Origin: a virus
Strand: one strand, 5' to 3'
Length of the DNA stretch: 20,854 bases
Virus genome (UHGV): UHGV-0059920
Shown: positions 1-20,854 of the stretch, one piece after another
Numbering within the stretch: position 1 is the stretch's first letter
Layout: the number at the start of each line of letters is the position of its first letter
Translations under genes and position numbers: made by a program
The notes under the pieces: generated by a model
The model's database searches: none
Told to the model about the DNA's origin: nothing
Seen by the model: the letters and a program-made list of their open reading frames with translations, nothing else

Positions 1-925
1 CCGCCAGTTCGTTCAGTGTATCCAGTGCCGCAGGTGCAGAACCCACCATTGCCGCTATCGCCGATTTCACAAAAGCCGTAGTGGCAATCTGTGTATTGTT
101 GACCGACTGCGCCGCCGTGGGGGCTGTTGGCGTTCCGGTGAGTTCCGGACTCAACAGCGGCGCTTTCAGTGCCAGCGCATTATTAATGGTGGTACTGAAT
201 TTCGGATCATTGTTAATGGCTACGGCTATTTCTTTCAGCGTGTCCAGCGTGGCTGGCGCACCATTAATCAGGGCTGTCAGTGCCGCCTGAACAAACGCGG
301 TGGTCGCAAGTTGCGTGGTATTATTCCCCGCCGCTGGCGTCGGCGCTTTGGGGGTTCCGGTAAATATCGGGCTGGCTTTTGGCGCATACTGTGAATGTGG
401 GTCCGCTGCGGCAAGGTGTTTTGCCATCAGGTCATCCACATACACCTTCAGCTCCAGTGCCTTATCATCCACATACTTGCGAGTTGCCAGTACTACAGCA
501 GGGTCGATTTTCAGGGTGATATTGTCCGTACTGCTGGTAATCAGCACCATGCGCACGGTCTGGGTGCGCCCGCTGCCTTCAGCCAGTTGCGGCTTATAGC
601 TTTCCGGGCAGTTGCCCACGGCAATCAATGCCCCGGACTCATCAAACAGGCCCACTTCACGTATCCACCAACCGCCCTCGTTTTCAGGGATCACCTGTTC
701 AGCAATAATCTGGCTGCTGTTCTGCGGGTCGATATAGAGCATATTCAGCGCAGCCCGGCGTTTCTCATTTACCAGTGCAGTCTGCTTTGCGTCCGGCGTT
801 GGCAATACTCCGCCACCATCGCCCACCGCCATATGGGTAATTTTTAGCGGCACACCGAGCGCGGCGGAACTGGCAAGTTTCGCCGCGCCAATATCCGTCA
901 GCAGGGTATAAAATTTTGTGCTCAT
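1..925 (-). CDS. H: Tail fibre protein H, N-terminal part only; the ORF runs off the window start
   Basis: Hand translation of the minus strand from ATG at 925 gives MSTKFYTLLTDIGAAKLA..., which resembles the conserved P2 gpH N-terminus as I recall it. The start overlaps the stop of gene I (ATGA). No stop codon before position 1. Confidence 0.85.
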   Translation of the reverse strand, partial: MSTKFYTLLTDIGAAKLASSAALGVPLKITHMAVGDGGGVLPTPDAKQTALVNEKRRAALNMLYIDPQNSSQIIAEQVIPENEGGWWIREVGLFDESGALIAVGNCPESYKPQLAEGSGRTQTVRMVLITSSTDNITLKIDPAVVLATRKYVDDKALELKVYVDDLMAKHLAAADPHSQYAPKASPIFTGTPKAPTPAAGNNTTQLATTAFVQAALTALINGAPATLDTLKEIAVAINNDPKFSTTINNALALKAPLLSPELTGTPTAPTAAQSVNNTQIATTAFVKSAIAAMVGSAPAALDTLNELA

Positions 926-1527
926 GGATTCACTCTCATTGTGTCAATAACATGGACCGCCCCGCCTTCATGCGCGGTGCCGCCGGAAATAATTGTTTCG
1001 TTGATATACGGATAGATCGTGATTTCTTCGCCAAGATAGCTGGCGGCTCCCACCCAATGCGGGCCGCTGGTCTGCAGGTTGATGGACATGCCGATCATGT
1101 GACGGCTACATGGTTTGGCATCGCTTATCAGTCGCTCAAGTTCCAGATAGGTATCTTCAGTGATGCCCTGGTTCTGCACGCCGATATCCAGGCGAAACGT
1201 GCCCGGTGTTTCTCCGGTCTGCCACCACTCAATAATGCGGATCAGAAAGCCGAACGGCTCCACCACCCGCCGCACGGCACTGGTGGTCCCTTTATGCTGA
1301 TGAATATAAAAAGCATCCTTCACCACCTGGCGCTTGACGCTTTCTGTCCAGCCCTCGTCCCAGCGATCCACAGAGAACGCCCAGGCGAGGTAAGGCAGGA
1401 AACTGACCGGACAGGTTGCCGGATTCCACAAGTCACGCAGCGGCACTTGCAGATCAGAAATCCCGCTGCAGGTTTGCGCCAGTCGGCGCTCCAGTGGTGT
1501 TGAACCCGGAGGCAGCAGACTATTCAT
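922..1527 (-). CDS. I: Baseplate/tail protein I
   Basis: 201-aa ORF with ATG start, in the P2 order J-I-H; its start overlaps the stop of J. Confidence 0.85.
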   Translation of the reverse strand: MNSLLPPGSTPLERRLAQTCSGISDLQVPLRDLWNPATCPVSFLPYLAWAFSVDRWDEGWTESVKRQVVKDAFYIHQHKGTTSAVRRVVEPFGFLIRIIEWWQTGETPGTFRLDIGVQNQGITEDTYLELERLISDAKPCSRHMIGMSINLQTSGPHWVGAASYLGEEITIYPYINETIISGGTAHEGGAVHVIDTMRVNP

Positions 1528-2428
1528 CCGTTCCTCCGTTGGTTACGCTCCACTGCGTACATGATGCCGCCTGTGTTTTGTTCAGAACCACATCCGCCAG
1601 CGGAGAAGCCAGTTCCACACGTTGAACACCCTCAACATGCAGCGCGGCAAAAATAGCACTACGGCGAATATCCCGACCGAGCCGCGTCTGACTGGCGATG
1701 TACCTCTGCAGGCTGACTTTTGCCGCTGCCATTACCGGCTCTGCTTCCGGTCCCGGATAAAGAAAAATGGTGGCTTCCACACGGTACGGGATGATTTCTG
1801 CGCTGCGAACCGTAAGACGGTCAGCCACCGGGCGGACGTTCTCACTGTTCAGAGCTTTTTCCACCACGTCCAGCAGGTCTTTTTCTGCAGTTCCATCGCC
1901 TTCGCGGCTAAGGACAGTCAGCACCACCCCTGCAGGTGCCGGGCTGGTTGCACTGGCATCCGCCACCCGGCCGTCGGCGCTTCGGGCATGAAATTCATAA
2001 GCTGCAGTTGGCCCCGCAACTGAAAGCCCTTCAAAGGCTGCAGGCACACGCAGGCGTAACGCTTCATCGCTTTCCATCACAGCTGCAACGGGCGGCACAG
2101 CGTCATTATCAGCAGGCGTCACCGTCAGGCGTTTCACGTTGTAGTTGGCAGCGAGCTGGTCAAGATCGCTGCCCATCGCGTAAGCCACCATCACAGCCTG
2201 CGCGGCTTCGTTAATGCGCTGGCGCAGAAGCAACTCACGGTAAGCGTTCTCCTGCAGCAATTTGGTGACGGGTTCAGATTCCAGTTCCAGCGTGCGGATC
2301 ACTGCTTCCTGCTCATCTTTCGGATGAAGCGCCACAAATTCGGCCTTGCGTTCGGCAAGCAGCGTCTCAAAGTCCGGCACATCCACAATCTGCGGCGCAG
2401 GCAACTGCGAAAGGTCAATCACTGCCAT
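1520..2428 (-). CDS. J: Baseplate assembly protein J
   Basis: Start refined to ATG at 2428 (MAVIDLSQL...) with AGGAG 7 nt upstream; about 302 aa, matching P2 gpJ size and position between W and I. Confidence 0.88.
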   Translation of the reverse strand: MAVIDLSQLPAPQIVDVPDFETLLAERKAEFVALHPKDEQEAVIRTLELESEPVTKLLQENAYRELLLRQRINEAAQAVMVAYAMGSDLDQLAANYNVKRLTVTPADNDAVPPVAAVMESDEALRLRVPAAFEGLSVAGPTAAYEFHARSADGRVADASATSPAPAGVVLTVLSREGDGTAEKDLLDVVEKALNSENVRPVADRLTVRSAEIIPYRVEATIFLYPGPEAEPVMAAAKVSLQRYIASQTRLGRDIRRSAIFAALHVEGVQRVELASPLADVVLNKTQAASCTQWSVTNGGTDE

Positions 2429-2774
2429 TCTCTGCTCCTGTTGATACGGAAAGGGAAACAGGCACACCGTTATTACGCCGCCCGCTCAGCGCCACCACCA
2501 TTGAACCGTCAAAATTGCTGTTGATGGTGATGGAATCCAGCGTCATCCGTGGCTCCCAGCGACTCAGCGCCACATACACTGCCGACATGACCTGCAGGCG
2601 TAATGCCGGATTTTGTGGCTGGTCTATCAGTGCCGACAGCAGGGAACCATATTCACGGCGAGCAATGCGGCTACCCTGCGGCGTCAGCAGAATGTCCCGC
2701 ACCGACTGGCGCAGATGGTCAATATCAGTAATGGCTTTACCGCTGGTATTGTTCATCCCGCTATAAAGCGTCAT
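2415..2774 (-). CDS. W: Baseplate protein W (gp25-like)
   Basis: 119-aa ORF, ATG at 2774 overlapping the stop of V; position and size match P2 gpW. Confidence 0.85.
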   Translation of the reverse strand: MTLYSGMNNTSGKAITDIDHLRQSVRDILLTPQGSRIARREYGSLLSALIDQPQNPALRLQVMSAVYVALSRWEPRMTLDSITINSNFDGSMVVALSGRRNNGVPVSLSVSTGAENGSD

Positions 2775-3349
2775 ACCGGGCCTCCGGTTGTATCGCCGCC
2801 TTTCAGGACGCCAGTATGCTGATGCGCATCAACCACGATCCCGTTAGAACTCATCGCTCCGCCGCCCTGGGTAACGCCACCATTGATCACCACTTCGCTG
2901 TTAATGCGCGTGCGGTCAGCCTCCAGTACAAACTCACTGGTTTTCATGGTGATGTTGTCAGCGGCCTCAATGACCATTGATTTGATGCCCCTGACATACC
3001 AGCGCCCGGTGGCGGGTTCATATTCAAACCAGCCACCGTCAGGATGTTCTGTCACGCAGGCGTCCGCCGACGTCGACGGTGGTGCGAACTGATTCGAATA
3101 GACAGCGGGCAGCGCAAAGGCAGTCTCCAGATTGCCGCCCAGACTCAGCAGCACCACCTGCTCACCTTCTGATGGTTTCCACCATGTGCGGGCATTACCC
3201 GCGCGCAGCGTCAGCCAGTTAATCCAGTTAGTTTCAAGGTCGCCCGTTTTCACCCGGCAAAGCCAGTTTGTCCTGTCCACTTCGGTGACTACCCCAGTGC
3301 GGATCAGGTTGGTGATAAGGCGCATGATTTCGGTTAATTGTGCGTTCAT
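2771..3349 (-). CDS. V: Baseplate spike/hub protein V
   Basis: 192-aa ORF (MNAQLTEIMRLITNLIRTG...) resembling the P2 gpV N-terminus; first gene of the V-W-J-I-H block. Confidence 0.85.
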   Translation of the reverse strand: MNAQLTEIMRLITNLIRTGVVTEVDRTNWLCRVKTGDLETNWINWLTLRAGNARTWWKPSEGEQVVLLSLGGNLETAFALPAVYSNQFAPPSTSADACVTEHPDGGWFEYEPATGRWYVRGIKSMVIEAADNITMKTSEFVLEADRTRINSEVVINGGVTQGGGAMSSNGIVVDAHQHTGVLKGGDTTGGPV

Positions 3350-3394
3350 AGGGAAAGGTTGCCATCAGGGGAAGAAAGGCGGCAGTGCTGCAAC

Positions 3395-3412
3395 TTGTAT
3401 CAGTGCTGATAC
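3395..3412. promoter_or_regulatory. Perfect TGT-N12-ACA dyad upstream of V; candidate Ogr/Delta-type late activator site
   Basis: Sequence tTGTATCAGTGCTGATACAa is a perfect 20-bp palindrome in the 68-bp S-V intergenic gap. P2 late promoters carry TGT-N12-ACA dyads. Its spacing to the V start is shorter than the canonical position. Confidence 0.4.
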
Positions 3413-3417
3413 AAAAA

Positions 3418-3864
3418 TCACCCCGCCAGCCATTGCAGAATCATGTCGCGGGTCATTGCCTCAACATCATCATTTACACCCAGAAGGCGACGCTCTGCGT
3501 AACGGACCTCCGGTCCTTTGCGGCTGACGCGATCACGTAAGCCGTAGTGATGAACACGGGCAATGCGCTGTACCTTGCCTTCAAACTGCACGCTGGCAGA
3601 GTCGGCGCTGGCGGCAGTTTTCAGGTATTTTGTGGTGCGCAGCTTTGTAAACATCTGACGTTTGATGCGCCCCTTTTTGCTGCGTGCTGTTACCCTGCGC
3701 GGCTCATAACTGCTGCCATCAGGATTGCGCTGCATCCTGATGTTCTGCTGCTGTGTCCGGCGCAGTTCCTGCGCCAGCTGGCGCATCATGCGGCTTCTTG
3801 CGGCTGGCTCCAGATTCGCCAATAATGCACTCAGCCAGTTGTCCACCTTCTGCAGTTCAGCCAC
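3418..3864 (-). CDS. S: Tail completion / virion morphogenesis protein S
   Basis: 148-aa ORF between R and V in the P2 order. The ORF-track start at 3864 is a GTG; the exact start is uncertain. Confidence 0.78.
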   Translation of the reverse strand: MAELQKVDNWLSALLANLEPAARSRMMRQLAQELRRTQQQNIRMQRNPDGSSYEPRRVTARSKKGRIKRQMFTKLRTTKYLKTAASADSASVQFEGKVQRIARVHHYGLRDRVSRKGPEVRYAERRLLGVNDDVEAMTRDMILQWLAG

Positions 3865-4288
3865 GTTTCACCGTCCACATTTCTTCAGGTTCATCAGGTT
3901 CCGCTACCGCTTCAACGTTCGACACACTGCCGTCAGTGCTGACCAGCACACGCTCCGTCAGTTGCAGGTTAAGGCTGATATCACAGACATCGTTGCGCAG
4001 AATATCCACCTCAAAGGTGAATAGCTTTTCCCGTAACGCCGGGTTATTGATGGCATCGGGCTGGTTATCCCGCAGCCACAGCAAAACCGGGGCCATCAGC
4101 AGATTCTGGTCGCCGCTGAAATCCTCAATCACCACGTTCAGGGTGTAGCGGTACTCCCATGACATGGAGCTGGCCCCCGTGGCAACCAGCGAACCGTTAT
4201 CCACAAACAGATGCAGTTTGTCCGGGTTATTGCGGACATAAGGCACCGCTTTATTGAGGGCATGGCGCAGGGATTGTGGTTTGTTCAC
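3857..4288 (-). CDS. R: Tail completion protein R
   Basis: Start refined to GTG at 4288, giving (M)NKPQSLRHALNKAV..., which parallels the P2 gpR N-terminus as recalled; AGGAG 7 nt upstream. The ORF-track start at 4309 is a TTG. Confidence 0.78.
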   Translation of the reverse strand: MNKPQSLRHALNKAVPYVRNNPDKLHLFVDNGSLVATGASSMSWEYRYTLNVVIEDFSGDQNLLMAPVLLWLRDNQPDAINNPALREKLFTFEVDILRNDVCDISLNLQLTERVLVSTDGSVSNVEAVAEPDEPEEMWTVKRG

Positions 4289-4541
4289 TGTTTCGCTCCT
4301 GACACGCAATAATCATGTCCACTTTGTCTGCACAGACCGCCCAGGCGGCCTCCGTTTCATCCAGCAATGCGTTCAGATCACCGTTAGTGCGCGGCGCTGT
4401 CTGATCCAGCCGACACGGCGTCACTCGCGGACAACCACTGACGGTAAGCTGCACCTCCGGTGAGTGCCGGACGTTCCCGCAGCCGGATAATGTCAGCAGG
4501 CAAAGGAGTATCAGCCCAGCGGCGTAAATCCTCGTTCTCAC
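4251..4541 (-). CDS. lysC: LysC, Rz1-like outer-membrane lipoprotein (o-spanin), embedded out of frame in lysB and running into R
   Basis: Signal peptide followed by lipobox LTLSG-C, proline-rich. Nested in the 3' end of lysB in another frame. Start is a GTG at 4541, so uncertain. Confidence 0.6.
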   Translation of the reverse strand: MRTRIYAAGLILLCLLTLSGCGNVRHSPEVQLTVSGCPRVTPCRLDQTAPRTNGDLNALLDETEAAWAVCADKVDMIIACQERNSEQTTIPAPCPQ

Positions 4542-4812
4542 GTTTCAGTTCCTCGATCCGGCGTTGTCGTTGTCTCAGCTGTGCGCTGGTCTGTTCTGCT
4601 TCGGCATAGAGCCGCGCCTGCTCCCGGTTATTGGTTTCAGTCAGAATGGACAGGCTGATAAGCTGGCTGTTGCTCTTTGCCAGTGCCTGGCTTTTGCTCT
4701 GCAGCTCGTTTGCCTGCGTGCTGATGGTCTGGCTGGCATCAGCCAGCCGCCACGTCTGCCAGCCCAGCGCCGCCAGTAATAACGCCAGCACAACCAGCAG
4801 CAACCGGTTCAT
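4384..4812 (-). CDS. lysB: LysB, Rz-like inner-membrane spanin
   Basis: N-terminal transmembrane segment (LLLVVLALLLAALGW) then a charged coiled-coil-like region; ATG overlaps the lysA stop. Confidence 0.72.
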   Translation of the reverse strand: MNRLLLVVLALLLAALGWQTWRLADASQTISTQANELQSKSQALAKSNSQLISLSILTETNNREQARLYAEAEQTSAQLRQRQRRIEELKRENEDLRRWADTPLPADIIRLRERPALTGGAAYRQWLSASDAVSAGSDSAAH

Positions 4813-5186
4813 GCTGCTACCTGTTGCGCCATCTGATTACGGGTGATCCAGAAGGCAATAACGGTCAGCAGATAAAAGACCAGGGTAATAGCCCACCCCG
4901 TCCATGCGAGACTTACAACAATCAGCAATCGCATCACCCAACAGATAAATACATTTTCTTTTCGGGTAATTGTCTTCAGCAAAGATGCCCTTAACTCCTG
5001 CCAGAGCGGGCCATTCTGAATTAACGCAGCCAGTGCTACCGGAATTACCGCCCATGTCAGCAAACAGGCTACCCAAACGCCGGACGCTGCCAGTACCGGA
5101 AAGATCCCCTGCGGATACACCATTGCTGCGATTAACAGCGCCATCCATAACATCAGAAACAGTCCGCTGATTAATTTCTTTTTCAT
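4809..5186 (-). CDS. lysA: LysA-like multi-pass membrane protein (putative lysis regulator)
   Basis: Start refined to ATG at 5186 (MKKKLISGLFLML...), 1 nt after the endolysin stop; about four hydrophobic segments; P2 lysA position. Confidence 0.65.
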   Translation of the reverse strand: MKKKLISGLFLMLWMALLIAAMVYPQGIFPVLAASGVWVACLLTWAVIPVALAALIQNGPLWQELRASLLKTITRKENVFICWVMRLLIVVSLAWTGWAITLVFYLLTVIAFWITRNQMAQQVAA

Positions 5187-5187
5187 T

Positions 5188-5700
5188 TCAGTTTGCTCCC
5201 TGTAAACACCAGGCCATCTCCCGCGCACGGCGGTTATCCAGCCCCTGATTAAACACACCTTTTACATAAACCCAGCGCGGCAACTGTCGGCACGCATCCG
5301 CCCAGCGCCGCTGATTGAGCAATTTCACCAGCGTGGAACTACAGGCATTGCCCGTCCCCACGTTGAAGGCAAACGACACCGTAGCGTCATACACCTTCTG
5401 TGGTGGCTGTTGCTTCACACACCTTTCCAGTGCCCGCTCCACACGCAGCACGTTGGAGATCAGCCCTTCTGCTGCCTGTCGTTCCGTGATTGTTTTGCCG
5501 GGAATGACGCCCGACGTATTACCAATGCCGTCGGTCCAGACACCCGCGCTGCACTGATACGGCTGCAGACGACAACCTTCGTAATCGGCAATCAGTTTCA
5601 GCCCTTCCACGGAGGTGTGAAGCTGCTGAAAACCCGGCAGCGTGGCAGCAATAGCCAGCACGGCCCCGACAAGGCAGCGTTTAACGATTGATGGATTCAT
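5188..5700 (-). CDS. K: Endolysin, GH24 lysozyme with N-terminal signal-anchor-release (SAR) domain
   Basis: Hydrophobic Gly/Ala-rich N-terminus (RCLVGAVLAIAATLPGF) followed by a T4/P22-lysozyme-like catalytic region (DYEGCRLQPYQCSAGVWTDGIGNT). Confidence 0.85.
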   Translation of the reverse strand: MNPSIVKRCLVGAVLAIAATLPGFQQLHTSVEGLKLIADYEGCRLQPYQCSAGVWTDGIGNTSGVIPGKTITERQAAEGLISNVLRVERALERCVKQQPPQKVYDATVSFAFNVGTGNACSSTLVKLLNQRRWADACRQLPRWVYVKGVFNQGLDNRRAREMAWCLQGAN

Positions 5701-5896
5701 AGTCCTCCCGCGAGATCTGCCCGTCGCGCAGGAGCTGGTAGGCTTTGTGTTTGTAGTACCAGTTGATAGCCAGCATCAGCACACCAATCATCAGGCCGCC
5801 CAGCGTTGAGGCATCCTTGATGGACAAATCGCCCAGCCAGGCCAGCACAACGGCGATGCAGTACGTGATAAAGGCGCTGATTCGCTCAAGCGTCAT
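5681..5896 (-). CDS. Y: Holin, class II with two transmembrane segments (possible pinholin)
   Basis: 71 aa, two hydrophobic helices and a charged C-terminus, directly upstream of the endolysin. Confidence 0.75.
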   Translation of the reverse strand: MTLERISAFITYCIAVVLAWLGDLSIKDASTLGGLMIGVLMLAINWYYKHKAYQLLRDGQISREDYESINR

Positions 5897-5899
5897 AAT

Positions 5900-6103
5900 T
5901 CAGTCCCATAGCTGGACGGTCTGCACGGTGGTGGTGGCCGGAATGTCCGGCAGCTCCACCTGCAGCCCGTGAGGTAAAAAGGGGCCATATTCGGCAAGCC
6001 CCGGATTTGCCTTCAGTACCTGCTCCGTGACACCCTGCGTGCGCCCGTAATGACGCCAGCAAAGCGCGTCCACCGTGTCATACTGATGCGCACGCACTTT
6101 CAT
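5900..6103 (-). CDS. X: Tail protein X
   Basis: 67 aa, same size and position as P2 gpX between L and the holin. Confidence 0.8.
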   Translation of the reverse strand: MKVRAHQYDTVDALCWRHYGRTQGVTEQVLKANPGLAEYGPFLPHGLQVELPDIPATTTVQTVQLWD

Positions 6104-6567
6104 CAGATAAGCTCCACTGTACAGTGCGGCGCATCCTGCACCCGGCTGATGGCCCAGCGGGCGTCACGCCACAAATCACCGCTGGATTCCGCCAGTTCCT
6201 CGCCTCGCTTCACACCGGATGCCGTGGCGTCATAGTCCTGGTATCGTTCGTTGAGCATGGCGCGTGCCCAGCAGTAAACCGCGTTGAAATAGTGCTGAAT
6301 GCGCTCACTTTTCCCGTCCAGCTGTTCTGCCGGAACCTCTGCCAGCGAGGCATACCCCAGCATCTGCTGGCGTCTGCGAAACTCATACAGCTCTGCGTTG
6401 ACCTCCGAAATTGCCGACAGCGCAACCTGCTTTAAACGCGGCTGCGTCACCGTGCCGTCAGTGCGCATGACACTGCGAAACTCCGACAGGTCCACATCAG
6501 GCCAGAACGGCGTATTTCTGATGATTTCCGCCTGTTCCGGTGCCTGTTCTGGCGCAACAAACTTCAT
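6103..6567 (-). CDS. L: Head completion/stabilisation protein L
   Basis: Start refined to ATG at 6567 (MKFVAPEQ...) with AGGAGA upstream. The ORF-track start at 6630 is a GTG with no RBS. Confidence 0.82.
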   Translation of the reverse strand: MKFVAPEQAPEQAEIIRNTPFWPDVDLSEFRSVMRTDGTVTQPRLKQVALSAISEVNAELYEFRRRQQMLGYASLAEVPAEQLDGKSERIQHYFNAVYCWARAMLNERYQDYDATASGVKRGEELAESSGDLWRDARWAISRVQDAPHCTVELI

Positions 6568-6662
6568 GCTGCTTTCTCCTGAAATAGAGGGCGGTGGACG
6601 GGGTTTTGATGTGGCAGTGCCTTTCGCCACCCCGTGCCGCCCGTGCGCGGGGGCACGTTCTG

Positions 6663-7313
6663 TCAGCGGCTGTCATTGCGCAGTCTGCGCTCCAGCTGCT
6701 GTTTGTCTTTTTTCACGCCACAGCGGGGATCAAGCTGTAACGCATGGTTGAGATGATTAAGGGCGGAAGCCGGATTGCTTTCACTCAGGACAGCGCCAAT
6801 CGCTTTATGCAGACGCGCCCGTGACTGGTCCGGCATATCCAGACCGTCTGTCAGCTCCAGCGTCTGCAACAACAGATCGGCATCAAAGCCGGTGGCGGCA
6901 AGCATTGCGCTCTGCGCGGCGTCTGCCATTTCCTCTGCCAGCACGGTCTGCACGTTGCGGTTACCCAGCGGCATCACCCAGCCATGACGCAGGGCATGAC
7001 GCCCGATCTCCAGCGCCCCGGCATAATCTCCGGCATCAATGCGCCACAGCATCACGTACATCAGCACGTCATCCTGTTGAGCGCCTCCGGCAGCCAGGAC
7101 ACCCTCTGCCCAGGCGGCGTACTTCGGCAGCAGCTCCACCTTGATTTCCGCTTTTTTGACCGTGGACTGAACGCCCTTGAGACGGCGGCGGTCTTCCGCC
7201 AGTTGCAGCAGCATCAGGTCATAGCCCGATGCGTGGCGAACACTGCCGCCCTCGCGGGCGGCCTGTTCAGCCTGAACGCGCAGGCGATGCTGCCGTGCGG
7301 GACTCAGGCTCAT
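6663..7313 (-). CDS. M: Terminase endonuclease (small) subunit M
   Basis: 216 aa, directly downstream of capsid gene N as in P2. Confidence 0.85.
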   Translation of the reverse strand: MSLSPARQHRLRVQAEQAAREGGSVRHASGYDLMLLQLAEDRRRLKGVQSTVKKAEIKVELLPKYAAWAEGVLAAGGAQQDDVLMYVMLWRIDAGDYAGALEIGRHALRHGWVMPLGNRNVQTVLAEEMADAAQSAMLAATGFDADLLLQTLELTDGLDMPDQSRARLHKAIGAVLSESNPASALNHLNHALQLDPRCGVKKDKQQLERRLRNDSR

Positions 7314-7316
7314 GGA

Positions 7317-8375
7317 TTACGCTCCGGTTTCGGCTGCGGCGGCGCTGAAATCACCAATCTGGATGTTTTCCACCAGTGCGGCGCAGCGGTAGTCCTCAAC
7401 CACATAGGCTTCATTAACGGATTCAAAGTTTTCAATCCGGTCACGTTTCGGGTTGTCGATAACTGAACGGCGGCGGGGGTCTTCCTGCCAGTAGATGGAC
7501 AGGTTATCCAGACGGGTGATCAGCAGCGCATTCGGCGGGAAGAACGGCGCACGCACGGCCTGCAGGCCACCCATGCGTTTCTGGCTGATGATCATATCGG
7601 CAGCCAGTTTTTCACTGTTTTCCTGCTCTTTGTTGACCAGCGGGAAATACTTGTCAGACAACAGTTCACGACCGCAAATCACCACCAGATCGTCATCGTC
7701 CTGGTAAACCACGTCGATAAGCTCATTGACGGCATCCATCACCACAGCGTCCAGGTTGGCATATTCGCCACCTTTCCCGACTTTCACCGCACCCGGAGTG
7801 GTTTCACCGCCCGTGGTGGTGCTGCCCATGACGTGATCCGGTGCATCCTCACGGATTTTCTGCAGCCAGCCTTTGTTCACATCCTGCAGCAGCGGGTTTT
7901 CGCTACGGTTGGAGGTTTTCGCACGCTTCACGCCGTTAAAGCCGATCATGATGCGGTCCAGTGCCTGACGTTTCACGATGGCGTCACGGATGCGCACCTG
8001 GAAATCCTGAAACTTCGCCCACAGATCCAGCTTCGCGTAGGTCAGCACCGTGTCAAAGTTGGTCTGCTCGCATTTATATTCCACATCGACCATCAGGGTC
8101 GGATCGACGGGTTCACGCTCTTTCGCGGTGGTGTCAGTGGTTCCGGCAATGGTGCTGCCAACACCCAGCCCCAGCAGCTGACCGGACTGCTCAGTCACTG
8201 GCGTGACGTTAATCAGCGTCAGGAAAGCGGCGGACTGCTGGATCTGGTCCTCCAGCGTCTGCTGCACAGACGGCTCCACAGTGAATTTGCTGGACAGTTC
8301 TTCAACTGCCACACCGTTCAGACGCGCCAGCTGCTGCAGGTAAGCGTTAAAAGCAAAGCGGGTATTCTTCTTCAT
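7317..8375 (-). CDS. N: Major capsid protein N
   Basis: 352 aa, between scaffold O and terminase M; P2 gpN-like size and position. Confidence 0.9.
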   Translation of the reverse strand: MKKNTRFAFNAYLQQLARLNGVAVEELSSKFTVEPSVQQTLEDQIQQSAAFLTLINVTPVTEQSGQLLGLGVGSTIAGTTDTTAKEREPVDPTLMVDVEYKCEQTNFDTVLTYAKLDLWAKFQDFQVRIRDAIVKRQALDRIMIGFNGVKRAKTSNRSENPLLQDVNKGWLQKIREDAPDHVMGSTTTGGETTPGAVKVGKGGEYANLDAVVMDAVNELIDVVYQDDDDLVVICGRELLSDKYFPLVNKEQENSEKLAADMIISQKRMGGLQAVRAPFFPPNALLITRLDNLSIYWQEDPRRRSVIDNPKRDRIENFESVNEAYVVEDYRCAALVENIQIGDFSAAAAETGA

Positions 8376-8391
8376 CGGGTTTTGTGCTCCA

Positions 8392-9225
8392 TCAGCAATT
8401 GGTCAGAGTGTCAGCGGGGGCGTTACCGCCTGTTGCACGCTGGCGGTAGTCCTGGCGGCTGTCTTCATGACTCAGCTTATTCACCAGTTCGTTAAAGGCG
8501 GTCTGCTGTGCCTGCAGGGCAGTCTCCAGCTCAGACAGACGTTCTTCCTGCTCAGACAGGGATTTTTCGGTGCGTGCGCTCAGGTTCTGCTGCTCAGTGG
8601 CGACCAGCTCCACGGCCTTATGCACATCAGAGAACCGGGCGTCATCGGACTGCTCTTTTTTGGTAAACAGCGCCGTGACGCGGGCAAACAGGGACGGTTT
8701 GTCGTCCTGGACTTCTTCCAGTTCGATCACCGTTTCCTCTGCGGCGGTAAAGAGATTGGCGGGATTCTGCTTGCGGTTTGCCAGCGGGTTATGGGCTGCA
8801 CTGGCGCTGAATGTCAGCATTTCAGTGCCCAGACTGGCAGGGTCATCAGTGGCAGCCAGGCCGACCAGGTAGGCTTTGCCCGTATCAGCGAACTTCGGGC
8901 TGACTTCCATAGAGGTGAATAATTTCTGGCCTTTTTTCACCAGCTCCACCAGGGACTCCGTTGGCTCAACGTCGGCATACAGCGCCATCTTGCCTGCCAG
9001 CGGACCTTCCGTGATTTCTTCAGCAAACAGCGCCGTCACCTTGCCGTAGCGGTTAAAGGTGCTGTCCGGCAGATAAGACTTGATGTGCTCAAGGTTAATC
9101 AGCGCGGTATACACCGCCGGGTTATAGCTGGCTGCCATCTGTTCCAGCCATTCACGCTGGATTTCGCGTCCGTCGGTGGTGGCACCTTCCACCCCGATGC
9201 GAAAACGCTTTGCTTTCACTGTCAT
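8392..9225 (-). CDS. O: Capsid scaffolding protein O
   Basis: 277 aa; N-terminus ...FRIGVEGATTDGREI... and C-terminal ...ATGGNAPADTLTNC closely resemble P2 gpO as recalled. Confidence 0.9.
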   Translation of the reverse strand: MTVKAKRFRIGVEGATTDGREIQREWLEQMAASYNPAVYTALINLEHIKSYLPDSTFNRYGKVTALFAEEITEGPLAGKMALYADVEPTESLVELVKKGQKLFTSMEVSPKFADTGKAYLVGLAATDDPASLGTEMLTFSASAAHNPLANRKQNPANLFTAAEETVIELEEVQDDKPSLFARVTALFTKKEQSDDARFSDVHKAVELVATEQQNLSARTEKSLSEQEERLSELETALQAQQTAFNELVNKLSHEDSRQDYRQRATGGNAPADTLTNC

Positions 9226-9303
9226 GAGCCGTGCTCCGTTAGAAAAAACTTACTGGAGCCTTATGGTTGCGGTGATAGGGGCAGTGAAACAATGCGCGGT
9301 ATT

Positions 9304-9321
9304 TGTACCGACAACCACACA
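9304..9321. promoter_or_regulatory. TGT-N12-ACA dyad in the divergent O/P late promoter region
   Basis: TGTaccgacaaccacACA inside the 142-bp gap between the divergent O and P start codons, the same arrangement as P2 PO/PP. Confidence 0.35.
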
Positions 9322-9367
9322 AACCGCAGGCGGGGAAAGCCTTCATTCAAGGCTGTAGGTTTGTGCC

Positions 9368-11134
9368 ATGAACACCACACTGACACCCGCAGATCTCGAT
9401 CCCCGTCGGCAGGCCATGCTGCTGTACTTTCAGGGATACCGCGTAGCCCGCATTGCTGAAATGCTGGGCGAGAAAGTTGCAACCGTTCACAGCTGGAAAA
9501 AACGCGACAAGTGGGGTGACTATGGGCCTCTGGATCAGATGCAGCTCACCACCGCCGCACGCTACTGCCAGCTCATCATGAAGGAGCACAAAGAAGGGAA
9601 AGATTTCAAAGAGATTGACCTGCTGGCGCGCCAGTCTGAGCGCCACGCGCGGATCGGCAAGTTTAACAATGGCGGCAACGAAGCCGACTTAAACCCTAAC
9701 GTCGCCAACCGCAACAAAGGCCCACGCCGTCAGCCTGAAAAGAATGTTTTCACCGATGACCAGATTGAGAAGCTGGAAGAAATTTTCCATTCCTCCATGT
9801 TCAACTACCAGCGCCACTGGTGGGAAGCCGGAAAAACCAACCGCATCCGCAACCTGCTGAAGTCACGCCAGATCGGCGCGACCTTCTATTTTGCCCGTGA
9901 AGCCCTGATTGACGCCCTGCTTACCGGACGTAACCAGATTTTCCTTTCTGCCAGTAAGGCACAGGCCCACGTCTTCAAACAGTACATCATCGACTTTGCC
10001 AAAGAAGTGGAGGTGGAGCTGAAAGGCGATCCGATGGTGCTTCCCAACGGGGCCACACTGTATTTCCTCGGCACCAATGCCCGCACTGCCCAGAGTTATC
10101 ACGGCAACCTGTATCTGGATGAATATTTCTGGATACCGAAATTCCAGGAGCTGCGCAAAGTGGCTTCCGGTATGGCTATTCACAAGAAATGGCGACAGAC
10201 CTATTTTTCCACGCCATCCAGCCTGACCCACAGTGCTTATCCGTTCTGGTCCGGTGCGCTGTTCAACCGTGGGCGCAACAAAGCCGATAAGGTGGACATC
10301 GACCTGTCCCACAGCAATCTGGCTCCCGGCCTGCTGTGTGCAGACGGGCAATACCGCCAGATAGTCACCGTGGAAGATGCGGTGCGCGGCGGATGTAACC
10401 TGTTCGATCTCGACCAGTTGCGCATGGAGTACAGCCCGGACGAATACCAGAACCTGCTGATGTGCGAGTTCGTGGACGATCTCGCGTCCGTGTTCCCGCT
10501 CAGCGAACTGCAGGCGTGCATGGTGGACAGCTGGGAAGTCTGGACCGACTTTCATGCACTGGCCCTGCGCCCGTTTGGCTGGCGCGAAGTGTGGATCGGT
10601 TATGACCCGGCAAAAGGTACGCAGAACGGCGACAGTGCCGGATGCGTGGTGGTGGCTCCGCCAGCCGTGCCGGGTGGTAAGTTCCGCATTCTTGAGCGTC
10701 ACCAGTGGCGCGGGATGGACTTCCGCGCCCAGGCTGACGCCATCAAAAAACTGACCGAACAGTATAACGTGACCTATATCGGTATCGACTCGACCGGCGT
10801 CGGTCACGGGGTTTACGAGAACGTGAAAGCGTTTTTTCCTGCCGTCAGGGAGTTTGTCTATAACCCCAACGTTAAAAACGCCCTGGTACTCAAGGCCTAC
10901 GACATTATCAGCCACCGCCGTCTGGAGTTTGACGCCGGGCACACCGACATTGCGCAGTCATTTATGGCAATCCGTCGCGCTACCACTGCCAGTGGCAACC
11001 GCCCGACCTATGAAGCCAGCCGCAGCGAAGAAGCCAGCCATGCCGATCTGGCCTGGGCAACAATGCACGCACTGTTTAACGAACCACTGCAGGGCGAGTC
11101 CGCCAATACCAGCAATATTGTGGAGATTTTTTGA
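9368..11134 (+). CDS. P: Terminase ATPase (large) subunit P
   Basis: 588-aa ORF divergent from O; its stop overlaps the Q start (tgATG). Confidence 0.9.
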   Translation: MNTTLTPADLDPRRQAMLLYFQGYRVARIAEMLGEKVATVHSWKKRDKWGDYGPLDQMQLTTAARYCQLIMKEHKEGKDFKEIDLLARQSERHARIGKFNNGGNEADLNPNVANRNKGPRRQPEKNVFTDDQIEKLEEIFHSSMFNYQRHWWEAGKTNRIRNLLKSRQIGATFYFAREALIDALLTGRNQIFLSASKAQAHVFKQYIIDFAKEVEVELKGDPMVLPNGATLYFLGTNARTAQSYHGNLYLDEYFWIPKFQELRKVASGMAIHKKWRQTYFSTPSSLTHSAYPFWSGALFNRGRNKADKVDIDLSHSNLAPGLLCADGQYRQIVTVEDAVRGGCNLFDLDQLRMEYSPDEYQNLLMCEFVDDLASVFPLSELQACMVDSWEVWTDFHALALRPFGWREVWIGYDPAKGTQNGDSAGCVVVAPPAVPGGKFRILERHQWRGMDFRAQADAIKKLTEQYNVTYIGIDSTGVGHGVYENVKAFFPAVREFVYNPNVKNALVLKAYDIISHRRLEFDAGHTDIAQSFMAIRRATTASGNRPTYEASRSEEASHADLAWATMHALFNEPLQGESANTSNIVEIF

Positions 11135-12159
11135 TGGGAAAGAGTAAGAAGAACCGCGCTGCGTCGACGAAACAGATCCAGCATAAAGGCCAGACTTCAG
11201 CCGAAGCATTCAGCTTCGGTGATCCCGTTCCTGTTCTGGACCGCCGCGAACTGCTGGACTATGTGGAATGCGTACAGATGGATCGTTGGTATGAGCCGCC
11301 TGTGAGTTTCGACGGACTGGCGCGAACTTTCCGCGCCGCCGTGCATCACAGCTCACCGATTGCAGTGAAGTGCAACATTCTGACCAGCACCTACATCCCT
11401 CACCCGCTGCTCAGCCAGCAGGCTTTTTCGCGTTTTGTACAGGACTATCTGGTTTTTGGTAACGCCTACCTGGAGAAACGCACGAACCGTTTCGGTGAAG
11501 TTATCGCCCTTGAGCCTGCTCTGGCAAAATACACCCGACGCGGGTTAGACCTGGATACCTACTGGTTTGTGCAATACGGTATGACAACCCAGCCGTATCA
11601 GTTCACGAAAGGCAGCATTTTTCATCTGATGGAACCGGACATCAACCAGGAGATCTACGGCCTGCCAGGTTATCTTTCTGCCATTCCGTCAGCCCTGCTC
11701 AACGAGTCCGCCACGCTGTTCCGCCGTAAGTATTACATTAACGGCAGTCATGCAGGCTTCATCATGTACATGACCGATGCCGCGCAGAACCAGGAGGACG
11801 TGAACAACCTTCGCAATGCGATGAAAAGTGCCAAAGGACCAGGTAACTTCCGCAATCTGTTCATGTACTCGCCTAACGGCAAAAAGGACGGGCTTCAGAT
11901 CATCCCGTTGTCAGAAGTCGCGGCGAAGGATGAGTTTCTGAATATCAAAAATGTCAGCCGCGATGACATGATGGCTGCGCACCGTGTACCGCCACAAATG
12001 ATGGGAATCATGCCGAGTAATGTTGGGGGATTTGGTGATGTTGAAAAAGCCAGCCGCGTCTTTGTCCGCAACGAACTGATGACGTTACAGAAGCGACTGC
12101 AGGAGCTTAACGACTGGCTGGGCGAAGAAATAATTCGCTTCGAACCTTATATGTTTTAG
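11134..12159 (+). CDS. Q: Portal (capsid vertex) protein Q
   Basis: Start refined to ATG at 11134 with GGAG upstream (the ORF-track start at 11131 is a TTG); about 341 aa downstream of P. Confidence 0.9.
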   Translation: MGKSKKNRAASTKQIQHKGQTSAEAFSFGDPVPVLDRRELLDYVECVQMDRWYEPPVSFDGLARTFRAAVHHSSPIAVKCNILTSTYIPHPLLSQQAFSRFVQDYLVFGNAYLEKRTNRFGEVIALEPALAKYTRRGLDLDTYWFVQYGMTTQPYQFTKGSIFHLMEPDINQEIYGLPGYLSAIPSALLNESATLFRRKYYINGSHAGFIMYMTDAAQNQEDVNNLRNAMKSAKGPGNFRNLFMYSPNGKKDGLQIIPLSEVAAKDEFLNIKNVSRDDMMAAHRVPPQMMGIMPSNVGGFGDVEKASRVFVRNELMTLQKRLQELNDWLGEEIIRFEPYMF

Positions 12160-12176
12160 ATATAGATTAGGCTCAG

Positions 12177-12202
12177 AAAGCGCCTGCTACTGCAGGCGCT
12201 TT
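12177..12202. terminator. Bidirectional rho-independent terminator between convergent Q and the 97-aa ORF
   Basis: AAAGCGCCTGC-tact-GCAGGCGCTTT: an 8-bp GC-rich stem flanked by an A-tract and a T-tract, 18 nt after the Q stop. Confidence 0.6.
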
Positions 12203-12204
12203 GT

Positions 12205-12498
12205 TTACTCTTTAACAAGTGTGCCCCACACCGAGTCTTCAACCTCTTCAACAACAATATTGATGTTGCAAATAACATGGTCTTCACTTACTCGAGTATA
12301 TCTGAATAACCTTGATTTCACTTTCCCACCAAACGACTCACGGTCTTCATTGTTGGTAATGTCGACATAATCCCCAACATTCGGAAGCATCAGGAGTGGA
12401 TTGTCTTCCGAAGAACATCTTACAATCTCTCCATCATCAAGAGGTCGCGTATCCCCTTTACGTAAGTATTGAAAGTCATAGTTGTATATGGTTTTCAT
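12205..12498 (-). CDS. Hypothetical 97-aa acidic protein; AT-rich cargo gene between portal gene and cos
   Basis: Single ATG start with AAGGA 8 nt upstream, terminator immediately downstream, visibly AT-rich codon usage unlike the flanking phage genes. No motif recognised. Confidence 0.55.
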   Translation of the reverse strand: MKTIYNYDFQYLRKGDTRPLDDGEIVRCSSEDNPLLMLPNVGDYVDITNNEDRESFGGKVKSRLFRYTRVSEDHVICNINIVVEEVEDSVWGTLVKE

Positions 12499-12677
12499 TG
12501 TCTATCCTTTTGAAAGTAACATCGCTGACGTATGTTGTTTCACAGTTCCATTTCCACATTAAGTCAATGAAATCAACATCATTTAATGTGTGCCAATATA
12601 TTGCAACACGATCCCGAAAACTTCAAATCAATCTCTCCAATACGCGGGATTATTACTTTTTCGCCCCGTTACGCGCG

Positions 12678-12696
12678 CTCGTATCCCCGCCACGCC
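12678..12696. other. Putative cos site (cohesive-end region)
   Basis: Minus strand reads GGCGTGGCGGGGATACGAG. I recall the P2/P4 cohesive end as GGCGAGGCGGGGAAAGCAC and a near-identical one for 186. It lies on the far side of Q from P, where cos sits in P2. Confidence 0.5.
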
Positions 12697-12740
12697 TGCC
12701 CGCTTTGTGTAGTGGTTTTCATGCACCTGCATGACACAAG

Positions 12741-12770
12741 CAAAAGCCCGCCAGCTCTGGCGGGCATCAG
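12741..12770 (-). terminator. Rho-independent terminator, minus-strand orientation
   Basis: GCCCGCCAG-ctc-TGGCGGGC stem followed on the minus strand by TTTTGCTTG; sits after the HNH gene and before cos. Confidence 0.5.
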
Positions 12771-12878
12771 CAAAAACGATCCTCAAACGATCATGCGATT
12801 TCATGCGGCATAGACATGCGTTGGCAAAAATGTACGAAATACTCAGCTTATAGGAAATGGTCTTTTTCCAACCTCCAG

Positions 12879-13598
12879 TTAGCCAAAGCAGAAACCAATA
12901 TTGCAATTTGAAACTCCACAGTTGTGAAATTGATGTGGACCTACTCTTAGCTTGTGTTCGTCTCCTACAATCCGAGTCCCCTTAACCAACATATCTAATC
13001 TTTCCACAATCAATCTTTCAGGCGCATCAACTTTAATAATTAAACGAGGACCTTTCCTTTTTTCTATAATAGTTATTCTAGGACCGACAACCTGAACATC
13101 CCAATGCCTTGCACTACAAACCCACTCATTCTTAATTAATTCAAGATTAACAATACCTTGACTATCGTAAAATTTACCCGAAATAAGAAAAGCATTATTT
13201 TCTTTTTCAATGGTTAACAATGGCTCATTTTGAAACATTATTGGTACAGTACAGGATTCAAACGTCGCACCACCAAATATTATTGTTGGATGCCTATCAG
13301 AAAAGTCCAATATATCGGCCACATTCCCTTTTTGTAAGGCTGCAGGAGATTCCATTGCTTTAATTATTTTCTCTTTAGAGTAAAGACGTTTCGTTACTTT
13401 CGCATGGCACGTAGGACAAAGTAGTGCTATTGCATTTGGAGAGTGCTCCTTTGCATCAGCGTATGTGGGAATTACATGCTCATACTCAACAATGGGAGAA
13501 GCACAAACAACGCAACCGAAGCCACAGCGCTGCCTTACCTCCAGTTTTACAGGTTCAGGAATTGTTCTAGATAACCCATGCTTGTTAATAGTTGTCAT
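12879..13598 (-). CDS. HNH (His-Me finger) nuclease-domain protein with an unrecognised C-terminal domain of about 170 aa; candidate defence or exclusion cargo
   Basis: N-terminal motif RCGFGCVVC...EYEHVIP...SPNAIALLCPTCHAK has the spacing of a zinc-bound HNH core (CxxC, EH, N, CxxCH). AAGGTAAGG RBS upstream; visibly AT-rich. It sits where P2 carries old/tin. Confidence 0.7.
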   Translation of the reverse strand: MTTINKHGLSRTIPEPVKLEVRQRCGFGCVVCASPIVEYEHVIPTYADAKEHSPNAIALLCPTCHAKVTKRLYSKEKIIKAMESPAALQKGNVADILDFSDRHPTIIFGGATFESCTVPIMFQNEPLLTIEKENNAFLISGKFYDSQGIVNLELIKNEWVCSARHWDVQVVGPRITIIEKRKGPRLIIKVDAPERLIVERLDMLVKGTRIVGDEHKLRVGPHQFHNCGVSNCNIGFCFG

Positions 13599-13634
13599 AA
13601 CCTTACCTTAAAACTTCGAGAAACCTTTTATATA

Positions 13635-13649
13635 TTGATACTATATCAA
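13635..13649. promoter_or_regulatory. Palindrome TTGATA-cta-TATCAA upstream of the HNH gene (candidate operator/promoter element)
   Basis: Perfect 6-bp inverted repeat with a 3-bp spacer inside the 122-bp gap between the DinI-like gene and the HNH gene. Confidence 0.3.
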
Positions 13650-13720
13650 CTAACGCCTCGCACAGCTCGTTGTTCAACCTTGCTGACGCCAGAAGCAAGT
13701 TCAGACGCCAGCAACGTTTC

Positions 13721-13954
13721 TTAATGCAGCCAGCTGTCGTCTTCCCACACCTTCTGCATAATTTTCATCACTTGCTTCCTTTCTTCGTCCAGTTGCAGTC
13801 CGGTCAGTTCCACACCGTTAGAGCTACCTTTGCGGATGCGAATTACCGTTTTTGGATACAGGGGGCGCAGATTGCGGTAAAGCTCGGATTCAAGGGCGTC
13901 CAGGGTAGACTGGCTAATCTTCTGCTCTTTATCGATCATTATTTCAATGCGCAT
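13721..13954 (-). CDS. DinI-like protein (candidate Tum-like SOS antirepressor domain)
   Basis: Start refined to ATG at 13954 with GAGGTG upstream. MRIEIMIDK...LDALESEL...KIMQKVWEDDSW aligns by eye with E. coli DinI as recalled (MRIEVTIAK...IDALAGEL...WESADDW). Confidence 0.8.
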   Translation of the reverse strand: MRIEIMIDKEQKISQSTLDALESELYRNLRPLYPKTVIRIRKGSSNGVELTGLQLDEERKQVMKIMQKVWEDDSWLH

Positions 13955-13964
13955 AAAAGTCACC

Positions 13965-14153
13965 TCAGCTGATGACATCCATTGAGCGGTTGTATTCGTG
14001 GGTTCTGATTTTTGCCATGAGTTCATCTGTCAGTTCAGAAACCCACTGCAAAGCCAGCCCCTTCTCTTCATCACTACACTCACTAGCCGCTACAAGTTTA
14101 AGAAAAAAATCAATGCGCTGGAGCTTCAAAGACTCCAAAAAATAGTCCTGCAT
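13965..14153 (-). CDS. Small hypothetical protein (62 aa), first gene after the LexA box
   Basis: ATG at 14153 preceded by AGGAGGAAAG. Ends 10 nt before the DinI-like start, in a different frame. Confidence 0.5.
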   Translation of the reverse strand: MQDYFLESLKLQRIDFFLKLVAASECSDEEKGLALQWVSELTDELMAKIRTHEYNRSMDVIS

Positions 14154-14194
14154 CTTTCCTCCTATGACACCACAAGCAATACTGTATGTATAAC

Positions 14195-14237
14195 CACTGT
14201 TTATATTTACAGTATATAATAATCTTACTGATGTAAA
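14195..14237 (-). promoter_or_regulatory. LexA (SOS) box overlapping a sigma70-like promoter for the small-ORF/DinI-like operon
   Basis: CTGT-ttatattt-ACAG at 14197-14212; as a 20-mer on the minus strand it reads TACTGTAAATATAAACAGTG against consensus TACTGTATATATATACAGTA. Minus-strand -35 TTTACA (14232-14237) and -10 TATACT (14211-14216) with a 15-nt spacer. Confidence 0.6.
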
Positions 14238-14306
14238 ACGTTTTTTTACGTTCATCAGCCTGATATGCCTGGTATTATTAAGAGCACGAATTGTTAACCC
14301 GCGTAA

Positions 14307-16679
14307 TTAATACAGGTTTCGCCACTTATCATCTTCCTGCAAACGCTGGTTCCGATAGAAGATACGCAGGCCTGCTCCTGACGGAATACTGCCGCCGCGA
14401 AGGAGTAAATCGACCTCTTTCTCGCTGCCATCAAATCCTCTGGACTTCAGTTCATAGACGAGCTGCTGTCGCTGATGGTCTGTAATTCGCTGTTTGTAGT
14501 CTTTACGCCGTTTCGGTTTCACCAGGCGTAACCTTGCAGCTAGTTCCCGGCGCTCTTTTTTGCTCATACTGTGCAGGTAATCGTGCAACGCCTTGTCATC
14601 CATGCGGGTAATGTCCGTCCTGGTATCCCCATCAGCTGATTTGTCTTTCCCTTGTTGGTTCAAATTTTCAGCAAGGGGACAGTTATTGCCACGAGTCCAA
14701 GGGGCGCAAGCGCCCTGGTCGGCTGCCGCCTCCTGAACATCAACGGCCTTACGAACCATTTTCCACTTCACGGCATGAGTGCAGATCTTGCCCTCTGCAA
14801 TAGGTGACCAGATGCCATAAATACGAATGCCGTGATCGCCATAGGCGGTCGGCTCTTCGTTGATTTCATAAGCGGTTCTGATGAGGTGATATTTGCGGGG
14901 AACCAGTACGCCGCCCTGCTTCATGATGTAGGTGGCAAAACAACCAGCATCAGCAGCAGCCAGGATGGCATCAAGGCGCGGGTTATCCAGTACCGGCGCA
15001 CCTGCTTTTTTGTCCCCCTGTTGCCTTGCCGCCTGACCAGCCAGCAATCGCAGTTCACGGTAAGCCTGACGCCCCGGAATGCCAAAGAAGCGGAATTGCT
15101 GAACACGATGCAGAGACGCCCAGGCATTAACGTATTCAGCATTATCACGCAGGGATTTCCCCGTTTCCTTGCTGATCTCGCCAGCCAGACCACGCCCGTC
15201 AATGTTCTTACTGATGTATTTCGCGATGTAGCTTGTTGGCGTACCTTTGCGCGGGTTAATCAACTCAGACTTAAAGCGCGGCCCAGTGTTATTGCCCAGT
15301 TCCTCGCGGTCTTCACGGATGGCAAACTTACGCAGTAATGCAGTGATGGCGCGGCGGTCTTTTTTGCGCATAAAACACAACAGGTGCCAGTGAACTGTAC
15401 CGTCATGATGCGGCTCAGCCACCCGCACGCCATACCACCGCAATCCGGCTTTGTGCATCGCCTTACGAAATGCAGCAAACATGCCGACCAGATAATCACT
15501 GCTTTGTCTTACCGTCGCATTTGTCCAAGTTGGGTTGGGCCTGCCATTATTTAGCGTGGAATGGAAACGTGACGGACAGGTGATGGTGTAGAAAACGGCG
15601 CAGTCACCGCGCATTTCCGCGATAAGCTCCAGGCCTTTAACACAGGCCATCATCTCATTGCGGCGATGCGCAGGGTTGCTGCTGCTGGCGTTTACCACAT
15701 CCTCCATGTCCAGCGTGTCGCCGTCTTCGTTCACCAGTTCATGAGAACGAAAAAACTCCAGCGACTTACGGCGCTGCTCACGTTTATGCATCACGGCTTC
15801 ATAGCTGACATAGGGAGATGCTTTTTTGCTGACCAGGCAGACAGCACGCAACTGCTCTTCCCGCCATTCGCAACGCATCTTCCATAATTTCCGGTACCAC
15901 CAGTCAGCGCACAACATACGCGCCAGCGAACCCGGAATGAGTTCATAGGGCACGGGTTTACGGCGGTTTCTTTTCCGGCGGAGTTGCTCAAACGCAGGCG
16001 GGATGACATCCAGACGCAGGGTTTCCGCTGCCACCTTTTCCCATGTCTTGCGGATTTCTTCTGGCTTAACGTCATCGGTGACATACAAATCGCCACAAGC
16101 TGCATCAAGGCACATGCTCATATGCGCAGCTACCAGGGTGGACAGGCGTTTCACCTGATCCTGACTCATTTCAGGCAGGATCAGCAGGCCGTCCAGCCCT
16201 TCATGGCTTGCCATAAAGCGAAAAGAAGTGGATAGCTGACAGTCGCGTACATGCTCCAGCCGTTCCAGACATGGCTTAATCGTCTCACGCAAATAGCGGG
16301 AATAAGCCTTTGGCCTGCCCAGGCTGCTGAAGTATTCAATACGTTGCATCAGTGGCTTGCTGATATGGGAAGGCTGGGCATTAACGTCCGCCAGAATGAC
16401 CATATCTGGATTAAAACGCTGCTGCTCATGCGCCAGCTTTGCCCGACTAATGAGCTTATCCTGCTCCATTTCGCGCTGGACAGGATCACGGGATTCATTA
16501 AAGAAATAACGCTCCCAGACCTGATCACTCAGTGCCTCGCGGCGCAGCTGTTCCTGCTCGTTATCGGCAGCGTACAGAGCGATCAGGTTTGAAAGCGCAG
16601 AAACTGAAGATTGCTCTTCCGTCTCTACGTAAGGATTGATTGCTTTTTTCTCAGCATTCCAGGAATAGCTGTAGTTCAT
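14307..16679 (-). CDS. A: Replication initiator endonuclease A (rolling-circle nickase)
   Basis: About 790 aa with HxH metal motif ([11 protein letters not shown]) and the active-site tyrosine region ([12 protein letters not shown]). Start taken as ATG at 16679, overlapping the upstream stop (TAATG); the ORF-track start at 16730 is a TTG. Confidence 0.9.
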
Positions 16680-17500
16680 TACGCAATCTCCAGTTCGAGC
16701 TGTGAAGGCTGCAAACCATTCGACAGCCAATCAGAAACTGAAGGTGGGCGAACAGCTTCAATTGCACCTTTTAAAATTGCGCAACGGTTTTTCAGAATGA
16801 CAGCTTTCAGCTCCTTTTCCGTCAGATTGCGCGAATACTCAGCCTCCTGAATAGCCCGCGTCAGCTCAGGATATTTGCTATTAAATTTGGGGACATTGCA
16901 GGCAAGATTTGTACTGTCGGCAGTCGCCAGTGGGTAATTTCCCAACACACGACCGTCAAGCATGCGCAAACCATGAACAGCTGTTTTGAAATTGTGTCGG
17001 CAATAAATTGCTTCAAAAGCGTCCTGCATACGACGATGCCAGTGCGCAGTTCTGATAGCCGCATATTCACCAGACGATCCAAAGCAGACACGAGGCCATT
17101 CACGACATAGCTCGATAAGCCGATCGATTGACTCGTGCAGATGCCAGACGGGAGTTGCCTTCCCGTAGAACATTTTCGGAACTTCGTTTATCAGGGCATC
17201 ATTGTCACGTTCACCTCCGTCCACAACATCAGGAATGACAAAAAAAGCGACCTTAGGATGGTGGTAATAGTTCAGGAGCCATTTATAAAAATCACTCCAG
17301 TTAATTTTTAGCCCACGCACCCATGCAGAAAATGCGCCGTTATCAATGCCGACGACCTGAGCGTGCTGAATGGACGCCGCAATCTGATCTGGTCGTACAT
17401 AGGAGACGAAAGCGCCAGCTCCGCTCACCGCAATACGATGAACGTCGCCAGCACTTCCCCAGACAGGCGTCCCATGGAAATGATGAATTCCGTGGTGCAT
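16679..17500 (-). CDS. Hypothetical protein of about 273 aa, translationally coupled between dam and A
   Basis: ATG at 17500, 5 nt after the Dam stop; its own stop overlaps the A start. No motif I can assign by eye. Confidence 0.6.
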
Positions 17501-17505
17501 TTCTT

Positions 17506-18360
17506 TCACACTTGCACCCCGAAAATAACAGTAGAGTCACGTCCCCTACTAAAATCGGCACTAAACCAATTAGCAGATTTAGTGGCAATCATCTCTGTTG
17601 CAAATTTTCCCTCCCCCGCTGCAACGCCGATGCTGCGTTTCGCCCTGATGTAGTGGTGAGTGAAATTACGATAAAGGGACCGGGTCAAAGACGTGTTACT
17701 GTTAGAAACAATGACCGGATGTCCTTCTGATGACCGATGTTCAAGAATGGATGCCAGGTGATACTGATCATCTTCAGTGAAACCATCAGTGTGATAGCCG
17801 GAAAACGTACCGTCATAAGGCGGATCGCAATACACCACATCCCCCACCTTCAACATCGCCAGCGTTTCATCAAAGCTGGCGCAGATAAACGTTGCCCGCT
17901 GGGCTTTCTCTGCAAATGCGCGAATTTCTTTTTCAGGGAAATACGGATTTTTATAATTACCGTAGGGAATGTTGAAATGCCCGCTCTTGTTATAGCGACA
18001 TAAACCACGGTAACCGTGACGATTGAGATACAGGAAATATACCGCTTTCATGAAATCAGTAATTTCAGTGGAGTAATTAAACTCCTGCCTTATGTTGTAA
18101 TAAGCCACCTCCCTGTTTGCTTCCTCAAATAAAGCTCTGGCACGAGATATAAACGCCTCACAATCAGCAGCAACCTTTTTATAGAGGTTGATTAAATCAG
18201 GATTAATATCCGCAACAAGATAGCTGGGGTAATCCGTCTCCATCATCACTGCACAGGAACCCGCGAAAGGTTCAACCAGTCGCGGGCCAGCAGGAAGATG
18301 CTTTTTCAGTTCGGACATTATGGCGGTTTTATTTCCTGCCCATTTCAGGATGGTGCTCAT
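17506..18360 (-). CDS. dam: DNA adenine methyltransferase, Dam-like
   Basis: Motifs KWAGNK, EPFAGS and DPPY; ATG at 18360 with GGAGGTG upstream (the ORF-track start at 18420 is a TTG). Confidence 0.85.
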
Positions 18361-18584
18361 ACAGCACCTCCGTTGTAATGTTTGCCTTTCAGCTCTGCGA
18401 TTTCCTGACAGGTAATGCAAAGCTGCACACCCGGAATGGCACGGCGGCGTGCTGGCGGAATTGGCGCTTCACACTCAACGCAAAGCACGCGGGACACGCC
18501 CGGCGTTTTGGCACGGGCAGCACGGATATGGCGTTGGCGTTCTTCTTCAACGCGCTGCTGTACGAGATCCATTGCATCAGCCAT
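18357..18584 (-). CDS. TraR/DksA-family C4 zinc-finger protein
   Basis: 75 aa with CVECEAPIP...CITCQ (CxxC...CxxC); AGGAGA RBS; sits where P2 has small early ORFs between B and A. Confidence 0.75.
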   Translation of the reverse strand: MADAMDLVQQRVEEERQRHIRAARAKTPGVSRVLCVECEAPIPPARRRAIPGVQLCITCQEIAELKGKHYNGGAV

Positions 18585-18817
18585 CAGTGGATCTCCTGCG
18601 CTTCGTTCTGGATTGCTTCAGCAGTCACACGCAGCAGTTCTGCCGCTTCGACGTGGTTTAGCTGGCGGGAGGTGATATGACACGCCAGGCTATCGAGGCG
18701 AGCAGCCATTGCTTCAGCCCTTGCCCGGCGTTCTTCCAGACGAGCCTCTGTCAGTAAAAGATTAAGACCTGCATCATCCGGTCCGGTTTTGGTCGTGAGG
18801 GTTTCAATATTACGCAT
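18584..18817 (-). CDS. Small hypothetical early protein
   Basis: ATG at 18817 with AGGAG upstream (the ORF-track start at 18823 is a TTG); its stop overlaps the next start. Confidence 0.55.
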   Translation of the reverse strand: MRNIETLTTKTGPDDAGLNLLLTEARLEERRARAEAMAARLDSLACHITSRQLNHVEAAELLRVTAEAIQNEAQEIH

Positions 18818-18884
18818 AAGCAATTCTCCTGAATTTAGATAAAGGGATGCCCGGCGGGTTTACGCCATTAATTTCATTAGTTGG

Positions 18885-19226
18885 TTAATTCGGCATGGTT
18901 AGCCGTCTGGGAAATAAGCTCACCACTGCACGAAAATGATTCATTGCTTTAATCAACTCCCGCTTTTCGTCAGTGGTCAGCTCATTAATGCTGATGCTAT
19001 GACGTTCAGCTGGAATTTTTGCCATAAAGAATATGGCAGCCAGTGCCCGTTTATTTTGTTCATTATTGATATCCCGAGGATCACGCATATCTTTAATAAA
19101 CCGCTCAAGCTCTGACTCAATATTCAAACCAAAAACTTTCGCCCTTAACTCCGCAATATGATTAAGTCCATTCAGGCGTTCACCGGGTCTTAATGGAACA
19201 GTCGCCGCAGCGCCTTCAATAGCCAT
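18885..19226 (-). CDS. Hypothetical early protein (113 aa)
   Basis: ATG at 19226; overlaps the upstream ORF by 37 nt, so the start or reality of one of the pair is uncertain. Confidence 0.5.
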   Translation of the reverse strand: MAIEGAAATVPLRPGERLNGLNHIAELRAKVFGLNIESELERFIKDMRDPRDINNEQNKRALAAIFFMAKIPAERHSISINELTTDEKRELIKAMNHFRAVVSLFPRRLTMPN

Positions 19227-19390
19227 TTGTTCCCCCGTTTTTTCGTAGATAGTTCTGCCAGCAATTCATCTTGTGAACGGCACGGATGCCAGCGTTTACC
19301 ATCCTCACCCATGATCCAGCCGTGACCGTAGTGCATTGCCGGACTTTGTTTTACCAGCAGCGATGCAAATGATGGTTCTTTCGTCAGCAT
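19190..19390 (-). CDS. Small hypothetical early protein (about 66 aa)
   Basis: ATG at 19390 with GAGGTG upstream, immediately after the B stop. Confidence 0.45.
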   Translation of the reverse strand: MLTKEPSFASLLVKQSPAMHYGHGWIMGEDGKRWHPCRSQDELLAELSTKKRGNKWLLKALRRLFH

Positions 19391-19397
19391 AAGCACC

Positions 19398-19907
19398 TCA
19401 CAGCAAACCGAATGAAGCACCGAGGCCAGTCACGGTATCAACTGCACTCGCCATCGCAGGATTAGCCTGTAAACGGGCCTGCAATGAAACAGCGGCCAGC
19501 GCCATCAGTCGTGTTACAGAGTTAATGCTGCTGATAGCATCACGACGACCTGCACTGGTTTTTACATCGCCAGATACCGCACCTGCAGCAACACGCCCGA
19601 TCTCTGCGGTTGCACTCATGACATAATGCGGCAGTTTCTCTTTTGCCACCTCATTAATCGGTACACATGGCAGGCAGTGAATCTGTGCCAGAAAGCCATC
19701 TACCAGCGTTGAATCTTCAGTCAGATCGGTAAGCAACCAGATTTCTGGTGCGGTTAATAAATGAGGTTGAGCTGGGTTCAGCTTGTTCCGCAGAATCTGT
19801 ACATTCATGCCTGCACGTTCTGCCAGTCGCACCAGGTTGTGGCGCAGTGCGAATGCACGACAGGCTTCGTCAAAATGTGGATGTTTGGAAACTTGATAAT
19901 CAAACAT
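19398..19907 (-). CDS. B: Replication protein B-like
   Basis: 169 aa, first large gene after the Cox/Apl-like gene in the early operon; P2 B has similar size and position. Assigned by synteny. Confidence 0.6.
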
Positions 19908-19939
19908 AGTCAGCCCCTTCCCTTTATTTCAAAATCGAA

Positions 19940-20161
19940 TCAATTGATTACGACATTGGAATCGGCAAGCGCATCCACTGTCATGGCTGCAATGTTGATC
20001 ATTACCTTTTCACGTTTTTTATCCTTGCGAAGACGATGCCGCTTAAGGCGTCCATCTGCGAGCATACTGTTGATAGTGTCTACAGATAACCCTGTGAGTT
20101 CACTGTACTTTTCAACCGAAATGGATGGGACAGCTAATGTGATTGAAATGTGCTGAGTCAT
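19940..20161 (-). CDS. Cox/Apl-like small helix-turn-helix protein (lytic-side switch regulator/excisionase)
   Basis: 73 aa, first gene of the early leftward operon, divergent from the repressor; HTH-like segment VEKYSELTGLSVDTINSMLADGRL. Confidence 0.65.
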   Translation of the reverse strand: MTQHISITLAVPSISVEKYSELTGLSVDTINSMLADGRLKRHRLRKDKKREKVMINIAAMTVDALADSNVVIN

Positions 20162-20233
20162 AAGGCAACATCTCCTGTTTAAGTGTGTTTAACATTGACG
20201 AGTAGTTGTAAGTCACATTTTGAAATCAATGCG

Positions 20234-20262
20234 ACTATAAGATCACAAATTGAAATCGTCAA
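20234..20262 (-). promoter_or_regulatory. Early lytic promoter (Pe/pR-like) for the Cox/Apl-B-A operon
   Basis: Minus strand TTGACG-17 nt-TATAGT (-35 at 20257-20262, -10 at 20234-20239) in the repressor/Cox intergenic region. Confidence 0.55.
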
Positions 20263-20287
20263 CCATAAAGTTCACAAGGTGAAATCG

Positions 20288-20854
20288 ATGGATTTTAGTC
20301 AAGGTGGAAAGAAAGCTATCGAAAGGATGGTTGAAGCCTATGGGTTCACTACAAGACAGGCGTTATGTGAACAACTAGGCATATCAAAAAGCAGTCTTGC
20401 TACACGCTACATGAGAGATTCATTCCCTTCTGATTGGGTTATTCAGTGCGCGCTCGAAACAGGAGTAAACATAAAGTGGCTGGTAACAGGCTTACCTCCT
20501 AAACATGAATATTTAACGTCTGACATCATCAATATTCAAAAAATAAAATTGATTGATGGAGTGCTATTGGATGCAGGAACACTAATGTTTGACAAAGTGT
20601 TCATTCCTGATGGTTTATCATCACCATCTGTGATATCAAACGGGAATAACTCTTATTTTATTGAGAGGGATTTCACAGATGTAGTTGATGGTGATTGGTT
20701 AATCTCCATTGATGGAAAGCATTCTATAAAACAAGTTATTAGAATTCCTGATAATAAAGTTAAGATTAACTATGGGAATATCATTGTTGATATGAACATT
20801 AATGACCTTGTATTCATCGGCAAAGTTATAGCAGAATTCAAGATAAGAGGCTAA
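20288..20854 (+). CDS. cI: CI-type immunity repressor (186-like, no obvious LexA-like autocleavage motif)
   Basis: Start refined to ATG at 20288 with AAGGTG upstream; about 188 aa. Segments EAYGF and CALETGVNIKWLVTG resemble 186 CI as recalled; no S24 peptidase motif seen. Ends with TAA at the window edge. Confidence 0.78.
   Translation: MDFSQGGKKAIERMVEAYGFTTRQALCEQLGISKSSLATRYMRDSFPSDWVIQCALETGVNIKWLVTGLPPKHEYLTSDIINIQKIKLIDGVLLDAGTLMFDKVFIPDGLSSPSVISNGNNSYFIERDFTDVVDGDWLISIDGKHSIKQVIRIPDNKVKINYGNIIVDMNINDLVFIGKVIAEFKIRG

Follow-up and report, generated by a model that had tools for sequence, protein, structure and literature searches.

A putative P1 Lyz-type SAR endolysin paired with a small two-helix holin in the lysis cassette of a P2-like prophage

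The endolysin of the lysis cassette described here is very probably a SAR endolysin of the phage P1 Lyz type, i.e. a lysozyme that would be exported by Sec, tethered to the membrane, caged by a disulfide bond and activated when a holin depolarises the membrane. P1 Lyz is its closest solved relative by both sequence and fold, and the two catalytic-region cysteines align exactly. Secretion in an inactive, disulfide-caged form, which had been proposed in an earlier note on this DNA, is therefore the best-supported reading; two of the cysteines fall on P1 C44 and C51, and a conserved Cys is found in the SAR segment. The evidence consists of gene order, family membership, an exact motif alignment, and the conservation and co-variation of the cysteines, all of which are observed directly.

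Lysis cassette

The window (the whole stretch of UHGV virus genome UHGV-0059920 that was analysed, 20,854 nucleotides) contains a lysis cassette that belongs to the late operon of a P2-like (Peduoviridae) prophage, with the order gpX, holin, endolysin, LysA-like, LysB, LysC (Table 1). This order agrees with the annotations of related records, and the layout is that of X-Y-K-lysA-lysB-lysC in P2. The Escherichia phages 500465-1 and vB_EcoM-813R9 and the Klebsiella phages 4LV2017 and KP12 match the window at 97–98% nucleotide identity. The prophage is very common in E. coli and Klebsiella and is present in approximately 900 of 5,426 complete E. coli genomes (about one sixth). A PADLOC search of the variable cargo at 12.2–13.6 kb of the window gave no convincing match to a defence system.

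Table 1. Features of the lysis cassette, with positions in the window
Feature	Position	Strand	Evidence
Class II holin, 71 aa, HP1 holin family	5681..5896	-	ORF; PF16080; PHROG 20; PGAP
Holin TMD1, residues 6–22, ISAFITYCIAVVLAWLG	5831..5881	-	hydropathy; highly conserved
Holin TMD2, residues 29–48, invariant G34-x3-G38 motif	5753..5812	-	hydropathy; conservation
Putative SAR endolysin, 170 aa, GH24/T4-type lysozyme, P1 Lyz type	5188..5700	-	PF00959; 1XJT
Putative SAR segment, residues 9–24, CLVGAVLAIAATLPGF	5629..5676	-	sequence and hydropathy
Catalytic/regulatory motif E41-G-C43-x6-C50-x5-T56	5533..5580	-	gap-free alignment to P1 Lyz
LysA-like 4-TMD membrane protein, 125 aa	4809..5186	-	PHROG 162; DNZ54_00345
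LysB, Rz-like inner-membrane spanin subunit, 142 aa	4384..4812	-	TIGR03495; PHROG 89
LysC, Rz1-like outer-membrane lipoprotein spanin subunit	4251..4541	-	PF23793; NF038368; lipobox

The holin and endolysin open reading frames, both on the minus strand, are found where the earlier note had placed them and overlap by 20 nt. The ATG of the LysA-like gene is situated 2 nt past the endolysin stop codon. The LysA-like protein displays four hydrophobic segments and belongs to PHROG 162 (E = 2.7e-43) and to the NCBIfam DNZ54_00345 family (122.6 bits); aligned directly with P2 LysA, it shows weak similarity (E = 0.003). P2 lysA is annotated as 'nonessential; affects timing of lysis', and the LysA-like gene holds the same position in the cassette; its product is a candidate lysis-timing regulator. 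Many entries for 296-aa endolysin-LysA fusions are present in the databases. Programmed frameshifting was considered as their source, but the point of the shift is not the same in every entry (P0013 versus P0018), which makes independent indels or sequencing errors more likely.

LysB gives 174 bits with TIGR03495 (phage_LysB) and falls in PHROG 89. LysC, whose gene overlaps lysB, matches PF23793 (E = 1.8e-15) and NF038368 (P2_Rz1, 124 bits), and its translation contains a lipobox, LTLSGC. The LysC coordinates in Table 1 are those of the longest open reading frame; the PGAP start is at 4499.

Endolysin family, fold and catalytic motif

The endolysin matches PF00959 with 137.3 bits (cut-off 22.3, E = 4.4e-40) over 124 of the 125 profile positions, and is named 'lysozyme', with the same coordinates, in the PGAP-annotated locus. 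The top PDB match by sequence is phage P1 Lyz (1XJT, E = 2e-26). A fold search with an AF2 model also gives 1XJT as the top structural match (TM 0.71). The model, built from a shallow alignment of 29 sequences with at least 79% identity, was used for this fold search alone. Its mean pLDDT is 70.5 with residues 41–67 poor (<50), and the N-terminal helix is visible in it.

The earlier note had aligned the catalytic region by eye with P22/T4-type lysozymes, placing one Cys two residues after the catalytic Glu and another at the position of the catalytic Asp. The PF00959 match and the Glu-8X-Cys-5X-Thr spacing of E41, C50 and T56 bear out this alignment. In the HMMER alignment with P1 Lyz (1XJT/1XJU), E41/C43/C50/T56 fall on P1 E42/C44/C51/T57 with no gaps; the Cys at Glu+2 is thus C43 and the Cys in the Asp position is C50, and no displacement of the cysteines from the catalytic Glu is seen. 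The codons in the raw sequence are 5578–5580 (E41), 5572–5574 (C43), 5551–5553 (C50) and 5533–5535 (T56). The catalytic Thr is T56, in VWT, and not T62 of GIGNT. None of the four residues varies in alignment A1, in which HP1 Lys and the P1-type Lys of phage SJ46 are represented. The two peptides cited earlier are present as well, KRCLVGAVLAIAATLPGF at endolysin residues 7–24 and EGCRLQPYQCSAGVWTDGIGNT at residues 41–62.

The triad spacing of the T4 family is Glu-8X-Asp/Cys-5X-Thr, and in P1 Lyz the triad Cys is held in a disulfide until activation (PMC3556154). By analogy C43 is the presumed caging partner of C50. One detail of the earlier note has to be corrected, namely that the P1 cysteines flank the catalytic Glu: both caging cysteines of P1 are C-terminal to the Glu, at +2 and +9, and the one at +9 replaces the Asp. 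Cysteines that do flank the Glu (C-E-x-x-C) are said to be characteristic of Lyz103 of Erwinia phage ERA103, reportedly described by Kuty et al. in 2010. Caging of the Lyz103 type was rejected for the endolysin, as the residue ahead of E41 is Y40 and both cysteines are C-terminal to the Glu. Steric SAR regulation of the R21 type was also rejected; the Asp is replaced by C50, and C9 and C43 are both present.

Cysteine conservation and the N-terminal segment

The SAR-like helix with a Cys that had been noted earlier is found as K7-R8 followed by a 16-residue Ala/Gly-rich segment, of which Cys9 (5674–5676) is the first residue. Seven of the 16 residues from C9 to F24 are Gly, Ala or Thr. With Ser included the proportion is 44%, lower than in the corresponding segments of P1 (47%), HP1 (53%) and R21 (59%). 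In the general SAR signature a weakly hydrophobic TMD comes after two basic residues (PMC9239132). Judged from its sequence, the endolysin appears to carry the features of a SAR protein, i.e. a short N-terminus with two to three basic residues, a weakly hydrophobic TMD and no convincing cleavage site, and KRC is kept in 27 of 27 loci. The HMMER alignment to P1 Lyz begins at endolysin residue 13; therefore the SAR cysteines, C9 and P1 C13, are positionally analogous and not aligned. C9 is situated at the cytoplasmic edge of the helix, outside the column of P1 C13.

The endolysin has seven cysteines (positions 9, 43, 50, 94, 120, 137 and 165). These are kept in 28–29 of 29 homologues of 79–98% identity: C9 is found in all 29 and C43 in 28, with a Gly at that position in P0090. 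All seven are invariant in the 27 readable genomic loci, which represent approximately 15 enterobacterial genera. Diverse relatives in which an N-terminal hydrophobic helix occurs together with the E-x-C...C motif have a Cys within the helix in 20 of 22 cases, but helix-bearing relatives that lack a Cys at the catalytic Asp position (four with Asp, one with Pro) show a helix Cys in only one of five. The Fisher p-value of 0.004 for this comparison is indicative only because the sequences are related. The C137/C165 pair is also biased towards helix-bearing forms (16 of 21, versus 2 of 83 relatives without the helix; Fisher p = 1e-12), a distribution that would fit folding of the helix-bearing forms in the oxidising periplasm. 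The E-x-C...C motif is also present in 27 relatives that have no N-terminal helix, thus the two catalytic-region cysteines alone are no proof of SAR-linked regulation. With the sequences compared here, chance is ruled out as an explanation of the cysteine pattern as a whole.

The N-terminal segment might instead be a cleavable Sec signal peptide, in which case the mature lysozyme, devoid of Cys9, would be freely secreted and subject to another kind of control. An AXA motif (A16-I17-A18) is present inside the hydrophobic segment, the N-terminus of HP1 Lys is scored as a signal peptide by SignalP-type tools, and T4 RI, long taken as a SAR protein, is actually cleaved according to the accessible part of PMC8385771. 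However, a cut after A18 would leave an h-region of just ~7 residues. Cys9 remains invariant in the 27 loci and 29 homologues even where the rest of the protein falls to 73% identity; such invariance, and the presence of a helix Cys together with the catalytic-site cysteines in distant relatives, is unexpected for a discarded peptide. In 1XJT, the crystal structure of the active form, P1 Lyz still has its SAR domain. The cleavable peptide was rejected on conservation in the 27 loci and is considered highly improbable. A start at the internal GTG (V14), which would give a soluble cytoplasmic lysozyme of 157 aa with no SAR Cys, is more improbable still. One phage record (ON470620.1) is annotated in this way, which deletes Cys9, and the protein cluster has members of 157 aa. 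Against this, the ATG at 5700 has GGAGG upstream and is the start used by PGAP and in the KP12 record. Residues 1–13 are kept as protein in 27 of 27 loci, including loci that are 73–78% identical overall, and the 20-nt overlap with the holin gene is identical in all 27. The homology to the P1 Lyz SAR region also reaches upstream of V14. The GTG start was likewise rejected on the conservation in these loci.

Proposed activation of the endolysin

By homology with P1 Lyz, the endolysin would be exported, tethered, paired in disulfides and released on holin triggering as follows. The N-terminus, consisting of K7, R8 and the short Ala/Gly-rich helix from Cys9, would act as an uncleaved type II signal anchor. 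Sec would export the catalytic domain to the periplasm with the endolysin still tethered to the inner membrane, and in this tethered form C50, which replaces the catalytic Asp, would be locked with C43 by a disulfide so that the enzyme is inactive. When the 71-aa holin triggers and the membrane potential collapses, the SAR helix would leave the bilayer and the Cys9 thiol could attack the C43–C50 bond, forming C9–C43 and freeing C50. The endolysin would then refold into an active muramidase, and disruption of the outer membrane by the LysB/LysC spanin would come next. The LysA-like protein probably adjusts the timing. The disulfide-switch mechanism of P1 Lyz is itself textbook knowledge (2004–2005).

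Holin family and type of hole

The earlier note had described a small two-helix holin paired with the endolysin, and the open reading frame of 71 aa does show two predicted TM helices. It matches PF16080 (Phage_holin_2_3) with 36.7 bits (cut-off 28.8) and PHROG 20 'holin' (E = 1.9e-26), and its name in both NCBI and PGAP is 'HP1 family phage holin'. The score for PF04971 (P21 S) is 23.2 bits, below the cut-off of 26, which places the holin outside the S21 family by this profile. Its layout is that of the HP1 family: the C-terminus is charged, there is a single start, and the gene overlaps that of the SAR lysozyme further downstream. G34 and G38 of TMD2 are invariant, HP1 Hol included. A direct comparison with HP1 Hol gives no significant similarity (BLASTP E = 0.19; hhalign probability 8%), and BLASTP gives no alignment with S21. 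The dual-start antiholin motif is absent; the N-terminus, MTLERIS, has a single Met. The Kyte-Doolittle mean of TMD1 is 2.12, versus 0.49 for S21 TMD1 and 1.44 for HP1 Hol TMD1. The summed Hessa-scale value is −0.56, versus 6.2 for S21 and 3.9 for HP1 Hol, and the Gly/Ala/Ser/Thr content is 35% versus 65% in the verified S21 sequence. By composition, therefore, TMD1 is not of the weakly hydrophobic, SAR-like kind found in S21.

A SAR endolysin needs only depolarisation and would be served by pinholes or large holes alike. The holin may be a true pinholin, as the earlier note had suggested, forming nanometre-scale holes that depolarise the membrane but are too small for a soluble endolysin, although this assignment is tentative. 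The above-threshold PF16080 score puts it in the HP1 holin family, and HP1 Hol leaked no beta-galactosidase, killed cells without lysis and partners a P1-like SAR endolysin (PMC7312051). Pinholin genes usually adjoin SAR endolysin genes, and P1 LydD, beside lyz, is a pinholin (PMC9025707). The small size, the two TMDs and the conserved GxxxG motif in TMD2 are consistent with this assignment. A SAR endolysin follows the holin in 27 of 27 loci and a soluble endolysin in none. The 27 loci are however one co-inherited module, and the pairing thus carries little weight. This co-occurrence test covers close relatives of the same module alone, with holins at least 50% identical, and therefore does not separate a pinholin from a canonical holin. 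Points against a pinholin are the lack of significant direct similarity to HP1 Hol or S21, the P21-S score under the cut-off, the lack of a dual-start antiholin, and a TMD1 that is strongly hydrophobic when that of S21 must leave the membrane. A heptamer model of the same protein by the KP12 authors is of low confidence (pLDDT ~51), according to the accessible part of their paper (PMC9902359).

It is also possible that large holes are formed, the holin being a canonical class II holin which happens to partner a SAR endolysin, as P1 LydA does with Lyz. The hydrophobicity of TMD1 is that of ordinary TMDs, and the two helices at the C-terminus of P2 gpY are weakly similar to the holin (E = 1e-4, 28% over 54 aa). 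P2 endolysin K, which is served by gpY, is presumably soluble (lambda-R-like). The gpY similarity is marginal, however, and gpY is in another Pfam family (PF04550). A candidate parallel is Serratia NucE, a small prophage-derived holin beside the lysozyme NucD, which reportedly acted as a holin in E. coli in work said to be that of Berkmen et al. in 1997. Canonical holins also work with SAR endolysins, e.g. LydA/LydC in P1, and lambda S in combination with R21 (PMC9025707), and a SAR endolysin-holin system of N4 is reported in a preprint. Against large holes stands the family founder, HP1 Hol, which behaves as a pinholin. An unlikely further reading is that this holin, with a stable, highly conserved and strongly hydrophobic TMD1 that is not S21-like, represents a distinct class II type strictly coupled to P1-type SAR endolysins, forming small or large holes by a mechanism unlike that of S21. 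In the same unlikely reading, the conserved LysA-position 4-TMD protein, which adjoins the presumably soluble K in P2 and the SAR endolysin in the window, might act directly on membrane energisation or on release of the SAR domain (releasin-like or anti-release) instead of on a specific holin.

Implications for annotation and use

The lysis module is ordinary and already known, with nothing new in its parts, and the discovery value is small: the mechanism is in textbooks, the prophage is common and the same protein has been linked to P1 Lyz in print. The gain would be in annotation of lysis cassettes, where Peduoviridae with an HP1-type holin could be recorded as carrying P1-type SAR endolysins. 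The only labels these genes carry at present are 'lysozyme', 'secretory protein', 'hypothetical' and even 'permease'; in addition, the endolysin begins in some records at the internal GTG, which removes the regulatory Cys. For expression of these lysozymes as enzybiotics, the N-terminal helix and Cys9 are likely to belong to the activation switch.

Comparison with known lysis systems

Klebsiella phage KP12 carries essentially the same genes as peg.319 and peg.320; the locus is ~97% identical and shows the same pattern of coordinates. KP12.peg.319, matched here to the endolysin by its position in the GenBank record, has already been described as P1-Lyz-like (TM-align 0.83) with its SAR domain kept. 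In the accessible part of that paper the cysteine pattern is not discussed, and another holin, peg.280, is preferred as the pinholin (PMC9902359).

P1 Lyz, solved in the active (1XJT) and the secreted inactive form (1XJU), is like the endolysin a GH24 enzyme with a Cys in an N-terminal SAR helix. The two are ~36% identical and share an identical E-G-C-x6-C-x5-T motif with a Cys in place of the catalytic Asp. Each has seven cysteines, of which four occupy the same columns (C43, C50, C137 and C165 correspond to P1 C44, C51 and two C-terminal cysteines). C94 is offset from its P1 counterpart by 4 residues, and C120 by 4 residues plus an 11-residue insertion which P1 Lyz has after its FNxG motif. 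The P1 SAR Cys (C13) is inside the helix, whereas C9 is the first helix residue. P1 lyz also lies in its own operon with a small holin gene downstream (lydD, PMC9025707; likewise in the record of the P1-like SJ46). Unlike this, the holin gene of the window is upstream of the endolysin and within a P2 late operon.

HP1 is a P2-like phage in which a small HP1-family holin gene, with no dual start, overlaps the start of a P1-like SAR lysozyme; HP1 lysis depends on the holin and is stopped by a SecA inhibitor (PMC7312051). HP1 Lys also has the SAR Cys and the EGC...C...T pattern and is 34% identical to the endolysin, and a LysB-like gene is found downstream. The differences are in the holin, with ~21–25% identity in a comparison that is not significant and a less hydrophobic TMD1 in HP1 Hol, and in the LysA position, where HP1 has no LysA-like gene.

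In phage 21 the pairing is the same: S21, a class II holin of 71 codons and two TMDs, is followed by a SAR T4-type lysozyme, R21. R21 and its DLP12 homologue give significant sequence and fold matches to the endolysin. R21 presumably keeps the catalytic Asp, has no regulatory cysteines and is regulated sterically. S21 differs from the holin of the window in its dual start and its weakly hydrophobic, SAR-like TMD1.

P2 shares with the window the position of the operon after gene X, the lysB/lysC spanin family and a 4-TMD protein in the LysA position. P2 Y, however, is a 93-aa holin of PF04550, while the holin of the window belongs to PF16080, and P2 K is unrelated to the GH24 family of the endolysin. 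In the phage of the window a different holin-endolysin pair replaces Y and K of P2, and lysB and lysC are retained.

Lysis cassette and genome context

The window is a P2-like (Peduoviridae) prophage. Positions 4200–6200 show 97–98% nucleotide identity to Escherichia phages 500465-1 and vB_EcoM-813R9 and to Klebsiella phages 4LV2017 and KP12. Of 5,426 complete E. coli genomes searched with the whole window, 1,403 contain a matching prophage, and in 903 the match spans 80% or more of the window; the exact holin and exact endolysin sequences are each present on at least 1,000 contigs.

The segment 5188–5896 is filled by two overlapping minus-strand open reading frames, the holin and the endolysin. 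Read along the minus strand, the genes run O, N, M, L, X, holin, endolysin, LysA-like, LysB, LysC, R, S, a layout shared with the P2 late operon X-Y-K-lysA-lysB-lysC. The holin-endolysin pair differs from that of P2, where Y falls in Pfam PF04550 and K has no relationship to GH24. The LysA-like ATG lies 2 nt past the endolysin stop, and pairwise similarity of its product to P2 LysA is weak. PHROG 162 carries the label "endolysin", which spreads into RefSeq phage records, e.g. P2 lysA.

Dozens of database proteins of 276–296 aa are endolysin-LysA-like fusions, produced by 1-nt frameshifts near the endolysin 3′ end (window 5188–5258); the LysA-like frame has no stop in the 24 codons before its ATG. 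Where the shift falls varies from entry to entry, e.g. between database proteins P0013 (seen on 30 contigs) and P0018, and this points to separate indels or errors of sequencing rather than a programmed event.

Features of the lysis cassette and of the variable cargo region
Feature	Position	Strand	Description
Holin	5681–5896	-	71 aa: MTLERISAFITYCIAVVLAWLGDLSIKDASTLGGLMIGVLMLAINWYYKHKAYQLLRDGQISREDYESINR
Endolysin	5188–5700	-	170-aa ORF; ATG preceded by GGAGG, 20 nt inside the holin gene
LysA-position protein			125 aa, four hydrophobic helices; matches PHROG 162 and NCBIfam DNZ54_00345
LysB			Clear family member; TIGR03495, 174 bits
LysC			Clear family member; NF038368, 124 bits
97-aa ORF	12205–12498	-	No match
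239-aa ORF	12879–13598	-	HNH nuclease domain, PF01844, E-value = 2.4e-5
DinI-like gene	13721–14026	-	

Between portal gene Q (ending at 12159) and the DinI-like gene is an AT-rich variable cargo (12200–13650). PADLOC gives only a marginal mREase_IV match in the 12.2–13.6 kb cargo. The prophage of E. coli EM06-18-14 carries a STAS-like and a hypothetical protein at this position, unlike the window genes. The site resembles the P2 old/tin variable hotspot, where anti-phage defence genes are known to reside.

Endolysin start and active site

The endolysin is a GH24 lysozyme (PF00959, E-value = 4.4e-40). Its closest solved relative is P1 Lyz (1XJT, E-value = 2e-26; 1XJU, E-value = 5e-25), with R21 (3HDE) and the DLP12 homologue of R21 (4ZPU) ranking behind. 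The N-terminus displays K7-R8 followed by C9–F24 (CLVGAVLAIAATLPGF), where Gly, Ala and Thr make up 7 of the 16 residues; the general SAR signature is 2–3 basic residues and then a weakly hydrophobic transmembrane domain (PMC9239132).

A GTG start at V14, giving 157 aa, is annotated in phage record ON470620.1 (L001, 3989–4462; window 5659–5700), and 157-aa versions are also present in NCBI protein clusters. A protein begun there would lack Cys9 and the basic residues before it. All 27 readable loci found by way of the holin, spread over about 15 enterobacterial genera, keep the N-terminus M-x-P-x-I-V-K-R-C, and in each the endolysin ATG overlaps the holin by 20 nt, while whole-endolysin identity drops to 73–78% in some. 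Thus the long form (ATG at 5700), also the start in PGAP and in the KP12 record, is the real gene, and the V14 start is contradicted.

The peptides quoted in the earlier note are present at residues 7–24 and 41–62, and the codons E41 (5578–5580), C43 (5572–5574), C50 (5551–5553) and T56 (5533–5535) are confirmed in the raw sequence. In a gap-free active-site alignment of the window sequence YEGCRLQPYQCSAGVWTDGIGNT with P1 Lyz AEGCRRDPYMCPAGVWTDGIGNT, these fall on P1 Lyz E42, C44, C51 and T57, which bears out the P1-Lyz-like cysteine pattern proposed near the catalytic Glu. E41, C43, C50, T56, C137 and C165 are invariant in a multiple alignment of the endolysin with HP1 Lys, SJ46 P1-type Lys and five distant relatives.

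The top structural match of the AF2 endolysin model (shallow alignment, pLDDT 70.5) is 1XJT, TM 0.71, whose PDB title reads "active form of P1 phage endolysin Lyz". The model is unreliable at residues 41–67, catalytic motif included. These residues correspond to the region of P1 Lyz that reportedly changes between the inactive and active forms (Xu et al. 2005); the low confidence more probably stems from the shallow alignment.

Cysteine conservation and proposed activation

The seven endolysin cysteines are each kept in 28–29 of 29 homologues (79–98% identity). Diverse relatives were representatives at 50% clustering of a 1.84-billion-protein library. Of 22 with an N-terminal hydrophobic helix and E-x-C...C...T, 20 have a helix-region Cys, but only one of five helix-bearing relatives whose catalytic Asp position is not occupied by Cys (4 Asp, 1 Pro) does (Fisher p = 0.004, for phylogenetically related sequences in a match list biased toward the query). 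The E-x-C...C pair is also found in 27 diverse helix-less GH24 relatives (database proteins P0164, P0168, P0182, P0204 and others), presumably cytoplasmic. The catalytic-region cysteines by themselves therefore do not prove regulation; the weight lies with the triple pattern, helix Cys plus two catalytic-region Cys. With Cys at Glu+2 and at the catalytic Asp, the Cys-for-Asp triad is thus widespread in apparently cytoplasmic endolysins too, which fits the idea that soluble endolysins may derive from P1-like SAR endolysins (PMC3556154).

C137 and C165 (window 5188–5292) co-occur and are nearly restricted to helix-bearing (exported) relatives: 16 of 21, vs 2 of 83 helix-less (p = 1e-12, again for related sequences in a query-biased list). 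Folding of the helix-bearing enzymes in the oxidising periplasm would produce such a pattern. C94 and C120 (window 5290–5421) co-occur in the closest subfamily only. The two pairs are probably structural periplasmic disulfides beside the regulatory trio.

By analogy with P1 Lyz, we propose export, tethering, disulfide caging, release and activation. The endolysin would be exported by Sec, tethered by its uncleaved SAR helix and held inactive by a C50-C43 bond. Collapse of the membrane potential by the holin would release it, and the Cys9 thiol would then exchange onto C43, leaving C50 free. The residue-level P1 Lyz mechanism is reportedly that of Xu et al. in 2004 and 2005; it agrees with the PDB titles (1XJT, 1XJU) and with a statement in PMC3556154, where the P1 Lyz triad Cys is locked in a disulfide until activation. 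Caging as in Lyz103 of Erwinia phage ERA103 is rejected because no Cys precedes E41, and R21-type control because the triad position lacks Asp and cysteines are present. "Cys residues flanking the catalytic Glu", given earlier as P1 Lyz background, describes Lyz103 and not P1 Lyz.

Holin type

The holin belongs to the Pfam HP1 holin family (PF16080, 36.7 bits, cut-off 28.8) and is named "HP1 family phage holin" by NCBI. Identical sequences also appear as "secretory protein", "membrane protein", "hypothetical protein" and, at JGI, "cytosine/uracil/thiamine/allantoin permease". Holin TMD1 (5831–5881) shows a small-residue face at four-residue spacing, S7, T11, A15 and A19, then G22, and a nearly invariant Cys13; these hint that TMD1 makes a specific contact with another helix and is not a SAR helix that leaves the membrane.

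That the holin is a pinholin, as the earlier note suggested, appears a little short of an even chance. The family membership favours it: HP1 is a P2-like phage whose Hol kills cells without lysis or beta-galactosidase leakage and is needed for progeny release, and whose Lys is a SAR lysozyme with 49% identity to P1 Lyz (PMC7312051), a combination that gives the suggestion real support. However direct similarity to HP1 Hol is insignificant (BLASTP E-value = 0.19; profile comparison probability 8%), S21 (from a sequence 100% identical to phage 21) gives no alignment, and the P21-S family score in Pfam is 23.2, under the threshold of 26. For TMD1 (ISAFITYCIAVVLAWLG) the Kyte-Doolittle mean is 2.12 and 35% of the residues are small or weakly hydrophobic, vs 0.49 and 65% for the membrane-exiting TMD1 of S21 and a mean of 1.44 for HP1 Hol. 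No other part of the holin is as well conserved, TMD1 exceeding TMD2 across genera, and the holin has no dual start. The heptamer model of the holin by the KP12 authors is low-confidence (PMC9902359).

A canonical holin is a serious possibility, somewhat below even. Marginal similarity (28% over 54 aa, E-value = 1e-4) links the holin to the C-terminal pair of helices in the 93-aa P2 gpY (phage record L005, 1217–1498), and thus P2-like phages might have two-TMD and three-TMD holins that are distantly related; endolysin K, the partner of gpY, we take to be soluble. Either type would trigger a SAR endolysin, as P1 Lyz functions with pinholin and canonical holin alike (PMC9025707).

Comparison with known systems

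The P1 Lyz mechanism dates from 2004–2005, and the HP1 pinholin/SAR pair from a 2020 paper (PMC7312051). In a 2023 paper (PMC9902359), the Klebsiella phage KP12 endolysin KP12.peg.319 is structurally like P1 Lyz (TM-align 0.83) with a conserved type II signal anchor/SAR domain, and a pinholin partner was sought among candidates including the 71-aa holin peg.320. The KP12 GenBank record places KP12.peg.319 at the endolysin position, and the KP12 locus shares about 97% identity with the lysis locus here. The lysis module is thus already known and ordinary; the modest additions here are a residue-level map of the seven cysteines, their co-variation across the family, and the case made for a holin unlike S21.

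Follow-up and report, generated by a model that had tools for sequence, protein, structure and literature searches.

A probable P2-family cos site within a sharply bounded 148-bp module between two AT-rich cargo genes of a Klebsiella prophage

We analyzed the virus genome UHGV-0059920, a 20,854-nt stretch of DNA referred to here as the window, with a focus on positions 12499-12878. This interval is exactly the intergenic space between two minus-strand open reading frames. On one side lies a gene for a 239-aa HNH-domain protein (12879-13598, minus strand, GC 0.38), which matched Pfam HNH above the gathering score (E = 2.4e-5) as well as phrog_6544 (E = 2.5e-111). On the other side, ORF97 (12205-12498, minus strand, GC 0.40) is transcribed away from the intergenic space and encodes a 97-aa protein of phrog_12676, a family of unknown function; it had no Pfam or PADLOC match. 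An earlier sequence-only reading had called both flanking genes AT-rich cargo and one of them an HNH gene, and both descriptions held against a GC content of 0.52 for the whole window and 0.57 for the core of the intergenic site. Among the related loci that we compared, the HNH gene was found in one (L121) and homologues of ORF97 in only two, at 68% identity. The sole PADLOC match of the two cargo genes belonged to the HNH protein, whose best match was a marginal one to mREase_IV (E = 0.0095).

Read along the minus strand, the gene order is gpA, a DinI-family gene, the HNH cargo gene, the site, the ORF97 cargo gene, and then, in reversed orientation, the portal gene gpQ and the large terminase gene gpP; the scaffold, capsid, small terminase (gpM), and gpL genes lie beyond gpP. 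The site thus occupies the position of cos in P2, between accessory genes on the gpA side and the portal-terminase (Q-P) operon, which is read divergently. The gpA replication protein gene (14307-16730, minus strand; Pfam Phage_GPA, E = 1e-127) is the conserved anchor of this region on the right-end side. The DinI-family gene (13721-14026, minus strand; Pfam DinI, E = 1.3e-22) sits between gpA and the cargo, an arrangement common to the Fels-2, SEN8, and MLG42 records.

A complete packaging module is present in the same element. The portal gene (11131-12159, plus strand) matched Pfam Phage_portal and is 84-98% identical to those of Fels-2-type loci. The large terminase gene (9368-11134, plus strand; Pfam Terminase_6N, Terminase_6C, and Terminase_5) encodes the gpP homologue, the predicted cos-nicking enzyme, and the small terminase gene (6663-7313, minus strand; Pfam Phage_term_smal, E = 2e-40; phrog_74, terminase small subunit) encodes the gpM homologue, which is predicted to recognize cos. 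The stops of portal and ORF97 are separated by an A-tract, a hairpin, and a T-tract (12177-12202), which occupy the place equivalent to tQ of P2 and tW of 186 and probably form a bidirectional terminator at the P2 tQ position.

Within the intergenic space, the minus strand from 12696 to 12678 reads GGCGTGGCGGGGATACGAG, which is letter for letter the 19-mer that the sequence-only reading had singled out as cos-like. We predict that it is a 19-nt 5' cohesive end. It has the family end form, GGCGNGGCGGGGA plus six bases, and it is embedded in the ~55-bp family core (TGCATnAAAACC...AAGnGGGCn, the end, then YGCGCG). A wider context pattern, AAAACC-N7-RAAG-N-GGGC-N-GGCG-N-GGCGGGGA, had a single match in the window, at 12719-12684 on the minus strand with 0 mismatches, and none in dinucleotide-preserving shuffles of the window (0/100), even when three mismatches were allowed. 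A match no better than background had been named as the finding that would count against a cos site, and these counts speak against it. The earlier reading had further suggested that the resemblance to the P2 and P4 left ends continues past the 19-mer. This is true for 6-7 nt, since the window continues with CGCGCG, which P4 matches (CGCGCGC) and which P2 and 186 nearly match (TGCGCGC); beyond that point the sequences diverge.

For a direct comparison with characterized phages, the annotated cohesive ends of P2, 186, PSP3, and P4 were fetched and their circular junctions rebuilt. The alignment of the window with Fels-2, SEN8, 186, P2, and P4 spans ~185 bp and is almost gapless. It contains 56 invariant columns, including GGCG-GGCGGGGA, GGGC, AAG, AAAACC, TGCAT, and GCGCG, which makes the site a homologue of the cos annotated in P2, 186, and P4. 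The annotated end of P2 is GGCGAGGCGGGGAAAGCAC, and that of 186 and PSP3 is GGCGTGGCGGGGAAAGCAT; the window end is identical to 186 and PSP3 at 13/19 positions and to P2 and P4 at 12/19. The differences from P2 that had been noticed from the sequence are thus real, and they constitute a common, published lineage variant that is not particular to this prophage.

The extent of the site became clear from 51 unique relatives in IMG/VR, which were anchored on the 19-mer and scored for ungapped identity to the window. Inside 12672-12819 identity is 75-100%, and outside it is at the random level of ~25%; counted from the first base of the end, the transitions fall sharply at -123 and +24. In BLAST, 56 phage records match exactly this 148-bp block over at least 80% of its length. 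The conserved module (12672-12819, minus strand) consists of a 123-bp right arm, the 19-nt end, and CGCGC(G). Such a sharply bounded module among the 51 relatives, with unrelated cargo on both flanks, is a new detail.

The two sides of the module are very unequal. Left of the predicted bottom-strand nick, on the side of the left end, conservation is limited to CGCGCG (12672-12677, minus strand), of which GCGCG is invariant in the six-sequence alignment; among the 51 relatives it stands at 96-100% from +20 to +24 and then falls to 8%. On the other side, the proximal right arm, AAAACC-N7-AAAG-N-GGGCA (12697-12719, minus strand), abuts the predicted top-strand nick, and its AAAACC (12719-12714), AAG, and GGGC are invariant in the alignment. 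It is followed by CATGCAGGTGCATG (12720-12733, minus strand), which holds an ATGCA/TGCAT inverted pair, ATGCAGGTGCAT (12732-12721), that includes a GCAT box at offset -28. Farther out, three direct GCATG boxes (12792-12819, minus strand; at 12819-12815, 12806-12802, and 12796-12792, spaced 13 and 10 bp apart) are invariant or near-invariant in the alignment and mark the distal edge of the module, the first of them coinciding with the edge of conservation. Two GATC (Dam) sites, 11 bp apart within GATCGTTTGAGGATC (12778-12792, minus strand), occupy 12792-12789 and 12781-12778.

We surveyed these elements in 255 unique right arms, made up of 85 of Fels-2 type, 99 of P2/186/P4 type, and 71 of a diverged satellite type. 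GCAT is found at -123, -110, -100, and -28 in 64-100% of the arms, against a background of 0.03. The box at -28 is present in 98-100% across all cos types, and the boxes at -123, -110, and -100 are present in 64-94% across the three groups. That every cos type in the family carries four GCAT boxes, each at a constant offset, is a second new detail, and their arrangement suggests a terminase recognition array. GATC at -96 and -85 is found in 81-82% of Fels-2-type arms, and GATC reached 50% at no offset in the P2/186/P4-type or satellite-type arms. The GATC pair is specific to the Fels-2 lineage, another new detail, and it might tie the use of cos there to Dam methylation state.

A GC-rich hairpin with a T-tract, which the sequence-only reading had placed between the HNH gene and the site, is present at 12765-12742 on the minus strand, as GCCCGCCA-GAGC-TGGCGGGC followed by TTTT. 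The hairpin proper, GCCCGCCAGAGCTGGCGGGC (12765-12746), has 8 pairs (7 of them GC) and a loop of 4, and with its tail, TTTTGCTTGT, it scored as terminator-like on the minus strand. Its fold reached -25.3 kcal/mol in a 65-nt context (z = -2.7), and it lies 114 nt past the HNH stop on the same strand. Most likely, transcription arriving from gpA, dinI, and the cargo is stopped short of cos by the hairpin and T-tract, and the earlier description of a terminator guarding cos is a reasonable reading of this putative terminator. Across 93 unique arms of Fels-2 type, a conserved stem goes with a loop that has 21 variants, and the 6-nt tail contains at least three T in 83/93. A stem of at least 6 pairs with a T-run occurs in 52% of Fels-2-type arms versus 0-1% of other types, and the combination is specific to the Fels-2 lineage. 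Covariation is neutral on this point, with few double changes and a stem kept mostly at the sequence level.

The same hairpin could instead be mainly a structural or protein-binding element of cos, contacted by terminase or by a host DNA-bending factor, with the T-tract incidental. Its location inside the sharply conserved module and not with the cargo gene fits this idea, as does the constant spacing between the GCAT boxes and the nick, a hint that the geometry of a nucleoprotein complex is under constraint. In 44-61% of 186-like and AGAGCAT-type arms, a palindrome that shares the core of this hairpin (CCAG-N2-4-YYGG) but lacks a T-tract is found at its offset, and P4 carries a different GC hairpin at the same place. 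Yet P2 proper has no such hairpin and most AAAGCAC arms lack the element as well (1% have it), while the cos of P2 is functional. Within the Fels-2 lineage, moreover, a conserved stem, a free loop, and a T-run in most arms are the signature of an intrinsic terminator, and the orientation is right for stopping transcription from gpA, dinI, and the cargo. We therefore regard a mainly structural role as possible but unlikely and favor the terminator. Because it is absent from P2 and has no T-tract in 186 and P4, the hairpin is not a general requirement of the family.

The site itself belongs to a known class of feature: the identical 19-mer has been published as cos, homologous sites have been annotated, and the surrounding hotspot has been described. 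The Genome Announcement for SEN8 prints "cos site (ggcgtggcggggatacgag)" (PMC5427200), and bases 1-19 of the SEN8 record (KT630647.2), which are the identical 19-mer, are annotated "putative cos site." That record opens exactly at the nick predicted here, and its BLAST match to the right arm of the window ends at its last base. In the record of Escherichia phage Cartapus, a homologous 59 bp are annotated "putative cos site, homologous to the cos of P2 phage"; both of these sites are thus themselves annotated as putative. Klebsiella P2-like phage records, KP12 among them, match the window at 96% identity over 84% of its length; for the 148-bp core, identity is 96.6% to Yersinia phage vB_YpM_MLG42 and 91.9% to SEN8. 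The vB_YpM_MLG42 record gives a rural dog anal swab as its source and Y. pestis EV76-CN as its host.

Homology, synteny, and published annotation all support a P2-family prophage cos, and they back the reading of this locus as the packaging cut site. We estimate a probability of roughly 0.93 that 12672-12819 is the cos of an apparently intact Fels-2-type P2-family (Peduoviridae) Klebsiella prophage. It is very unlikely, in our judgment, that the site is a decayed, uncut cos in a defective prophage that is still recognizable by homology. In favor of decay, the window has a rare base in place of the family-majority one at a few positions (-70, -59, -41, and +25), and only 20.9 kb of the element is visible for judging whether the prophage is intact. 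Against it, the columns invariant across P2, 186, P4, Fels-2, and SEN8 are all intact in the window, the core is 93-97% identical to several deposited phage records, and the genes for terminase, portal, capsid, and scaffold have their full length and match their families strongly. Reduced function is possible, as the window departs from the family majority at a few non-invariant positions (e.g. -70, -59, and +25). A chance GC-rich match unrelated to packaging is ruled out by the alignment, the shuffles, and the bounded 148-bp family context in syntenic position, even though the 18-mer also occurs without that context in unrelated phyla (Acidobacteriota, Gemmatimonadota, and others), in a dozen or so matches that by our own estimate are about what chance would give in 596 Gb.

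Based on analogy with P2 and 186 and on what is known of cos phages, we infer the cleavage positions, the pairing of proteins with elements, and the terminator activity as follows. gpM and gpP would bind the right arm on replicated circular DNA, most likely recognizing it through the four GCAT boxes of the 123-bp arm and the AAAACC...GGGCA segment by the nick, and only ~5 bp (CGCGC) would be needed on the other side. gpP would make two nicks 19 bp apart, in the top strand 5' of 12696 (minus) and in the bottom strand after 12678 (plus), and strand separation would leave 19-nt 5'-protruding GGCGTGGCGGGGATACGAG ends on a unit-length genome that is then packaged. After injection, the ends would anneal and be ligated. 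The right-arm hairpin and T-tract would meanwhile end transcription from the gpA/dinI/cargo side ahead of cos. If cos is at this site, the two cargo genes would therefore lie at opposite ends of virion DNA, as the sequence-only reading proposed, with the HNH gene at the right end and the 97-aa gene at the left end. This predicted terminal placement resembles that of old in P2 and of SEN8_1 and SEN8_49 in SEN8.

The location of cos would thus fix the ends of the virion genome and make the two AT-rich genes terminal cargo in a documented hotspot; it is an aid to prophage annotation and not a discovery. A variable accessory and defence hotspot between gpA and gpQ, enclosing cos, has been described (Rousset et al. 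2022, PMC9122126), and a 2026 study followed up on this P2-like cos-adjacent hotspot (PMC13586616). P2 itself carries old and tin in the cos-adjacent region. Like the published hotspot, the window has variable, AT-rich, short cassettes between gpA and gpQ that abut cos, and turnover there is high, with identity to the 51 relatives at random level directly outside 12672-12819. It differs in that neither of its cargo genes confidently matches a known defence family. A consensus scan for a promoter of ORF97 between cos and the gene gave no minus-strand match there.

The end variant seen in the window co-occurs with a particular clade of packaging genes. Among loci from IMG/VR and GTDB, the ATACGAG end adjoins a large terminase at least 90% identical to that of the window in 47 loci, and P2/186-type ends are found with large terminases 55-75% identical to it. 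A packaging gene and gpA are visible together in 88 loci, and in all 88 the end type goes with the packaging genes. Eight of these 88 are natural recombinants, which combine a Fels-2-like gpA (at least 69% identical) with P2/186-like packaging genes and an AGAGCAT end. One locus, L431, is chimeric within the module, with a Fels-2-like distal arm and a 186-like proximal 25 bp and end. This structure suggests that the region from about -24 to +24 around the nick may hold the specificity determinants and that the distal arm with its GCAT boxes may be interchangeable.

The association with this clade is not exclusive: the same 19-mer is also found in Chitinimonas (large terminase 65% identical) and in Pasteurella testudinis (56%), and the idea that ATACGAG is confined to one terminase clade was ruled out. 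Because the same 19-mer accompanies such distant terminases, and because the end of Stenotrophomonas phage Smp131 is ...AGACGAG, the variant appears to be old and widespread and not a recent escape. There were 65 exact matches to the 18-mer in species-representative genomes, and the enterobacterial ones with visible neighbors are P2-like prophages. A few loci lack P2 genes, namely one in Rosenbergiella (L230), one on a "Chloroflexia" MAG contig (L236), one in Pantoea (L218), and several in Chitinimonas. Pfam scans of the Rosenbergiella and "Chloroflexia" loci returned host genes (LptF/LptG) or defence-type genes (AbiEii, T5orf172) and no satellite hallmark.

The sequence-only reading had raised the possibility that divergence of the end from P2 matters for compatibility with satellites. 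The ATACGAG end was found at 0/147 cos sites adjoining Psu homologues (75 IMG/VR and 72 metagenome loci), which carry AAAGCAC or AGAGCAT and minor variants of these; AGAGCAT is also the end of 20 P2-like phages of the P2/186 terminase class. Our literature search found no published report of Fels-2-type phages acting as P4 helpers. This distribution is a correlation only, and as such it is consistent with the compatibility idea. In its strong form, the idea would be that the Fels-2-type cos (...ATACGAG/C plus the proximal arm) and its terminase make up a packaging-specificity class apart from that of P2/186 (...A[A/G/T]AGCA[C/T]/T), one that Psu-type P4-like satellites have not exploited. We consider this doubtful. 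If it were true, Psu-type satellites with only P2/186-class ends could not be packaged by such phages, and a joint switch of cos and terminase would represent the escape of a helper lineage from satellite parasitism. If confirmed experimentally, the module, its GCAT boxes, and its end variant would provide a map for building Klebsiella cos cosmids or transducing particles, as well as a route to ask whether cos/terminase specificity limits which satellites a P2-like helper mobilizes.

Among known systems, the closest are SEN8, Fels-2, and other members of Felsduovirus and Elveevirus (Peduoviridae), which share the identical 19-mer and have 148-bp modules 88-97% identical to that of the window. 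This group also shares the placement of cos between gpA/dinI/cargo and cargo/portal, the GATC pair, and the hairpin with its T-tract, and the window is unlike it only in the flanking cargo genes and a few non-invariant bases. With 186 and PSP3, the window has in common the initial 13 nt of the end (GGCGTGGCGGGGA), a proximal arm of TCATGCAnnTGCATnAAAACC...AAAGnGGGCA, the three distal TGCAT boxes with their offsets, and a palindrome core of CGCCAGAGCTGGCG. In 186, however, the end finishes with the six bases AAGCAT and is followed by T, versus TACGAG followed by C in the window, the palindrome is not followed by a T-tract, and there is neither a GATC pair nor cargo between cos and the portal. 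Relatives with 186-type ends have large terminases only ~62-65% identical to that of the window.

Later papers citing the original work (Ziermann and Calendar 1990, in PMC9594776 and PMC3931495) describe the cos of P2 and P4 as having 19-nt 5' ends and ~55 bp of conserved sequence, and longer flanks reportedly raise transduction more than 1,000-fold (Ziermann and Calendar 1990, via citing papers). P2 and P4 resemble the window in the family signature, in the GCAT boxes at fixed offsets, in a long right arm set against only YGCGCG on the left, and in the accessory genes that adjoin cos (old and tin in P2, a defence hotspot in P4). They differ from it in the end, with 12/19 bases identical, and in the hairpin, which P2 lacks and which in P4 is a different one.

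The cos of lambda, with its cosN, cosB, and cosQ elements, is cut by a staggered terminase nick that leaves 5' cohesive ends next to repeated recognition elements. Its likeness to the window is a functional analogy only, and the sequences are unrelated. Lambda has a 12-nt overhang, versus a predicted 19 nt here, and its recognition array, cosB, lies on the side that is packaged first, whereas the conserved arm of the window lies on the right-end side.

One related locus, L431 (IMGVR_UViG_3300011944_000012), carries a cos site that is a natural chimera. The distal part of its right arm is Fels-2-like, with the GATC pair and the hairpin plus T-tract, and its proximal 25 bp and its end are 186-like (AGAGCAT), so the recombination junction falls within the cos module itself. 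Compared with the window, its portal protein is 65% identical and its replication protein gpA 83%. The locus is one of eight P2-like loci (L383, L390, L431, L437, L444, L446 and two more) in which a Fels-2-like gpA (at least 69% identical) occurs together with an AGAGCAT end and packaging genes of the P2/186 kind. These eight recombinants thus show reassortment of the replication module with the packaging module across the cos hotspot, with the type of end following the terminase.

A helix-turn-helix domain of the Terminase_5 (gpP-like) type lies at the start of the large terminase in the window (9368-9570), where weak similarity to Sigma70_r4_2 and HTH_23 was detected. Judged from this N-terminal domain, the large subunit itself could contribute to recognition of the cos sequence.

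Immediately to the left of the cos module, the window carries AACGGGGCGAAAAAGTAATAATCCCGCG (12643-12671, minus strand), and a diverged form, AACGGGGTGAAATGGTnAAAATCCGGCG, is present in a subset of the relatives, including Yersinia phage vB_YpM_MLG42 and loci L052, L067 and L120. Conservation of the left flank thus extends about 30 bp further in this sub-lineage.

Among loci L277-L356 and L357-L464, the diverged P4-like satellites of the Psu type have GGCGTGGCGGGGAGAGCAT as their dominant end, and GGCGGGGCGGGGAGAGCAT is a second variant in satellites; the proximal arm of these satellites reads AAAAGC, not AAAACC. The IMG/VR loci fetched with the GGCGTGGCGGGGAGAGCAT 19-mer were mainly P4-like (84 of 108), with 20 of the 108 being P2-like.

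The right-arm context of the family also occurs at cos sites in two 8-kb loci, L230 (Rosenbergiella australiborealis, 3303-3320) and L236 (5841-5858), and no P2-like or P4-like genes were found in either of them. The site in L230 adjoins the genes lptF and lptG, and a DUF943 and a DUF1493 gene are located close by; that in L236 is surrounded by AbiEii and T5orf172 genes. Though the latter contig is labeled as an "uncultured Chloroflexia" MAG, it is probably mis-binned enterobacterial DNA.

Multiple copies of a 19-mer identical to the window's cos end, followed by CGCGCGC, were seen in two betaproteobacterial genomes, five in Chitinimonas sp. BJB300 (L214, L215, L221, L223 and L250) and three in C. 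taiwanensis (L227, L253 and L268), each accompanied by a TGCAGGTGCAT box. Among these eight copies, only L223 is adjoined by P2-like terminase (65% identical) and portal (71%) genes. A P4-like integrase (51%) lies approximately 3.6 kb from the cos site of L268, and a gpA-like ORF (30%) is located downstream of cos in L215 and L250. The copies could represent several satellite-like elements which carry cos and share one common helper.

A pair of GATC (Dam) sites, 11 bp apart in the window's right arm (12778-12792, minus strand), is kept in 81-82% of Fels-2-type cos arms; in the P2/186/P4-type and satellite-type arm groups, GATC stays below 50% at every offset. The layout of the pair is reminiscent of the P1 pac site, which is Dam-regulated. 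Between the convergent portal gene (plus strand) and the 97-residue cargo gene ORF97 (minus strand), AAAGCGCCTGC-TACT-GCAGGCGCTTT is flanked by an A-run and a T-run (12177-12202); from this placement it is a probable bidirectional terminator, equivalent in position to tQ of P2 and tW of 186.

Follow-up and report, generated by a model that had tools for sequence, protein, structure and literature searches.

A two-domain HNH protein encoded by a single-gene cassette next to cos in a P2/186-like prophage of Escherichia coli: a candidate exclusion nuclease

The stretch of DNA that we analysed (the window; 20,854 nucleotides, UHGV virus genome UHGV-0059920) is a P2/186-like (Peduoviridae) prophage of E. 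coli, and it carries close to cos a single-gene accessory cassette that encodes a protein of 239 aa, in which an N-terminal HNH domain is joined to an all-beta C-terminal domain. This protein represents a dedicated two-domain family, here called HNH-beta, of which the second domain was previously undescribed. We tentatively read HNH-beta as a self-contained sensor-effector nuclease for the exclusion of phages or other mobile elements, and give this reading a little less than an even chance. It fits with an intact catalytic site, a gene that stands alone, an acidic second domain with a motif that is invariant across phyla, and carriage by mobile elements, here in a validated hotspot beside known systems. 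Self-regulated nucleases of this kind are now common among defence systems.

The candidate has already been catalogued. The hotspot between gpA and gpQ was defined by Rousset et al. 2022 (PMC9122126), and an identical protein of 239 aa appears there in Table S5B as system 159 (described as 'HNH' and 'Likely a nuclease', with 11 occurrences); system 159 is missing from the table of evaluated systems (Table S2), as far as that table was accessible (PMC9122126). Several other new systems in the gpA-gpQ interval were described by Vassallo et al. 2022. No tested member of the family was found in the searchable supplements of Rousset 2022, Vassallo 2022 and DefensePredictor, of which the first and the last were covered in part, and no member of any kind in the supplement text of Vassallo 2022 or in the covered part of that of DefensePredictor. 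A survey of P2/P4 hotspots from 2026 reports antiviral signals in 15-32% of the unknown proteins of the P2 hotspot, and HNH is not named in its main text. New here are the definition and the size of the family, the second domain that lacks any known relative, the exact bounds of the cassette, the division of the hotspot into two slots and the possible wiring to the SOS response.

Setting of the HNH gene in the prophage

The interval that holds the HNH gene is flanked on one side by the gene of portal protein Q (11131..12159, plus strand), which follows that of terminase P (9368-11134, plus strand), and on the other side by the replication endonuclease gene A (14307..16730, minus strand); further out, 5' of gene A, lie the genes for Dam methylase, TraR/DksA, Fil, CII and CI. 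The Dam methylase gene is about 4 kb away from the HNH gene and belongs to the backbone, being kept with or without the HNH cassette. Within the 2.1 kb between Q and A, the HNH gene is located between gene A and a cos-like site (about 12682-12700) and is the last gene before cos, with portal and terminase across cos. The preliminary description had placed the gene in the cargo slot between gene A and cos of a P2-like phage, and the position indeed matches a documented hotspot (PMC9122126).

Directly upstream of the HNH gene we find a DinI/Tum-like gene (13721..14026, in RefSeq 13721-13954; minus strand; Pfam DinI, 1.3e-22; phrog_189) and then a small backbone ORF, orf62 (13965..14255, in RefSeq 13965-14153 with 62 aa; minus strand; phrog_698). 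Between cos and portal gene Q there is an ORF of 97 aa (12205..12498, minus strand; phrog_12676) that is present in 10 of the 5426 complete E. coli genomes and is independent cargo, outside the HNH cassette.

The cos-like cohesive-end sequence (GGCGTGGCGGGGATACGAG, 12682..12700, minus strand) was located by its conservation in P2-like prophages of E. coli, Citrobacter and Cronobacter and by a match at 14 of 19 positions to the cos sequence, on which basis we take it to resemble the cos ends of P2 and 186. A search with the P2 cos 19-mer at up to 3 mismatches gave no match. The similarity of the backbone stops just past the cos-like site.

A dedicated two-domain family

The gene is located on the minus strand at 12879..13598, begins with ATG and encodes 239 aa, as described before, and its product corresponds to RefSeq WP_000207842.1 ('HNH endonuclease'), which over its whole length matches phrog_6544 of PHROGs (function not annotated; E 2.5e-111). 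A search of 5.8 billion proteins identified 269 homologues, indicating that the ORF is not a chance one; among the 120 homologues listed, most cover at least 90% of the query and measure about 240-260 aa. The AlphaFold2 model that was made with the homologue alignment (pLDDT 94.4, pTM 0.86) begins with the HNH domain, which is alpha/beta, and continues through two short helices into a series of about 16 successive beta strands.

Residues 1-85 (13344..13598, minus strand) constitute the HNH zinc-finger domain, which is basic (family mean net charge +4) and resembles solved HNH nucleases in its fold. Pfam PF01844 matches residues 29-71 with 24.8 bits, above the curated cut-off of 21.4, and the core is complete (C29xxC32, E40-H41, H52, C61xxC64-H65). 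In an alignment of 63 homologous sequences, from which residue conservation was derived, C29, C32, H41, H52 and C61 are invariant, C64 is kept in 62 sequences, and position 65 is occupied by H in 49 and by N in 14. The compact core that had been described on the basis of CxxC, EH, N and CxxCH is thus present, with the catalytic residues in place and H41 and H52 invariant, except for the Asn of SPNA: at this classical position (N55) an N is found in only 12 of the 63 sequences. Of the two residues that had been proposed for mutational controls, the His of EYEH (H41) is therefore well chosen and the variable N55 is a poor control; H41, H52 and H65 would serve better. The domain is predicted to be a basic zinc-finger nuclease of the beta-beta-alpha-metal type with intact catalytic residues, and the closest matches to its core, both by sequence and by fold, include EcoKMcrA, ScoMcrA and TagI.

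The C-terminal all-beta domain comprises residues 86-239 (12882..13343, minus strand), which makes it somewhat shorter (154 aa) than the region of about 170 aa without a recognisable motif that had been reported before, and the lack of a match in Pfam and PADLOC agrees with that report. It contains about 16 strands, is acidic (family mean net charge -3), and is modelled with a pLDDT of 90.9 when taken alone. Four of its residues, N157, W166, D167 and M203, are invariant in the alignment of 63 sequences, and the motif N157...W166-D167 stays invariant across phyla in which the DNA that flanks the gene differs. Searches with this domain yielded no meaningful relative: none at E<=0.001 in a fold search of BFVD, a best E of 0.92 in a profile search of the PDB, no consistent match but only scattered single ones when 30 C-terminal domains were scanned against Pfam and PADLOC, and no internal repeats when the two halves were compared with hhalign. 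The domain itself is common. Its profile matched 1938 clusters (at 50% identity) at E<=1e-3 among 1.84 billion representatives, and 1024 at E<=1e-10. Among the best 150 of these matches it was found exclusively behind an HNH-type N-terminus or in short fragments; a few family members have additional SEC-C, TPR or CxxCxxCC tails. The acidic mean charge (-3, versus +4 for the HNH domain) together with the invariance of the motif across phyla suggests that the beta domain is a sensor rather than a DNA binder.

No known defence family emerged for the full protein, for which PADLOC, NCBIfam and Pfam returned matches to the HNH core only. PADLOC-DB v2 (including the Type IV REase, Cap5, PtuB, ZorE, PD-T and PDC sets) gave no significant full-length match; its best one, mREase_IV (E 0.0095, 13.7 bits), is confined to the HNH core, in agreement with the earlier statement that the family could not be named. 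NUMOD, IENR1 and HTH modules were not detected in the protein, Pfam gave no match outside the HNH domain, and no modified-DNA reader (McrA-N, SRA, SBD, PUA-like) was found joined to the HNH domain.

A single-gene cassette in a two-slot hotspot

The bounds of the cassette follow from a BLAST comparison with Escherichia phage 500465-1 and Yersinia phage MLG42, in which positions 12643-12819 and 13650-14400 of the window are backbone. In both phages these two blocks adjoin, with 9 nt between them, from which it follows that 12820-13649 is a single-gene insertion: a cassette of 830 bp in place of 9 nt in the relatives. The sequence of the empty site reads ...CATGC-ACTACAGAG-CTAACGCC..., and that of phage 500465-1 reads ...CATGCACTACAGAGCTAACGCC.... 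At its upstream edge the cassette has a palindrome (TTGATA-tag-TATCAA, 13635..13649) that is partly kept in Citrobacter. The GC content is 0.34-0.40 over 12801-13600 as compared to 0.53-0.63 in the structural and replication genes, which bears out that the gene is AT-rich against a GC-richer backbone. That it had been acquired horizontally as a single-gene cassette was proposed before, and the AT-rich insert of 830 bp, the 9-nt empty site and the presence of the gene in 21 of 5426 genomes are all in line with this.

The hotspot consists of two slots, one on each side of cos. Slot 1, between dinI and cos, holds the HNH gene and is usually empty in other E. coli genomes. Where it is occupied, the cargo, in either orientation, is a GNAT gene, a 111-aa ORF (in BL21) or a gene that encodes either a DUF6236 protein or a DUF4145 protein, the latter with a match to PD-T7-4 of PADLOC (E 2e-5), and the use of one junction by unrelated genes in both orientations indicates a general cargo slot. 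Slot 2, between cos and Q, carries larger and often recognisable systems in the relatives (AbiU-like AIPR, DUF262, retron St85, TIR, RES and RT-Toprim), and the HNH gene pairs freely with differing slot-2 cargo. In the window, slot 2 contains no more than the ORF of 97 aa. The HNH gene thus shows the features of hotspot cargo, i.e. a position between genes A and Q by cos, variable presence and alternative cargo at the same junction.

Distribution and gene neighbourhood

Among the 5426 complete E. coli genomes the HNH gene was found in 21, with an identity of at least 99.4% in all of them. The same backbone is present in about 1260 E. coli genomes, so that about 98% of the related prophages lack the gene. 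Orthologues in P2-like prophages of Citrobacter (86% identity) and Cronobacter (61%) share both slot and orientation. More distant members (40-48% identity) are spread over several other settings. Some occur in nin or post-P regions of the lambdoid type, in E. coli, Enterobacter and Klebsiella, and one is located among the early genes of a Pseudomonas prophage but on the opposite strand. Others are carried by plasmids, both small ones of Acinetobacter, beside toxin-antitoxin genes, and further ones that include plasmids of cyanobacteria and actinobacteria. Homologues are also found at chromosomal sites that have no phage in the vicinity.

A scan of one genome per species yielded 234 relatives, which come from many phyla of Bacteria and from two archaeal MAGs, and IMG/VR contained 130 relatives, mostly on prophage-sized contigs. 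Among 50,697 deposited phage genomes only 2 had a match, and the sole full-length one is in a record that bears the name of its Klebsiella host strain and is most likely a prophage. In other P2-like contigs some of the more distant members are located antisense between baseplate and tail-completion genes; such an antisense placement in late operons is moron-like.

No recurrent neighbour, partner or immunity gene was found when two genes on each side were inspected at 77 loci from different species, which suggests that the protein works alone. The first 38 loci included two methyltransferases and four integrases next to a large number of unrelated genes; the other 39 included strong PADLOC matches to IetA/IetS, AbiO/Nhi, AbiU, HEC-06, SspE, Orf5 and two PDC candidates. 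Outside prophages we thus see a positive but modest defence-island signal. In 26 non-redundant prophage contigs, DNA methyltransferases accounted for 11 of the 150 neighbouring ORFs and were twice located directly upstream. A fixed methyltransferase partner was ruled out, as position and orientation vary.

Expression signals and possible SOS control

The strong ribosome-binding site that had been ascribed to the gene is present but partial: a Shine-Dalgarno-like sequence (TAAGGTAAGG, 13601..13610, minus strand) with TAAGGT at 7 nt before the ATG. The terminator that had been noted downstream is likewise found, as an intrinsic terminator (GCCCGCCAGAGCTGGCGGGC followed by TTTTG, 12746..12765, minus strand) with a good hairpin and a T-run that ends the unit before cos. 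This element is not the HNH gene's own, since it is located in the backbone block 12643-12819 and also occurs in phages without the HNH gene.

We did not find a sigma-70 consensus promoter in the 121-bp spacer upstream of the HNH gene. The dinI gene is followed by a hairpin that has no T-run, and no good terminator occurs before the one downstream of the HNH gene. A perfect LexA box (TACTGTAAATATAAACAGT, 14196..14214, minus strand), of which 0.14 would be expected by chance, heads the unit orf62-DinI/Tum-(HNH). Control of tum by LexA has been established in 186-type P2-like phages (PMC12055606). From this arrangement of the sequence, the HNH gene may close an SOS-inducible unit as its final cistron, and the LexA box upstream together with the lack of a detected promoter of its own suggests that expression may follow SOS and prophage induction rather than lysogeny.

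Proposed function and alternative explanations

What we infer for HNH-beta concerns its trigger, its substrate and what its C-terminal domain does. The beta domain would be a regulatory or sensor module under whose control the nuclease stays inactive and is released by a signal from a phage or other mobile element that invades the cell; the HNH domain would then cut the DNA of the invader or, in an abortive-infection mode, that of the host, and the outcome would be that competitors of prophage and host are excluded. Transcription would probably start from the LexA-box unit (orf62, DinI/Tum, HNH and the backbone terminator) or else from an unrecognised promoter in the cassette. The sensor-effector reading has a precedent in DS-7, a single protein that combines HNH with a non-enzymatic C-terminus (PMC13092281), and it is weakened by the fact that PADLOC does not recognise the protein, by the modest island signal, by the lack of a sigma-70 promoter and by the LexA box upstream. 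A much broader reading appears rather doubtful to us, namely that HNH-beta is an unnamed pan-prokaryotic immune nuclease encoded by a single gene, with a new sensor fold as its C-terminus and with wiring to LexA/Tum in P2/186-like phages, which would deploy the nuclease when the cell is attacked or when the prophage is leaving. It fits with the existence of at least 1000 clusters (at 50% identity), an occurrence that extends from prophages of enterobacteria to two archaeal MAGs, and the lack of a relative in Pfam, PADLOC or the PDB.

The place of the gene at the possible end of an SOS-inducible unit is the main reason to keep another explanation in view, although we consider it unlikely: an induction-time phage nuclease, co-transcribed with a LexA-controlled tum/dinI, that would act at prophage induction and leave the resting lysogen unprotected. 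Its job could be the degradation of host or competitor DNA, the stimulation of recombination (like the P1 HNH protein Ref) or an action against P4-type satellites that share cos. The perfect LexA box upstream of orf62-DinI/Tum (14196-14214), the lack of a consensus promoter between dinI and HNH, the dinI hairpin without a T-run and the position of the first good terminator after HNH all point in this direction, as do the existence of LexA-controlled tum in P2-like phages (PMC12055606) and the conserved orientation and place of the gene behind a tum/dinI-type gene or small backbone ORF in E. coli, Citrobacter and Cronobacter, down to 61% identity. However, the co-transcription is itself deduced from the arrangement of the genes, the match to Ref is limited to the HNH core, and the presence of the gene in 21 of the approximately 1260 backbone-bearing E. 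coli genomes implies that it is dispensable; homologues reside on small plasmids and in phage-free chromosomal sites, and the family is nearly missing from deposited phages. A selfish origin, by which a free-standing homing-type HNH endonuclease cuts related P2-like phages at the unoccupied intergenic site and is copied into it by repair, seems improbable to us. That relatives could prove to be homing endonucleases had been foreseen in the preliminary description, and the clean empty-site polymorphism does favour it: the insertion is a precise, single-gene one in a site of 9 nt, presence is patchy and of low frequency, one site is occupied in three genera, the cassette is AT-rich, and the order of an N-terminal HNH followed by a C-terminal module resembles that of I-HmuI-type enzymes. 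Nevertheless it is weakened by the acidic all-beta C-terminus, which has no NUMOD, IENR or helix-turn-helix and is strongly conserved across phyla despite wholly different flanking DNA, and by the general use of the junction (by DUF4145, DUF6236, GNAT and the 111-aa ORF, in both orientations). Moreover, the family is virtually missing from virulent phages, where homing genes abound, and has members on plasmids and at chromosomal loci in both Bacteria and Archaea.

Still less probable is a restriction-type nuclease tied to DNA methylation, either blocked by a methyltransferase as in RM systems or directed at modified DNA like the Type IV enzyme McrA. EcoKMcrA, ScoMcrA and TagI among the HNH-core matches, the PADLOC hit to mREase_IV (E 0.0095), the methyltransferases among the neighbouring ORFs of the prophage contigs (11 of 150 in 26 contigs, twice directly upstream) and the Dam methylase gene at 4 kb in the window lend it circumstantial support, but the mREase_IV match covers the HNH core only (13.7 bits), the methyltransferases vary in position and orientation and are lacking at most loci, and the Dam gene of the window is part of the backbone and independent of the HNH cassette. 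Only a very slight chance, for the two together, is left for a packaging-associated HNH protein that aids terminase at cos (as HK97 gp74 does) and for a colicin-like HNH toxin with a separate immunity protein. The former is suggested by the position of the gene, after which come cos and then the genes of portal and terminase, and is contradicted by the lack of the gene in about 98% of the same-backbone prophages and by homologues far from any terminase (in lambdoid nin regions, on plasmids and in chromosomes); packaging HNH proteins also measure about 100-130 aa and have no extra domain, as compared to 239 aa and two domains here. For the toxin it can be said that colicin DNases are HNH enzymes, and against it that none of the 77 loci revealed a conserved adjacent small immunity-type gene and that Pfam detects no secretion or translocation domain.

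If HNH-beta is active as the sensor-effector nuclease that we favour, it would be one of the smallest nuclease defences that need no further protein, its 239 aa comprising both effector and regulator, and a function would be attached to a conserved domain in about two thousand protein clusters of Bacteria and Archaea that is described by no database. Its activity would further imply that the small gene-A-side slot of the P2 hotspot also houses immune genes, beyond the larger slot across cos, and would provide a compact model for the silencing of an HNH nuclease without a partner or immunity protein. If it turns out to be an induction-time or selfish nuclease instead, this would set a limit on reading all hotspot genes as defence.

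Comparison with known systems

The precedent mentioned above, DS-7 (WP_225403053.1), comes from DefensePredictor, in which a DS name is the label for validated systems (PMC13092281); in the same study a 301-aa E. coli protein, 'HNH1', was cloned, which has no DS name (PMC13092281). Like HNH-beta, DS-7 is an E. coli protein in which one chain combines a Cap5-like HNH nuclease at the N-terminus with a C-terminal domain that is not an enzyme. It differs in its length (368 aa) and in its C-terminus, which is gp25/DUF2634 baseplate-like, whereas that of HNH-beta is all-beta and without a relative. Homology between DS-7 and the HNH-beta protein was rejected (hhalign probability 0.2%; no match to DUF2634). 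Cap5 (HNH-SAVED, of CBASS) is different as well, in that HNH-beta has neither a SAVED domain nor a cyclase gene nearby and the C-terminal folds are unrelated.

The McrA-type Type IV enzymes (EcoKMcrA, ScoMcrA, TagI) have the closest HNH cores and are single-protein nucleases too, but in these the HNH is C-terminal and follows a modified-DNA reader, whereas in HNH-beta it is N-terminal and accompanied by an acidic domain without a reader fold. The homing HNHs of the I-HmuI type have DNA-binding NUMOD/IENR/HTH modules, of which HNH-beta has none. Packaging HNHs of the HK97 gp74/GVE2 type are linked to terminase, unlike most of the HNH-beta homologues and with about 98% of the related prophages lacking the gene.

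Of the genes known from P2 itself, old codes for a nuclease that belongs to another family and is much larger, and the product of tin is not a nuclease. P2 old/tin and system 159 nevertheless share with the HNH cassette the interval gene A–cos–portal, the variable presence and the low GC content, and within this P2 hotspot the slot of the HNH gene is the one on the gene A side of cos.

Cargo genes on either side of cos

The junction between the DinI/Tum-like gene and cos (the dinI-cos junction), where the HNH gene lies in the window, is occupied in other E. coli genomes by different small single genes (found in the compared loci L097:1803-2543, L099:1711-2583 and L098:1905-2240). Cargo at this junction included a DUF4145 protein (matching PADLOC PD-T7-4 at E 2e-5) and, in other genomes, a DUF6236 protein or, in BL21, a 111-aa ORF. 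The P2 hotspot therefore has a second sub-slot at the dinI-cos junction, used by small genes and lying on the same side of cos as gene A. A palindrome (TTGATA-tag-TATCAA, 13635-13649) sits exactly at the upstream boundary of the cassette that holds the HNH gene. It is partially conserved at the orthologous locus of Citrobacter and may act as an operator or be left over from a recombination event.

In the slot on the other side, between cos and the portal gene Q, relatives carry AIPR/AbiU, retron, TIR, RES or DUF262 genes. The sole gene there in the window is a 97-aa minus-strand ORF (phrog_12676, 12205-12498) with a terminator at 12177-12202, for which no Pfam or PADLOC match was obtained; 10 of 5426 complete E. 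coli genomes carry it, and its occurrence is independent of that of the HNH gene.

Homologues in other contexts

Homologues of the HNH gene (45-48% identity) were also found on four other P2-like contigs from IMG/VR (L118, L119, L120 and L125), placed antisense between the baseplate V and the tail-completion S/R genes, and these are moron-type insertions within the late operon. Among 26 non-redundant IMG/VR loci (from L108-L187), DNA methyltransferases made up 11 of the 150 ORFs within three genes of a homologue (five Dam-type, five C5 and one N6/N4), in two loci (L181 and L183) directly upstream of it; no fixed methyltransferase arrangement was seen across these 26 loci.

Several family members (P0245, P0215, P0264, P0101 and P0112) extend beyond the beta domain with C-terminal tails, the types found being a SEC-C motif, TPR repeats and a CxxCxxCC metal-binding domain. 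Two members with 35-36% identity, matching query residues 1-219, are on contigs assigned to archaeal MAGs (L044 and L082; Methanophagales and Methanothrix), which may be genuinely archaeal or may be contaminants from binning.

State and control of the prophage

A single complete E. coli genome, that of 11PC (L001, NZ_CM137005.1), matches 12160-14306 at 100%. Its portal and tape-measure genes are annotated in RefSeq as partial pseudogenes. The portal ORF of the window itself is full-length (342 aa).

Upstream of orf62 (a small backbone ORF) and the DinI/Tum-like gene lies a perfect LexA box (TACTGTAAATATAAACAGT, 14196-14214, minus strand). The prophage looks like an SOS-inducible P2-like phage of the 186 type, with the HNH gene as the possible final cistron of the unit headed by this box.

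Follow-up and report, generated by a model that had tools for sequence, protein, structure and literature searches.

Described SOS-induction operons of P2-family and lambdoid prophages

The split tum DNA-damage switch of Fels-2/186-type prophages is already known, and the module described below is not a new system. In phage 186, the SOS operon is annotated as the promoter p95 with a LexA site over its -10 hexamer, followed by tum, t95a, orf97 and t95b. The 186 Tum protein (146 aa) is a fusion of two modules across a linker of about 22 aa, and its DinI-like part is made again from internal starts. According to Lemire et al., tum is split in two in Fels-2 and PSP3, and the antirepressor activity of PSP3 lies in the upstream gene (Lemire et al., 2011; PMC3121763). 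The two PSP3 genes are named tumA and tumB in GenBank, where tumA is described as "similar to 5' end 186 tum; UV induction of prophage". [quoted passage not shown] In contrast to the tum operons, dinI comes first, so that the gene order is reversed, and the repressor belongs to another family.

The tum operon of UHGV-0059920

The window analysed here is the whole 20,854-nt stretch of the virus genome UHGV-0059920. Its minus strand carries what is very probably a split tum (tumA/tumB) SOS-induction operon of a Fels-2/186-type (P2-family) prophage. The analysis establishes the sequence features and homologies of the module, purifying selection on tumA and tumB, and near-identity to the genetically tested HS module. 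The operon is bordered by gpA (14307..16730, minus strand) on one side and by the portal gene (11131..12159, plus strand) on the other. It adjoins replication gene A downstream, at the start of a variable region that precedes cos and the portal gene, an arrangement shared by 186, PSP3, Fels-2 and HS. The wider context is also 186-like, with a CI protein matching PF07022 and PF16452 and a CII protein matching PF06892 (Pfam).

The initial annotation had placed a ribosome-binding site, a 62-aa open reading frame and, 10 nt later in another frame, a 77-aa open reading frame on this strand, and all three lie where it put them. The first gene, tumA (13965..14153; ATG at 14153, stop codon TGA at 13967..13965), is preceded by the Shine-Dalgarno sequence AGGAGG (14158..14163), which is kept in all compared loci, and encodes a predicted helical hairpin antirepressor of 62 aa. 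The second, tumB (13721..13954; ATG at 13954, stop codon TAA at 13723..13721), encodes a 77-aa DinI-family protein (PF06183) and has the Shine-Dalgarno sequence GAGGTG (13961..13966), read from the sequence, which overlaps the tumA stop codon.

The module is essentially that of the HS prophage DuoHS (ECHS_RS04495 and ECHS_RS04500) and of Fels-2 (STM2728 and STM2726.1). The promoter and the double SOS box are the same but for one or two bases, and the operon occupies the same place after gpA. In HS and Fels-2, however, tumB is followed directly by another gene and a structured 3' element is missing, whereas here tumB is followed by the element and then by an HNH gene. The gene after tumB in Fels-2 is 732 bp long, the same length as 186 orf97. 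PSP3 shares the two-gene architecture and a LexA box over the -10 hexamer, but its TumA, which falls in PHROG 1993 rather than 698, has an identity of no more than about 20%, it has a single SOS box, and its tumA and tumB are in the same frame with a stop codon between them. The 186 operon agrees in its position, in the -10 hexamer TACTGT inside the LexA site, in having the two protein modules in the same order and in continuing into a cargo gene with an annotated partial terminator; it differs in the fusion of the modules and in its single SOS box.

By this comparison, LexA in the lysogen would occupy the double operator over the -10 hexamer and the promoter start region, leaving the operon silent. 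Upon DNA damage, activated RecA would promote LexA self-cleavage and the operon would be transcribed. TumA, a helical hairpin of 62 residues, would then inactivate the non-self-cleaving 186-type CI and thereby open the lytic promoter, and TumB, made from its own ribosome-binding site, would most likely tune the SOS signal via RecA filaments and be dispensable for CI inactivation.

Promoter and SOS operator

The tum promoter, the counterpart of 186 p95, was read from the sequence as the -35 hexamer TTTACA (14232..14237, minus strand) and the -10 hexamer TACTGT (14209..14214) separated by a spacer of 17 nt. The -10 hexamer is formed by the first six bases of SOS box 1, and the 186 p95 annotation has the same TACTGT inside its LexA site in the same layout. 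The arrangement TTTACA-17 nt-TACTGT is invariant in the window, HS, Fels-2, SopEPhi, MLG42, ST13 and ST437, and the sequence of the spacer diverges. The tum promoter was missing from the list of a generic promoter scanner because TACTGT matches TATAAT at only three of six positions.

SOS box 1 (TACTGTAAATATAAACAGTG, 14195..14214) has a perfect CTGT-N8-ACAG core and agrees with the consensus TACTGTATATATATACAGTA at 17 of 20 bases. Taken by itself, the 16-nt core pattern says little, with one match in the window and at least one match in 23 of 100 shuffles. When the 20-mer consensus was searched with up to three mismatches, box 1 was the single match in the window and none of the 100 shuffles contained one, which bears out the near-consensus SOS box over a minus-strand -10 hexamer proposed in the initial annotation. 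The box is kept in all related loci that were compared.

A second SOS-like box (CAGTGGTTATACATACAGTA, 14180..14199, minus strand) overlaps the first. Its left half is degenerate (GTGG) and its right half is consensus, and the 16-nt cores of the two boxes share one base, which is the architecture of colicin operators. Box 2 is present in 55 of 71 Fels-2-type tumA loci though the spacer bases vary, and 186-, PSP3- and Yersinia-type loci have one SOS box only. The initial annotation had missed this box, as it had the structured element between the DinI-like and HNH genes.

Position by position, the tum operator aligns with the operator that precedes colicin genes on Col plasmids, the 35-nt sequence TACTGTAAATATAAACAGTGGTTATACATACAGTA corresponding to AACTGTATATAAAACCAGTGGTTATATATACAGTA upstream of the colicin genes. 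BLAST with the 35-nt operator returned 751 plasmid records at 80-90% identity, mostly small and mobilizable plasmids, and the two that were inspected carry colicin genes. In colicin operons the overlapping-box arrangement is bound by two LexA dimers and gives very low basal expression (PMC2994835). The tum operator is double and has the colicin-type layout, and LexA would be expected to bind at both boxes. It differs from the colicin operators in that a toxin is controlled there and a phage antirepressor here, and cooperative LexA binding at the tum operator is putative.

TumA and the N-terminal half of 186 Tum

TumA is identical at 61 of 62 residues to both Fels-2 STM2728 and E. coli HS ECHS_RS04495. 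Its relationship to 186 Tum is more distant. BLASTP of TumA against 186 Tum gave no alignment and a shallow profile-profile comparison (Neff 1.5) reached a P value of only 5.8e-4, so the link rests on a more diverse profile and on the PHROGs. With a profile of 30 TumA sequences, hhalign aligned residues 3-44 of TumA with residues 3-44 of 186 Tum (probability 93.5%, E 2.4e-7), and residues 1-70 of 186 Tum match PHROG 698, that of TumA, at 5.9e-6. TumA also matches PHROG 8554, the Yersinia "tum protein" (2.4e-8), and PHROG 1993, that of PSP3 TumA (0.0022). These matches place TumA in the Tum/TumA antirepressor family, as a homologue of the N-terminal half of 186 Tum. The AlphaFold2 model (pLDDT 89) has helices at residues 2-23 and 28-61. 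In the PDB, Foldseek matched this model only to helical hairpins of a generic kind, none of them at an E value of 1 or below, and a search of the PDB with the TumA sequence found no match.

The initial annotation had noted that the C-terminal part of Tum is DinI-like and had proposed aligning both open reading frames with 186 Tum and its PSP3 and Fels-2 homologues. The first frame maps to the N-terminal half of Tum and the 77-aa frame to the C-terminal half (41% identity to 186 Tum residues 71-145, E 3e-24). The antirepressor is the small upstream protein TumA, rather than the DinI-like TumB, so the binding test that the same annotation suggested between the DinI-like protein and CI aims at the wrong partner.

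The HS deletion junction primer ATAGGAGGAAAGATGTGAGGTGACTTTTATGCGCATTG matches the flanks in the window. The requirement for tumA and for cleavable LexA was demonstrated with an HS copy that differs at one residue, and by analogy both would be required for induction here. The claim that the module makes the prophage SOS-inducible gains support from a one-residue variant that is genetically required in E. coli HS (Nat Microbiol 2025).

Two genes, a frameshifted gene or a pseudogene

Three forms of the locus had been left open by the initial annotation, namely two separate genes, a single tum gene needing a frameshift, and a pseudogenised tum. Of these, two separate genes stand and the other two fall. 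Estimates of dN/dS are 0.03-0.12 for tumA and 0.00-0.10 for tumB, with dS up to about 2. The offset from stop codon to ATG is 13, 14, 15, 16, 14 and 6 nt in six phages, and all three frame relations occur. Strong purifying selection together with the variable frame offset indicates that tumA and tumB are two genes and not a frameshifted or decaying tum.

A single gene, in which programmed frameshifting or stop-codon read-through would yield a 186-like fusion, is suggested by the one 146-aa Tum of 186 that holds both halves, and by PSP3 and MLG42, where tumA and tumB are in the same frame with a stop codon between them. It is nevertheless highly improbable here. Where a fused 186-type Tum has both modules in one frame, the window has a stop codon, exactly 10 nt between the tumA stop and the tumB ATG, and a change of frame. 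The linker of 186 Tum (roughly 22 aa) is missing, no conserved slippery site or stimulatory structure was found, and tumB retains its own Shine-Dalgarno sequence and ATG in every locus compared. An SD-like purine run lies upstream of tumB in all loci, with an intergenic length of 10 to 13 nt. Translational coupling via the hairpin GTCATCAGCTGAGGTGAC (13976..13959), which includes the tumA stop codon and the tumB Shine-Dalgarno sequence, was considered but dropped as a general mechanism, since SopEPhi, MLG42, ST13 and ST437 do not keep the stem.

The split could also be read as disruption of the 186 form, that is, as a once-fused tum that was broken by mutation and is now decaying. This is next to impossible given the purifying selection on both frames (dN/dS 0.03-0.12), which already refutes it. 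Furthermore, the split form is the majority, with 93 split against 9 fused loci in a fetched set that is biased by collection, and the stand-alone small protein is matched by 484 protein clusters at E <= 0.01, with a precomputed DinI domain in 0 of the 120 listed. The module is also widespread, occurring in about 21% of complete E. coli genomes, and the near-identical HS copy works (Nat Microbiol 2025).

TumB, a DinI-family protein

The call of a DinI-like 77-aa protein proved sound. TumB matches the Pfam family DinI (PF06183) over profile positions 1-63 of 63 with an E value of 6.6e-23 (81.3 bits against a cut-off of 24.2), and it falls in phrog_189. It is 78% identical to PSP3 TumB and 100% identical (77/77) to the DinI-like proteins of HS and Fels-2. 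TumB aligns over its full length with E. coli DinI (PDB 1GHH; residues 1-75 against 1-77), and the acidic segment W-E-D-D-S-W at the C-terminus is conserved. However, NF007893, the NCBIfam equivalog for DinI, has a cut-off of 111 bits, and TumB reaches 42.7 bits. On these scores TumB is classed as a phage DinI-like paralogue and not as an orthologue of chromosomal DinI. It would most likely act on RecA filaments.

Alternatively, CI might be inactivated by TumB, or only with TumB as an indispensable partner. TumA alone would then be insufficient, in line with a possible need for full-length Tum in 186. In 186, antirepression is annotated for the 146-aa protein and the shorter forms are described as modulators, and the close linkage of tumA and tumB, with the Shine-Dalgarno sequence over the stop codon and the 10-nt gap, may reflect translational coupling. 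The HS deletion could lower the translation of tumB, and some contribution of TumB is compatible with the HS result, and complementation by tumA alone is absent from the available part of that text (Nat Microbiol 2025). Such a role is still unlikely. For PSP3, both the annotation and Lemire et al. (PMC3121763) place the antirepressor activity in the upstream gene, and the HS deletion kept tumB and its Shine-Dalgarno sequence intact, yet induction was lost (Nat Microbiol 2025). In addition, LexA-boxed tumA occurs without a DinI-like gene in the phages ESSI2_ev015, ESSI-2 and vB_YenM_06.16-2, and in Gifsy prophages the non-polar removal of dinI did not alter induction significantly (PMC3121763).

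The CI repressor and the target of TumA

The CI gene (20183..20854) encodes a protein of 223 aa, its N-terminal domain at about residues 40-105, with PF07022 and PF16452 and no Peptidase_S24 match. The initial annotation had counted on an uncleaved repressor of the 186 type, and the domain content agrees with this, so that CI is predicted to be non-cleavable. It is 47% identical to HS CI and 39% identical to Fels-2 CI. Across seven phages TumA is 84-98% identical, and their CI proteins are 39-63% identical overall. TumA identity tracks the neighbouring gpA gene, not CI. The covariation of TumA and CI expected of a specific antirepressor pair was not seen. The seven CI proteins do share a segment of the HTH domain (alignment columns 61-90) with 80-87% identity, against 13-45% elsewhere, and this conserved patch could be a common docking surface for TumA.

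The missing covariation would also be explained if TumA had a target other than CI, such as the Apl/CII circuitry or a host factor. This is quite unlikely, as 186 Tum is annotated with "inhibits CI DNA binding", Tum binds its cognate repressor as cited by Lemire et al. (PMC3121763), and the conserved HTH-domain segment offers a possible docking surface in all seven CI proteins. TumA would probably contact CI directly. A smaller possibility is that Fels-2-type TumA may be a broad-range antirepressor that acts on the conserved CI HTH patch. If so, one damaged cell could co-induce heteroimmune P2-family prophages.

A structured 3' element and the HNH cargo gene

Directly after tumB, between tumB and the HNH gene, lies a structured RNA element of 69 nt in the 3' untranslated region (13650..13718, minus strand), recognised by covariation and conservation. 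It consists of a covarying hairpin of 18 bp (13718..13676), the 3' arm of which runs into a near-invariant 30-nt motif, GGTTGAACAACGAG-N4-GCGAGGCGTTAG (13679..13650). Position 13650, at which homology with other phages stops, is the exact left edge of the variable cargo. Among hairpin cells 93% are paired, compared with 80.6% in shuffles (0/500), and compensatory changes occur in 13 of the 18 pairs. G-U cells outnumber A-C cells (164 vs 19), which indicates that the constraint acts on the sense-strand RNA.

The element is shared with related phages in differing positions. In PSP3 the same hairpin-plus-motif element follows tumB, and two copies of it flank orf37; PSP3-like phages thus have it in duplicate, with an inserted gene between the copies. 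In 186 it is present after orf97. An Rfam search of the window and of the element gave no match, no second copy or complementary target of the 30-nt motif beyond chance was found in the window, and a full-text literature search for the motif sequence found no paper. The combination of a covarying hairpin and a single-stranded 30-nt motif at the edge of a defence/cargo hotspot may represent an undescribed RNA family of P2/186-type phages, a reading held tentatively and at somewhat less than even chance. The element could be a regulatory RNA derived from the 3' UTR, a processing signal that gates SOS transcription into the cargo, or an RNA or DNA signal for cargo exchange.

The cargo gene (12879..13598, minus strand) encodes a 239-aa protein with an HNH domain (PF01844) and a match to phrog_6544 over its full length. 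PADLOC gave a marginal type IV restriction match for this protein (E 0.0095) and no match for TumA, TumB or the 97-aa open reading frame. No consensus-like minus-strand promoter was found between 13650 and 13599. The first intrinsic-terminator-like hairpin and T run downstream of the tum promoter, GCCCGCCAGAGCTGGCGGGC then TTTTGCTTGT, is at 12746..12765 on the minus strand. Read-through into the HNH gene is plausible because no intrinsic terminator precedes 12765..12746 and because 186 p95 transcripts are annotated as passing t95a. The HNH gene may belong to the distal part of the SOS transcript, and the conserved RNA structure sits between tumB and the HNH gene on this putative path.

Distribution and significance

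The module was found in 1125 of 5426 complete E. coli genomes (about 21%), and its prophage family also occurs among Salmonella, Klebsiella and Yersinia phages. In RefSeq tumA is labelled "hypothetical protein", and in some records "levan regulatory protein".

The value of the finding is mainly one of annotation, in that a small gene with such labels is the induction switch of a widespread prophage family. Recognising tumA marks a prophage as likely to be SOS-inducible, e.g. by fluoroquinolones or mitomycin C, and cargo downstream of tumAB may be co-induced. With a precise deletion of tumA the prophage can be locked cleanly. The double operator, the 3' RNA element and the occurrence of one TumA with many CI types provide leads on prophage silencing and cargo organisation.

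The tum module and its setting

The window is a 186/Fels-2-like prophage of the P2 family. Its CI repressor (20183-20854) contains both 186-type domains, with no self-cleavage domain among its domain matches, and its CII matches the 186 type. Replication gene A is immediately upstream of the tum module, with the portal gene converging on it from the opposite side, so the module occupies the position of the 186 SOS operon. In the annotation of phage 186, this operon runs from promoter p95, with a LexA site over its TACTGT -10, through tum, the partial terminator t95a and orf97 to the terminator t95b.

On the minus strand of the window, the tum promoter has a -35 TTTACA (14237..14232) and, after a 17-nt spacer, a -10 TACTGT (14214..14209) formed by the first six bases of SOS box 1, TACTGTAAATATAAACAGTG (14214..14195). 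A Shine-Dalgarno sequence, AGGAGG (14163..14158), precedes tumA (ORF1; 62 codons, TGA stop, 14153..13965). tumB (ORF2; 77 codons, 13954..13721) begins 10 nt past the TGA in a different frame, behind the Shine-Dalgarno sequence GAGGTG (13966..13961). The initial annotation had described this promoter, the SOS box over the -10, the ribosome-binding site, both ORFs and a DinI-like second product, all of which are confirmed as written by the sequence, 20-mer shuffles and PF06183; the 77-aa product belongs to the DinI family (PF06183, E 6.6e-23). The CTGT-N8-ACAG core by itself is too common to carry weight, with one match in the window and at least one in 23 of 100 shuffles. The 20-mer SOS consensus, allowing up to three mismatches, finds box 1 as its single window match and none in 100 shuffles.

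A small hairpin, GTCATCAGCTGAGGTGAC (13959-13976, minus strand), contains both the stop codon of tumA and the Shine-Dalgarno sequence of tumB. It is shared by the window, E. coli HS and Fels-2, but more distant relatives do not conserve its stem; translational coupling by this hairpin, if any, would be lineage-specific.

Two halves of Tum encoded by two genes

ORF2 matches 186 Tum over Tum residues 71-145, with 41% identity (E 3e-24). ORF1 shows no similarity to 186 Tum by BLASTP, and a shallow profile comparison is suggestive at most. A 30-sequence ORF1 profile, which includes distant relatives taken from a representative search, aligns ORF1 residues 3-44 to Tum residues 3-44 (probability 93.5%, E 2.4e-7). 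ORF1 matches PHROGs 698, 8554 and 1993; the N-terminal half of 186 Tum matches 189, 1993, 8554 and 698, PSP3 TumA matches 1993, and a Yersinia “tum protein” matches 8554, 698, 1993 and 189. Because of the ORF2 alignment, the deeper ORF1 profile and the PHROG links, ORF1 and ORF2 are, judged by homology, the separately encoded N-terminal and C-terminal halves of 186 Tum.

Three readings of the two ORFs had been offered: one tum-like gene needing a frameshift, two genes, or a pseudogenised tum. The evidence says that tumA and tumB are two genes. Both have dN/dS of 0.03-0.12 (seven phages, dS up to about 2), and each tumB keeps its own Shine-Dalgarno sequence and ATG. Among six phages, the tumA stop lies 13, 14, 15, 16, 14 and 6 nt from the tumB start and all three frame relations are found; therefore conserved recoding is not possible. 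The frameshifted and pseudogenised readings both fall on these grounds. The tum loci fetched, a set biased by its collection, comprise 93 split and 9 fused versions, and the 186-type N-terminal module also occurs in split versions among them. A precomputed DinI domain is present in 0 of 120 ORF1 homologues among the matches listed, and several relatives have a LexA-boxed tumA without any DinI-like gene. Phage 186 appears to be the exception, in which the modules are fused and the DinI-like part is re-created from internal starts.

Functions of TumA and TumB

PSP3 tumA is described in GenBank as “similar to 5' end 186 tum; UV induction of prophage” and PSP3 tumB as “similar to dinI and 3' end of 186 tum”. 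Citing Bunny et al. (2002) and a personal communication from G. Christie, Lemire et al. stated that tum is split in two in Fels-2 and PSP3, and antirepressor activity in PSP3 was assigned to the upstream gene (Lemire et al., 2011; PMC3121763). Fels-2 STM2728 and ECHS_RS04495 of the E. coli HS prophage DuoHS are each identical to ORF1 at 61 of 62 residues, and the DinI-like proteins of both prophages are 100% identical to ORF2. In the Phollow study, “tum (locus tag ECHS_RS04495)” was removed by joining its start codon to its stop codon, and mitomycin C lysis was lost in the deletion mutant and in a lexA(Ind-) strain (Phollow, Nat Microbiol 2025). The junction primer, ATAGGAGGAAAGATGTGAGGTGACTTTTATGCGCATTG, agrees with the ORF1 flanks in the window, and the DinI-like gene remains after the deletion. 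The tum module is already known and is genetically validated in a one-residue variant copy.

From the two-gene evidence and the results for PSP3 and HS, TumA emerges as the antirepressor, with TumB in an accessory role. The proposal of a LexA-controlled, Tum-like module is thus supported by the 186-like context, the Tum homologies and the HS genetics; the operon does encode a Tum-like antirepressor, but this is the small protein and not the DinI-like one. In the window prophage, LexA would keep the tum promoter repressed until DNA damage leads to LexA cleavage and TumA production; TumA would then inactivate CI, presumably by contact, and TumB, like DinI, probably binds RecA filaments. The structure prediction for TumA, of good confidence (pLDDT 89), is a hairpin of two helices (residues 2-23 and 28-61), with an invariant Trp37 and a near-invariant Cys26 at the turn. 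An end-to-end alignment of TumB with DinI (1GHH) shows the acidic C-terminal segment conserved. Induction was not significantly affected by non-polar dinI deletions in the Gifsy operons, which are analogous (Lemire et al., 2011; PMC3121763).

Matches to the 721-nt module region occur in 1125 of 5426 complete E. coli genomes, with at least 80% of its length covered in 1071 of them, and in 69 phage records (Klebsiella, Salmonella, Escherichia and Yersinia). RefSeq E. coli genomes list tumA as “hypothetical protein”, and the label “levan regulatory (domain) protein” is attached to one UniRef cluster of homologues and to one phage record. This naming is an annotation gap, as the function of the gene has been demonstrated.

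A colicin-type double operator

Directly after box 1 lies a second SOS-like box, CAGTGGTTATACATACAGTA (14199..14180, minus strand), and the 16-nt cores of the two boxes have one base in common. The resulting 35-nt operator unit (14180-14214, minus strand) aligns with the Col plasmid operator AACTGTATATAAAACCAGTGGTTATATATACAGTA found upstream of colicin genes. BLAST with the promoter region returns 751 plasmid records, most of them small and mobilizable, at 80-90% identity limited to the 35-nt stretch; colicin genes lie just downstream in both of the two records inspected. In colicin operons, a pair of overlapping boxes reportedly recruits two LexA dimers, with undetectable basal expression (PMC2994835). 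From its alignment, the tum operator is a putative colicin-type pair of overlapping SOS boxes. Box 2 half-sites are kept, with variable spacer bases, in 55 of 71 Fels-2-type tumA loci, whereas only one box is present in each of the 38 PSP3-, 186- and Yersinia-type loci. Since the double box is conserved in the Fels-2 group and is of colicin type, it suggests a switch that fires tighter and later there. A literature search, with the primary Fels-2 paper outside its reach, found no mention of a double tum operator.

RNA element and cargo downstream of tumB

Homology with other phages runs about 70 nt past the tumB stop and ends exactly at 13650, where an RNA element ends and variable cargo begins. 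This 3' element (13650-13718, minus strand) immediately follows tumB and consists of an 18-bp hairpin (13718..13676), the 3' arm of which runs into a near-invariant motif, GGTTGAACAACGAG-N4-GCGAGGCGTTAG (13679..13650). A pattern scan finds the element in more than 120 viral contigs at least. In 105 distinct sequences, 93% of hairpin cells are paired; column shuffling lowers this to 80.6%, with none of 500 shuffles as high as the real alignment, and sliding the partners gives 31-48%. Compensatory, two-sided changes occur at 13 of 18 pairs. G-U cells outnumber A-C cells by 164 to 19; therefore the constraint acts on RNA of the tum-operon strand. A classical terminator was considered and rejected because no U run follows the stem, and an Rfam search with the element gave zero matches. 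Phage 186 has the same element after orf97, just upstream of the annotated t95b (L013, the 186 locus, 9342-9415). PSP3 has two copies (L014, 8553-8626 and 8958-9031), and in PSP3-like phages the two direct copies, 405 nt apart, flank an inserted gene, orf37; Fels-2 and DuoHS lack the element. It may serve in processing or stability at the 3' UTR, as a regulatory RNA derived from the 3' end, or as a signal in cargo exchange.

The HNH gene (13598..12879, minus strand) encodes a 239-aa product with an N-terminal HNH domain, a member of the uncharacterised phage family phrog_6544. Neither an intrinsic-terminator-like site nor a consensus-like promoter is found on the minus strand between tumB and this gene, and the first good intrinsic terminator (12765..12746, minus strand) comes after it. 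In the 186 annotation, p95 transcripts pass t95a and end at t95b. By analogy, SOS-dependent expression of the HNH gene by read-through, as initially proposed, is plausible; the 3' RNA element stands in its path. PADLOC defence models give no convincing match for the HNH protein or for a 97-aa protein of another uncharacterised family (phrog_12676; 12205-12498, minus strand), the two forming the cargo of the variable region that extends from tumB to the portal gene. In E. coli NZ_CP054407, a 100% match to the tum region, the HNH-portal gap is shorter (360 nt) and contains no annotated gene.

TumA conservation and repressor divergence

TumA (13965-14153) and CI (20183-20854) of the window were compared with those of six phage loci (L007, L008, L010, L011, L016 and L017). 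TumA is 84-98% identical among the seven phages, but CI is only 39-63% identical, the window CI sharing 47% identity with that of HS and 39% with that of Fels-2. TumA identity follows the neighbouring gpA gene, not CI. In this group, strong CI conservation is confined to one stretch of the HTH domain (80-87% identical versus 13-45% elsewhere), which reads roughly S-K-S-x-x-A-x-R-Y-x-R-D-S-F-P-x-x-W-V-I-Q-C-A-L-E-T-G-x-S-L-x-W-L-x-T-G; the corresponding stretch differs in phages carrying other TumA types. PSP3 CI (L014 2219-3079), by eye, apparently has two tandem N-terminal HTH copies and is 286 aa long, unlike the roughly 190-210 aa of CI in the other compared phages. The comparison suggests that TumA may dock on the conserved HTH stretch with broad range, or may have another target. 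The parts of the module worth pursuing are the double operator, the 3' RNA element and the TumA-CI mismatch. If TumA is broad in range, cross-induction of heteroimmune prophages would be possible.

Follow-up and report, generated by a model that had tools for sequence, protein, structure and literature searches.

Queuovirinae such as the Escherichia phages CAjan and 9g encode the DNA transglycosylase DpdA1 together with their own folE-queD-queE-queC cluster and a transporter or amidotransferase, and deletion of dpdA in CAjan abolishes dPreQ0 (PMC6884629). A second group of phages, termed 'DpdA-only' (group 3 of Hutinet et al. 2019), carries dpdA without synthesis genes and infects hosts with a full queuosine pathway (PMC6884629). 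Pantoea phage MED16 encodes dpdA only, and its virion DNA contains dADG at approximately 354 per 10^6 nt as determined by LC-MS/MS (PMC8306585); the DNA of Salmonella phage 7-11 contains dADG at 50 per 10^6 nt (PMC6884629). Modification in these two phages is sparse, amounting to 0.02–0.13% of G (PMC8306585, PMC6884629). While CAjan and 9g replace approximately 25–32% of G, the group with singleton DpdAs stays at or below 0.13%. MED16 gained little protection from the restriction enzymes tested (PMC8306585). Both MED16 and 7-11 contain dADG and not dPreQ0, although they lack a DpdC-like hydrolase. The bacterial DpdA of S. Montevideo (7UI4) is a protein of 413 aa with DNA-binding insertions and a Zn site, requires the ATPase DpdB and works with DpdC and the restriction genes DpdD-K.

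The window analysed here is the whole stretch of 20,854 nucleotides of UHGV virus genome UHGV-0059920 and belongs to an E. coli P2/186-like prophage. Compared to a related prophage of E. coli RM10466, it shows 99.6% identity in the Dam/DpdA region and 92–96% elsewhere, short variable stretches excepted; the ORFs in these stretches code for an HNH endonuclease and proteins without known function. An ORF of 273 or 276 aa located between a Dam-family methyltransferase gene and replication gene A was left unassigned in the initial annotation. It very probably encodes a phage DpdA, a trimmed member of the TGT superfamily that would act on double-stranded DNA. The features of the locus are summarised in Table 1.

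Table 1. Features of the early region in the window, with the evidence for each
Feature	Coordinates	Strand	Evidence
DksA/TraR-type C4 zinc-finger gene, 75 aa	18357..18584	-	PF01258 E 4.4e-11; phrog_54 E 1.8e-30; sequence read
Dam-family orphan N6-adenine DNA methyltransferase, 284 aa	17506..18360	-	PF02086, TIGR00571, PADLOC orphan MTase
DpdA-family 7-deazaguanine DNA transglycosylase (probable), 276/273 aa	16679..17509	-	phrog_887; MED16, 7-11, SEN1, CAjan homology
Replication initiator gene A, rolling-circle nickase, 790 aa	14307..16679	-	PF05840 E 9.5e-128; phrog_91 E 6e-288
Candidate early lytic promoter TTGACG-17-TATAGT	20234..20262	-	consensus scan, 10/12 matches; position only

On the minus strand, the zinc-finger gene, the Dam gene, the ORF and gene A follow each other in a run with overlapping stop and start codons. 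The stop of the zinc-finger gene overlaps the ATG of Dam as ATGA (18357–18360), and the Dam gene extends from this ATG at 18360 to a TGA stop at 17506–17508. The ORF had been described as a 273-aa frame that starts 5 nt after Dam and whose stop overlaps the start of gene A as TAATG. Both statements were confirmed: an ATG, which is also the PGAP call, is present at 17500, and the TAA stop (16679–16681) overlaps the ATG of gene A (16677–16679). The tight coupling of the three genes was likewise confirmed and is probably even tighter than first described, since a GTG in the same frame, at 17509, shares bases with the Dam stop (GTGA) and yields a form of 276 aa. The (G/A)TGA overlap between Dam and DpdA is kept in every Dam-containing relative examined, and an 85%-identical lineage has no ATG corresponding to the one at 17500. 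Translation therefore probably starts at the GTG and gives 276 aa.

The TAATG-type overlap with gene A is conserved among P2-like loci carrying DpdA and persists even where the gpA types differ greatly. Klebsiella phage 4LV2017 has no DpdA, and there Dam itself overlaps A in the same manner, from which it follows that the overlap is a property of the operon. As a sign of a replication role it was hence discarded, and the earlier suggestion that the protein might be a replication helper found no support.

The candidate early promoter precedes the first early gene and is directed away from the gene for the CI repressor. A transcript comprising CII, Fil, DUF5347, DUF2732, the zinc-finger gene, Dam, DpdA and A probably starts there. 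Promoter and terminator matches in the scanned region (14000–20854) were no more common than in shuffled sequence, so that the promoter was assigned by its position. Within the stretch from Dam through DpdA to A, the same scan gave no indication of a further promoter or of a terminator.

The motifs reported for the Dam protein were all found in the translation (KWAGNK at residues 6–11, FAGS at residues 32–35, and DPPY), in agreement with the profiles of Pfam (PF02086, E 2e-76) and NCBIfam (TIGR00571 'dam', E 4.3e-95, 318 bits against a cut-off of 115). PADLOC returned its orphan MTase model (E 6e-110). The SAM-binding motif I (FAGS), DPPY as catalytic motif IV and the profile match identify the protein as a D12-class N6-adenine DNA methyltransferase. 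Because it scores 288 bits against the E. coli Dam equivalog model, which is under the cut-off of 441, GATC is given here as its putative specificity. The number of GATC sites in the window is unremarkable (72 observed, 81 expected). Gp07 of phage 4LV2017 is 88% identical to this Dam, and both genes follow a zinc-finger gene in the early operon. However, Dam directly abuts A in 4LV2017, whereas the DpdA gene is inserted between the two in the E. coli prophage.

The initial annotation found no recognisable motif in the 273-aa protein. This holds for scans of Pfam (including PF01702), NCBIfam and PADLOC, and for PDB sequences, against which the single sequence as well as profiles of 44 and 79 sequences yielded only spurious matches, e.g. 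to a coat protein and GCN4 coiled coils. It does not hold for PHROGs, in which the ORF matches phrog_887 'queuine tRNA-ribosyltransferase' with an E value of 7.5e-96. With gp38 of the P2-like Salmonella phage SEN1 (YP_009217891), the ORF shares 76% identity. Hutinet et al. 2019 include gp38 among the DpdAs (Supplementary Data 1; PMC6884629), and it is the closest viral relative of MED16 DpdA according to the MED16 paper (PMC8306585). The protein was thus not unassigned, and it essentially corresponds to the case that had been named as counting against the initial reading, in which the partner would turn out to be widespread and conserved in related prophages, with a function already known.

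Further comparisons yielded 55% identity over 265 aa to the DpdA of MED16 (gp38, E 1e-106) and 35% identity to the DpdA of phage 7-11 (gp032, E 1e-59). A family profile of 79 sequences aligned with CAjan DpdA over 172 columns (hhalign 98.9%, E 2e-17), pairing DNGAFS of the ORF with DSGAFS of CAjan, and ADST with CDSS. By homology, the ORF belongs to the already known phage DpdA family; its assignment therefore fills an annotation gap and adds no new kind of system, nor does it reveal a new mechanism. The guess that the partner of Dam is a DNA-modification or anti-restriction accessory, for which a comparison with transglycosylase-like DNA-modification enzymes had been suggested, is supported by homology, which places the protein among the DpdA-family DNA guanine transglycosylases with a TGT fold.

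The singleton DpdAs (MED16 gp38, 7-11 gp032 and SEN1 gp38) are members of the same family and share with the ORF a short barrel of approximately 235–275 aa. Like the prophage, the phages carrying them lack genes for the synthesis of preQ0 or G+ and infect hosts in which the queuosine pathway is complete. SEN1, another P2-like phage, carries its DpdA gene in the same slot, overlapping gene A; in SEN1, however, a 92-aa ORF precedes DpdA, while in the E. coli 186-like prophage this position is taken by Dam. The DpdA1 proteins of CAjan and 9g share the motifs D-S/N-G-A-F-S and x-D-S-S/T and two conserved His residues with the ORF, but only approximately 19% identity.

The predicted fold is a minimal TGT-like TIM barrel, (beta/alpha)8, formed by residues ~5–205 (numbers follow the 273-aa form), after which the C-terminus is helical and subfamily-specific. 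The residues D53, D91, H120, H176, D195 and S196 do not vary among the 79 sequences of the family, whose mean column identity is 27%. D53 (in DNGAFS) and D195 (in ADST) are the predicted catalytic residues. Both motifs fit the DpdA pattern of an acid/base Asp in D-S/N-G-x-F and of a nucleophilic Asp that follows the final strands of the barrel. The spacing of H120, G141-SSG144 and D195 parallels that of His181, Gly206/207 and Asp256 in bacterial DpdA (PMC10164549). From order and spacing we infer that D53 and D195 correspond to Asp95 and Asp256 of 7UI4. The mapping of the third active-site Asp to D91 is not secure, since the alignment places D91 opposite a Ser of CAjan DpdA, and the nearby Asp of that protein comes three residues later.

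Cys residues occur only at positions 132, 139, 167, 201 and 240 and are scattered. The ORF contains no CxCxxC motif, and the Zn site that has a structural role in TGT and in bacterial DpdA is missing; CAjan DpdA likewise shows no motif of the CxCxxC type. The annotation of the RM10466 prophage includes no dpdB or dpdC neighbours, and no Dpd match was obtained with PADLOC. The DNA-binding insertions of the S. Montevideo enzyme and the DpdD-K genes are likewise absent. Because the Zn site, a PF01702 match and the DpdB/DpdC partners are all missing, the ORF was not classified as a bacterial DpdA or as a TGT proper.

It is very improbable that the protein is a true queuine/preQ1 tRNA-ribosyltransferase reprogramming the decoding of host or phage tRNAs during lytic growth. 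Although phrog_887 and many GenBank records bear the name of this enzyme and the predicted fold is TGT-like, the database names are homology transfers that were never tested. The nearest relatives with experimental data (MED16, 7-11 and CAjan) are all tied to DNA modification. In addition, the 273 aa amount to no more than a barrel that lacks the Zn subdomain and the C-terminal parts used by TGTs, a Tgt is already present in E. coli, and no tRNA genes occur in the DpdA region of the phage. Counting against the DpdA assignment itself, direct sequence links to TGT are weak or absent, with a probability of 1.7% for the family profile against the single E. coli Tgt sequence.

A Foldseek search, as had been suggested earlier, returned mostly generic TIM barrels when run against the PDB. 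In fold comparison Cap10 of type IV CBASS ranks above the bacterial DpdA 7UI4, which could point to a TGT-fold enzyme re-purposed for a regulatory or non-nucleic-acid target. Such an enzyme might bind or process a protein conjugated to 7-deazaguanine, as Cap10 does, or might target gpA or the replication origin, explaining its constant position immediately before A. We regard this as the least credible interpretation and as hardly to be expected. The lead of Cap10 is only 1.6 Z units, the likeness is one of fold only, and the CD-NTase and QueC-like Cap9 of the Cap10 operon have no counterpart in the window or the related prophage. Moreover, the overlap with A is shared by whichever gene stands before it, Dam in 4LV2017 included, and homologues are present in phages without gpA (MED16, 7-11 and BTP1).

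As a phage DpdA, the protein would act in the following way. The gene would be transcribed with the early lytic operon and its translation coupled to Dam upstream and protein A downstream, so that DpdA would be made as replication of phage DNA begins. In the progeny DNA, the enzyme would then replace a minor fraction of the guanines, probably at specific sequences, with a 7-deazaguanine, presumably preQ0 or its amide ADG, supplied by the queuosine pathway of the host (folE-queD-queE-queC). By analogy to TGT and bacterial DpdA, D195 would serve as nucleophile, giving a covalent enzyme-DNA intermediate, and D53 as general acid/base. Dam would add m6A independently of DpdA. Both marks would then be present in virion DNA and would probably make restriction, or other defences directed at DNA, less effective in the next host.

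Unlike CAjan and 9g, the prophage would rely on its host for the precursor. The RefSeq annotation of the related RM10466 prophage includes neither que genes nor folE. E. coli has queCDEF, folE and tgt, and we observed tgt and queA in strain MG1655. Going by the annotation of the RM10466 prophage and the host pathway, the element has the features of the 'DpdA-only' group and would depend on host preQ0.

An anti-restriction role is weakly founded, because modification in the relatives is sparse and MED16 was scarcely protected. A different and rather unlikely view is that P2-like singleton DpdAs are site-specific writers instead of low-efficiency copies of the Queuovirinae enzymes. ADG itself, taken from the QueC reaction with no hydrolase of the DpdC type involved, would be incorporated by these enzymes at some tens of defined positions in each genome. 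Being produced along with Dam and gpA, the enzymes would add a second epigenetic mark with a function perhaps beyond classical anti-restriction, such as evasion of a specific defence or marking of replicated or packaged DNA. The presence of dADG at roughly 10–35 sites per genome in MED16 and 7-11, the little protection of MED16 and the kept overlap with A are compatible with it.

In a survey of 5,426 complete E. coli genomes, the flanking Dam/A region was matched in approximately 1,244, and the DpdA gene was present in only approximately 102, i.e. in about 2% of the genomes. The laboratory strain E. coli ATCC 8739 carries the gene at 99.9% identity. Conversely, many P2-like prophages have DpdA without Dam. 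DpdA followed by A without a detectable Dam was observed in SEN1, in seven of the nine genome loci fetched and in approximately 35 viral contigs, and no Dam homologue was detected in the 2–2.5 kb flanks of DpdA in BTP1 and 7-11.

These occurrences bear on the idea that Dam and DpdA form a dedicated two-enzyme module, modifying the same site (e.g. G and A of GATC) or one needing the other. In favour of such a module, the (G/A)TGA overlap of the two genes is kept in at least five DpdA lineages in spite of identities of 67–74% for Dam and 71–85% for DpdA. MED16 also encodes an adenine methyltransferase, six genes ahead of dpdA, and GA is among the known DpdA target motifs (PMC10484667). However, DpdA is absent from most of the E. 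coli genomes with the Dam/A region, Dam of 4LV2017 is directly followed by A, and the DpdA loci listed above have no detectable Dam. We therefore consider a dedicated module improbable. Each gene is found alone in the same slot, which excludes an obligate pair and does not support a reading of the two as dedicated partners. The slot upstream of A in P2-like phages is an interchangeable bay for DNA-modification cargo, holding Dam, DpdA or both.

With the assignment as phage DpdA, the annotation as DpdA-family DNA transglycosylase can be extended to WP_001420002.1 and to approximately 1,900 related protein clusters. Among the 120 related clusters listed, all source names are 'hypothetical protein' or similarly uninformative, with one apparently mistaken XRE-regulator, and the related clusters have no Pfam or NCBIfam model. 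A literature search for 2023 onward, partly date-limited, found no experimental work on singleton or P2-like DpdAs. The inducible P2/186-like prophage with this gene, carried by approximately 2% of complete E. coli genomes including ATCC 8739, provides a genetically tractable temperate system. It is suited for questions on 'DpdA-only' phages, namely the inserted base, its motif, the origin of dADG without DpdC and what a sparse mark protects against. A 61%-identical homologue is encoded in Flyfo siphovirus Tbat1_6, directly after a gene for a Vut_1/YhhQ-family transporter (PF02592, E 4.7e-10); the annotated preQ0 transporter of CAjan scores 25.3 bits against PF02592, just under the gathering cut-off of 27.2.

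The prophage in the window is of the E. coli 186/P2-like type (Peduoviridae). Its early operon runs away from CI in the order first early gene, CII, Fil, DUF5347, DUF2732, zinc finger, Dam, DpdA and A, where DpdA denotes a putative 7-deazaguanine DNA transglycosylase encoded by the ORF between Dam and gene A. Zinc finger and Dam meet at ATGA, Dam and the ORF at GTGA or across a 5-nt gap, and the ORF and A at TAATG. Dam features the motifs KWAGNK, FAGS and DPPY and matches PF02086 (E 2e-76) and TIGR00571 (E 4.3e-95), while gene A matches PF05840 (E 9.5e-128). Based on gene calls, junctions, Dam motifs and these matches, the locus was accurately described in the initial annotation as Dam coupled to an ORF ahead of gene A.

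Genes at the Dam–gene A locus, from ORF listing and sequence reading
Feature	Coordinates	Strand	Length
DksA/TraR zinc-finger gene	18584 to 18357	minus	75 aa
Dam	ATG 18360 to TGA 17506-17508	minus	
ORF between Dam and A	TAA end 16679-16681	minus	
Gene A	ATG start 16679, end 14307	minus	

The length of 273 aa first assigned to the ORF corresponds to an ATG at 17500, which is also the PGAP call. However, 276 aa result from an in-frame GTG at 17509, which shares bases with the Dam stop. Because the (G/A)TGA overlap is kept at the Dam/DpdA junction of every Dam-containing relative examined and the downstream position holds no start codon in an 85%-identical lineage, the 276-aa form is likelier and ATG 17500 was probably mis-called. 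Residues are numbered here according to the 273-aa form.

The ORF was initially reported to lack a recognisable motif. This holds for Pfam, NCBIfam, PADLOC and PDB sequences, none of which gave a match, so that the product (WP_001420002.1) is named 'hypothetical' in RefSeq. It does not hold for PHROGs, where the ORF falls in phrog_887, 'queuine tRNA-ribosyltransferase' (E 7.5e-96). Comparison with 50,697 phage records by tblastn yielded 105 matched records. Identity to the ORF was 76% for the P2-like Salmonella phages SI22 and SEN1, 55% for Pantoea phage MED16 (E 1e-106), about 42% for the P22-like BTP1 and 35% for Salmonella phage 7-11 (E 1e-59). In BFVD, all named matches at E ≤ 1e-3 were phage 'queuine/queuosine tRNA-ribosyltransferase'; the matches also included an unnamed protein of Vibrio phage nt-1, which may be a DpdA2.

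The family comprises 886 members at E ≤ 1e-3 among 1.84 billion cluster representatives, with a conserved core at residues ~5–205. In a 79-sequence alignment with a mean column identity of 27%, six positions are invariant (D53, D91, H120, H176, D195 and S196). The profile of this alignment matched the experimentally validated DpdA of phage CAjan with a probability of 98.9% (E 2e-17), pairing DNGAFS with DSGAFS, both histidines with histidines and ADST with CDSS. When the family profile was compared directly with one E. coli Tgt sequence, the probability was only 1.7%, which limits the evidence for a link to TGT. In bacterial DpdA, Asp95 and Asp256 serve as acid/base and nucleophile, and alanine mutation of either abolishes exchange (PMC10164549). 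His181, Gly206/207 and Asp256 of that enzyme are mirrored in order and spacing by H120, G141-SSG144 and D195 of the ORF product. The ORF protein lacks the structural Zn site known from TGT and bacterial DpdA; since the CAjan DpdA is likewise devoid of a CxCxxC-type motif, this site does not appear to be defining for the phage enzymes.

Genomic context provides additional support for a 7-deazaguanine substrate, independent of homology. In Flyfo siphovirus Tbat1_6 (L098 2025-3283), a DpdA homologue of 61% identity directly follows a transporter gene of the Vut_1/YhhQ family (PF02592, E 4.7e-10). The annotated preQ0 transporter of CAjan matches the same Pfam family, slightly under the gathering cut-off.

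Published data link these relatives to DNA modification. Gp38 of MED16 is described as a preQ0 DNA deoxyribosyltransferase (DpdA), with SEN1 gp38 and SW9 gp39 as closest viral relatives; MED16 DNA contains 354 dADG per 10^6 nt, the phage has no preQ0 synthesis genes, and little protection was gained against the restriction enzymes tested (PMC8306585). The 'DpdA-only' group of 76 phages includes 7-11 (50 dADG per 10^6 nt), SEN1 YP_009217891 is in the supplementary list of DpdA-encoding phages, and deletion of dpdA in CAjan abolished dPreQ0 (PMC6884629). Next to these findings on DNA, it is very unlikely that the ORF product is a tRNA enzyme, as the PHROGs name would have it. We consider assignment to the DpdA DNA transglycosylases, in family and activity class, to be likely. 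The enzyme would be active in lytic growth, drawing on preQ0 or ADG made by the host, and would exchange guanine at a small, probably motif-specific, set of sites in progeny DNA through a covalent Asp195-DNA intermediate, with m6A added in parallel by Dam. Were the density the same as in MED16 or 7-11, about 3–25 modified sites would be expected in a ~33-kb genome.

Earlier publications already cover the DpdA family, the 'DpdA-only' category and even one P2-like orthologue. New are only the assignment of this protein from an E. coli prophage, along with that of a large protein set almost all labelled 'hypothetical', and the account of the Dam/DpdA cargo slot. What novelty is left concerns singleton DpdA biology, which could conveniently be modelled in this inducible E. 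coli prophage.

The Dam-to-A region had matches in 1,244 of 5,426 complete E. coli genomes, with at least 80% of the region covered in only 102. The DpdA gene by itself occurs in 103 genomes, among them ATCC 8739, with an identity of ≥ 99% in nearly all of them. The slot was surveyed in 9 genome loci and 80 viral contigs. P2-like loci with DpdA and gpA show the stop/start overlap with any gpA type (30–100% identity) in all but two cases, one abutting with a 0-nt gap (L016) and one with an anomalous 340 nt (L077). A Cap10-like or gpA-directed function is considered very unlikely. Dam (67–100% identical) accompanies DpdA in ~5 lineages and is missing from ~7. In Klebsiella phage 4LV2017, DpdA is absent and Dam joins A directly through the same 4-nt overlap; SEN1 has DpdA directly against A without Dam. 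An obligate Dam-DpdA module, as the coupling in the window might suggest, is thus highly improbable. We conclude that a bay for interchangeable cargo precedes A, and that Dam and DpdA are DNA-modification genes independent of one another, stacked there in some phages. Their tight coupling reflects operon architecture and does not mark a special partnership of DpdA with either Dam or A.

Across loci L003–L096, the DpdA C-terminus (…LELEIA or LELAIA) is conserved, as is the GCATGA/TAATG junction with A, even where gpA identity is 30–37% over the aligned part (from ~residue 168). This conservation despite divergent gpA suggests that recombination may move DpdA jointly with the 5' end of gene A. 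On one Logan contig, a homologue (P0011) is a 421-aa in-frame Dam::DpdA fusion joining Dam residues 1 to ~192 with DpdA residues ~45 to 273. It is devoid of the C-terminal third of Dam (~90 aa; DPPY kept) and of the first DpdA barrel strands, and is probably a deletion variant or assembly artefact.

A second variable cargo slot (12163-13647) lies between the portal gene and a DinI/Tum-like gene (13721-14026) and does not align to the otherwise 96–99% identical prophage of E. coli RM10466. It encodes an HNH endonuclease of 239 aa (12879-13598, minus strand; PF01844, E 2.4e-5); PADLOC yielded only a non-significant type IV restriction enzyme match (E 0.0095). Just past the position matching the window's end at CI, the RM10466 prophage carries an AAA-family ATPase and DUF4276 gene pair between CI repressor and integrase (L002 24457-26190), which resembles a defence cargo of two genes at the P2-type hotspot. 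Downstream of gene A, 4LV2017 features a 'retron St85 family effector protein' gene (L001 1-155), a further example of variable defence cargo in such phages.

Follow-up and report, generated by a model that had tools for sequence, protein, structure and literature searches.

A probable 186-type lysis–lysogeny switch with three predicted CI operators about 30 bp apart in an Escherichia coli prophage

Organization of the Locus

The window considered here is the whole stretch of virus genome UHGV-0059920 that was analysed, 20,854 nucleotides in length. Near its end a 126-bp interval (20162–20287) separates two divergent genes, a cox-like gene on the minus strand and cI on the plus strand. The features of this interval, of the genes that flank it, and of a second regulatory module downstream of gene A are collected in Table 1.

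Table 1. Positions of genes, promoters and predicted or candidate regulatory sites in the window
Feature	Position	Strand	Description
DinI-like protein, 77 aa	13721–13954	−	Pfam DinI, 1.3e-22
62-aa ORF	13965–14153	−	First gene after LexA box; candidate antirepressor; phrog_698, function unknown
LexA box	14197–14212		Perfect, CTGTTTATATTTACAG; only zero-mismatch match in window
cII, 169 aa	19398–19907	−	186-type establishment activator; Pfam Phage_CP76; right after first lytic gene
Cox-like excisionase/repressor, 73 aa	19940–20161	−	First gene of pR operon; phrog_575, E 3.6e-26
pL, predicted lysogenic promoter for cI	20143–20171	+	TTGAAA (20143–20148), 17-nt spacer, CAACAT (20166–20171)
GTTTAA pair, candidate Cox-binding array	20177–20192	+	Copies at 20177 and 20187, 10 bp apart, between pL and pR
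O1, predicted CI operator, 17 bp	20211–20227	+	AGTCACATTTTGAAATC; 22.4 bits; covers about +1 to +17 of pR
pR, early lytic promoter	20234–20262	−	TTGACG (20262–20257), 17-nt spacer, TATAGT (20239–20234)
O2, predicted CI operator, 17 bp	20241–20257	+	GATCACAAATTGAAATC; 24.0 bits; occupies pR −10/−35 spacer
O3, predicted CI operator, 17 bp	20270–20286	+	GTTCACAAGGTGAAATC; 25.4 bits; directly upstream of pR −35
cI, 186-type immunity repressor, 188 aa	20288–20854	+	Pfam Phage_CI_repr (1e-28) and Phage_CI_C (1.7e-26)

The repressor combines a helix-turn-helix N-terminal domain (Phage_CI_repr) with an oligomerisation domain (Phage_CI_C). It is 29% identical to 186 CI and matches the structure of that protein (PDB 2FJR) over residues 10–184 with an E value of 4e-24, and a Pfam search found no S24 peptidase (self-cleavage) domain in it. 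Judged by these matches, CI is a true homologue of 186 CI. An earlier sequence-only reading of this DNA had described a long repressor of about 188 aa that resembles 186 CI and has no LexA-like cleavage motif; the domain searches bear out both parts of that description.

The same reading had drawn attention to a minus-strand promoter, TTGACG-17-TATAGT. It is indeed present, and its hexamers match 10 of the 12 consensus positions in a promoter consensus scan. Both hexamers are kept in an alignment of relatives, and the promoter is positionally equivalent to the annotated pR of 186. The lysogenic promoter pL, which fell under the threshold of the scan, is predicted from positional homology with 186 and from the invariance of both of its hexamers in 10 aligned relatives. 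Its −10 hexamer begins 5 nt past the cox ATG, the same offset as that of 186 pL (TTGCGA-17-CATGAT) past the apl ATG. The predicted pL faces pR, the two start sites being about 50 bp apart. The GTTTAA pair that lies between the promoters is semi-conserved in relatives (L009 has GTTTAG and GTTTAT), and it is a candidate for Cox-type sites by comparison with the seven Apl sites that the 186 GenBank record places between pR and pL. Among the ten sequences with the CI recognition helix SKSSLATRYMRDSF or SKSTLATRYMRDSF, the stretch between pL and O1 is freely variable.

Downstream of pR lies the operon cox-cII-fil-…-dam-…-A, whose minus-strand genes encode, in order, the Cox-like protein, CII, Fil, DUF5347 and DUF2732 proteins, a TraR/DksA zinc-finger protein, a Dam methylase, a Tgt-like protein and the rolling-circle replicase A. 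This order matches that of the 186 lytic operon and differs from that of P2. Aligned along its whole length of 169 residues, CII shows 69% identity to its 186 counterpart. For the A protein the identity is 35% with 186 A and 31% with P2 A, and comparison with the P2 map found no homologue of P2 B among the operon ORFs. The description of these genes as a Cox/Apl-B-A operon of P2 type with P2-like replication genes, and of the prophage as a P2/186 mosaic, must therefore be abandoned: CII and Fil are present, B is missing, and A has no particular affinity to P2 as against 186. The one element that leans toward P2 is the Cox-like first gene. Its product has weak similarity to P2 Cox (E 3e-4) and none to 186 Apl by BLASTP. 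Both Cox and Apl belong to the recombination directionality factors (RDFs), a class of excisionases; here a Cox-family RDF holds the position of Apl and presumably has the same role.

Within the operon, a minus-strand ORF of 276 aa (16679–17509) matches phrog_887, 'queuine tRNA-ribosyltransferase', with an E value of 2.4e-96 and has no Pfam match. It adjoins the phage Dam methylase gene (17509–18360) and may be a DNA-modification gene.

Three Repeat Units Across the Early Promoter

A motif search finds TGAAATC in the switch at 20221, 20251 and 20280. Of the three starts given in the sequence-only reading, the first two are exact and the third, placed at 20281, is one base off, so that the spacing is 30 and then 29 bp. 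The heptamer is the right half of a longer 17-bp unit, (G/A)nTCAC-N5-GAAATC, which occurs as O1, O2 and O3, all in one orientation, and is absent from the rest of the window. The pattern TCACANNNTGAAATC, in which 12 bases are specified, is matched perfectly three times and no more in the 20.8-kb window, always within 20213–20286, against a chance expectation of about 0.003 exact matches. A repeat search likewise returns a single family of three 20-nt copies with spacings of 30 and 29, and O1, O2 and O3 are the three best PWM scores in the window.

The heptamer by itself is much more widespread. It occurs 13 times in the whole window against 3.1 expected, a count that none of 100 shuffles reached. 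Ten copies lie outside the switch (63, 4117, 7346, 9602, 12314, 12568, 12797, 14862, 18051 and 20669), and in a PWM scan none of them scores as a full operator. Codon bias may be the cause of the excess.

The units interleave with the hexamers of pR in the order O3, −35, O2, −10, O1. O3 stops 2 nt short of the cI start codon, the unit ending at 20286 and the ATG lying at 20288, in agreement with the earlier placing of the last repeat directly before the repressor gene. The repeats had also been said to share one helical face. This is true only approximately, since 29–30 bp amounts to 2.8 turns at 10.5 bp/turn and to 2.9–3.0 turns at 10.0–10.2 bp/turn.

The first four bases of O2 are a Dam site, GATC (20241–20244), located one base upstream of the pR −10. 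Of 54 distinct switch variants, 48 have GATC at this position, regardless of operator sequence. Its presence shows no association with that of a phage Dam gene: 24 variants have both, 11 have GATC only, 4 have Dam only, and 2 have neither. The site may provide a link between methylation state and the activity of pR or the binding of CI.

Further operator-like sites were sought beyond O1–O3. A weak operator-like 17-mer, AGTCATAAGGCAACATC (4.3 bits), at 20156–20172 lies over the predicted pL −10 and the cox ATG, and its counterparts score 10.0 bits in L009 and 8.7 bits in L011. It is not significant alone, and may be a weak CI site through which pL is negatively autoregulated. The 17-bp distal operators FL and FR recorded in the GenBank entry of 186 lie about 300 bp either side of pR. 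Equivalents were searched for with a PWM derived from 19 distinct sites, for which the shuffled maximum is about 11 bits. No convincing site clearly exceeded that maximum in the window, where the candidates at 19925–19941 (8.3 bits) and 19946–19962 (7.5 bits) are weak, and some relatives carry 13-bit matches at the position equivalent to FR. The best match outside the switch (19262–19278, 13.5 bits) lies in fil and is without counterpart in relatives.

Covariation of the Units with CI

This clade of 186-type prophages has at least 549 members related to the present one in IMG/VR. Two scans of that collection supplied about 95 loci, which represent 53–54 distinct upstream sequences. CI in these variants is 45–63% identical overall and about 80% identical in the N-terminal DNA-binding domain. 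When the sequences are aligned on the cI start, most of some 50 distinct variants display the order site, −35 (cGTCAA), site, −10, site, from which L068 clearly departs. O1 is nearly invariant among relatives. Whether the motif is conserved in related switches had been named as a check in the sequence-only reading; it is conserved, as TCAC…GAAATC at all three positions, in the ten sequences whose CI recognition helix is SKSSLATRYMRDSF or SKSTLATRYMRDSF.

Variants with a near-exact match to either helix mostly carry TCAC…GAAATC, the exceptions being L021/L022 and the L054–L063 class. As a predictor of the right half, the recognition helix alone fails: L021 and the L054 class have the same helix and right halves of GTGAC type. 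In L021 these right halves correlate with replacement of T by K in the helix that comes before. Operator sequence does not follow from CI sequence by any simple code.

The sequence-only reading had offered two binders for the repeats, CI and the Cox/Apl-like protein, and a comparison of prophages that share a Cox protein separates them. L009 and L028 have Cox proteins that are 100% identical and CI recognition helices that differ (SKSTLATRY and SKGTLANRY, respectively). The right halves of the units are GAAATC in L009, and in L028 they are GTAGAC, GTTTAC and GTGATC. Likewise, L012 and L034 have 100% identical Cox and entirely different repeats. Because prophages with identical Cox but different CI DNA-binding domains have different repeats, the repeats track CI and not Cox.

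The geometry of the units leads in the same direction. It might be supposed that the repeats are sites at which the Cox/Apl-like excisionase-repressor shuts off the lysogenic promoter, as do P2 Cox and 186 Apl, and the common orientation of the three units in the window fits that idea, since Cox and Apl bind direct repeats in the P2 and 186 switches (PMC7498355). Sites for RDFs, however, are about 6 bp long and 10–11 bp apart, Apl requiring at least three adjacent copies, whereas the units here are 17 bp long and recur at 30 bp. The units also lie over pR, whereas 186 Apl binds the interval between pR and pL, where the GTTTAA pair with its 10-bp period is the better candidate for Cox. In some relatives, moreover, the units at the same positions are palindromic, as are GTACCCAATTGGGTAC in vB_EcoM-813R9 and TGCAATTGCA in L027, or one of the three is inverted, as in L033 and L036. 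Such units are consistent with a dimeric helix-turn-helix protein; they are therefore likely to be self-contained dimer sites rather than obligate direct repeats. With identical Cox proteins accompanied by different repeats as well, binding of the units by Cox is very improbable. Thus the operator role proposed earlier stands with CI as the binder, and what had been called operator half-sites are the right halves of 17-bp operators.

It is equally improbable that the repeats have no repressor role and instead reflect, for example, UP-like or spacer elements belonging to pR, ribosome binding at cI, or duplication of a segment. Such an origin could account for some of the conservation: the middle of O3, AAGGTGA, reads like a Shine-Dalgarno sequence for cI, so that conservation of O3 is partly confounded by the ribosome-binding site, O2 falls within the pR spacer, and its GATC is kept where the operators differ, so that some of the conservation owes nothing to the operator. 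But the same 12 specified bases recur in three promoter contexts: ahead of the −35, between the hexamers, and within the transcribed leader. The motif covaries with the CI N-terminal domain across relatives, whose promoter hexamers are constant, and the equivalent sites of 186 are experimentally defined CI operators (PMC3675496). Assignment of O1, O2 and O3 to CI, which draws on homology and covariation together, is the most likely interpretation.

An automated pair search over the classes with same-orientation units gives operator spacings that are mostly 30 or 58–60 bp, with 27 bp in the L033 class. The spacing is 29–30 bp in the motif class of this prophage and 27–32 bp in other classes. 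A spacing of about 30 bp is a rule of the clade, not an invariant.

Comparison with the Switches of 186 and P2

The layout has much in common with that of 186. In both phages a two-domain CI of the same Pfam families is encoded beside three 17-bp sites (predicted here) that run from the cI start over pR; in the GenBank record of 186, the three CI sites occupy 57 bp that begin with the cI start codon and extend over pR. The TTCAC half-site is common to the two. FL and FR of 186, ATTCACATTAAGTGAAG and ATTCACATAAAGTGAAT, have the form ATTCAC-N5-GTGAAG and ATTCAC-N5-GTGAAT, 17-mers that share the frame of O1–O3. In both, pR and pL (again predicted here) are face to face, the −10 of pL lies immediately beyond the ATG of the first lytic gene, cII and fil follow that gene, and a LexA-boxed module with a DinI/Tum-C homologue lies downstream of A.

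The differences are also substantial. The pR operators of 186 are two DNA turns (20 bp) apart and are occupied by neighbouring dimers within a CI wheel of seven dimers (PMC3675496), whereas the operators here are 29–30 bp apart, or about three turns. They are asymmetric (TTCAC plus GAAATC), where 186 has inverted repeats of A or B type, and the pR hexamers sit in the gaps between them. CI is a distant relative at 29% identity, and the first lytic gene is of the Cox family with no detectable similarity to Apl. Two ORFs, the 62-aa one and the 77-aa DinI-like one, replace Tum; clear FL and FR operators were not found here; and the early operon includes genes for Dam and a Tgt-like protein in addition. 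Between cI and int, which abut in 186, there is a candidate defence pair. A three-turn register is not without precedent in the 186 literature. Wang et al. (2013) noted that it would be suited by the roughly 180 bp occupied per wheel, and set it aside over the distortion of DNA seen with the 32-bp spacing at 186 pB (PMC3675496).

Resemblance to the Pe-Pc switch of P2 is of a more general kind: convergent early and lysogenic promoters (pL being predicted here), same-orientation repeats around the early hexamers, and a Cox-family first gene that is closer to P2 Cox than to 186 Apl. One might accordingly take the repeats that flank the early −10 for O1/O2-style operators of a P2 C-type repressor in a P2-type operon, since the O1 and O2 direct repeats of P2 flank the Pe −10 (PMC1904268), a likeness that is superficial. 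P2 C is a 99-aa single-domain repressor that acts on two 8-bp direct repeats 22 bp apart, whereas the protein here is a 188-aa two-domain CI of 186 type with three sites at 30 bp. P2 is without CII, Fil and an SOS module and has a B gene (cox-orf78-B-…-A); the reverse is true here, and A is equally far from P2 and 186. A P2-type switch can hardly be credited at all, and the 186-type interpretation is retained in what follows.

Nilsson et al. (2011, PMC3448106) catalogued the regulatory regions of heteroimmune 186-type prophages, which fall into many immunity classes and have roughly 125 nt between cI and cox. The switches of vB_EcoM-813R9 and Klebsiella phage KP12 belong to the same CI-Cox-CII clade, have spacers of about 125 nt, and are arranged identically (site, −35, site, −10, site) with a spacing of about 30 bp. 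The operator sequence of vB_EcoM-813R9 given above differs from that of this prophage, so that its immunity is presumably different. Megablast of the switch DNA against 50,697 phage records gave no match, and the closest CI of a deposited phage found by tblastn is 47–51% identical. The kind of switch is thus already known, and what is new is its immunity type, no deposited phage having a CI above 47–51% identity. New also is the operator spacing of about three turns across the clade, as opposed to the two turns that underlie the 186 wheel model.

A LexA-Boxed Module Downstream of A

The sequence-only reading had made induction of the prophage dependent on a LexA-controlled DinI-like module. 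That module does exist: a perfect LexA box is followed by the 62-aa ORF and then by a DinI/Tum-C homologue. The box lies inside a promoter-like, AT-rich stretch downstream of A, in a position equivalent to that of p95 and its LexA site in 186. The DinI-like ORF is 41% identical to residues 71–145 of 186 Tum, which form its C-terminal half, and Tum outside that half has no detectable homologue here. The 62-aa ORF has no similarity to 186 Tum and no NCBIfam family name.

Since a LexA box stands ahead of a Tum-C/DinI homologue, SOS-dependent antirepression is plausible. The 62-aa protein and the DinI-like protein would be the candidates for inactivating CI. Induction of this kind fits with the lack of a self-cleavage domain in CI. 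Downstream of the module, on the minus strand, an ORF of 239 aa with an HNH-endonuclease domain (12879–13598) takes the position of 186 orf97.

Copies in E. coli Genomes and the Neighbourhood of cI

Prophages that are at least 99.5% identical over 955 bp around the switch are present in 17 of 5,426 complete E. coli genomes. One of the 17 matches is on a 57-kb record counted as a plasmid, and the others are chromosomal. In strain RM10466 the prophage adjoins rcdA, and genes for an AAA ATPase and a DUF4276 protein come after cI, with the integrase gene next. H16 and H17 designate the pair of E. coli copies with the lowest identity. In the latter (L186, from E. coli ESBL 15), which is otherwise a near-identical copy, the annotated cI coding sequence is 507 bp long rather than 567 bp, and 4 bp are lost from the match; this suggests a change within the gene and a frameshifted or truncated repressor.

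The AAA ATPase and DUF4276 genes lie just past the end of the window between cI and int (L001, 6957–8690), and their products match A and B of the PADLOC candidate defence pair HEC-01 with E values of 2e-154 and 6e-63. Downstream of int and outside the window, an unannotated ORF (L001, 9866–10240) consists almost entirely of tandem GPGGG(L/M)YT repeats. No clear array of Cox sites was found at the prophage att end of L001.

Proposed Operation of the Switch

Taken together, the evidence indicates, with a probability of roughly 85%, that the 126-bp interval is the lysis–lysogeny switch of a 186-type (Peduoviridae) E. coli prophage and that the repeats are three 17-bp operators for CI. Each operator comprises a left half of TTCAC type and, one DNA turn away, a GAAATC right half; the A-type operators FL and FR of 186 have this same TTCAC as their half-site.

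If the switch operates as that of 186 does, CI dimers joined through their C-terminal oligomerisation domain would fill O1, O2 and O3 cooperatively and turn pR off. Cooperative binding by a wheel at a spacing of 29–30 bp is assumed here by analogy. Silencing of pR would lift convergent transcriptional interference on the weak pL, and pL, which overlaps the cox start, would then read across the operators into cI. Induction would originate in the LexA-controlled module, with the 62-aa ORF and the DinI/Tum-C-like protein supplying the antirepressor, and not in self-cleavage of CI.

Implications for the 186-Type Family

For annotation of the prophage the gain is mundane: the immunity region, pR, a predicted pL and a probable SOS-induction module are now placed. 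The clade as a whole offers a panel of heteroimmune pairs of CI and operator, some of them with identical Cox, that could be used to examine specificity or to obtain orthogonal repressor parts.

To our knowledge, phage 186 is the only member of this family of switches in which the architecture of the repressor–DNA complex, a 14-mer wheel that wraps DNA, has been studied. The occurrence of three-turn CI operators across the clade raises the speculative and rather doubtful prospect that the oligomer wraps or bridges DNA in a register other than that of the 186 wheel, and that GATC methylation or replication state could tune pR or the binding of CI. The dozens of prophage variants with three predicted operators at about 30 bp would constitute a comparative test of the way in which operator spacing is read by the CI wheel.
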